Positions 1 to 38,461 of a stretch of 38,461 bases of DNA are shown one piece after another. The DNA is from a virus (lineage: Duplodnaviria; Caudoviricetes), in the IMG/VR virus record IMGVR_UViG_3300033485_000043, positions 1-38,461 of that record. The stretch is one strand, 5' to 3'. Positions within the stretch are counted from its first letter, which is position 1; each line of letters begins with the position of its first letter. The notes beneath the pieces are model-generated. The model made no database searches and was not told where the DNA came from. It was given only the letters and a program-made list of their open reading frames with translations. The position numbers were made by a program, and so were the translations under genes.

Positions 1-59
1 CTACAACGTGAAGTTTTGTTAAGATTTAGGGGTAATTTTATTTTGGGGTTATTTTTATA

Positions 60-545
60 ATGGGCAAAAGGGGACCAAAACCGGGCAATAGTGGGGCTTA
101 TCAGGGTAAATCTGTAGAAAAACGCCCGGCTCCGCCAGTCAATATGACCCTGAAGGCCCGCCGGATCTGGAAGGCGGTGGTGGCCAGCCTGCCGCCCACC
201 CATTTTCGCCCCGGGGATTATCCCCTCCTCCGGGCCTACTGCGAGGCGGAGGCGCTCAATCATGAAGCCTCTATGAAAATTGGCACCGAAGGAGCTGTGG
301 TAAGTCGCACCAAGAAAGAAACCAAGGAAGATGGCACAACAATAGAAACGGTATTATCAACTAAAGCAAATCCGTGGGTTGCTATTCAAACCCAGACCGC
401 CAACACTATGTCACAACTTGCCACGAAGTTGCGGTTATGTGCAAACGCAAGATATACCGGAAAAGAGGTTGGGGATGCTCCACCCAAGCCACCGTCGCAA
501 CGTGGCGGGTTGTTGTTTAGTGAAGAAGAGTATGATTTTCATTAA
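60..545 (+). CDS. terS: Terminase small subunit (P27-like family)
   Basis: MGKRGPKP start, 'ARRIWKAVV...LLRAYCEA...NPWVAIQ...LATKLRL' pattern typical of P27-family TerS; directly upstream of TerL. Confidence 0.9.
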   Translation: MGKRGPKPGNSGAYQGKSVEKRPAPPVNMTLKARRIWKAVVASLPPTHFRPGDYPLLRAYCEAEALNHEASMKIGTEGAVVSRTKKETKEDGTTIETVLSTKANPWVAIQTQTANTMSQLATKLRLCANARYTGKEVGDAPPKPPSQRGGLLFSEEEYDFH

Positions 546-609
546 GTGGGTGGCGGAAGTGGCGCATCTTTATTGAAGTTTTTTTAAAAAAAGCAGAACA
601 TGTCAAACG

Positions 610-2223
610 ATGAAATGGACTCTTGACATCCCCCGCGCCAACCGGGTTATTAAGTTCATCGAAACCTTACGGGTTCCTGATGGCGCCCTGGTGGGGCAAA
701 ACATCGTGTTGCGCCCCTGGCAACGGGAGATAATCACGGAGGTCTATGCGCCCACCTGGCCCGACGGCCGGCGGGTGAGGCGCCAGGCGGTGATGAGTCT
801 CGGCAAGAAAAATGCTAAAACCGCCTTAGTGGCGGCCCTCACCCTGGCCCACCTTTGCGGCCCTGAAGCGGTGCCGCATGGCCAGCTCTATTCCCTGGCC
901 TTTGACCGGGAGCAGGCTGCCATCGTTTATAAATATGCAACCGCCATGATTGGTATGGATGAAGAGTTGGCGGACCGCCTCAACGTGATTGATAGCCGGA
1001 AACGGATCGTGGATCCGGTAAGCCGTTCGGAGTTCACCGCACTTTCCGGTGAGAAGAAAGGCAAGCATGGCAAGTCGGCATCGTTTATCGCCTTTGATGA
1101 GTTGGCCGACTTTGGAACGGATGGCACTCTGTATGATGCCCTGATGACGGCGCGCGGCGCCCATGTTGATTCCCTGGCATGGGTGTTCAGTACCCAATCG
1201 CCGGATGATAAGGCCATTTTGTCAGAACTCATCGACTATGGGCTCCGGGTAGAGGCCGACGGCAGCGATCCCAGCTTTAAGCTGTTTCTCTGGACTACCC
1301 CGGAGGACCTTGATCCCTGGGATGAAACCAACTGGCACCTGGCCAACCCGGCCCTGGGGGATTTTAAAAGCCTGGAAAGCCTGCGGGATGAGGCCAAAAA
1401 AGCCCAGAACATGCCGAGCCGGGAGGCTTCTTTTCGTAATCTTCACCTGAATCAGCGCATCGATGCCGCGGCGCATTTTATTACCCCGGATTTGTGGCGC
1501 GGCTGCGGCACGGCCCCGGACCCCGAAACTTTTGCCGGTCGGGAATGGTGGGGCGGCCTCGACCTCTCCGGCAAGAATGATCTGACTTCCTTGGAATTGG
1601 TGAGCCGGGCGGCAGACGGCGTATGGGATGTGCTCTCGTTTTTTTGGACTCCCGGGGATAACCTCCGGAAAAAGGAGGACCGGGACCGGGCACCTTATAC
1701 CGTATGGCGCGACAAGGGGTTCCTCATTGCCAAGCCGGGGAAGGTGATTGATTATGCCTGGGTAGCCGCCAAGATCGGGGAATTTAGAGAAGAGTTCAAC
1801 ATCGCCGGGATCAAATTTGACCGCTGGCGGATCAACGACCTCCGCCGGGAACTGGATGCCCTGGGAATTGATACCTGGATCATGGGGGAGGATTACAAGG
1901 AGGGCGACGTGGGCATGAAGCCCGACGGCCTTTGCCTCATCCCTCATGGCCAGGGTTTCAAGGATATGAACCCGGCGGTGGAGATCCTGGAGGATCTGCT
2001 GATGGCCAAGCAACTGCGCCATGGGATGCACCCGGTCCTGACCTGGTGCGCCTCCAATGTGCGCATCCAGGCGGACCCGGCCGGCGGCCGCAAGTTCGAC
2101 AAGCTCAAAAGCACCGGGCGGATAGACGGGATCGTGGCCCTGGCCATGGCCTTGAACGGGGCCACCAGTAAGGCGGAGGATACGGTGTCGGTTTACGAAA
2201 CGCGGGGAGTGTTGGCCCTGTAA
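610..2223 (+). CDS. terL: Terminase large subunit (HK97/Terminase_1 type)
   Basis: LRPWQ, Walker A-like GKKNAKT, Walker B FIAFDE, nuclease GLDLS and C-terminal RIDGIVALAMA motifs. Confidence 0.97.
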   Translation: MKWTLDIPRANRVIKFIETLRVPDGALVGQNIVLRPWQREIITEVYAPTWPDGRRVRRQAVMSLGKKNAKTALVAALTLAHLCGPEAVPHGQLYSLAFDREQAAIVYKYATAMIGMDEELADRLNVIDSRKRIVDPVSRSEFTALSGEKKGKHGKSASFIAFDELADFGTDGTLYDALMTARGAHVDSLAWVFSTQSPDDKAILSELIDYGLRVEADGSDPSFKLFLWTTPEDLDPWDETNWHLANPALGDFKSLESLRDEAKKAQNMPSREASFRNLHLNQRIDAAAHFITPDLWRGCGTAPDPETFAGREWWGGLDLSGKNDLTSLELVSRAADGVWDVLSFFWTPGDNLRKKEDRDRAPYTVWRDKGFLIAKPGKVIDYAWVAAKIGEFREEFNIAGIKFDRWRINDLRRELDALGIDTWIMGEDYKEGDVGMKPDGLCLIPHGQGFKDMNPAVEILEDLLMAKQLRHGMHPVLTWCASNVRIQADPAGGRKFDKLKSTGRIDGIVALAMALNGATSKAEDTVSVYETRGVLAL

Positions 2224-2244
2224 TAACTTATTCAAGGAGGCCTT

Positions 2245-2424
2245 ATGATCGCAGAAATCGGTATTATGGTCGGTCTTTATATCCTTACCAGGTGTGCCTC
2301 TTTTCTGGGGCGGCCGGAGCCCGTCGCGGCTAAGATTATGGCCGGTCTATCCCTGGTGGTCACGATATTTATTCTTTTCGACCTGATTATTCGGGGAATG
2401 ACCGGGGTAGGCAGCCCGAAATAA
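2245..2424 (+). CDS. Small two-TM membrane protein (59 aa, MIAEIGIMVGLYIL...GVGSPK)
   Basis: Own translation; AAGGAGG RBS at 2234-2240; hydrophobic. Confidence 0.65.
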   Translation: MIAEIGIMVGLYILTRCASFLGRPEPVAAKIMAGLSLVVTIFILFDLIIRGMTGVGSPK

Positions 2425-2440
2425 ATAATTGAGAAAGCCC

Positions 2441-2467
2441 TTGACAAACCTTTCAATCAATGATACA
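2441..2467 (+). promoter_or_regulatory. Possible sigma70 promoter upstream of the com-like gene
   Basis: Perfect TTGACA at 2441-2446; the -10 (GATACA) is weak and short-spaced. Confidence 0.35.
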
Positions 2468-2479
2468 GGGGGGATAGAT

Positions 2480-2596
2480 TTGATAGAAATCCGATGCAAG
2501 AAGTGTCATCGATTGTTGGCAAGGGTGGAGGACAAATCGAAAAAAATTGAGCTTGTTTGTCCTAAATGCGGGTTAAGGCAAACAGCTAAAAATTAG
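2480..2596 (+). CDS. Com-family (Mu Com-like) zinc-finger regulator, 38 aa
   Basis: TTG start after a GGGGGA RBS; IEIRCKKCHRLLA...IELVCPKCG matches the IRCxxCxxLL...IExxCPxC pattern of Mu Com; not in ORF track (too short). Confidence 0.8.
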   Translation: MIEIRCKKCHRLLARVEDKSKKIELVCPKCGLRQTAKN

Positions 2597-2639
2597 CGCC
2601 CCCAGCGGGCCAATAATCAAATAGCGCCCCCAGCGGGCC
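2594..2639 (+). repeat. 18-bp direct repeat TAGCGCCCCCAGCGGGCC (2594-2611, 2622-2639)
   Basis: Two exact copies seen in sequence. Confidence 0.95.
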
Positions 2640-2679
2640 GCTCCGGAATCTAATCCGGATCGGCCCGCTTTCTTTTTTT
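2632..2679 (+). terminator. Intrinsic terminator immediately before the portal RBS
   Basis: Stem AGCGGGCCG-C-TCCGGA / TCCGGA-T-CGGCCCGCT, loop ATCTAA, followed by TTCTTTTTTT. Confidence 0.85.
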
Positions 2680-2690
2680 GGGGAAACTGC

Positions 2691-4355
2691 ATGGGATTGT
2701 GGAAGGGGATCAAAAAGATATTCGGGTCCGGTTCCTGGTCCGCCAGCGATGATCGCTGGTATGCCCCTTATGTCGGGCCGGAAACCAATGCGGGCGCCAA
2801 GGTGGACCACAATTCGGCCATGGGCATCCCGGCGGTGTGGGCCTGTACCCGGATCATCGCCGAGACCATCGCCAGTTTGCCGTTATTTCTTTATACCCGG
2901 AAGGGCCGGGGGAAGGATCGGGCCGCCAGCCACCCGCTTTACACGCTCCTGCATGACCGGCCCAATCCGGAAATGAGCGCCATGAGCTTCAGGGAAACCG
3001 AGACGTACCATATTTTGCATTGGGGCAACATGTTTGCCGAGAAAGAAATGGACCAGCTCGGTCGCGTCAAAGCCCTGTGGCCATTGCCGCCGGACCGGGT
3101 TGAAGTTCGCCGGGACATGGATACCAATGAAATTTTCTACAAGGTCCGGATAGACAATAGCGGGGAGACCAAGCCCCTGGTCCGATCCCAAATGCTTCAC
3201 ATCCCCGGCCTCAGCTACAACGGCATCGTGGGGATATCCCCGATTACCAAAATGCGGGAGGCCCTGGGCTTCGCCCTGGCGACAGAAGAGTTTGGCGCCC
3301 GTTTCTTTGGGGCCGGGACGCATCCGGGCCTGGTGGTGAGCCACCCGGGAAAGCTGGGGGAACAGGCCCACAAAAACCTCAAAGATTCCCTGGCCTCCAC
3401 TTACGCCGGCCTGGGGAAAAGCCACCGCCTCATGCTCTTGGAAGAGGCGATGAAGGTGGAAAAAATCGGCTTTTCCCCGGAAGATTCACAATTTTTGCAG
3501 ACCCGGGCCTTTGAACTGGCGGAAATCTGCCGGATCTGGCGGGTGCCCCTTCACCTGGTGCAGGAATATTCCAAGGGCACCAGCTACGCCAGCAATGAGC
3601 AGCAATCCCTCGAATTCGTGATCCATACCCTGCGCCCCTGGCTGGTCCGCCTAGAGCAGGGGTACAACAATCAGCTTTTTCTTACCGACCTGGAGCGCAA
3701 GCGGTATTTCTTCGAGCACCTGGTGGACGGCCTGCTCCGGGGGGATATCGCCGCCCGGTACGAGGCCTATACGAAAGGCCGAAACGGCGGCTGGCTCAGT
3801 GCCAATGATGTGCGGGAACTGGAAAACCTTAACCCGCTGCCGGGAGACCAGGGGGACATTTACCTGCAGGCGGTGAATTATGTGGAAGCGGGGACCGAGC
3901 CGGTGCCCCCGGAACCAGTCGGACCTCCTGAACCAATGCCCTTAGAAGAAACCCCGACGGCGGACTATTGGAAAGCTAAAACCTCAGATTTGGAATTAAT
4001 TGTGCCCTATCGCGGCATTTTTACGGATGCCATTGAACAGATCTTAAGTAGACAGGCAAATTTAATTAAAAAAGGGAAAACCGATAATGCCTGGAGTGAA
4101 TCTTCTCTAATTGATTATATGGAAAAGAAGATAACTCCCGTATTAGATTTATTCATTATTAACAATAATGGACAAATAACAGAACAATTTAAGCAAATTG
4201 AGATTAATTGTTATATCCAATATCATCAAAGTAAAGTAACAAGCATTCTGGATCAAAAAATTGATATCGAAGAACTTTCCTCTTATGCCGAAGCAATGGC
4301 GGAAGAAACGATGCTGGCGATACTTGCCAGAATAAGGAGCCAAGACCATGGCTGA
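2691..4355 (+). CDS. HK97-family portal protein with C-terminal extension
   Basis: AVWACTRIIAETIASLPL, LLHDRPNPEMSA, GISPI, SPEDSQFLQTR, NDVRELENLNP motifs. Confidence 0.97.
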   Translation: MGLWKGIKKIFGSGSWSASDDRWYAPYVGPETNAGAKVDHNSAMGIPAVWACTRIIAETIASLPLFLYTRKGRGKDRAASHPLYTLLHDRPNPEMSAMSFRETETYHILHWGNMFAEKEMDQLGRVKALWPLPPDRVEVRRDMDTNEIFYKVRIDNSGETKPLVRSQMLHIPGLSYNGIVGISPITKMREALGFALATEEFGARFFGAGTHPGLVVSHPGKLGEQAHKNLKDSLASTYAGLGKSHRLMLLEEAMKVEKIGFSPEDSQFLQTRAFELAEICRIWRVPLHLVQEYSKGTSYASNEQQSLEFVIHTLRPWLVRLEQGYNNQLFLTDLERKRYFFEHLVDGLLRGDIAARYEAYTKGRNGGWLSANDVRELENLNPLPGDQGDIYLQAVNYVEAGTEPVPPEPVGPPEPMPLEETPTADYWKAKTSDLELIVPYRGIFTDAIEQILSRQANLIKKGKTDNAWSESSLIDYMEKKITPVLDLFIINNNGQITEQFKQIEINCYIQYHQSKVTSILDQKIDIEELSSYAEAMAEETMLAILARIRSQDHG

Positions 4356-5106
4356 TATTATCCCGATGCAACGAGGTTACGAAATCAGGGCGAAAGTCTC
4401 GGAAGCTGAAATCTGGATTTATGAGGAAATCGGCAGCGGCTGGTTCGGGGATGGCTTGTCAGCCAAACAATTCGCGGATGATATCAAAACCCTGGGCAAA
4501 GTCGACAGGATCACGGTGCGTCTCAATTCCCCCGGGGGCGACGTTTTTGATGGGATCGCCATTTATAACATCCTTAAATCCCATTCCGCCCGGGTGATTG
4601 TGAATATTGACGGTGTGGCGGCCTCCATTGCTTCGGTGATTGCCATGGCCGGGGATGAAATCTACATGGCGGAAAATGCCATGATGATGATCCATGAAGC
4701 CTGGACCATGGCCATGGGTAATGCCAGGGAATTGCGGGAGATTGCCGACCGGCTGGAAAAGATCAGCGGGGTGATCCGGGACACTTACGCCAAACGGACC
4801 AGCGAAAAAGCGACGCCGGAGACGATTACCCGCCTTATGGATGGGGAAACCCTGATGACGGCTCAGGAGGCCCTGGACTATGGGTTCGTCGATGCCTTAA
4901 CCGAAGCCCTGAGGATGGCGGCTCATTTCGACCTGGATAAATTCAAGTTCAAAAAGAATCCCCTGGCGGCCCGGGTGCCGATGCAACCGGAAGCCGCGGT
5001 GCCGGATAACGGGATGCCGTTGCAGCCCGATTTTACCTGCTTTGATGAGCCCCTGACCAGGGGCGGAGCAATTATCGCCAGAATCGACAACCACAGGAGA
5101 AATTAA
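4348..5106 (+). CDS. ClpP-type prohead maturation protease
   Basis: LNSPGGDVFDGIAIYN, GVAASIASVIAMAGD, MMMIHEAW motifs. Confidence 0.95.
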   Translation: MADIIPMQRGYEIRAKVSEAEIWIYEEIGSGWFGDGLSAKQFADDIKTLGKVDRITVRLNSPGGDVFDGIAIYNILKSHSARVIVNIDGVAASIASVIAMAGDEIYMAENAMMMIHEAWTMAMGNARELREIADRLEKISGVIRDTYAKRTSEKATPETITRLMDGETLMTAQEALDYGFVDALTEALRMAAHFDLDKFKFKKNPLAARVPMQPEAAVPDNGMPLQPDFTCFDEPLTRGGAIIARIDNHRRN

Positions 5107-5108
5107 CC

Positions 5109-6425
5109 ATGAAAACCATTACCCAAATGAGAGAAGAAATCGCCGCTCTCATGCAGCGCCTGGACAATTCCCGGACGCAGTGCGTCCAGGAAAACCGGGA
5201 GCCGTCAGTGGAAGAGCGGCGGGTGGCTCTGGATATTTTGGGGCGAGTCGCCGAACTGGAGGACATCATTAATGTGGAATTGCAGTCGGAAGAGGTCAAG
5301 GCGCGCCTGGAGAAATCTCAACGTCAGCCGCTGAAGCCGAATCCGAATGAAGGCCCGGAAGCCCAGGCCAAAAAGGACAAGTTCCGGTCTTTCGGCGAGC
5401 AGATCGTGGCGGTCATGCGGGCCGGTTCCCCCAACCCGGTCATTGACCCCCGCCTGCGCACCACCATTTACGATGCCGCCACCGGGCTGCAGGAGGGGAT
5501 TCCCTCGGATGGCGGTTTTCTGATTCAGCCCGAGTTCAGCACGGAGCTGCTGAAACGGGCTTATGAGACTGGCCAGGTGGCCAGCCGCTGCCGCCGCATC
5601 CCCATTGGCGCCAACGCCAATGGCCTGAAGATCAATGGCATCGATGAAACCTCCCGGACCACCGGCTCCCGCTGGGGCGGGGTCCGGGCCTACTGGATCG
5701 GCGAGGCGGACGACAAGACCGCTTCCAAGCCGAAATTCCGGCAGATCGAACTCAGCCTGAAAAAGCTCATCGGCCTCTGCTATGCCACCGATGAACTGCT
5801 CCAGGATGCCACGGCCCTGGAATCGGTCATGAACCAGGCCTTTGCGGAAGAGTTCGGCTTTATGCTGGATGATGCCTGCATCAATGGCACCGGCGCCGGT
5901 ATGCCCCTGGGGATCATGAATTCCCCGTGCCTGGTTTCCGTCTCCAAGGAGGCGGCCCAACTGGCCGACACGGTGGAATATGCCAACATCGTCAACATGT
6001 GGGCTCGGTGCTATGCCCGGAGCCGCCCCAACGCGGTATGGTTCATTAACCAGGATGTGGAGCCGCAGTTGTTCCAAATGGGGATCATGGTCGGGACCGG
6101 CGGTTCGCCGGTTTACATGCCCCCGGGCGGGGCCTCGGCGGCCCCTTATGGCACGCTTTTCGGGCGGCCGGTGATTCCCATCGAACAGTGCCAGACCCTG
6201 GGCGACGCCGGCGATATCATCCTGGGCGATTTTTCCCAGTATATCCTGATCGACAAGGGCGGCATTCAGTCGGCCAGCTCCATTCACGTCCGGTTCGTTA
6301 ATGACGAATCGGTTTTCCGGTTCGTGTACCGGGTGGATGGCCAGCCGATCTGGAATTCGGCTCTGACCCCGTTTAAGGGCAGCAACACCCTGAGCCCGTT
6401 CGTGCGCCTCGCGGCCCGGGCGTAG
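5109..6425 (+). CDS. HK97-fold major capsid protein with N-terminal scaffold (delta) domain
   Basis: Coiled-coil N-terminus, SDGGFLIQPEF, TDELLQDA, GTLFGRPV, FRFVYRVDGQP. Confidence 0.95.
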   Translation: MKTITQMREEIAALMQRLDNSRTQCVQENREPSVEERRVALDILGRVAELEDIINVELQSEEVKARLEKSQRQPLKPNPNEGPEAQAKKDKFRSFGEQIVAVMRAGSPNPVIDPRLRTTIYDAATGLQEGIPSDGGFLIQPEFSTELLKRAYETGQVASRCRRIPIGANANGLKINGIDETSRTTGSRWGGVRAYWIGEADDKTASKPKFRQIELSLKKLIGLCYATDELLQDATALESVMNQAFAEEFGFMLDDACINGTGAGMPLGIMNSPCLVSVSKEAAQLADTVEYANIVNMWARCYARSRPNAVWFINQDVEPQLFQMGIMVGTGGSPVYMPPGGASAAPYGTLFGRPVIPIEQCQTLGDAGDIILGDFSQYILIDKGGIQSASSIHVRFVNDESVFRFVYRVDGQPIWNSALTPFKGSNTLSPFVRLAARA

Positions 6426-6436
6426 GAGGTTTTATC

Positions 6437-6955
6437 ATGAGCTTTTCTCTCATCGAAAATGCCAAAATCGTCAACGTGCTTTCCCCGATTGACAAAACCG
6501 GGGGGGCCCTGGCGGCGGTCTGGATCGCAGCTAAGAATGCCGCCAAGCTGAACTTTCTCTTTCAAACCGGAGTGATGACCTCCACCAGCAACCAGGCGGT
6601 CACCCTGTATGTGGCGGATGATGCCTCCGGCACCCACAATGCGGCCATCGGGGCCAATGCCGATTTGACGATGCCCTATGTCTACAAACGCACCGTCAAC
6701 ACGGATACCTGGGTCAAGACCACGGTGGCTTCCTCCACCTTCAACCTGACCAAATCCAGCGACGGTAAGGCCTTTCTCATCGAGGTGGATGCCCAGAAAT
6801 TGGGCAACTTCACCGTTTCCTCGGTGAGTTATCAGGCCAAATATGTCCGCCTGGCCGTTGCCACCCCGGGCGCCCATGCCTGTCTCATGGCGGCCCAGTG
6901 CATCCTGACCGGGCTGCGCTATGCGGAGGATACGCCCCCGACGGCCATCACCTAA
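6437..6955 (+). CDS. Putative capsid-associated/decoration protein
   Basis: Beta-rich Ala/Thr composition, GGAGG RBS, position directly after the capsid gene. Confidence 0.55.
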   Translation: MSFSLIENAKIVNVLSPIDKTGGALAAVWIAAKNAAKLNFLFQTGVMTSTSNQAVTLYVADDASGTHNAAIGANADLTMPYVYKRTVNTDTWVKTTVASSTFNLTKSSDGKAFLIEVDAQKLGNFTVSSVSYQAKYVRLAVATPGAHACLMAAQCILTGLRYAEDTPPTAIT

Positions 6956-6962
6956 CCTTCTC

Positions 6963-7020
6963 CCCCTGGGGATAGGGCGGCCGCCCGAAAGTCGCAACCT
7001 CCCGGCGACTTCCCCAGGGG
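6963..7020 (+). ncRNA. Candidate structured RNA (three-way junction) in intergenic leader
   Basis: P1 CCCCTGGGGA/TCCCCAGGGG encloses hairpins GGGC-GGCC-GCCC and AGTCGC...GCGACT. Confidence 0.45.
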
Positions 7021-7050
7021 AACTTCGGGAGATCCGGGAGAAAGGTTTTT

Positions 7051-7875
7051 ATGAATCAGGAAACACCCAAAGCCTCTTTTTACGACTGGATGAGCGCCCA
7101 CGATATCCTGGAGCACCTGCGCCCGCTGTGGGACGGCGGCGGCTTTCACCTGCGTTCCGACGGTAAGCTGGAGGGCAACCCCCAGTCGGCCATCGAGGGG
7201 CCCTGGCACTACATCAAACACCGCTGGGAGTTCGACTGCTTCACCTGGCACCATGTCATTTTTGAGCACATTTCCAAACGGCTGGTCATCGGCAGTAAAT
7301 TTGTGCCGGCCAGTTGCCTGGAATGCTTCAAGGTCGTGGTCCGGCCCCAGACGCTCAAGCAGCTTTTCGCCCTGGAGAAGTTGCAAATCGCCCTGGGCCG
7401 CCCCTGCAAATGCGGCATCGAGGTCCGGGATACCGTGCATGGCCTCTATGGGGGTTATTTCTATAACAAAGGCCTGCCCGAGGGCCTGGAGCGTTACCGG
7501 GAAGTTCGGGCCGCCGTGGACGCCGCCGAATACCTGGGGCCGGAAGTCCCGGTGATCCTCAAGCGGGGCTGCACCGAGTTTGAATTGGAATGCGGCCCCT
7601 CGGACCAGTGGCAGACGACCCCGGATCAGTTGAAAATCGAGGCCATGGTGGAGCAATACCTGGTCAAAGACGACATGCTGCGCCAGCAGCCGGAGCATGT
7701 GATCTGGCATCTGCACCGTAAATGGATTGAGTTCGCCTACGCCCGCGGGGATTCGACGTATGCGGAGTTTACTGATGGGAAACCCCTTTATCCGCCGGTG
7801 GTGACTTACCACCATCTGGCGGAGAGGCAACCTTCGGCCCCGGAGGCGGGGCCGCCGGCAACGGCGGAGGGATAA
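7051..7875 (+). CDS. Hypothetical Cys/His-containing protein
   Basis: 274-aa ORF with RBS and phage-like codon usage; CLEC, CKCG, KRGC motifs. Confidence 0.75.
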   Translation: MNQETPKASFYDWMSAHDILEHLRPLWDGGGFHLRSDGKLEGNPQSAIEGPWHYIKHRWEFDCFTWHHVIFEHISKRLVIGSKFVPASCLECFKVVVRPQTLKQLFALEKLQIALGRPCKCGIEVRDTVHGLYGGYFYNKGLPEGLERYREVRAAVDAAEYLGPEVPVILKRGCTEFELECGPSDQWQTTPDQLKIEAMVEQYLVKDDMLRQQPEHVIWHLHRKWIEFAYARGDSTYAEFTDGKPLYPPVVTYHHLAERQPSAPEAGPPATAEG

Positions 7876-7878
7876 ACC

Positions 7879-8640
7879 ATGAGCACGAAAGCACAGTGGA
7901 AATCAGGGAAGTTGAGTTTTTATGACGGCTATGAAACCGTCAAACCTATTTCCCCGGTGGTCTTTTATGATGATTTCCTGGGATTCCACTTCAACAAATA
8001 CATCGCCGGGGAAAACACCGTCGCCCCCTGGGGCACCGTGGAGACCGATATCAATCTGGCCCCCGCCCTGGTGGCGGCGACGGCCAACGGGGTGATTCAG
8101 CTCACCCTGGACACCGATGACATTACCCAGCAGGCCGCGGTGTATTTCGGCGATGTCCTCACCCTGAGCATGAAGCAGGGCTTGATTTTTGAGGCGAGGG
8201 TAAACCTGGAAGTCCTGCCGGCAGCGGGCGGCGGTGAGCATTCCCGGGCGGTGTGGGGCCTGGCCAGCGCCACCAATGCCACCCTGGATTCCATCGTTAC
8301 CAATGCCTGGTTTCGGGTAGAATCCGCCGCCAACACGGCCTTGCTGTGGGAAACCGATGACGGCAACACCGACGACGACGACAATGATGCGGCCACGGTC
8401 CTGGCGGCCCAGGCTTATCACATCTACCGGATTGACTGCCGGGATCTGGTCAACGGTGTGAAGTTCTACGTTGACGGCACTCTGGTGGGCACCTCCGGCG
8501 ACATGAATACCAACCTGACCGCGGGCGAGGCCCTGGTGCAGCCGTATTTCTGCATGCAGAAGACCAAGGCCGCGGCCAACACCGCGGTGGGCACGATGTA
8601 TGTGGATTATGTGCGCCTGTATCAGAATCGCAGCGCCTAA
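7879..8640 (+). CDS. Putative virion structural protein (beta-sandwich, ConA/LamG-like)
   Basis: FYDDFLG, LIFEARV, YHIYRID, VKFYVDGTLV, MYVDYVRLYQ motifs. Confidence 0.6.
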   Translation: MSTKAQWKSGKLSFYDGYETVKPISPVVFYDDFLGFHFNKYIAGENTVAPWGTVETDINLAPALVAATANGVIQLTLDTDDITQQAAVYFGDVLTLSMKQGLIFEARVNLEVLPAAGGGEHSRAVWGLASATNATLDSIVTNAWFRVESAANTALLWETDDGNTDDDDNDAATVLAAQAYHIYRIDCRDLVNGVKFYVDGTLVGTSGDMNTNLTAGEALVQPYFCMQKTKAAANTAVGTMYVDYVRLYQNRSA

Positions 8641-8670
8641 CCAATGATGGGGGCGGGAGGCCCCCATTTT

Positions 8671-8970
8671 ATGCCTGAATGCCGTCAATGCGGTCAATGC
8701 TGCACCTACATAATGTTTCCCTTGGTAGGGATCACCAAAGACAACGATCCCCTGGAAATAGCCAAATATGTCGAGGCTCATAATTTTAAGATATTTGCAG
8801 GGGAAAAGCATTTGATGGCCAGGGCTTTAATCGGTTGCAGGTTTTTGGAATATGACACACCCTCGGGCAAGGCGGTTTGTTTGCTTATAAATAGCCCGAA
8901 AAGGCCTAAATTTTGTCAGAAATATTACTGCGAATCCGCCGAGAGAGGGGAAGAAGATGCTCAAGGTTAA
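8671..8970 (+). CDS. YkgJ-like CxxCxxCC cysteine-cluster protein (start 8644-8671 uncertain)
   Basis: CRQCGQCC...CRFL...CLL...KRPKFCQKYYC pattern. Confidence 0.7.
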   Translation: MPECRQCGQCCTYIMFPLVGITKDNDPLEIAKYVEAHNFKIFAGEKHLMARALIGCRFLEYDTPSGKAVCLLINSPKRPKFCQKYYCESAERGEEDAQG

Positions 8971-9214
8971 AATGCTTGTTAGGCATACCGGCCCGGCCGG
9001 GAAAATGGAGCAGGGATTTGAGTATCTTCTTCCCGCCTCTTATGCCCAGGAGTTGATTGATCACGGCCTGGCGGTCCTGGTGCTCCCGGGGGCAATGAGC
9101 CCGCCGGTCAATGTCACCATGCAACCCACTAAAACCACAGCCTTGGCCACGGCCTTGCGGGAAATGCGGGCCAAGAACCAGGGGATTATCGACGGGCCCA
9201 AAAAGAGAAAATAA
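8957..9214 (+). CDS. Hypothetical protein (head-tail region)
   Basis: ORF coupled to neighbours, RBS. Confidence 0.65.
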   Translation: MLKVKMLVRHTGPAGKMEQGFEYLLPASYAQELIDHGLAVLVLPGAMSPPVNVTMQPTKTTALATALREMRAKNQGIIDGPKKRK

Positions 9215-9832
9215 ATGGCCTTGAAGCTCATCACCGCCCCGACGGTCGAACCGGTCAGCCTGGAAGAGGCCCGTCTGTTCCTGCGGATAGATTCAGACCC
9301 CGGGGAAGAGGATGCCCTGATCGCGTCCATGATTACCGCGGCCCGGCAGGAGGCCGAGAAGATCACCCGGCGGCAGTTGATCACCGCGACCTGGGAATTG
9401 AGGCTGGATTACTTCCCGGAGACCATCTATCTGCCCATGCCACCGCTGCAATCGGTGGCGCCCATTGCGCCGGTGGTTATCGGCGGAGTGAAATATCTGG
9501 ATGCGGCGGGGGTGGAGCAGACCTTAACTGAGAATACCGACTATCTGGTGGATACCTATTCGGAGCCGGGCCGGATCACCCCGGCCTATGGGGAGGTGTG
9601 GCCGCCCATTTATCCGGTGCCTAATGCGGTCCGGATCGTTTACAAGGCCGGTTATGGCGATGCCGCCACCTCCGTGCCGGCCGCCATCAAAAACTGGATC
9701 AAGGCCATGGTGGGGTCCCTGTGGGAAAACCGGGAGACGGCGGTGGTGACCCCCTCCACCTTGACCCTGGTGAACCTGGGGTTTCTGGACGGCCTCCTGG
9801 ACAATTACCGGGTTTTCGGGGTGGACTGTTGA
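9215..9832 (+). CDS. Head-tail connector (gp6-like adaptor)
   Basis: TAPTVEPVSLEEARLFLRID, AARQEAEKITRRQLIT, AGYG..VPAAIK, WENRE motifs. Confidence 0.9.
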   Translation: MALKLITAPTVEPVSLEEARLFLRIDSDPGEEDALIASMITAARQEAEKITRRQLITATWELRLDYFPETIYLPMPPLQSVAPIAPVVIGGVKYLDAAGVEQTLTENTDYLVDTYSEPGRITPAYGEVWPPIYPVPNAVRIVYKAGYGDAATSVPAAIKNWIKAMVGSLWENRETAVVTPSTLTLVNLGFLDGLLDNYRVFGVDC

Positions 9833-10152
9833 GGGCCGGCAAACTTCGCCGCCGCCTGGTGATCCAGCAGGCCACCGAAACCCAGGGGGCTACCGGAGAA
9901 ATGGCCGTTACCTGGGGCACCTTTGCCACGGTTTATGGCAGCGTGGAACCGCTCCGGGGCCGGGAATATTTTGCCGCCAAGGAGCAGCGGGCCGAGGTGA
10001 CCACCCGGATCCGGATCAGGTATCGAACCGGGGTCACGCCGAAAATGCAGGTGCTGGATGGCACGAGGCTTTTCCTGATAAACGATGTGATTGATCCCGA
10101 GAGTCGCCACGCCGAGATGCAACTCATGTGCGTGGAAATGGTGGCAACCTGA
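9829..10152 (+). CDS. Head closure / head-tail adaptor (SPP1 gp16-like)
   Basis: Probable TTG start at 9829; RAGKLRRRLVIQ, EPLRGREYF, TRIRIRYR motifs. Confidence 0.88.
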   Translation: MRAGKLRRRLVIQQATETQGATGEMAVTWGTFATVYGSVEPLRGREYFAAKEQRAEVTTRIRIRYRTGVTPKMQVLDGTRLFLINDVIDPESRHAEMQLMCVEMVAT

Positions 10153-10625
10153 TGGCCGATGTGGAAATTAAGGGGCTCGATGATCTTCGCCGGGCTTTAA
10201 TACAACTTCCGAAAGAGATAGATGAAAAATGCCTCAAGATTGCGGTGATGACCGGGGCTAATGTTATTAAAAGGGCGGCCGCTGATTTATGTTTAAGGCG
10301 CACCGGCTTAACTGCCAAAGCTGTCAGGATGGCTTTTAACAAGAAAGAGTCGGCCTACGGGAAGAAGGTTTACCACGTTTTTGTCAGTCGGAAAGTTTAT
10401 CTTGTTTATCCCTGGGGTAAGGATAAAGGGCGAACGGACCATTATGGTGGTAAAAAAATCGATGCTTATTGGTGGCATATCATAGAATTCGGCTCGGTGA
10501 AATGGGTAGGAAAGCCCTTCATGCGTCCGGCCTTTGATAGCACCAACCGGGAAGCGGCGGAAGTTATCAAGGGCAAGCTAGCCGAACGGATTGAAATTGA
10601 GGCGGCGAGGCTGGGGAAAAGATGA
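10152..10625 (+). CDS. HK97 gp10-like tail component
   Basis: IKGLDDL, YWWHIIEFGS, KPFMRPAFD motifs. Confidence 0.88.
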   Translation: MADVEIKGLDDLRRALIQLPKEIDEKCLKIAVMTGANVIKRAAADLCLRRTGLTAKAVRMAFNKKESAYGKKVYHVFVSRKVYLVYPWGKDKGRTDHYGGKKIDAYWWHIIEFGSVKWVGKPFMRPAFDSTNREAAEVIKGKLAERIEIEAARLGKR

Positions 10626-11014
10626 TCGAAGAAACCCTCTTCACCCGCCTTTCAACCTTCGCCGGCTTGACGGCCCTGATCGGCACGGCCCCGGTGCGGC
10701 TCTTTCCGGTGATCATGCCCCAGGGTGTGACCCACCCGGCGGTGACCTACCAGTTGATTTCCGGCCCCCGGGAGGCCGCCCACGGTTCTGATCCGGGGAT
10801 AGTCCATGCCCGGTATCAGTTCACCGCCTGGGCCGCCACGAATGCCGCGGCCCGGAATGTTATCAAGCAGGTTCGCCTGGCCCTGGAGAGATACCGGGTG
10901 AGCGGGGTTCACGACTGCTTTATTGAGACCGAATATGATGTTTTTGATGAGGCCGCTATCCTTCACGGCCGGGGGTTGGATGTGATCGTGCATCATACGG
11001 AGGCCACGTCATGA
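10622..11014 (+). CDS. Tail terminator/completion protein (DUF3168-like)
   Basis: RLFPVIMPQG..PAVTYQLISG, RYQFTAWA; synteny. Confidence 0.8.
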   Translation: MIEETLFTRLSTFAGLTALIGTAPVRLFPVIMPQGVTHPAVTYQLISGPREAAHGSDPGIVHARYQFTAWAATNAAARNVIKQVRLALERYRVSGVHDCFIETEYDVFDEAAILHGRGLDVIVHHTEATS

Positions 11015-12003
11015 GCGAAGCGGTGATCAGCAATGGGAAATGTTACCTGGCTCAATTTGACTTATCCAGCGAACTGAATGCCATCGCCGCAGATATGTCG
11101 GCGGAGGCCCCGGAATCAACCGCCATGGTCGCCCTGGCGGCATCCCCCGCCAAGGCCAGGCTGGGGGGACTGGTGGACACGAAGGTGGCCGTGAACGGGT
11201 TTTTCAATTCGGAGCAGATCATCTTCAATTCCATGGGCCTGGCGAATGTCCCCCTGATCATCGCCCCCACGGGCGCCGATAACACCTCCTGCTTTCTCTT
11301 CCGGCCGGTCCTGGCGAAATATTCGCTGGGCGGCAAACTGGGGGAAGTCTATCCCTACAAGGTTGAAGCGGAAGGGAATGGGCCTTTTGTCTCCGGCACC
11401 ATCCTTCTGCCGAAGCTGGCCCGGATTATCAGCGGGACCGGCACCGGCCGGCAACTCGGGGCGGTGGCCGCCGGAAAGAAAATCTATGCAGTCCTGCATG
11501 TCTTTTCGGCCACCCCCGGCCCCGATACCCTGGACGTGGTTCTGGAAAGCGACGTGAGCGCCGCCTTTCTGACCATCAACCGGATCGCCGCCACCCTGGG
11601 GGTCGGGTTCAGCATTAATGACGCCGGTGACGGTTATGCGGTCAACGATGTGATTACGGTGGTGCAGTCCGGGGGCTCCGGAGGCACCCTGACCGTGACC
11701 AGTATTTCCGGCGGCGGCGGCACCGGGCCGGTGACCGGACTCACTCTCACCACCCCGGGCACCGGTTATGCGATTGCCAATGGGCTGGCCACGACCGTGG
11801 CCCCGGTGGGGGGCACCGGCTTCAAACTTAACATCCTGGCCCTGACCGACACGCCGGTGATCACCTTCACCCAAAAAACCGCCGTGGGATCCGAATGGAA
11901 GGAAGCCGCCGGGCCGTTTACCGATGATTACTGGCGGGTGAAATATACGGTTGGCGGAGTTGACCCCAGCTTTACCTTCGCGGTGGGGGTGGGCATCCTT
12001 TAA
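11011..12003 (+). CDS. Tail-tube-like protein with Gly/Thr-rich C-terminal extension
   Basis: N-terminal domain is similar to the downstream tube gene (AEAPESTAM...RLGGLVD). Confidence 0.6.
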   Translation: MSEAVISNGKCYLAQFDLSSELNAIAADMSAEAPESTAMVALAASPAKARLGGLVDTKVAVNGFFNSEQIIFNSMGLANVPLIIAPTGADNTSCFLFRPVLAKYSLGGKLGEVYPYKVEAEGNGPFVSGTILLPKLARIISGTGTGRQLGAVAAGKKIYAVLHVFSATPGPDTLDVVLESDVSAAFLTINRIAATLGVGFSINDAGDGYAVNDVITVVQSGGSGGTLTVTSISGGGGTGPVTGLTLTTPGTGYAIANGLATTVAPVGGTGFKLNILALTDTPVITFTQKTAVGSEWKEAAGPFTDDYWRVKYTVGGVDPSFTFAVGVGIL

Positions 12004-12027
12004 TCAAGGTTAAAAGGAGTATTGATT

Positions 12028-12447
12028 ATGGCAGCTTTCGTTTTCACCAACGGCTTCATTACCATCGCCACCACGGACCTTTCGGATCACCTCCGCTCCT
12101 GCAGCATTGACTACAATGCGGAGGCCCCGGAAACCACGGCCATGCAGGACGTGTCAGTTCCGGTCAAATCCCGCCTCGGCGGCCTGGTGGATTGGAAGGT
12201 GGACCTGGAGTTGAACCAGGATTTTGCCGCCCTGAAAACCCATGCCACCCTGTTCACCCTGGTGGGAACGGTGGTGGCCCTGGTGCTGCAGCCGGTGAAC
12301 GACACCGAAGGGGCTACCAACCCGAAGTTCACCGGCAACGCGGTCCTGACTAAATACAACCCCATGGGCGGCAAGGTGGGCGACGTGATGGTCACCAAAT
12401 GCGAATTTGTGGGGACCGGCGCCCTGACCCTGGATACTGCCCCGTAA
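12028..12447 (+). CDS. Major tail tube protein
   Basis: AAGGAG RBS; DLSDHLRSCSIDYNAEAPETTAM...TNPKFTGNAVLTKYNPMGGKVGD; lies just before the tail chaperone. Confidence 0.8.
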   Translation: MAAFVFTNGFITIATTDLSDHLRSCSIDYNAEAPETTAMQDVSVPVKSRLGGLVDWKVDLELNQDFAALKTHATLFTLVGTVVALVLQPVNDTEGATNPKFTGNAVLTKYNPMGGKVGDVMVTKCEFVGTGALTLDTAP

Positions 12448-12466
12448 ATCGGGGGAAGGAGATTTT

Positions 12467-12865
12467 ATGGCTAAACTGCTTGGGAGAGCAGAGATTCTGG
12501 GGAAACAGGATCGGACTTATCAAGATGTGAATGTGCCGGAGTGGGGCGGCAAGGTCCGGGTGCAATCCCTCACCGGGACGGAACGGGATCAGTGGGAAAC
12601 GGCCTGTCAGGAGCAGCGGGGCAAGGACAAGGTTTTCTCCACCGACAAACTCCGGGAAAAGCTCCTCTCGTTTTGCCTGGTGGACGCGGAGGGCAAGAAG
12701 CTCTTCTCCGAGGGGGACATTGCCCTCCTGGCGGAGAAGAACGCCGCGGCCCTGACCCGGCTTTTCGACGTCGCCCGGAAACTGAATGCGATTGGAACCC
12801 AGGATGTGGAGGAGCTAACAAAAAACTCCGAAGCCGCCCCGAGCGGCGCTTCTATTTCAGCCTAG
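12467..12865 (+). CDS. Tail assembly chaperone (gpG-like)
   Basis: VPEWGGKVRVQSLTGTERD motif; position before tape measure. Confidence 0.88.
   Translation: MAKLLGRAEILGKQDRTYQDVNVPEWGGKVRVQSLTGTERDQWETACQEQRGKDKVFSTDKLREKLLSFCLVDAEGKKLFSEGDIALLAEKNAAALTRLFDVARKLNAIGTQDVEELTKNSEAAPSGASISA
12820..12826 (+). other. -1 programmed frameshift slippery site A AAA AAC giving a G-T fusion ending at 13029
   Basis: In-frame heptamer; the -1 frame is open to 13029 (RRFYFSLAKEV...LSSRELSEWRAF). Confidence 0.85.
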
Positions 12866-13028
12866 CCAAAGAGGTTTTTCATATGCCGGTGGAGGAAATG
12901 CTTGCCCGTTTAAGCTCTCGGGAATTAAGCGAATGGCGGGCATTCTTTATTTTGGAGAATGAGGATTTTGAAGAACGCAAGCTGGCCAATCAGTCCCGGG
13001 CCGACGTGCAGACAAGGATGAGCCGTTA

Positions 13029-15242
13029 ATGGCAACCCTGGGTAGCCTGATCATCAGCCTGGAGGCCAACACCGCCAAGTTTGAAGCGGCGATGTCGAAG
13101 GCCGAATATGCCGCGAAAAAAGCCTCTGACAATATCATCGGGGCCCTAAAGGTTGTCGGCGTCGCCATGGCCGGGATGTTTTCCCTTTCCTCCCTGGACG
13201 CCGCCTTTTCTCGTATCACCACCATGGAGTCTAACCTGCTCAAGGTGGCCAATCGCCTCAATACCACCACCGAAACCCTTTCCTCTTTTTCGGTCATGGC
13301 CCGGAAGACCGGCATGGATTCTGACTCGTTCAACATGGCTTTGACGCGCATGGAGAAGGGGCTTTCTGCCGCGGCGAAAGGGGCTGAGACGGCCACGGGG
13401 AAATTTGACGAGGAAGGGGAGGAAATTCTTAAGGTTGCTTCCACTTATGCCGAGTTGGGCCTGAAGGCGGAGATTGTCGCCAAACTTCCCCTGGAGCAGC
13501 AGCTTCTCGCCATGGCCGCGGCCATGAAATCCAACATCGCCCCTTCGGACCAGGTACGGATCGCCATGGAGTTATTTGGCCGGGGCGGCGCCGGGATGGT
13601 GACTATCCTCAAGGAAGGCCCGGAGGCGATGCAGAAATGGATTGACCGGGCCACCGAATTGGGGCTGATTACCACCGATATGGCGAAGCGGGCCTCAGAA
13701 GCTAAAAGCGCGGCGGGTGATTTGTCGCTGGCGTGGGAGGGGTTTGCCCGGACCTTGGTTGATGCGGTGGCCCCGGCCATCGCCACAGTTCTAAATTATC
13801 TCACCGATTTGATGGCGCACCGCCAAAAGATCATGGCTGAGTTGGCCCAACCTATGATGGCGGCGCACGGCGGGGCATTGGAATTAGACCCGGAAGCTGT
13901 CAAGGCGGCTCCAAGCACGGCTTACACCTCCGCCTTGACCACCCCATCCCGGACTAAACCTACGGTGGCCGGCAAGGGCGGCGGCGGCAAGGGCGGCGGC
14001 GGGGACATGGGCCTGGACCGGATGCAGAGCCTCATTGATACCCTGCAAAAAGACCTCTCCCGGCTGACTGAGGGCAGCCTGGCCGAAATAGATGCTTGGG
14101 CGGTGAAGATTGTCAGGGACATTGAAAAAGTCGGCAAGAAAGGGGCGGACACCGAGCAGGCCCTGGCTTTGGTGGCCCAGGTGGAGGCCGGGAAAAAGAA
14201 GAAAGTCACTGAGGATTACGAAGGGTTTGTAGCCAAGGAAAGCGGCGATTCCTATAAAGCCATTGAAGCCGAGGCGAATGCCTGGCTCACCAAATATAAG
14301 GGGTTCGCCGGGGCGGAAGAGCAAATCGCCAGCATCAAGGCGGGGAAAATCTGGGACTTGGATGTTGCGAACTCCGAGAAGCGCCTGGGGATGCAGAAGA
14401 GCGTCCTGGATGCCCTGGCCCAGGAGTCGCCCTTCCTCTCCCAACAGCTCATGTTCAAGGCCAAGATCCTCCCCCTGGAAATCGAACTCAACCGCCTGGC
14501 CATGGAACGGATGATATTTGAAAACAAGATCGGCCGGGCCCAGGCGGATGAGCTCCGGGGTTTGCAGGCCCTGGCAAATCAGGCCAAGAAATATAATTTG
14601 GAAAGGGAGGAGTGGAGATCACAAGGGATGGGAGGTGGTATCAGGGTGGCCGCCGTGGATATGAAACAGCAGGCCGATATCTGGGCGGCAGATCAAACTG
14701 CGGCATTAATGAAAAGCATGCCCGAACAGGTTTCCAGTTCTATGGCAACTTTTTTTGTCGATACCCTGAAAGGTAAACAAACTGATTTCATGGCCATGGG
14801 CGAAGCCATGGCCACCAGTGTGATCCAGAAATTACTTGAAGGAGTGATGGTGCAAATAATTCCTGCCCTGGCCGAAGGGATCGGCGGCATCATGGGCGGT
14901 ATTGGCGGGGGTGGTGGAGGAGGTATTTTTGGGTCAATCCTGGGGGTAGTGGGCGGCATCTTTGGGTTTCATGAGGGTGGAATCATAACGGCTCACGGCG
15001 GCTGGCCGCTGGCTTCCGATGAAAAACTTATCAAGGCCCAAACCGGGGAAAGGGTTTTGAGTCGGAGCCAAAATAAGGCTTATGAAGCTGGCGGTGCGAC
15101 CTTTCATTATGCCCCGGTGGTCAATGCTATAGATGCTCAAGGGGTTGAAAAGGTTTTAGAAAAGCATGGTAAGGCCATGTTGAGAGCTATCAATAAACAC
15201 ATCGGCCCCCGGGGCCAGAAGCTGGGGGACGGGAGGTATTAA
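13029..15242 (+). CDS. Tape measure protein
   Basis: Ala-rich helical 737 aa, MATLGSLIISLEANTAKF start, AMELFGRGG, C-terminal FHEGG. Confidence 0.93.
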   Translation: MATLGSLIISLEANTAKFEAAMSKAEYAAKKASDNIIGALKVVGVAMAGMFSLSSLDAAFSRITTMESNLLKVANRLNTTTETLSSFSVMARKTGMDSDSFNMALTRMEKGLSAAAKGAETATGKFDEEGEEILKVASTYAELGLKAEIVAKLPLEQQLLAMAAAMKSNIAPSDQVRIAMELFGRGGAGMVTILKEGPEAMQKWIDRATELGLITTDMAKRASEAKSAAGDLSLAWEGFARTLVDAVAPAIATVLNYLTDLMAHRQKIMAELAQPMMAAHGGALELDPEAVKAAPSTAYTSALTTPSRTKPTVAGKGGGGKGGGGDMGLDRMQSLIDTLQKDLSRLTEGSLAEIDAWAVKIVRDIEKVGKKGADTEQALALVAQVEAGKKKKVTEDYEGFVAKESGDSYKAIEAEANAWLTKYKGFAGAEEQIASIKAGKIWDLDVANSEKRLGMQKSVLDALAQESPFLSQQLMFKAKILPLEIELNRLAMERMIFENKIGRAQADELRGLQALANQAKKYNLEREEWRSQGMGGGIRVAAVDMKQQADIWAADQTAALMKSMPEQVSSSMATFFVDTLKGKQTDFMAMGEAMATSVIQKLLEGVMVQIIPALAEGIGGIMGGIGGGGGGGIFGSILGVVGGIFGFHEGGIITAHGGWPLASDEKLIKAQTGERVLSRSQNKAYEAGGATFHYAPVVNAIDAQGVEKVLEKHGKAMLRAINKHIGPRGQKLGDGRY

Positions 15243-15523
15243 TCCTTAACCGGAGTTGGAATATTATGCGCCAATTTCCATTCGGGGAATGTCATTACGG
15301 GTTGGGGTTTCAAATGAACTTTTTCTCTGTCAAAGTTCAATTTTTCAGCATCGGTTTTATAACTATTATAGGTTTGCAGATTACGGGCCTCGGCCTCTTT
15401 TTGAGCCGCCTCATCATGGGATGAACTGATGGTATAAGCGCCATATCCAACGGCGGCAGCTAAACAACCCTGCGCACCAACGGATAAGGCAAGCACGATA
15501 CATAACAAAATATACTTTTTCAT
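15239..15523 (-). CDS. Small lipoprotein moron (possible superinfection exclusion)
   Basis: MKKYILLCIVLALSVGAQGC lipobox, AAGGAG RBS, AT-rich, antisense inside the tail operon. Confidence 0.7.
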   Translation of the reverse strand: MKKYILLCIVLALSVGAQGCLAAAVGYGAYTISSSHDEAAQKEAEARNLQTYNSYKTDAEKLNFDREKVHLKPQPVMTFPEWKLAHNIPTPVKD

Positions 15524-15588
15524 AAATTCTCCTTTAGTGATTTTGATAACAAATTAAGACTTTTCGTTAAGAAAGTAAAGAGAAAACC

Positions 15589-15969
15589 ATGGCTGGCAAA
15601 CTCATTTACCCGACCGACGATCCCTCTCCCAGCACATACACCTTTGTCAAAAATTACGACTATGGCCACCGGGTGGGATATCTCGACGGCCTGGATGATC
15701 AGGTGCGGGGCCTGGACGGGACGCTTAACAGTTACGCCGGGCCTCAGAAAAAAACTTATGAACTGACATTCTCCAAGGCGCTCAAGACGCAATTTGATTT
15801 TTTCATGGCCCTGTGGGCGTTGCAATGCCACTGCGATCTTTATCTGGACGGCACGAATAAGGACGCCACGGTGAAGATGATGGCCCCGCCTCAAGGGGGG
15901 TCAGAGGCGGCCTTTGAAGTCCCGGGGGAGCCCACTTACTCTTTTGACATTCGTTTTGAAGAGGTTTAG
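15589..15969 (+). CDS. Putative distal tail protein
   Basis: Synteny after tape measure, small beta-rich ORF. Confidence 0.55.
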   Translation: MAGKLIYPTDDPSPSTYTFVKNYDYGHRVGYLDGLDDQVRGLDGTLNSYAGPQKKTYELTFSKALKTQFDFFMALWALQCHCDLYLDGTNKDATVKMMAPPQGGSEAAFEVPGEPTYSFDIRFEEV

Positions 15970-15971
15970 CG

Positions 15972-18900
15972 ATGCTGGCCGCCGGCGCCGAATATCAGGA
16001 ATACGAAGCCCTTGTAACCGGGGCGGCGCCGGCGGTGCGGGCCTCAATCCTCCCCTACTTCTGGCCCACCGGGGTCAATGCGGACGGCAGCTTCACCAGT
16101 TGCATCTATGTGGGGCCGGACCGGATTCAGGCGGACTATGAGGGGTTCACCGGGGGCGAATGGATTTCGCCGGTGCTCACCGCCAACCTGCAGGTGCCTA
16201 CCTCCCCGGCGGTGGTCACCTGGGATTACAACACCCCGGGGTTTGACTCCCTGCTCTACTACCGGGGGGCCAATGATACCACGGCCCTGGCCGCGTCCGC
16301 CTGGACGCTGGTTAACCAGGGCGACACCATCCAGATATTCCCCTTCTATCAATTCAAGTTGACCCTGGAGGGCTACCGGGCCTGGGCGGAAGATAGTTCA
16401 ACCGGGGATCGGGAACTTAACCTTACCCTGTTTGTGGCGCTGGTCAATGAATCAACCGACCTCGATAATTTTGATTGGGATTTTGAGCAGGATTTCGACC
16501 TGGATCAGTTTATCGAGTTGATCAATGCCTTGCCGGAAAGCATCCTGGAATGGGATTTGCCCCTCGACGTATTAGGGGATGATTTTACGGCCTGGGCGGT
16601 GGACACGGCAGGGGTTGAGGCTGAAGAGGGCTACGCCAGCGACGCCAATGTCCCCGGCGATTCCCTCACTTATATCGAAGCCCTGGCCCTCCTGGGGCAA
16701 TTTACGGTCGTGCAGGATATTGAATGGGCCGGCAGCGTGTCCCTGGAGGCCCCCAAGGACTTCTCCGACCTGGTGGCCGGTTCCCATAGCGGGTTGCTCC
16801 TGAACAACCGCCAGAAGGACGGGGCGGGGCTGCCGGCGCCGCGTTATTCCCCTGACAAATCCTCCTTCCTGTTTGCCGATGAAGATGACTGGTATGGCAA
16901 GCAGCTTAAAATGGAGCTCGGCTGGCGGCGCCGGGCGAGCTGGGGGACCACCGGGTTCTGGAAATTTTTGGAAAACCTCTTAGATTCCTCCGGGGAAGGG
17001 CATGAGCTCACCTGGCAGGGCGGCGGCTCCCCGGCTTACACGACAGGCCTGCTGCCCGGGACCACGGCGGTAGTGCTGGACGGGGCGCATTATGCGTCGG
17101 CGGCCAATCATGCCGATTTCAACCCCGGAACTGGAACCTTGTCTATTGAGGTGGTAGTTGAGTTTGATGAACTACCTGCATCAAACGGGGTCTTGGTTGG
17201 TAAGCGGGATGCAACTTCAAAAGGGTATCTTTTTTATTGGGGTGTAGACTGTATCCGTGTTGCCCTTATAGAAGATTTAATCTCAAAATATTATTCTGGA
17301 TATTTCGTCAGCCCAGCAATGCAAACAGGAGTAAAGTATTATTTTGTGGTAACTTGGGATTCTTCTGATGACCTGCGAGTGTACCTTAATGGATCGCCAA
17401 TAGCTCTTACTTATGACCAGGGAAGCAAACAATCGCTTAATCTGGACACTACGACTCCATTTTGTGTGGGTGGTTTGAACACTGGAAGTTCTGAAGTATA
17501 TCAACTCGATGGAAAAATTGATCTGGTCCGCTTCCATAAGGGCCGGGCCCTGACCGCCGCCGAGATTGCCGCCAATTATGCCGGGTTCCTGGTGGGGATG
17601 CCATATGAGGTGGGCTTATCCTCTGACTATACTGAATTTTTGACGCTGTTCCTGGGGAAGATTACCAAGTGGGGGCCGGTCACCCGGGCCTTGGAATCGC
17701 CCAATAACGTGGAAATTTACGCCAAGGATTTTATTACCGACTGCCTGCAAAAGCGCATATGCCTGCCCGCCGCCGATGGCAGCCCCGCCCCTCTGACCTT
17801 TGGGGAATTTCTCTGCCAGGGCGAGGCGATTTCCGGCTGGTCCCCGGCCCCGCTGATCCGGTCCGCCTATTTTGAGGCCAATGATTACAGTGAACTGGAC
17901 GGCACCGTGGAATCGGGCGGCGGGGCGGTGTCATTGATCACCCCCGGCCTCACGGGCACCCGGGCCTTCCGGGCCGCCACGACCGGGGCGAACCAGGCGG
18001 CTTACGGACTATTTCATATTGATAACAACAGTGAAATTTTTGTTACGGGGAATATGCGGTTCTCGGCAATTCCCGGCGCCATTGTCGATTATAACCTGAC
18101 GATCTTTCAGATCATCGGATCTACGAATTTCAATATTTTCGTGGATCACACCGGGGCGATCTACGGGAGTCAGGGGGGGCAGACCAAGTTCAATATCCTG
18201 GCCTACCAGGATGTGCCCTTGCCCTTTGCCATGTGGCTGGCGCCTACCAACCCGGGCTATGCCAAGTTCTGGATCAATGGGGAAGAGGTTATCAATGCTT
18301 CCCGGGGCAATTTTTCGGGGTTCCTGCCCACCGAGTTCCGGTTCGGGGCGCAGACCGGGGCCACCGCCGAGACCTGGACTCTGGATTTCGACGACATCGA
18401 GATCCGCTATAAATATTACAACGAAGCCTTTCAGGTCTCCGGCGGCCCCTTTACCGAGATTGGCCCGGTTTATGTCAATAATATCGCCCAGCCTGACAGC
18501 CAGGTTATCGGCGCCTATACTCAGACCCTTACTCGATTCCCTCAATACGGTTTAGTGACCATTGCCAGTAATGACCCGGAATTTAAGCCCCCGAGTGATG
18601 TTCTTATCCGGGTGGTGGAAAATGCCGGGGGACGCCACGCCCTGTATATCATTGAGGCCCTCCTGGCCGCCGCCGGGGTGACCGCCTATGTCGACGCAAC
18701 CGCCTTGGCCGCGGCTTATGCCGCGGTCCCCGATGATATTATCCACGCCCGGTTTGAAGGTGGAGAAGCCGACAAGCAGGGCTTGAAAGATTTCGCCTCC
18801 CTGGGCCTGCCCATCGCCGACGCGCTCAAGGAGGTTTGTTCCCGGTGCCTTTACTGGATTTTTGTTGATGCCGGGGTGATCAAGATTGTGCCCTACCTGG

Positions 18901-19358
18901 GCACGCCGCCGAGCGGCCCGGTCCTGGCCCTCACCGGCTCGAATATGCGGGAAGCCGGCCAGATCATTGACATGGATAGCTTAAACGCCTTCGTTACCGG
19001 GATTTATGGCTGGTACGCTCGCAATTCCAGCCTGTTTTATACGGCCGGCGATACCACGGCCGGCGGCCAGGGGACCGGCCTGGATTTCTCCTGGGACGGC
19101 CCGGTGGCCTGTGAATCTCTGCCGGTGGTCAAGGCCAAGGTTGATTTGCTCCTGAAGTTTCTGAGTGCTCAGGATCGGGTAGACCCGGTAAGCCTTAATC
19201 TGGCCGGCGCCCGCCTGGAGTTAATGGATCCGGTGAGCCTGGCGGATGATTTGTTGAACGATGCGGCGCAGAATTACTGGATTACCCGAAAGGAAGTCAA
19301 CCTTGATCCGGGGAGCCAGGGGACCAGCTTACAACTCATGCGGTTTTTGGGGGAATAA
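15972..19358 (+). CDS. Large tail tip/baseplate protein with LamG-like (ConA) domain
   Basis: 1128 aa; LamG motifs YYFVVTWD..LRVYLNG, LDGKIDLVRF..RALTAAEI. Confidence 0.8.
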   Translation: MLAAGAEYQEYEALVTGAAPAVRASILPYFWPTGVNADGSFTSCIYVGPDRIQADYEGFTGGEWISPVLTANLQVPTSPAVVTWDYNTPGFDSLLYYRGANDTTALAASAWTLVNQGDTIQIFPFYQFKLTLEGYRAWAEDSSTGDRELNLTLFVALVNESTDLDNFDWDFEQDFDLDQFIELINALPESILEWDLPLDVLGDDFTAWAVDTAGVEAEEGYASDANVPGDSLTYIEALALLGQFTVVQDIEWAGSVSLEAPKDFSDLVAGSHSGLLLNNRQKDGAGLPAPRYSPDKSSFLFADEDDWYGKQLKMELGWRRRASWGTTGFWKFLENLLDSSGEGHELTWQGGGSPAYTTGLLPGTTAVVLDGAHYASAANHADFNPGTGTLSIEVVVEFDELPASNGVLVGKRDATSKGYLFYWGVDCIRVALIEDLISKYYSGYFVSPAMQTGVKYYFVVTWDSSDDLRVYLNGSPIALTYDQGSKQSLNLDTTTPFCVGGLNTGSSEVYQLDGKIDLVRFHKGRALTAAEIAANYAGFLVGMPYEVGLSSDYTEFLTLFLGKITKWGPVTRALESPNNVEIYAKDFITDCLQKRICLPAADGSPAPLTFGEFLCQGEAISGWSPAPLIRSAYFEANDYSELDGTVESGGGAVSLITPGLTGTRAFRAATTGANQAAYGLFHIDNNSEIFVTGNMRFSAIPGAIVDYNLTIFQIIGSTNFNIFVDHTGAIYGSQGGQTKFNILAYQDVPLPFAMWLAPTNPGYAKFWINGEEVINASRGNFSGFLPTEFRFGAQTGATAETWTLDFDDIEIRYKYYNEAFQVSGGPFTEIGPVYVNNIAQPDSQVIGAYTQTLTRFPQYGLVTIASNDPEFKPPSDVLIRVVENAGGRHALYIIEALLAAAGVTAYVDATALAAAYAAVPDDIIHARFEGGEADKQGLKDFASLGLPIADALKEVCSRCLYWIFVDAGVIKIVPYLGTPPSGPVLALTGSNMREAGQIIDMDSLNAFVTGIYGWYARNSSLFYTAGDTTAGGQGTGLDFSWDGPVACESLPVVKAKVDLLLKFLSAQDRVDPVSLNLAGARLELMDPVSLADDLLNDAAQNYWITRKEVNLDPGSQGTSLQLMRFLGE

Positions 19359-19937
19359 ATGGCATCACCTAATGCGAAATTTCAACCCGGAACGGGAAAA
19401 CAGGTCATTCTTAAATCTGATTTCGTGGATATCGAGCTCGCCATTGCCGCCACGGCGGCCCTCCTTTCAGCGTATGGCCTGGTTGAGCCGCATCGGGATG
19501 TGGTGGCCTCGGCCGGGGTAACGTTCACGGACCTGGTGCCCGGGGCAAAATACCGGCTGGATTACCAGGGAATCCAGAACACCGCTTCAGACCATACTTA
19601 TTTGCGGTTTAACGCCGATTCCGGGGCAAATTATATAAGTCCTTTTCTATCATTCTACTCAGCCGGGGTGTCGCACGCGGCTTCAACCACTGCCATTAGG
19701 TTGGGGACGACCGTATTAGCCACTTCTTTTATGTCAGGGGTGGTTTATTTTGAATCTATCGTGGGCGATGATACCTATGTGATTGCCCGGGGCCAGTCGA
19801 ACTACAACAATACCGGCACTCGTTATGGTGGAGTAATCTCCGGCGATTACAATGGGGCTGCGGCCTTAACCAGCGTGACCTTTCTCCCGGCGAGCGGCAC
19901 CTTTACCGGCCGGGTTTCCCTCTATCGGGTGGGATAA
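19359..19937 (+). CDS. Putative minor tail/fibre protein
   Basis: YLRFNADSGANY...AALTSVTFLPASGTFTGRVSLY pattern typical of virion fibre C-termini. Confidence 0.6.
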   Translation: MASPNAKFQPGTGKQVILKSDFVDIELAIAATAALLSAYGLVEPHRDVVASAGVTFTDLVPGAKYRLDYQGIQNTASDHTYLRFNADSGANYISPFLSFYSAGVSHAASTTAIRLGTTVLATSFMSGVVYFESIVGDDTYVIARGQSNYNNTGTRYGGVISGDYNGAAALTSVTFLPASGTFTGRVSLYRVG

Positions 19938-20002
19938 TGGCTGACCTCCTCGACAGCAAATACGATTTAGTTGACAACACTTACACTGCCAAGGAGCAGT
20001 AA
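19937..20002 (+). CDS. 21-aa bridging mini-ORF (MADLLDSKYDLVDNTYTAKEQ)
   Basis: TAATG overlap with upstream stop; contains the AAGGAG RBS of the next gene. Confidence 0.4.
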   Translation: MADLLDSKYDLVDNTYTAKEQ

Positions 20003-21838
20003 ATGGGAACGCCGTTTACATCGGCCCGTAGTGGACTTTGGGATGCCTCCGACGTTGATACCTGGGGCCAGGGGGCCGGGGTTTACCCTCAGACCGCCGG
20101 GGATGTTTGGACCGTGGCTGCCGGGCATACGGTGACCTACAATAAGGTGTCCACGGTGGAGTTGGGGCTGGGGACTATCAATGGCCTCTTGACCTTCCTC
20201 AATTCTATGAGCACTAAGCTCACCATGAACCATAATAATATCGCCATAGCTAATGGCGGCGAACTTCGCATCGGGTCTTCGGGAGCCGGGATTATCCCTA
20301 AGGCCTATACTGCTGAATTGATCTTCAACACTACTTCTGACTGGGCGAAAGGCATTGCCATTGCCAATGGTGGCAAACTGACGGTTTACGGCGACCCGGA
20401 TTATTTCGGCTCGGATTATGATGCGGTGTTGGCGGCTTCCTCTGGGGCGATTCCTACGGCGGGGAATGCCGTCACCATCACCGTGACCGGAGATTTCACG
20501 ACCAAGTGGGTTATTGGGCAAGAACTCCTGGTGCATAAGGGTGGGGCGTATGCCAGTTACATCAACGACTTTTGCCGCCTGGCTATCACCGGCTTGGCGG
20601 TGAACGGGGCTGATACCGATGTGGCCTGCACTGTCACCGAGCGCCCGGCTGCTCTGACTTGTCTGTTGGGGGCAGATGTATTGAATCTGTCTCGAAATGT
20701 TATGATTTATAAGTATGGTTTTAATGCTAATCTTGGACAAGCGAATACTAACCGCCCCATAGTAAGTAATGCCAATGCAGGATTAAATAGTAATTACAAT
20801 GTCTATGATGCGGTTTTCGCCGGTTTTGCTGGGCCAATCATAGGCACAAACCCTGTCTTTGATGGGGTTATACGAAATGGCACAAATGCGTTACAAGCCG
20901 CAATAATAGGGCAGGTAAGTGGGATTTTAACATCTTGTGGAGCTTGTATAAATACAAGTCGATACAATACCATAAATTGTACTATTTGCGCCTGTCCAAG
21001 TAATGTTATTACTGATTCTCATTACAGTATATTTACAGGTGACTTATTTGGGAATGCAAACACCTTATATCAGTTTTCAAATTGCATCTTCACGGGGAAT
21101 ATATATTCTTGTGGCAACGCAATATTAAGTGCTCCGGATGCTTTTATAACGGGACGTATTGGATATGACAAAAATGATGTAGCCAAACCTAATGGAATTG
21201 ATGTGACCTTTGGTACTTATTTGAATTTTTGCAGGATTGTAAATGCAAAAATAGCCACTCCTATTTTTGGTTCGCGCAATTATTTGGGATTCGGTGGAAG
21301 GGTTGGTTTTGAGCATTATCAACAAGTAGTGGGAACTCATTACATAGCCGACGCTTATGGCGACATCTCCAAACTCGCTGTCGGGGCCTCCGGCACTCCC
21401 ACGCCGCCCACGGCCAACCCTCCCAGTGGCGTTACGAATGTCCTGGATGTGCAGAACGTCCAGAGCAACTGCCCCAATGCCTCCCCGAATTATTTGAAAA
21501 TCTTTGATCTGCGGGTGTGGGCCGCCGCCGGGGTGAGCAAGACCTATAAATTTTACGTGCAATGGGTATCGCCGACCAGCCATACTCTGACCGCCGCCGA
21601 GTTGATCCTGTCTGGGGAGTACCTGGACAACAGCCCGGCGGGAAGCGGCCACCTGGCCACGGCAACCCCTTCGGCTGAGACGATAGCCGTGCGCACGGGA
21701 ACTACTGATTGGGCCAAGTACGTCAGCATCACCATGAACCCGGCGGTGGACGGCTGGGTTAACCTTAAATTGACGCTTAAATACTACGAGTCGGGCGCCA
21801 TGGCCCTGTTCGTTGATCCGGTGGTGAACATTACATGA
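20003..21838 (+). CDS. Tail spike/receptor-binding-like protein (G8-like N-terminus, beta-helix-like centre)
   Basis: TSARSGLWDASDVDTW..VAAGHTVTY, IANGGELRIG/IANGGKLTVYG, NLSRNVMI; Asn/Cys-rich repetitive centre. Confidence 0.65.
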   Translation: MGTPFTSARSGLWDASDVDTWGQGAGVYPQTAGDVWTVAAGHTVTYNKVSTVELGLGTINGLLTFLNSMSTKLTMNHNNIAIANGGELRIGSSGAGIIPKAYTAELIFNTTSDWAKGIAIANGGKLTVYGDPDYFGSDYDAVLAASSGAIPTAGNAVTITVTGDFTTKWVIGQELLVHKGGAYASYINDFCRLAITGLAVNGADTDVACTVTERPAALTCLLGADVLNLSRNVMIYKYGFNANLGQANTNRPIVSNANAGLNSNYNVYDAVFAGFAGPIIGTNPVFDGVIRNGTNALQAAIIGQVSGILTSCGACINTSRYNTINCTICACPSNVITDSHYSIFTGDLFGNANTLYQFSNCIFTGNIYSCGNAILSAPDAFITGRIGYDKNDVAKPNGIDVTFGTYLNFCRIVNAKIATPIFGSRNYLGFGGRVGFEHYQQVVGTHYIADAYGDISKLAVGASGTPTPPTANPPSGVTNVLDVQNVQSNCPNASPNYLKIFDLRVWAAAGVSKTYKFYVQWVSPTSHTLTAAELILSGEYLDNSPAGSGHLATATPSAETIAVRTGTTDWAKYVSITMNPAVDGWVNLKLTLKYYESGAMALFVDPVVNIT

Positions 21839-22173
21839 TTACCTGGGAACAGATCGGCTGGACGGAGCGGGCCTGGGGGCATCAGGTTTACCTCTACCTG
21901 GTGGATAAGGACACCGGAGAACAGTTTAACGAGGCCCCGGGGTTCGACCACAAGCCTACGGATGAGGAAGTGAAAGCGGCGGCAGAGGCCATTATCGCCC
22001 GGATTCTGCAAAGTCGGATAGACCGGGCGGCGGAGGAACTTAACCCGCCAGAAACTATTGACAGCCTGAAAGAAAAGGTAAGGGTACTTGAGGCCCAGAA
22101 GGTTGAACTAGAGGCCCAGGTAGCCGCATTGCAGGAAGCAAAACCGATAGAGAAGCAACCCATTGGCGGTTGA
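21835..22173 (+). CDS. Hypothetical protein with C-terminal coiled coil
   Basis: ATGA overlap; LKEKVRVLEAQKVELEAQVAALQE. Confidence 0.7.
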   Translation: MITWEQIGWTERAWGHQVYLYLVDKDTGEQFNEAPGFDHKPTDEEVKAAAEAIIARILQSRIDRAAEELNPPETIDSLKEKVRVLEAQKVELEAQVAALQEAKPIEKQPIGG

Positions 22174-22194
22174 TAATCCAAGGAGGAAGCAATA

Positions 22195-22980
22195 ATGGGA
22201 AGCCTAACTCAATTTGCCCAGAAAAAGGTGTTGGATCACCTGCTCAAGACGGCTTCCTATTCGCCGCCGGGCGCCGGTGCCTTGGCCCTTGGCTTGAGCA
22301 CCGCAGATCCGGGGGAGGACGGCGCCGGTTGGGCCAACCCGACTTATACCGGCTATGCTCGCAAGGCCATCACTATGGCCGCGGCTTCTGGTAGGGCGAT
22401 TGCTCAGACAGGGGCGGTCACTTTTGACCCCTGTACCCTTGGCTCCAGTGTGGTCACTCATTGGGGCCTCTGGGATCAGGTGGCCGCCGGCGGAAATCTT
22501 TTAGCCTATGGCACCCTATCGGCGCCAAAAACCATTGTCGCGGGCAATACTCCCAGCGTGGCCACCGGCCAGGTGACCGTGACCTTTAGTGCCGGAGGCG
22601 TGTTCACTGCCATAGCCACCTTGATTCTTGATTGGCTCTTCCGGGCGCAGGCCCTGGCCCAGCCGACGGACGTTAAGATCGCCCTCTCCACCACGATCCC
22701 CACCGACGGCGGCCCGAATATCACAGAGCCTGTGGGTAACAATTATGGGCAGATCACGCTCAACACCTGGAACGCCGCGACTCTGGCGACGCCGGGCTTG
22801 GCCGATAATAACGGTGACATTACTTTTGCCGCCCCCTCCGGCTCCTGGGGCACCATCGTTTACGGCGTGGTCTATCTGGACACGGAGCCCTTTGCCTATG
22901 TGGACGTGACCGACCAGGCGGTGGGTGTGGGCGACACGGTAAAGTTCGTGAGCGGGGCGCTGGACATTACCCTGAATTAA
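22195..22980 (+). CDS. Virion structural (tail fibre-associated) protein with two tandem homologous domains
   Basis: VLDHLL..LGLSTADP..VTF..VTVTF is repeated as ILDWLF..IALSTTIP..ITF..LDITL. Confidence 0.7.
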   Translation: MGSLTQFAQKKVLDHLLKTASYSPPGAGALALGLSTADPGEDGAGWANPTYTGYARKAITMAAASGRAIAQTGAVTFDPCTLGSSVVTHWGLWDQVAAGGNLLAYGTLSAPKTIVAGNTPSVATGQVTVTFSAGGVFTAIATLILDWLFRAQALAQPTDVKIALSTTIPTDGGPNITEPVGNNYGQITLNTWNAATLATPGLADNNGDITFAAPSGSWGTIVYGVVYLDTEPFAYVDVTDQAVGVGDTVKFVSGALDITLN

Positions 22981-22990
22981 GGCTAGGCAA

Positions 22991-23614
22991 ATGGCTGATT
23001 ACTGGTCCTACGGAGAAGTGGTTATACCACAGTCGGTCACGGCGCCGCAGTGGAGCTACGGGGAGATTTACACTCCCTTAGCCTCCTTGGGGGCCACCTA
23101 TAGTCTGTCGGGGACGGCTGGAATCGAAATCTCAACGCCCTCCGTAGCCCTGCTCTTGCTCAAGGCCCTCACCGGCGTTGTCCCAATGGACACGGCAACC
23201 CCGGCGCCAGTCATGAATGTCCTCCGGGCCTTGAGCGGGGCCGCGGCTCTGGATCCGGCGGGGAGCACTCCGGCATTGCTCCTGCTCAAGATTTTATCAG
23301 GCCTGGCGGTGGCGGACACAGCTACCAGTTCGGCCGCCCTCCTGCTGCTCAGGGCCTTGAGCGGGATGGCAGCCCTTGAAACCGTAACCCCGGCTATTAT
23401 TTTAGCGCTCATCGGGGAAATAAATCTAACGGGTCTGGCGGCCCTCCAAACGATTACCTCCGCCATGGTCTTACTGAACTTCGTCCCCGCCCCGGAAATC
23501 GGCGGGGAGCTGCAGCTTTTAGTTCAGGCCCGCCTGTTGTCGGTTCTTCCTGAATGTCGGCAATTAACGGCTTCCCCTGAGTGCAGGCAAATAACCGCAT
23601 CCCTGGAGAATTGA
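22991..23614 (+). CDS. Structural protein with 21-aa repeats
   Basis: About six repeats of xLSGxxxxxTxTxxxxLLLL(K/R); WSYGE twice at the N-terminus. Confidence 0.65.
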   Translation: MADYWSYGEVVIPQSVTAPQWSYGEIYTPLASLGATYSLSGTAGIEISTPSVALLLLKALTGVVPMDTATPAPVMNVLRALSGAAALDPAGSTPALLLLKILSGLAVADTATSSAALLLLRALSGMAALETVTPAIILALIGEINLTGLAALQTITSAMVLLNFVPAPEIGGELQLLVQARLLSVLPECRQLTASPECRQITASLEN

Positions 23615-23615
23615 T

Positions 23616-23960
23616 ATGGCCAGTAAAATAACCTTGAAGCAGGGTGAGGCTAAGACCGTTACTTTTACCGTTACGGATGAGGCTGGGACCGCGGTGAACC
23701 TCTCCGCCGCAACCCTGACCCTGGGGGTGAAGAAGGCCAAAAGCGATGCGGCCTATGCCCTCACCAAAGCGGACGCCGCCTTCGGCAAGGCCCAGGCCGC
23801 GGTGGGGATCGTGACCCTGGCTTTAGCTGCAACCGATACCAATCTGGCAGAAGACACCTATATCGGGGAGCTCAAGTGCTCCTGGAGCGGCGGGGCGGAA
23901 ATTGAAAAAAGCGCCGACTTTTTCCTGCAAATCAAGGCCGCGGTGATCCCGGTCACCTGA
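23616..23960 (+). CDS. BppU-N-like Ig-fold structural protein
   Basis: ITLKQGEAKTVTFTVTD..AVNLSAATL..GIVTLAL..YIGEL pattern. Confidence 0.6.
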   Translation: MASKITLKQGEAKTVTFTVTDEAGTAVNLSAATLTLGVKKAKSDAAYALTKADAAFGKAQAAVGIVTLALAATDTNLAEDTYIGELKCSWSGGAEIEKSADFFLQIKAAVIPVT

Positions 23961-23987
23961 CCGGCGCCTTAACAGGAGGGCTTATGG

Positions 23988-24467
23988 ATGACCCAGCCGA
24001 AGGAAGTCCTGGGAACGAAAATGCGGCTTGCCGGGTTCGGGTGCCTGGGGACCGTGGCGCCGGCGTTGGGCCTCAATCTAAAAATAAGCGGCTATCGAGT
24101 GCAGGGCAAAGCCAGCCGCCGGGAGTTCAAGCGAATCCTTCTGGAAGTTGTGAATCTGATCAACATGACTCCGGCGGGCAAGCCGAAGGTCTGGTCTTTC
24201 CCTTGGTACTCCCGGTTCTGGCAACGCATAGTGGCGTGGATAGTTTGGCTGGCGACTGCAAAAACTCTACCCGGGCTTGGTGGAGCAGGGTTAACTATCA
24301 TACAACCCCTGGTGGAATCCTTCGCCCTGGTGGATTATTGGCGTGACCACGGGCATTGGTTCCTGGTCATTGGTTCTTGCCGTCCCTATGAAGTTCGGCA
24401 AGTAGTTAATTTTTTGATGGATAACTGTGGGGAAACGGCTTACCAAGAAGGGTTTACACTTTGGTAA
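23988..24467 (+). CDS. Divergent S-adenosylmethionine decarboxylase-like (pyruvoyl) protein
   Basis: GAGLTIIQPLVESFALVDYWRD..FLVIGSC..Y..QVVNFL parallels GxTxxxxLxESHxxxHTWPE..xDxFxC. Confidence 0.55.
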   Translation: MTQPKEVLGTKMRLAGFGCLGTVAPALGLNLKISGYRVQGKASRREFKRILLEVVNLINMTPAGKPKVWSFPWYSRFWQRIVAWIVWLATAKTLPGLGGAGLTIIQPLVESFALVDYWRDHGHWFLVIGSCRPYEVRQVVNFLMDNCGETAYQEGFTLW

Positions 24468-24472
24468 ATAGG

Positions 24473-25012
24473 TCAAACATATTTCCATGTTTTGTTCGTA
24501 ACAATAGAATGAACATTGCTGCGACAAATATTATATTTATCAGACAAATGGCTGAGGCTGTGCCCCGTTTTGTGCAGTTTTCTTATTTCAATTACTTCGT
24601 CAACAGTAAGCTTAGCGCTTGGGTTAGTAGTACCAGTAGTAGCCGTTCCATGCTGAAACCTATCACACCAATTCTTGCTCAGAGTATCCCAACGAAGGTT
24701 ATAAAGAAAGTTATTGGTGGGGTCCCCATCATTATGGCAGGATTCATGTCCGGGAGGACAATCGCCTCTAAAGGCTATCAAAATAACCCGATGCAGGGAA
24801 ACCAATTTTGGTTTTCCATTTTTCCTTACTGGAATTCTCGAATAACCTCTTTTATCAACAATAATGCTAAGGTTTTTTATCTTATAACCAGAGGATGCGA
24901 ATTGCTTAACCGAGCGGGCATTTCCATGGTCGCTGACTTGATAGGTAGGGTATCCAGGAATCTCTTTCCATTGCTCTTGATCCGGACTAAACTGGTAATC
25001 ACTCATGGTCAT
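24473..25012 (-). mobile_element. Free-standing NUMOD4-HNH homing endonuclease
   Basis: EQWKEIPGYPTYQVSDHGNARS (NUMOD4), LHRVIL..CHNDGDPTNN..NLRWDT..N (HNH), AKLTVDEVIEIR HTH; AT-rich, antisense. Confidence 0.92.
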
Positions 25013-25106
25013 GGCCTCCTTAACAGGCTGAGATTGTGGGGGAGAGCCGTTGTCCCTGTTAGCGCAGGGCTGCGGCTCAATTTTATTTAACTAAAGCAGG
25101 CAGGAA

Positions 25107-25214
25107 ATGTCAAGTGTTTTGGCTAGTTGTAAGCATTTTAGCGTTGACGCTGTGTGCGCTTATCTATCCAAGGAGATAGGCCCGGTGGTGCGGCAGGGGT
25201 ACTTTGAAATTTGA
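25107..25214 (+). pseudogene. Displaced former 3' end of the AdoMetDC-like gene
   Basis: VLASCKHFSVDAVCAYLSKEIGPVVRQGYFEI* aligns without gaps to VIGSCRPYEVRQVVNFLMDNCGETAYQEGFTLW*. Confidence 0.7.
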
Positions 25215-25248
25215 TTGCAGCCAAATGGAGTGGTGAGGGGGGCAAGGG

Positions 25249-25536
25249 ATGGCGAATGGAAAAGACAGTTGGAAAAACTGGTTAATCGCAGCTTTGTGGA
25301 CAGTTACGCTTATATTAGGCGGGTTCGGATACAATTCTATTAAGGATTCATTAGATAAAAATTACAATTTTCAAGTATCACATTCACAGGAATGGGCGAA
25401 TTGGAAGATAGAATACACCAACCAGCAAGCCAACGTATGGAGAGCGATCGACAGGATTTGTTCCTACCAGGCTGAAAGATTGATGAAAGAAGGTAGGGTT
25501 CCTAATTACAATATGTGGCCCGACAAGGTGAAATGA
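25249..25536 (+). CDS. Hypothetical N-terminally anchored membrane protein
   Basis: WLIAALWTVTLILGGFGY TM segment; AT-rich. Confidence 0.65.
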   Translation: MANGKDSWKNWLIAALWTVTLILGGFGYNSIKDSLDKNYNFQVSHSQEWANWKIEYTNQQANVWRAIDRICSYQAERLMKEGRVPNYNMWPDKVK

Positions 25537-25985
25537 TGAACGGACCTCGGAGATTTAATTTACTTCTGGCGATATTGGTCAGTCTCGCTTTTGGATTAGT
25601 GGGGGAAGTTTCGGCCCAGCCTCCCATGTCAGAGCGAAATGTAAATATAACCTCCAAAGAATACGTTACCTTAAAAGAATATGTGGATATGCGTTTCCGT
25701 GAAATGGAGCGTACCATTGATTTATCTCGTATAAGCATGGAACACCGTCTTGCTGGAATGAATGAGTTTAGGGAGGCCTTGAATAAACAGACTTCAACGT
25801 TTTTAACTAAGGCTGAATTTGACACAAGCAAAGAGAACTTTCAAAAGGACATAAAATTATTGACTCAGGCGAAAGATCAGATGGATGGCAAAGCTACCCA
25901 AAATCAGATGATTGCAGCACTGATCATATCCATTATTAGTTTGCTTATTGCTTTGGGAGGATTGCTGAGACATTTTAAGGTTTAG
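25533..25985 (+). CDS. Membrane protein with coiled coil and C-terminal TM (lysis region)
   Basis: N-terminal hydrophobic segment, TFLTKAEFD, C-terminal TM; start 25515-25536 uncertain. Confidence 0.65.
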   Translation: MMNGPRRFNLLLAILVSLAFGLVGEVSAQPPMSERNVNITSKEYVTLKEYVDMRFREMERTIDLSRISMEHRLAGMNEFREALNKQTSTFLTKAEFDTSKENFQKDIKLLTQAKDQMDGKATQNQMIAALIISIISLLIALGGLLRHFKV

Positions 25986-25996
25986 GGGGTGATTCC

Positions 25997-26155
25997 ATGA
26001 AAACCGGCCAGGTCAACGACTCCTGGTGGAACAACCTGCTCTGGTGGGTTCACGACCGGCTGGACGGGGCGTTTCACCTTATCTGCGCCCCGGGGACGTG
26101 GCTGCATCAGAAGATTCGGGCGATCTATGTCAAAATTGCCGGAGGTGAGGACTGA
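25997..26155 (+). CDS. 52-aa Trp-rich hypothetical protein
   Basis: Own translation MKTGQVNDSWWNNLLWW...GGED; GGGGGTG RBS; TGATG coupling to endolysin. Confidence 0.6.
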   Translation: MKTGQVNDSWWNNLLWWVHDRLDGAFHLICAPGTWLHQKIRAIYVKIAGGED

Positions 26156-26646
26156 TGATTTTACAGCGCAATCTGGATGACCTGTTCGGAGAACCGGATG
26201 AGACCGCCGGGTATCTGGTGACCATGGATTTTAGCGAATTCAGTTATGCTTTCAGCCATGTCAAAGACTACGAGGGCAACCATTGGCGATGCAGAATCTA
26301 TGGGCACGAACTCTTGGCCGACCCCCTGCGCCAGGCCTTTGGTTTAATCGTGGACCGGGGGTTATTCGACGAACTCAAGACCTATGACGGATGCTTCAAC
26401 ATCCGGCGCATGAAGGGCAGCGGGTCCATGTCAGTCCATTCCTGGGGCCTGGCCGTGGATTTCAATGCAGCCGAAAATCCCTTCGGTGGCCCGGTGAACT
26501 TCTCCGATGAGTTTATTCGGTGTTTTGCGGATGCCGGATTTGAGCCGGGCGCCCTCTGGCGGACTCCCGACGGGATGCACTTTCAACTTCCGTGGACCCG
26601 GGACTGGACTGACTCGGATAACCCTTTGGCCCCGGTGGATGTATGA
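26155..26646 (+). CDS. Endolysin, M15 family peptidase
   Basis: GCFNIR..SVHSWGLAVD..DGMHFQ zinc-peptidase motifs. Confidence 0.9.
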   Translation: MILQRNLDDLFGEPDETAGYLVTMDFSEFSYAFSHVKDYEGNHWRCRIYGHELLADPLRQAFGLIVDRGLFDELKTYDGCFNIRRMKGSGSMSVHSWGLAVDFNAAENPFGGPVNFSDEFIRCFADAGFEPGALWRTPDGMHFQLPWTRDWTDSDNPLAPVDV

Positions 26647-26900
26647 GTAAACACCGCCTGAGGGAGTTCTGGGTTGACCCGAGCTCCGGGCAATACTCGG
26701 CCTCGCGGCTGTGCTTCCTGGTAATGATCCTGCTTTATCTCCCGGGCCTGACCCTCATGGAAGCCCTGGGAATAAAACTTGGTATCTGGGCGCACATCGC
26801 CGTGATTGTCAGCGCCATCGCCGGGGTCTATGGGGTCAACTCCGGGGTCAGGGTTTGGCAGGGCCGGGTGCTTGACCGGGATAAGGACGGACATGGCTAA
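26643..26900 (+). CDS. Holin
   Basis: Two TM helices, SASRL motif, charged C-tail, adjacent to endolysin. Confidence 0.7.
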   Translation: MSKHRLREFWVDPSSGQYSASRLCFLVMILLYLPGLTLMEALGIKLGIWAHIAVIVSAIAGVYGVNSGVRVWQGRVLDRDKDGHG

Positions 26901-26918
26901 GAGAATGGAGGCTAAATA

Positions 26919-27320
26919 ATGCTGACCATAATCTGGACTCTCATATCCTCCCGCCTGGGAGGCTGGATCGTGGGCGGTCTGGCGGTTGCCGCCGTCCTGG
27001 TGGTCCTCAAATGGGAGCACGCCGCCAAGCTCAAGGCCCAGGCCGGCAGGGCCGCCGCCGAACAGGGCCTGCAGATCGGCTATGAGGGCTATGTCAAGCT
27101 CTACCAGGAACGGGAGGCGATCCAGGCCAAGGCGGACCAGCAAAGGAGAAAGCTCAATGAACTGCAACAGGCGAATGATCTTGACGGCCTGGCTGACACT
27201 TTCAATAATTCTGGGGGGGTGCGCCGCCCCGTGCAGCCAAATCCCAAGGGAGGCGCTAAAGCCCCTGCCCGCTATCGTGCTGCCGACGGCGCCGGTGTTG
27301 AATACCAGGAAGCTCCTTGA
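26919..27320 (+). CDS. Inner-membrane spanin (Rz-like)
   Basis: N-terminal TM followed by coiled coil. Confidence 0.75.
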   Translation: MLTIIWTLISSRLGGWIVGGLAVAAVLVVLKWEHAAKLKAQAGRAAAEQGLQIGYEGYVKLYQEREAIQAKADQQRRKLNELQQANDLDGLADTFNNSGGVRRPVQPNPKGGAKAPARYRAADGAGVEYQEAP

Positions 27321-27498
27321 CGCCCAGGGCAGGCCCGCCGGCCTCCTGTTCCCGACGGAGGACGCCTTTGCCGAGGCGGAATATAAGGTGGGCCTGAAAG
27401 AAGCGGCCGAACTGGGCATGGCCAACACCGCCGCGGCGAATAAGATATTTGAGATTCTGGCAACCCCGGCCAAGTCCTGGTGGCAGTTTTGGAGGTGA
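27157..27498 (+). CDS. Outer-membrane spanin lipoprotein (Rz1-like), overlapping
   Basis: AAGGAG RBS, MNCNRRMILTAWLTLSIILGGC lipobox, Pro-rich, +1 frame overlap with Rz. Confidence 0.8.
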   Translation: MNCNRRMILTAWLTLSIILGGCAAPCSQIPREALKPLPAIVLPTAPVLNTRKLLDAQGRPAGLLFPTEDAFAEAEYKVGLKEAAELGMANTAAANKIFEILATPAKSWWQFWR

Positions 27499-27638
27499 TC
27501 TTGCTCCCCTGGTCCCTGCGCTGGAATAGCTGGAAATGGACCCAAATCTGGGTTTATTCCAAGCTCTGGCGGGATCACCCCGGCGTCGTGATCCTGGCCG
27601 GGGTCGGGGTGCTATTGCTTTTGCGGATGGTCTTTTGA
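27495..27638 (+). CDS. Small Trp-rich membrane peptide
   Basis: Own translation (GTG 27495 or TTG 27501 start), C-terminal TM. Confidence 0.45.
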   Translation: MILLPWSLRWNSWKWTQIWVYSKLWRDHPGVVILAGVGVLLLLRMVF

Positions 27639-27723
27639 TCTTGGCGCGCTTTTGCCGCGAACCTCGTTTTAGGTTGGCGCGAAATGCAACAAAAATCCCC
27701 CACTTTCCCCCGCTTTTTACCAC

Positions 27724-27752
27724 TTGCTATTTTAGGCAAAATCAGCGATACT
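27724..27752 (+). promoter_or_regulatory. Sigma70-type promoter for the tRNA fragment
   Basis: TTGCTA-N17-GATACT, 19 nt upstream of the tRNA 5' end. Confidence 0.65.
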
Positions 27753-27771
27753 GCGCTCTGTAGCACGTTCC

Positions 27772-27813
27772 GGGCCGTTAGCTCAACTGGTAGAGCAAGT
27801 GACTCTTAATCAC
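27772..27813 (+). tRNA. 5' half of tRNA-Lys(CTT); probable attP core
   Basis: GGGCCGT-TA-GCTC AACTGGTA GAGC-A-AGTGA CTCTTAA TCAC, then no T-arm; adjacent to integrase 3' end. Confidence 0.85.
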
Positions 27814-27870
27814 CTGCTCTTTTTTATTTCATGCGGGTTTCCGGGCGGGGTTGGCGCGGTCTTGCGGCAA

Positions 27871-28848
27871 TCATAATTTTGCGGCGGCTTCTTCCAGGTG
27901 TGATGAGGATAGATGTGCATAAATTTCAGTTGTACGGCTATCTTGATGGCCGAGCAGCTTGCCCACGGTATAAAGGGGCACCCCCTTCATCACCAGCCAG
28001 GAGCCGTAGGTGTGGCGCAGATCATGGAGCCTGCAGGCGAGGCCAGCGGCGGCCGCGGTGCGCTGGAAATGGTGCGTGACGCTATCCGGCTGCCAGGGCC
28101 AGAGACGGCCCACGTCCTGATTGAGTTCCGCCAGAATTACCCGGAGGTGGTCATTTAAAATAATGGCCTTGGGTTTGCCATTTTTAGTGCGTCCGAGGTT
28201 AATGCGGTTGAGGGGCCACTTGATGTCCTGGGCGGTGATTCGTAGACTTTCGGAACGCCGGGCGCCGCCATAGACCTGAAATTGCCAGAAGAGGCGAAAG
28301 CGGGGGTCGGGCTCGGCTTCCAGAAGACGATCAAACTCCGCCTCGGTCAGAAACCGGGGAAAATCCTCTTGGGTAGTAAGCTGCTTAATCCCCCGGCAAG
28401 GATTAGCCTTGAGATAACCCCAGGCCACGGCGGTTCCAAGGGCGGCCTTGAAGTGCCGGAACCAGGTGTTAGCTGAGGTCGGGCTGACCGTTAATTTTCC
28501 CATGGCTTGTTCTATCTGCTTGCGGGTGATTTTGGTGAGCAGGGTGTCATCGCCCAGGGCCCGGCGGAAAACCCGGAAGGCCTGGCGGTCGGTCTGGCAG
28601 GTCATGGGCCGGGCGGTCTTGAAACGATGTTCCTCATACTCTTCCCAGAAATCCACCAGGCATTTGGGGGGCGGGCCGCCCTCCAGGGCAGTGACCTTGC
28701 CCTCCAGATACTCTTTCCGGGCGCGGCGGAATAGGCGCTGGGCCAGAGCCTTATCCTTGGTGCCCAGGCTTTTGCGGTCAATCCGGGAATAATGGACGTA
28801 CCAAACACCGTTTTTGTGCTGGCGAAGGTTGACCATGCAGAGGTTCAT
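27871..28848 (-). CDS. int: Tyrosine integrase
   Basis: GARRSE, TKNGK, HDLRHTYGS, LLGH, TTEIYAH catalytic motifs. Confidence 0.96.
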   Translation of the reverse strand: MNLCMVNLRQHKNGVWYVHYSRIDRKSLGTKDKALAQRLFRRARKEYLEGKVTALEGGPPPKCLVDFWEEYEEHRFKTARPMTCQTDRQAFRVFRRALGDDTLLTKITRKQIEQAMGKLTVSPTSANTWFRHFKAALGTAVAWGYLKANPCRGIKQLTTQEDFPRFLTEAEFDRLLEAEPDPRFRLFWQFQVYGGARRSESLRITAQDIKWPLNRINLGRTKNGKPKAIILNDHLRVILAELNQDVGRLWPWQPDSVTHHFQRTAAAAGLACRLHDLRHTYGSWLVMKGVPLYTVGKLLGHQDSRTTEIYAHLSSSHLEEAAAKL

Positions 28849-28879
28849 ACCGCGCTTTCTCCGGGGGTGTCAATACCCC

Positions 28880-29128
28880 TCACAACCCATGCCTCCGTTT
28901 CACTTTCTGCCAGTGGAGCTCTTCCGGGCTGGGGCCGGGCCGGTCGGCCTCCAGGGGCGGCAGGCGGTATTTCCAGCGCGGCTGTTTCTCGCCTCCGCTT
29001 ATATTGAACCGCTCCAATATGCCCCGCTCCACCATCCGGGCCAGGGTGTGCCGGTCCTTGATACGCAAGGCGTTCATGGCCTCCTGGGGGGTTAAAAGGT
29101 CTGGGATCGGGGTTGGAGCCGGGGTCAA
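28880..29128 (-). CDS. Excisionase-like HTH protein
   Basis: LLTPQEAMNALRI..TLARMVERG; directly upstream of int. Confidence 0.75.
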   Translation of the reverse strand: MTPAPTPIPDLLTPQEAMNALRIKDRHTLARMVERGILERFNISGGEKQPRWKYRLPPLEADRPGPSPEELHWQKVKRRHGL

Positions 29129-29140
29129 TGGGTTAGTCCT

Positions 29141-29608
29141 CTATTTCAGATAAGGCAATAAGGCCGGCATTTCCCGGGTGAGGTAGGCCTGCTCGATCTG
29201 GTCCTTCATCCATTCGCCCACGGTTTCGCCCGACGGCAGCATGATGAACGGCTGCAAGGCTTCCTCCAGGGTGGTGATCCCCGACTCCGCGGCTTCAAGG
29301 ACCGCTTTGATCCACAACGCCAGAGCTCGCCAGCGTTGCCGGGTCGCCTGTTCCCAGGCCGTTTCTGCCGCCTGGGGGGAGCGGAGCTTGCCGCGGTCGG
29401 GGGTATGTGTGAACTCCCGGGCAGTCTTGGCAGGTAGGGGCATAACCATACGGTATGCCTTTCCAGCCATTTCAAAAGTGATCATGGCCCGGTTGGTAGC
29501 TCCGTCCCAGCCATAGGCGAAACCTCGACAGCCATAGCGAATCAAGGTGCGCTGAATTTCCGTTATGGATTTATCGGATGACACTTGGGTTTGGGCGGCA
29601 TATTTCAT
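29141..29608 (-). CDS. Hypothetical phage protein
   Basis: YAAQTQVSSDKS..EI..L.RYG, RQRWRALALWIKAVLEA pattern; RBS. Confidence 0.8.
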   Translation of the reverse strand: MKYAAQTQVSSDKSITEIQRTLIRYGCRGFAYGWDGATNRAMITFEMAGKAYRMVMPLPAKTAREFTHTPDRGKLRSPQAAETAWEQATRQRWRALALWIKAVLEAAESGITTLEEALQPFIMLPSGETVGEWMKDQIEQAYLTREMPALLPYLK

Positions 29609-29615
29609 AAAGTCC

Positions 29616-29702
29616 TCACGGGTTCATGTTAGCCAACAACCACGCCGCCGCCACGATTGTTAAGAGAAGAATCCAGATAGTCCAGAGGGCGAGGCGGTTC
29701 AT
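29616..29702 (-). CDS. 28-aa membrane peptide
   Basis: MNRLALWTIWILLLTIVAAAWLLANMNP; ATGA coupling. Confidence 0.5.
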   Translation of the reverse strand: MNRLALWTIWILLLTIVAAAWLLANMNP

Positions 29703-29902
29703 GGGTTTCTCCATTTTCCATATTTTTCCCAAGGTAGAATTATCTGTACTGATGCTCTACTTCCAGTACTCGGATAATTATCCATAAGAAAAGTACGAAC
29801 TCCTCTGATTTTAATAATTTTTAATGGAAGACGTTTTCTTTTATATTTCGTTTCTTTGCGAAACCAAAACCATTCAAAAAATAGTTTAAAGAGGCAGGTC
29901 AT
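29699..29902 (-). CDS. Hypothetical basic protein
   Basis: Likely ATG start at 29902 overlapping the upstream stop; AT-rich. Confidence 0.5.
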   Translation of the reverse strand: MTCLFKLFFEWFWFRKETKYKRKRLPLKIIKIRGVRTFLMDNYPSTGSRASVQIILPWEKYGKWRNP

Positions 29903-30558
29903 TTGGGGGTCCCCAGGGTGGCTTTGAGGCGGTCTAAGGCATCGCATCTTCGACGATACCAGATATTTACATTAGTAAGACCGGACTCAGGATATGTTTG
30001 ACAAGCTATTTTCACATCATCTCTACGCACCAGCACCGTCTCCGGGCCTGGGGTAATCTCCTTGGCGGGGGTGAGGAAGGATTGTGCTTTCCCAACAATG
30101 CAATTACCTTTATGTCCATATCCCCATTCGCAATCACATATCTTACAGAAGTTAATGTTTGGAATTCCTGCACCATCAGACACTTCTGCTAAACTAGCAG
30201 TTTCCATCAATAACCTCTTCGCCTCCTCCAACCTATGCTGCTGTTGTGCAGTTTTCCAACGCAATTCTAAAACCTCTTTGGCTAAATCATTCCGTTGTTG
30301 AAGGATGGTCTTTTTTAGATTGGGGGAAAGACTATCCTCCTCCAATCTCACCTTCAAGTCAGCATACTTTTCAACCCATTCGTCTTTTAGTTCGGTCATA
30401 GTGGCGAGTTGTCGCTTTAACTCGTCTCGTTCGGCGGCGAGGGCAGCGAGTTGGTTAAATACATCTAAAGTTTTCTTTATGTTATAAGCGTTGCATTGTT
30501 GACACTGCAAAATCAGTTTTCCTTCTGCTTTACAAAAGAAACATTTGTCGTTCATCAC
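29899..30558 (-). CDS. Hypothetical protein (CxxC motifs plus coiled coil)
   Basis: CFFC..CQQC N-terminus, CKICDC..H..C. Confidence 0.7.
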   Translation of the reverse strand: MMNDKCFFCKAEGKLILQCQQCNAYNIKKTLDVFNQLAALAAERDELKRQLATMTELKDEWVEKYADLKVRLEEDSLSPNLKKTILQQRNDLAKEVLELRWKTAQQQHRLEEAKRLLMETASLAEVSDGAGIPNINFCKICDCEWGYGHKGNCIVGKAQSFLTPAKEITPGPETVLVRRDDVKIACQTYPESGLTNVNIWYRRRCDALDRLKATLGTPK

Positions 30559-30604
30559 TTCTCCTCTCCTATTGTCTTGAAATCAGGATTATTAATAAGT
30601 TCCT

Positions 30605-31015
30605 CTATTTTTTTCCGTTGTGGATGTTGTGCTTTACTGGCCACGCCGCCTCTGCCGCCAACAGTATGGCTTCGAATAGGTTGTCGGCCTCAATCCAATC
30701 GGTTACAAGATAGTTGCACATAGTTTCTCTAAACTTGGCTGCTACCTTAATCATTCCACTTGTGGATAAAAAAGTGACATAAAGTCTACTCCACCCCAAC
30801 TCTTTCATCCTCTTAATGACCATCTCAATCTGCCAAGCGGGTGCGTCGGGGGAGTCGGGTGCCCAGTCATCGACATAACAAACTAAACCGTGTTCATTAA
30901 AATACCCACTAACCTCTTTTCCTGAGCCAATCAAAACCATTTGGTCTTGCTTGAACCACCCCATCAAATCGACCGCACTCCACTTGCGCAACTCTTGGCG
31001 TTCTTCCTTGTTCAT
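30605..31015 (-). CDS. Hypothetical protein
   Basis: GGAGG RBS; LMGW..WAP..AW.VIKRM..AILLAA pattern. Confidence 0.7.
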   Translation of the reverse strand: MNKEERQELRKWSAVDLMGWFKQDQMVLIGSGKEVSGYFNEHGLVCYVDDWAPDSPDAPAWQIEMVIKRMKELGWSRLYVTFLSTSGMIKVAAKFRETMCNYLVTDWIEADNLFEAILLAAEAAWPVKHNIHNGKK

Positions 31016-31021
31016 AATTCT

Positions 31022-31222
31022 TCACCCTCCCAAGGGCGGCGGCAAGAGACATCTTTTTCTAAGCCCGCGAAAAGGTCTCACAACCTTACGCCCGTCCTGT
31101 CGTTGGATTAGCACATTGCGCGGCCCTTTCCCATTCCACCTAATTAAAACCACAACGGGCTTCCCGCGCTCAAAGTACGTTTTGCCGATCATGCGTCTGT
31201 CCTTCCCAGAGGCGGCACTCAC
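31022..31222 (-). CDS. Hypothetical basic protein
   Basis: GPRNVLIQRQDGRKVVRPFRGLR; coupled to neighbours. Confidence 0.6.
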   Translation of the reverse strand: MSAASGKDRRMIGKTYFERGKPVVVLIRWNGKGPRNVLIQRQDGRKVVRPFRGLRKRCLLPPPLGG

Positions 31223-31437
31223 CAGATTTCCCCATGCGAACTGGGGAACAGTTTAACCCTATGCGGATCATGGCAGTCGCAATAGGCGATTATCTCAGGA
31301 TTTGCCATGTCGCCGTTGAAGTCTGGTTCAGCTTCGGGGCACCCGCACTCTTCAAACCAGTCGTAATCAATGGTGAAAATTCCCTGATGGGTTCCTGACA
31401 CTTCCACGGTCGAACCGTTTTCACTGGTAAATTTCAT
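31219..31437 (-). CDS. Hypothetical Cys-containing protein
   Basis: GGAGG RBS; ECGC, YCDCH. Confidence 0.6.
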   Translation of the reverse strand: MKFTSENGSTVEVSGTHQGIFTIDYDWFEECGCPEAEPDFNGDMANPEIIAYCDCHDPHRVKLFPSSHGEIW

Positions 31438-31475
31438 TCACCCTCCCAGGGGCGGGGCCGGGGGTTGGGGGTTGG

Positions 31476-31697
31476 TCATGGTTGCCAGAGGTAAAGCGCC
31501 GCGGCCGCCAGGAGAATGCAGGCCAGGGCGGCCAGGTAGTCAAGGATGGTTTGCCGGGTGCGGCGGCGGTCCGCCGGGGTGCTGAGATATTCCCGGTTGA
31601 AGTCCCGGAGATAAAGGGCGAGGATAGAAGCCCGTTTTTGGTTTTTGGTTTTTGGTTTTTCGTAAAAGTCAGGCAATGCCGGGGTTAATCGCTTCAT
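31476..31697 (-). CDS. Hypothetical protein with C-terminal TM
   Basis: AAGGAG RBS; contains heptamer repeat coding KPKTKNQK. Confidence 0.6.
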   Translation of the reverse strand: MKRLTPALPDFYEKPKTKNQKRASILALYLRDFNREYLSTPADRRRTRQTILDYLAALACILLAAAALYLWQP

Positions 31698-31750
31698 AAT
31701 CTTGCTCCTTTGTCTTTCCCAAACCTAAAACCTAAAACCCAGAACCTGCC

Positions 31751-31921
31751 CTAACTAATCCTCGCTTGCAGGTAGTGGCCACCCAGACCACGGGCGATGC
31801 GGCGGGCCTGGCGGCCGTCCAGTTCCATAATCAGGGCGGTGCGGATCTCCAAGACCCGGCGCCGCATCCCGGTCCAGGTGGTGCGCATGACATAATAGGT
31901 CTTGCGGATGGGGTGCGCCAT
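31751..31921 (-). CDS. Small basic hypothetical protein (56 aa)
   Basis: AGGAGG RBS before ATG at 31921. Confidence 0.6.
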   Translation of the reverse strand: MAHPIRKTYYVMRTTWTGMRRRVLEIRTALIMELDGRQARRIARGLGGHYLQARIS

Positions 31922-31992
31922 GGGGCCTCCTGAGAAGATGGTTTCAGGTTTCAGGTTCCAGGTGCCAGTTGTGGGCCAAAGCGGGGGCATGG

Positions 31993-32169
31993 TTAATCCC
32001 TCGGGTCGGCCAGGGAGCCCGGGCGGTAGCCGTCCGCCGCCGGGGCGCCAGGAGGTACGGAACTATTCGGGGGAGGCGGGCCTGGCGGCCGCCCCCGGGC
32101 GATGACAAATGAGGCGCAGAGCAGCCAGCCCGCCAGAAAACCGAGGATGGCCCCGGCGTAAAAGGTCAC
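31993..32169 (-). CDS. Small membrane protein, Pro-rich tail
   Basis: GGAGG RBS before GTG at 32169; FYAGAILGFLAGWLLCASFVIA. Confidence 0.55.
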   Translation of the reverse strand: MTFYAGAILGFLAGWLLCASFVIARGRPPGPPPPNSSVPPGAPAADGYRPGSLADPRD

Positions 32170-32381
32170 GGGTCCACCTCCGGGGCCCCGGGCGATGACA
32201 AATTGGGCGCAGAGGAGCCAACCCGTTTGTCTATATCCAATACCCGGAGCAAATCCTGGGTAAGTATATGGATTCTGTCTATGCCTTCCAGGAGCCTCAT
32301 TCCTAAGCGCCAACTCAAGAATGCAGCAACGGCCAGGCTCACACTTCCGATTGCGAATAAAGCGGAATTATAAAGGTCCAT
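32166..32381 (-). CDS. Small membrane protein
   Basis: N-terminal TM; GTGA coupling to next gene. Confidence 0.5.
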   Translation of the reverse strand: MDLYNSALFAIGSVSLAVAAFLSWRLGMRLLEGIDRIHILTQDLLRVLDIDKRVGSSAPNLSSPGAPEVDP

Positions 32382-32480
32382 GGTTTTTCTCTATGGAGTC
32401 CATTAAGGTTATCCTCCTTCCGGCCCCCGGGGTGTGCGCCCAATGGGGCCGGTTCTGGTTAATGGATCATCAGGTTGTAA

Positions 32481-32667
32481 AAGCCTTGCCTTGCCGCGGC
32501 ACGCCGGGCCAACCCCCGCCTCGCCTGCCGTGTCTTGCATCGCCTAGCCGGGCCCCGCCCTGCACCGCCACGCCAGGCCCTGCCTCGCCTGCCTTGCCGG
32601 ACCGCGCCTTGCCCCGCCAAGGCTGGCCTGGTCACGCCATGTCATGCCCGCCGTGACAAACCCAGCT
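32481..32667 (-). repeat. GGC-NN pentamer array 2 (candidate guide-RNA array)
   Basis: Strict 5-nt periodicity with 4-nt GGCA/GGCG phase breaks at 32649-52, 32590-93, 32526-29. Confidence 0.9.
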
Positions 32668-33150
32668 CTACGCGGCTTTGGCCTGAGCCGCTTTGTATTT
32701 CCGCGGCCGCGGGGCGGCCTTTTTCCTAACCACCTTTTGCATTTCGGCAAAGACGCCGGCGAGTTCCTTCAGGTTCTCATATCGGGCCATGAAGGCTTGC
32801 ATGTCCACCGTGGCCTCAGCCAGCAGCGCCTGGCGCAAATCGCCGTCGGCCAGGACCTCCACCATGGCCCGATAGCCGCGGTCATTATAGCGGTCGTCCT
32901 TGAGTGAGACAAAGGCCCGGCATTTGGTTTGCGGTTCCATGGTTATTTGGATGACCGCGACCCGGATAATCTGCCGGGCCTGCTGCAAACGCCAGGCGTG
33001 CGCCGCCTCGGTATCGTCCCAGGTGAAGGCCGCATGCAGGGCCGTGGTAGGGTTTTGAGCGAAAGCCACCACGTCTTCCGGGCGCAGCATTCCCCCGCTT
33101 TGGGCCATGATTTGGTGCAATTCATCCCAATACTTGGCTTTTCTTGACAT
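32668..33150 (-). CDS. Hypothetical protein between the two pentamer arrays
   Basis: AAGGAG RBS; GMLRPEDVVAFAQNPTTALHAAFTWDDTEAAHAWRLQQARQIIR. Confidence 0.85.
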   Translation of the reverse strand: MSRKAKYWDELHQIMAQSGGMLRPEDVVAFAQNPTTALHAAFTWDDTEAAHAWRLQQARQIIRVAVIQITMEPQTKCRAFVSLKDDRYNDRGYRAMVEVLADGDLRQALLAEATVDMQAFMARYENLKELAGVFAEMQKVVRKKAAPRPRKYKAAQAKAA

Positions 33151-33169
33151 AAAATCTCCTTAAAGTTGA

Positions 33170-33392
33170 TTGCCGGCCGTGTCTTGCCAGGCCCAGCCGC
33201 GCCGCGCTCTGTCATGCCTCGCCTTGCCATGCCTGCCGTGCCCTGCCGGGCCAAGCATAGCCCCGCTTGGCCCCGCCGCGCTGTGCCCCGCCATGCCTGC
33301 CGTGTCTTGCCCGGCCAAGCCCCCCCACGCCGCGCATAGCCTGGCCGTGGCAGGCCTCGCCTGCCGCGCCCCGCCTAGCCAGGAGGAAGGCC
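33170..33392 (-). repeat. GGC-NN pentamer array 1 (candidate guide-RNA array)
   Basis: 5-nt periodicity with phase breaks at 33362-65, 33298-301, 33234-37, 33175-78 (64/64/59-nt units). Confidence 0.9.
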
Positions 33393-34076
33393 TTAGGCTG
33401 CGGTTTTAACAAAATCCTCCAAAGGCATCCCTTCCAGCCGGAAGGTGCCCCAACCCATGCCGACGCTGCTGCGGGAATCGGGCCGGCCCTCTCCCAAACC
33501 CACCTGCAGGCCCACACGCACCATGAGATTGCTCACGTCTTTGAGGGAGAATTGATCGGCGTCGAAGGTGATCCGCACCTTAGCTTCCCAGCCCTCATCC
33601 CACATGGCCCGGGCGCGAATATCCATAGTGTTCTGAATCCGTACCGGGTGCTCCACATAATGGGGTTCGCCTTTGCTGATCTTGACAAGAGGTTGGCTGT
33701 CATTTTTATCAAAGCCGTCGGCCTGGATGAAAATTGAGAGTTTGGCCAGGGTCATTTTGAAACCTACCAGGCGGCAGGCCGAAACCATGGCGCTCCGGAA
33801 GGCCCCGGCGGGAATGCCGTACCAGCCTTCCCGGGAAACGTGCTTGCTCTGCTCATAACAGAGTTGGAAGTCTTTGGGCTCCCGCTTTTGTCCCTTCTTG
33901 GCCTGGGACCCGGCCTGTTGTTTGGCCTTGATCTCCTCGGCGGCTTTTTGGGAAAACGCCTGCTGCACATACGGCGCCGTTCCAATGATGGTAAATTCGG
34001 CGATTGACAACCTGGGAGGAGCAATAACTACCTGCGTCCTCGGCAATGTTTCCACGGATTTCTCTTTCTTGGCCAT
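33393..34076 (-). CDS. Stand-alone RAMP/Cas7-like RNA-binding protein (Vipr-like)
   Basis: N-terminal strand EFTIIGTAP, GIPAGAFRSAM (cf. RAMP IPGSSLKG), C-terminal Gly-rich loop GLQVGLGEGRP..GMGWGTF. Confidence 0.75.
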   Translation of the reverse strand: MAKKEKSVETLPRTQVVIAPPRLSIAEFTIIGTAPYVQQAFSQKAAEEIKAKQQAGSQAKKGQKREPKDFQLCYEQSKHVSREGWYGIPAGAFRSAMVSACRLVGFKMTLAKLSIFIQADGFDKNDSQPLVKISKGEPHYVEHPVRIQNTMDIRARAMWDEGWEAKVRITFDADQFSLKDVSNLMVRVGLQVGLGEGRPDSRSSVGMGWGTFRLEGMPLEDFVKTAA

Positions 34077-34251
34077 TTTCGGTTCTTCCTTTCTTTATGG
34101 AGATGCCCGGTTAAAGCCTGGGCTCGGCTTTCTCCCCCTGGCCCTTGCCCTGGTCTCCTTCAACTACAGGTGCGTGGAGGGTCCGGGCCGCCCCGCCGGC
34201 TTCGCTGATGCTGGTAGACCGGCCGGCGGGGGTGGGGTGATTGATGAATCT

Positions 34252-34303
34252 CTTATACCATGCGGTATTTCAGAATAGCAAGAAAAAAAATGCCAGGCGG
34301 AAT
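34252..34303 (-). promoter_or_regulatory. PL-like promoter with two operators
   Basis: TTGCTA-N18-TATAAG with extended TG; operators ATACCATGCGGTAT (34255-68) and ATGCCAGGCGGAAT (34290-303). Confidence 0.7.
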
Positions 34304-34339
34304 ATTTTTATGCAAAAAAAATTGAGGGAGAAGGAAGGG

Positions 34340-34648
34340 CTATTCGTTTATGGTCATTTTACCAATTTCAGATAGGAGGGCCTGGAACTTCTCCTGGGGG
34401 GAATTATAAATATTGAAAAGGCGGGATAAATCTATTCCCAGGCCCAGGGCAAGCGCCAGGATGGTTTTGAGCGGCAAGTTTTCACCCCGGTCACCGCTGA
34501 GGTATCGGCTTATGGTGCCCTGTTCCATCCCGCACATTAGCCCTACCTGTTCTTGGGTGAGGCCCAATTCCCTTATTTTATCCAGGATCGCCTTGATTAC
34601 TGCCGCATAATACTCCTGGACCTTCGCGTTAATGTCATCGGGTTCCAT
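34340..34648 (-). CDS. CI-like XRE HTH repressor (start probably 34648; ORF track extends to 34726)
   Basis: LGLTQEQVGLMCGMEQGTISRYLSG..LPLKTILALALGLG HTH; divergent from cro. Confidence 0.85.
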   Translation of the reverse strand: MEPDDINAKVQEYYAAVIKAILDKIRELGLTQEQVGLMCGMEQGTISRYLSGDRGENLPLKTILALALGLGIDLSRLFNIYNSPQEKFQALLSEIGKMTINE

Positions 34649-34682
34649 GAATTCAATATGACATGGGGCCCCAAAAATATTT

Positions 34683-34734
34683 AATCCGGACGGTATAAAT
34701 TTATCTTGATTTTCAATATTCCGCATGGTATGAA
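34683..34734 (+). promoter_or_regulatory. PR-like promoter with two operators
   Basis: TTGATT-N17-TATGAA with extended TG; operators at 34718-31 (rc ATACCATGCGGAAT) and 34683-96. Confidence 0.7.
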
Positions 34735-34740
34735 GCCTTC

Positions 34741-34941
34741 ATGAGCATGGACTTGAAAAAATATCTGGCCGAGGAAAATATCTCTCCTTCCGCCTGGGCT
34801 AAAAAGGTTGGCATTCCGCAGCCGGTGATAAGCAGGTTTCTGGCTGGGAAACGCGGCCTTTCTTTGGATACGGCCCTACTCATCCAGAAAGCTACCGGCG
34901 GCAAGGTTCGGGTCGAAGATTTGAGCAATGGCACCCCCTGA
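34741..34941 (+). CDS. Cro-like HTH protein
   Basis: LKKYL..ISPSAWAKKVGIPQPVISRFLAGKR..IQKATGGKVRVEDL. Confidence 0.88.
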   Translation: MSMDLKKYLAEENISPSAWAKKVGIPQPVISRFLAGKRGLSLDTALLIQKATGGKVRVEDLSNGTP

Positions 34942-35004
34942 CTCCAAGCATAGACGGCGGCCCTTATGATATCTGTCCAAATATGTTGACCTCTTAGACA
35001 GGAG

Positions 35005-35421
35005 TTGCCTTTTTTGTCCAAATTTCAGGATGACCCCCGTGGCACCGTATCCGATTGGATTCAAAGCACCCTGCTCCGTTCCGGGGTTCCAGTAGCGGAG
35101 ATAGCGGCCAAAATCGGCAAATCTGAAGATTTAATCTATAAATGGGCCAACAAAAACGCCGAGCAGTGCATCCCCGCCCACGCCTTAATCACCCTCATAT
35201 CAACATCTGGCGACCACACCATTTTACGCGAGTTGGCGGAGATGTTCGGGTTTGATCTTCTTCCCAAGCGCATCAGCCTTCCCGCCAACGGCAACCTGCT
35301 GGAAACCCTGAAGGCCCTGGTTAAGGCCCTGGAAGGGGAAGTGGTGGAGGACCGGGAATTTTCCCGGGCGGCGACGGGGCGGTCCGCCGGCCAAACCACC
35401 TTTCCCCGGGAGCGGGAGTGA
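35005..35421 (+). CDS. CII-like phage regulatory protein
   Basis: VAEIAAKIGKSEDLIYKWAN..LITLISTSGDHTILRELAEMFG; follows cro. Confidence 0.7.
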   Translation: MPFLSKFQDDPRGTVSDWIQSTLLRSGVPVAEIAAKIGKSEDLIYKWANKNAEQCIPAHALITLISTSGDHTILRELAEMFGFDLLPKRISLPANGNLLETLKALVKALEGEVVEDREFSRAATGRSAGQTTFPRERE

Positions 35422-35636
35422 TGACGGCAGACACCTGTGCGGCCTGCCGCAATTATGCCGACGCCCTGGAGGCCGAGGCCTACTGCTTCGGCAAGGACGG
35501 GGTGGTGGCCGGCACCGGCTGGTGCGAGGAGTTTGTGCACCACTCCCAGCGGTTTTGCCTGCAAACCGTGGAAGAGCTGGGGCCGGTGCCGCCGGCGTTC
35601 GCAACTAAAGAGGCCGGGCCATGCCGGGGAAAGTGA
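35418..35636 (+). CDS. Small Cys-rich hypothetical protein
   Basis: CAAC..YC..WCEEF; GTGA coupling. Confidence 0.6.
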   Translation: MMTADTCAACRNYADALEAEAYCFGKDGVVAGTGWCEEFVHHSQRFCLQTVEELGPVPPAFATKEAGPCRGK

Positions 35637-35791
35637 TAGTAGAGCTGACCTGGTGGGGCCGGGTCCTGGTACATGGCCTGGCCCTGGCGATGCGGCTTGG
35701 CCTGGTGGAGCCTACGGTGGCCCGGGCCGAGGGGATGGCGGATTGGCTGCTGAAAGTGGGGGCGGTGCGGGTGGAGGTTAGGGATGGGTGA
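35621..35791 (+). CDS. 56-aa hypothetical protein
   Basis: Own translation MPGKVIVELTWWGRVL...VRDG; GAGG RBS; fills the gap between neighbours. Confidence 0.5.
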   Translation: MPGKVIVELTWWGRVLVHGLALAMRLGLVEPTVARAEGMADWLLKVGAVRVEVRDG

Positions 35792-36662
35792 GCCGGGACA
35801 GACGCCCGGGGCCGCCACGGCGTTTCTCCCCTATCGCTGCGAGCGGTTGCGGGGGGACTACCTGCAATCGCCGTGCGGCCGGCAAGTAGCCGAGGCTGAG
35901 GCCCGGCGGCAGAAATTTCCCCAGGCCCTGTTAGGTCCCCTGGAGCATTGCTTGGCGTGCCGGGGGAGGGATTTGATCATCCGGGAGGCGGCGGCGGGAA
36001 AGATCGAGCCATCGGTCGAGCCATCGGTCGATTTGCCGGCGGCGGCCAAAAAAGCCAAAGAGGGGCAAAATATGGGAGGAGTCGTGGCTTGCAAAGATGA
36101 GGCGGAAGCGGCAAGGGTTTTGGGGCCGGGGAAGATTCCGGTCATAGCGGAATGCCTGCCGCCGCTGCCGGTTAAGGGCCAATTTTGCAAGTATCACCCT
36201 GAGGTTGAATCCCGCCGGAACAAGCACGGCACCTATATGGGCTTATGCCGGGAATGCCTGGCGGCCAGGGCCAGCCGGAATAGTCGGAATCGGGGCCAGA
36301 AGGCCCTTCATGCCAAGATGACCCATGCTGTGGCCCGGGATTTGGGGAAGAGGCCACCGGCACGGCTGCCGGATACCCCCCCTGATCCGCTTAGGTGCGC
36401 CACTCACAATCTGCCCATCAAGTTTAACCGCCTGGGGGTATCCATGGGGGGCTGCGAGGTTTGCCGCCAGGAAATCGCTTCTCCGGGCGGGCACCGGGCC
36501 ATGGATAAAGTAAATCAGGGCCCGCTGGAAAGGATTTTTGCGGAACATCCGGAGGAACTGGCCTGGTTGCGCCAACATTCCCAGGGACTGGTGCGGAAAC
36601 CGGAAGAACAGCTTATTTTTATCTGCCGGGTGCTCAAGGCAGACGGGGTTTACCGATTATGA
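35784..36662 (+). CDS. Hypothetical protein with repeated CxxH..CxxC zinc-binding motifs
   Basis: CKYH..GLCREC and CATH..GGCEVC. Confidence 0.65.
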   Translation: MGEPGQTPGAATAFLPYRCERLRGDYLQSPCGRQVAEAEARRQKFPQALLGPLEHCLACRGRDLIIREAAAGKIEPSVEPSVDLPAAAKKAKEGQNMGGVVACKDEAEAARVLGPGKIPVIAECLPPLPVKGQFCKYHPEVESRRNKHGTYMGLCRECLAARASRNSRNRGQKALHAKMTHAVARDLGKRPPARLPDTPPDPLRCATHNLPIKFNRLGVSMGGCEVCRQEIASPGGHRAMDKVNQGPLERIFAEHPEELAWLRQHSQGLVRKPEEQLIFICRVLKADGVYRL

Positions 36663-37051
36663 CCGGCGGCCTGGCCGCGGCCCTGCTCCTGGCCTGGCTG
36701 CAGACCTGCGCGGTGACCTACGGGGTGGAGCCGGAGTTCGCCTGGGCGGTGGCCCGGGTGGAGTCGGGGGTGCCGGGAACGGCGGCGATCCGCTGCGGTC
36801 CCCTGGGGCGGTCCGGGAAATACTACGGGCCCATGGGGATCAACCGGTGCTTCAAGGCTCGGTGGCCCATTGACAACGCCTTCGTCAACATCGAGGTGGG
36901 GGTCAAGGCCCTCCGGGGGGCGGACAAGCGGCGGGTGCTCCAGCGGTACAACGCCGCCTTCAATGAGGCCTACTACCGGGCGGTGATGGCACTCTACCGG
37001 CAGGCGAAGCGGGAGGGGAAGTTTTATGGCCAGGTTCAGACCCGGGGTTAG
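36659..37051 (+). CDS. Lytic transglycosylase (SLT)-like protein
   Basis: YGVEPEFAWAVARVES, GPMGIN, NIEVGVKAL, YNA motifs. Confidence 0.75.
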   Translation: MTGGLAAALLLAWLQTCAVTYGVEPEFAWAVARVESGVPGTAAIRCGPLGRSGKYYGPMGINRCFKARWPIDNAFVNIEVGVKALRGADKRRVLQRYNAAFNEAYYRAVMALYRQAKREGKFYGQVQTRG

Positions 37052-37208
37052 AGTGCAATACAGCGACGGGGTGATCTACCGGGTGATGCCGGACGGTTCA
37101 CACCGGCGGGAGGATGGGGGCAAGATGACTAAGGCGGAAAGGAAGGCCGGCAAAAGAAAAAAAGGTCCACAGATTGAAAACTTGGGCCACCGGGAGAATA
37201 ACCCATGA
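37026..37208 (+). CDS. Small basic hypothetical protein
   Basis: RBS, YRVMPDGSHRR. Confidence 0.55.
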   Translation: MARFRPGVRVQYSDGVIYRVMPDGSHRREDGGKMTKAERKAGKRKKGPQIENLGHRENNP

Positions 37209-37462
37209 GCAACAACCACAAGGGCAAAATGAAGGCGGTGCCGCCTCAATTCACCACTGTGGCGGCGCGATTGACCATCACCGCGTTTACCGACCGTCCG
37301 CCGACTTTGGAATGCGCCTGCAGTTTAGTGGAAGCCATGCTGCTGCTGAGCACGGGTCTGCAAATTATAGCTAATAGCATACAGCAGGCGAACAAGCCGC
37401 CGGCCCCGGCCGAGGCCGACCCCGTGGATAAGAAGCGGGAATACCTGGGGCCGAGGAAATAG
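37205..37462 (+). CDS. Hypothetical protein
   Basis: GGGAG RBS, ATGA coupling. Confidence 0.6.
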   Translation: MSNNHKGKMKAVPPQFTTVAARLTITAFTDRPPTLECACSLVEAMLLLSTGLQIIANSIQQANKPPAPAEADPVDKKREYLGPRK

Positions 37463-37463
37463 C

Positions 37464-38039
37464 ATGGCGTCATCCAAACCTCTCCTGATCGGGTTATCCG
37501 GCAAGGCCGGCAGCGGCAAGAGCACCGCCGCGAATTATTTGCGGCGAGTGTATGGATATCATCAATTTGCCTTCGCGACGGCCTTGAAGGATACCGTCGG
37601 GACGGCCTTCGGGTTCACTGAAGACCATCTGCATGGCGATCTGAAAGAAGAAATTGATCCCCGCTGGGGGGTTTCACCCCGCTGGTGTTTGCAGTGGCTG
37701 GGCACCGAGGTCCTCCGGAGCCGGTTTCCGGATATTTGGATCAGGCATCTGCGCCAAGACATTCTCGATTTTCTCTCAATTAACGGCCAGCGGCGTATCG
37801 TGGTGACCGACGTGCGCTTCCGGGATGAGGCGGAGGCCTTAAAGCGAATGGGGGCGGTGCTGATCAGGATTGAGCGGCCGGCGGCCGGCGCGCGCGCGGG
37901 GGTGCTGGGCCATATTTCCGAAACCGCGCTGGACACCTGGGCCGAATGGGACCACGTAATTCATAATACCGGAAGCCTGGAGGATTTTACCGACTTGTTG
38001 GACCTGGTGCTGTTTCATGACATGGAGGCCGCCGGGTAA
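37464..38039 (+). CDS. Deoxynucleoside monophosphate kinase
   Basis: IGLSGKAGSGKST, FATALKD, SPRWCLQWLGTE, VVTDVRFRDE, HISE motifs. Confidence 0.9.
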   Translation: MASSKPLLIGLSGKAGSGKSTAANYLRRVYGYHQFAFATALKDTVGTAFGFTEDHLHGDLKEEIDPRWGVSPRWCLQWLGTEVLRSRFPDIWIRHLRQDILDFLSINGQRRIVVTDVRFRDEAEALKRMGAVLIRIERPAAGARAGVLGHISETALDTWAEWDHVIHNTGSLEDFTDLLDLVLFHDMEAAG

Positions 38040-38042
38040 TTT

Positions 38043-38461
38043 ATGCCTCGCATCCGCACCATCAAGCCGGAGTTCTGGACTGATGAAAAGGTGGTGGAAC
38101 TATCATCGTGGGCGCGACTACTCTATATTGCCCTGTGGAATTTTTCCGATGATAATGGGGTAGTGGAAAATAAGCCGAAACAGATTAAAATGAGAGTTTT
38201 TCCGGCCGACGATCTTAAAATTGAACCCTTGATTGATGAACTGGTCACTCATCATCTGGTGAATGCTTACGAAGTGGATGGCGATAAATTTCTCTGCTGC
38301 AAAAATCTCCGTAAACATCAAATCATTGATAAACCAAGGAAATCCAATCTACCCTTACCACATGGAATTGATATCAATAGAAATCAACTGAAATCAACTG
38401 AAATCAGCTTAGGAAGGGAAGGGAAGGGAAGGGAAGAGGAAGGGAAGAGGAAAAGGAAGGG
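38043..38461 (+). CDS. Phage replication initiator/replisome organiser (truncated by window end)
   Basis: MPRIRTIKPEFWTDEKV..ARLLYIALWNFSDDNG..KHQIIDKP..GREGKG; open to the window end. Confidence 0.85.
   Translation, partial: MPRIRTIKPEFWTDEKVVELSSWARLLYIALWNFSDDNGVVENKPKQIKMRVFPADDLKIEPLIDELVTHHLVNAYEVDGDKFLCCKNLRKHQIIDKPRKSNLPLPHGIDINRNQLKSTEISLGREGKGREEEGKRKRK
38370..38409 (+). repeat. 10-bp iteron-like repeats inside the initiator gene
   Basis: GATATCAATA GAAATCAACT GAAATCAACT GAAATCAGCT. Confidence 0.65.

Follow-up and report, generated by a model that had tools for sequence, protein, structure and literature searches.

VIPR systems were published in 2026, and the kind closest to the present locus, the staggered vrRNA array, is described in the Results and in the legend of fig. 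S18 of that study (10.64898/2026.04.26.720920). Filament formation, triplex formation and repression come from work on SUSP1 and P. fulva, as far as the accessible parts of the two reports go (10.64898/2026.04.26.720920; 10.64898/2026.04.26.720927). Small-RNA sequencing confirmed the ribozyme-type and single-guide loci but not the staggered ones, and the natural targets are mostly mobile elements (10.64898/2026.04.26.720920). According to the accessible portion of a further report, host-directed vrRNAs occur in satellites, while other guides are directed against rival vipr genes and vrRNAs and match their own locus less well (10.64898/2026.10.15.759431). Another report, also accessible in part, lists 99 VIPR-like clusters, 21 of which have non-canonical repeats (10.64898/2026.10.21.760802). 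Among the matches listed in a literature search, VIPR papers other than these 2026 bioRxiv reports were not found.

Here, a phage-borne locus of this type is analyzed. Because the class has already been published, the locus itself is no surprise and serves as a test case. Staggered arrays are without experimental confirmation in the original study (10.64898/2026.04.26.720920), and the processing of such arrays could be revealed with a compact cassette that carries six predicted guides.

A minimal locus in a phage genome

The window, that is, the whole stretch of 38,461 nucleotides that was analyzed, is a linear virus record of 38.5 kb with an estimated completeness of 55%. It contains terminase, portal, capsid and tail-like ORFs, read by eye, and an integrase. 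On the - strand, a 227-aa vipr ORF (34076-33393) is followed by array 1, a 160-aa ORF (33150-32668) and array 2, and the entire cassette with its six predicted guides occupies only 1.6 kb. The ORF coordinates agree with the gene and array order given in a preliminary description of this DNA. That description had also seen no CRISPR array, cas1, cas2 or nuclease gene nearby, and the wider survey led to the same picture: of the 33 direct-repeat families in the window, none of the 20 largest was CRISPR-like, PADLOC returned no match for vipr or the partner gene, and no cas operon lies near the locus, which is a minimal vipr and partner locus in a virus. A search of Rfam over positions 31500-35500 gave a single match (E 0.76), outside the locus. 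A 179-aa ORF at 24473-25012 that appeared HNH endonuclease-like by eye lies outside the locus, at a distance of about 7.5 kb.

The periodic signal is confined to the arrays. All positions in the window with at least 5 of 8 in-phase GGY trinucleotides fall inside the two arrays on the - strand, with a maximum of 7. Of 100 windows generated by block shuffling, 76 peaked at 4 and 24 at 5. Contigs from two sequencing runs of other studies match positions 32300-32714, 33183-33333 and 33131-33281 with zero differences, so that array 2 and a large part of array 1 are recovered independently. Since these independent contigs agree without differences, the arrays are not an assembly artefact. No strain variation in the NN dinucleotides was seen in the matched contig pieces from these two runs.

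Vipr is a stand-alone RAMP protein

The 227-aa product of vipr (33393..34076, - strand) is a stand-alone RAMP protein with an RRM core, a thumb and a G-loop. Residues 28-214 match phrog_4652 (E 2.6e-13), the family that is also matched by the RAMP gene of the SUSP1 VIPR locus (E 1.4e-96). Vipr belongs to a large family, with 5908 proteins at E<=0.001. A sequence search against the PDB gave nothing significant. The AlphaFold (AF2) model, with a pLDDT of 90, is closest to Cmr/Csm RAMP chains (top Z 11.6, rmsd 3.4, 146 aligned residues), so that the RAMP fold proposed from the sequence could be verified on the predicted structure. In a wide VIA search, the best 45 rows consist entirely of Cas chains and chains of CRISPR complexes, and Foldseek yielded 70 matches at E<=0.001, all of which, among those listed, are CRISPR complexes or subunits; the structure libraries used end before the 2026 Vipr structures or show no chain from them. 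Vipr thus shares the RRM/thumb/G-loop fold with the backbone RAMPs of class 1 CRISPR systems (Cmr/Csm, Cas7), with Z scores up to that top value. In contrast to these systems, the window has neither a cas operon nor a repeat-spacer array near the locus, its period is 5 nt and not 6 nt, and pairing would be non-contiguous.

The SUSP1 gene used for comparison was picked by its position between GGY-NN arrays and by residues matching the accessible part of the structure paper (10.64898/2026.04.26.720927): H17, K33, R39, E71, M72, K82, R138, C173, D177, W178 and R179 agree, while T175 of the paper is V in the record. Overall identity between the window Vipr and SUSP1 Vipr is 19%. A profile of 119 homologues nevertheless aligns with SUSP1 Vipr over the thumb and G-loop (hhalign, E 4.8e-5, probability 68%). 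In this alignment, SUSP1 K82, R138, D177 and R179 correspond to K107, R156, E196 and R198 of the window protein, the last three being invariant across the 119 homologues. Alanine changes at K82, R138 and D177 abolish silencing in SUSP1, as stated in the accessible text (10.64898/2026.04.26.720927). SUSP1 W178 is replaced by Gly197 and H17 by Gln, and the G-loop of the window protein differs from that of SUSP1 in an 8-residue insertion as well as in the Gly at the W178 position.

A conserved partner gene lies between the arrays

The second gene of the locus, a vap-like partner of 160 aa (32668..33150, - strand), belongs to phrog_15946, and no known fold was assigned to it. Its AF2 model has a pLDDT of 88; Foldseek gave no match at E<=0.001, and the best VIA score was Z 4.9. 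No Pfam family scored above the cut-off, the PDB gave no clear match and the Atlas neighbours are unnamed. These absent fold matches are no evidence of a new fold. A partner homologue occurs within the flanks of 128 of 146 vipr loci. Profile comparison with SUSP1 Vap1 (phrog_5926) gave no match (hhalign, E 0.32), and a GYR motif is common to both proteins. Judged from sequence profiles, the partner is conserved and shows no recognizable kinship with SUSP1 Vap1, although a remote relationship may exist in view of the common motif.

Two staggered arrays specify six predicted guides

All array elements are on the - strand. Array 1 begins with a leader (33362..33392) made of a pyrimidine-rich stretch, three pentamers and the first GGCA break, the pentamers and the break occupying 33380-33362. 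It continues with predicted guides A (33298..33361) and B (33234..33297), each consisting of 12 pentamers and GGCA, and ends with predicted guide C (33175..33233; 11 pentamers and GGCC). Array 2 has a lead at 32662-32649 with the break GGCG, followed by predicted guides D (32590..32648; 11 pentamers and GGCA), E (32526..32589; 12 pentamers and GGCA) and the terminal F (32481..32525; 9 pentamers). Across units A-F, 48 of the 67 pentamers start with GGC and 49 with GGY, leaving 18 that depart from GGY, and each unit contains 7-11 different NN dinucleotides. Adjacent units abut directly, with a 1-nt overlap and no intervening tail, and inspection by eye revealed no 3' tail recurring from unit to unit.

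GGC-NN pentamer arrays with 4-nt phase breaks had been the central observation of the preliminary description, and both elements recur in these counts, with a break length of 4 nt at all 7 window breaks. The unit length of 11-12 pentamers that it gave applies to five of the six units but not to the last, F, which has only 9. The semi-conserved junction GGCAA-GACAC-GGCA that it described is exact in A and near-exact in C and E, and looser in B and D.

The array grammar is kept in related phages

The expectation that homologues would be flanked by arrays of constant GGY and variable NN was borne out in a collection of 147 loci fetched via the Vipr protein, in which redundant copies were kept and the window's own contig was left out. 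Pentamer arrays lie on the sense strand in 133 of the 147 loci and on the antisense strand in 6; a stricter first parse had given 80/85 and 2/85, respectively. Breaks of 4 nt account for 800 of 869 clade breaks, lengths of 3, 4, 6 and 7 having been penalized equally. Base usage was tallied over 212 internal units: G fills the first pentamer position in 94% and the second in 91%, and C the third in 85%. The entropy of NN, at most 4 bits, is about 3.9 in mid-unit and drops to 3.07 at -1 and 3.49 at +1 from the break. The position of the arrays around vipr and the partner gene varies among relatives, while strand and grammar are kept; in the closest relative, L133 (80% identical), the partner gene precedes vipr (L133:1-770).

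Several variations on this theme were seen. In L012 (~1140-1180) and L133 (~1440-1470), too, vipr is followed by a pyrimidine-rich leader, in which a few conserved pentamers precede the first break. The units of L133 end in the locus-specific GGCAC-TTCAA-GGCA instead of GGCAA-GACAC-GGCA. Three loci (L013:3700-4400, L080:3620-3950 and L009:3645-4030) carry arrays that are far more degenerate (GAC/GTT/AGT) or built on AGC/AAC trinucleotides, with GCAGG-type breaks apparently kept, by eye. The L012 phage has a third pentamer array (L245:5780-6020, record G001), separated from its vipr locus by about 3.5 kb. Cyanophage Cy-LDV1 (BK059895.1) has the same vipr-array-partner-array layout at 3013-4601 (L001) with a Vipr that is 57% identical, and its vipr and partner genes are annotated as hypothetical in GenBank.

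Comparison with described VIPR systems

Like the window, the published staggered VIPR arrays combine a phage-borne vipr with an accessory gene and have units of 9-16 pentamers. According to the legend of fig. S18, their successive units overlap by one base, which equals the 4-nt break of the window, and the text and legends of the paper indicate no difference of kind (10.64898/2026.04.26.720920). The layout is that of a staggered-array VIPR, an already published kind. The preliminary description had pointed to the VIPR architecture, and the published account (10.64898/2026.04.26.720920) bears this out. Its VIPR-like reading is now supported by the RAMP fold, the family link to SUSP1, the arrays of the homologues and the gapped code of the clade described below.

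With the type II VIPR of SUSP1 the locus shares the phrog_4652 Vipr, counterparts of K82, R138, D177 and R179, a two-gene organization and intergenic GGY-NN units. The differences are several. The trinucleotide is mostly GGT in SUSP1, but GGC and more degenerate in the window. SUSP1 units carry a conserved, structured pseudoknot 3' tail and are separated by spacers, whereas the window units abut and have neither. The partner belongs to phrog_15946 and not to phrog_5926, and the window phage is temperate. GGY substitutions abolished silencing in SUSP1, while more than a quarter of the window pentamers (18/67) are non-GGY.

A one-base-skip code and a predicted natural target

The NN frequencies of 338 guides track coding-strand codon positions 1-2 (r 0.76, p 6e-4), as opposed to correlations of -0.21 to 0.38 in the other five registers. 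When 539 guides were compared with the array-masked loci and the window (1.6 Mb), matches at E<1e-3 were obtained for two guides with a 1-nt skip and for none with skips of 0, 2 or 3. A 1-nt-skip code with the skip on the wobble base is therefore supported statistically for the clade, the skip-rule excess resting on two guides in a set of loci that were not dereplicated.

The better of the two (L012:1256-1315) closes array 1 of L012, a phage whose Vipr is 69% identical to that of the window. Its predicted target lies inside the partner gene of the window (32881..32916, - strand, codons 79-90), where 22 of 24 NN bases match, the last 22 consecutively, with the skip at codon position 3 (E 7.5e-5). 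The same guide reaches an equal score with the partner gene of L133 and with that of L026, but only 14/24 with that of L012 itself; just 5 of its 12 trinucleotides are GGY. When the whole of IMG/VR was scanned with an 18-base pattern of this guide, the sole exact match was the already-seen L026 partner gene. None of 90 shuffle rounds reached E 7.5e-5, two reached 9.3e-5, and six gave one match at E<=1e-3 but none gave two. As two rounds came near the observed value, the support is good, not overwhelming. The match suggests that the partner is itself likely to be a target. New here is thus a predicted natural guide-target pair aimed at the accessory gene of this phage. For SUSP1, guides against rival VIPR loci are likewise reported; in the accessible part of that report their targets are vipr genes and vrRNAs and do not include sites within vap, while the L012 guide would target the partner (10.64898/2026.10.15.759431). 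With the 14/24 score of L012's own gene as a built-in non-target control, the pair makes both a VIPR-versus-VIPR conflict via an accessory gene and the tolerance of non-GGY trinucleotides directly testable.

The second guide, found in L018/L019 (array near 4196), matches the Walker A motif of an ATPase-like gene in L017 at 20/22, again aligned to the wobble base. The motif G..G.GK[ST] is spelled by two guides (that of L018/L019 and one of L022 near 4232) compared with a mean of 0.024 in 500 shuffles, a test that was chosen after a match had been seen. A guide of L074 also resembles a Walker A-type motif (17/20).

Targets of the window's own guides were sought by scanning IMG/VR with exact 16-base seeds of guides E, B, C, A and D, which matched 4, 28, 11, 4 and 40 stretches, respectively; in the larger sets, a few protein families recur in redundant copies and make up most of the matches. 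The best full-length scores were 19/22 (E), 19/24 (B), 19/22 (C), 18/24 (A) and 20/22 (D). Some of these exceed the 80% bar used in published work (10.64898/2026.04.26.720920), but a binomial estimate places them at chance level: with 16 bases fixed by the seed, such extensions are expected among that many matches, and none was accepted. A 20-base pattern of guide E had no match in metagenome contigs and, with 3 mismatches allowed, none in 50 VIPR-bearing virus records, a subset of the 84 loci that Vipr had retrieved from IMG/VR, against 1 for the control. In total, the IMG/VR seed scan for guides A-E, extended for E to the metagenomes and the 50 virus records, provided no credible target. No self-target was present in the window (best score 18/24), no close match exists between the six window guides and the other guides of the 539, and a genome scan for linking the phage to a host returned two distant loci only.

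Proposed mode of action and alternatives

Taken together, we are highly confident that the locus is a phage VIPR system, whose two GGC-NN arrays likely yield six guide RNAs that would silence the DNA of rival phages. Vipr would coat each unit with one subunit per pentamer, burying the trinucleotide and leaving the NN pairs to read double-stranded DNA two bases at a time, each third base being passed over. By analogy with SUSP1 and P. fulva, transcription would be blocked and genes of competing phages probably silenced. The 4-nt break corresponds to a one-base overlap in which GGCAG and GGCNN share a G; it may reset the register of the filament and mark the guide boundary. The partner may aid repression as a non-nuclease helper.

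How the guides are released, and against whom they act, allows other readings. It is rather unlikely that the arrays stay uncut and that Vipr coats a long transcript in segments, the breaks only delimiting filaments. No tail or ribozyme is evident, Rfam has no match in the locus, the partner lacks a match to a nuclease fold and the processing of staggered units was inferred, not shown, in the original study (10.64898/2026.04.26.720920). That study nevertheless draws such units as processed RNAs, and the drop in NN entropy beside the breaks (3.07 and 3.49 against about 3.9 bits) suggests a recognized boundary, which speaks for the separate guide RNAs of the preferred reading. We regard it as unlikely that host genes or decoy sites are the main targets of the guides. 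The lack of a phage target for guides A-E and the host-directed vrRNAs known in satellites, reported in the accessible part of that source (10.64898/2026.10.15.759431), would fit this idea; the two best-matched guides of the clade, however, both fall on phage genes, and published natural targets are mostly mobile elements (10.64898/2026.04.26.720920). By analogy and from the two clade-level matches, rival phages are the likeliest targets.

It is extremely improbable that the Cas7-like gene is an orphan and the arrays next to it are coding sequence of low complexity or simple repeats that evolve neutrally. Some reading frames across the GC-rich arrays are open, but a period of 5 combined with 4-nt breaks keeps no frame. 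Moreover, relatives place the arrays differently with respect to vipr and the partner, with strand and grammar unchanged; the entropy of the NN positions is close to its maximum, although 85% of pentamers have C at position 3; and one guide, that of L012, reads a real gene. The notion of translated low-complexity ORFs, considered in the preliminary description, is thereby largely refuted. Within the VIPR interpretation a bolder proposal can be made, which we consider doubtful. The Vipr filament or the partner would recognize the GGCA/GGC break as a signal for processing, so that tail-less multi-guide precursors are cut without Cas6 or ribozymes, as in a forerunner of pre-crRNA processing; the Vipr of this clade, with Gly in place of Trp in the G-loop, would tolerate degenerate trinucleotides; and phages would disarm each other via the partner gene while sparing their own.

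Regulatory context

Upstream of vipr lies a cI-like HTH repressor gene (34340..34726, - strand; Pfam HTH_3, E 7e-8, and PHROG repressors), the start codon of which may be located further in. It is followed by a Cro-like HTH gene on the opposite strand (34741..34941, +; Pfam and PHROG matches). This divergent cI/cro-like pair belongs to a temperate phage. Four related 14-mers (34303-34290, 34268-34255, 34696-34683 and 34718-34731) form two pairs on either side of the cI-like gene. The two operator-like 14-mers upstream of vipr flank a promoter-like site (34255..34303, - strand) in a putative lambda OL/PL-like arrangement; this site was recognized by eye and was not listed by a consensus promoter scan. 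The pairs at 34303-34255 and 34731-34683 are arranged like lambda OL and OR. Going downstream from the cI-like gene, vipr is the first ORF of substantial size on that strand and occupies the place that N has in lambda. The locus would therefore head a leftward early operon controlled by the cI-like repressor, and from this first position it would act after infection or induction and not in the protection of the lysogen. It is likely coupled to the lysis-lysogeny switch.

Two further features border the cassette. The 170-nt leader ahead of vipr (34245-34077) folds into a long GC-rich hairpin and has no Rfam match. Downstream of array 2, at 32093-32225, a 40-nt direct repeat is present in two copies that are 90% identical and 93 nt apart.
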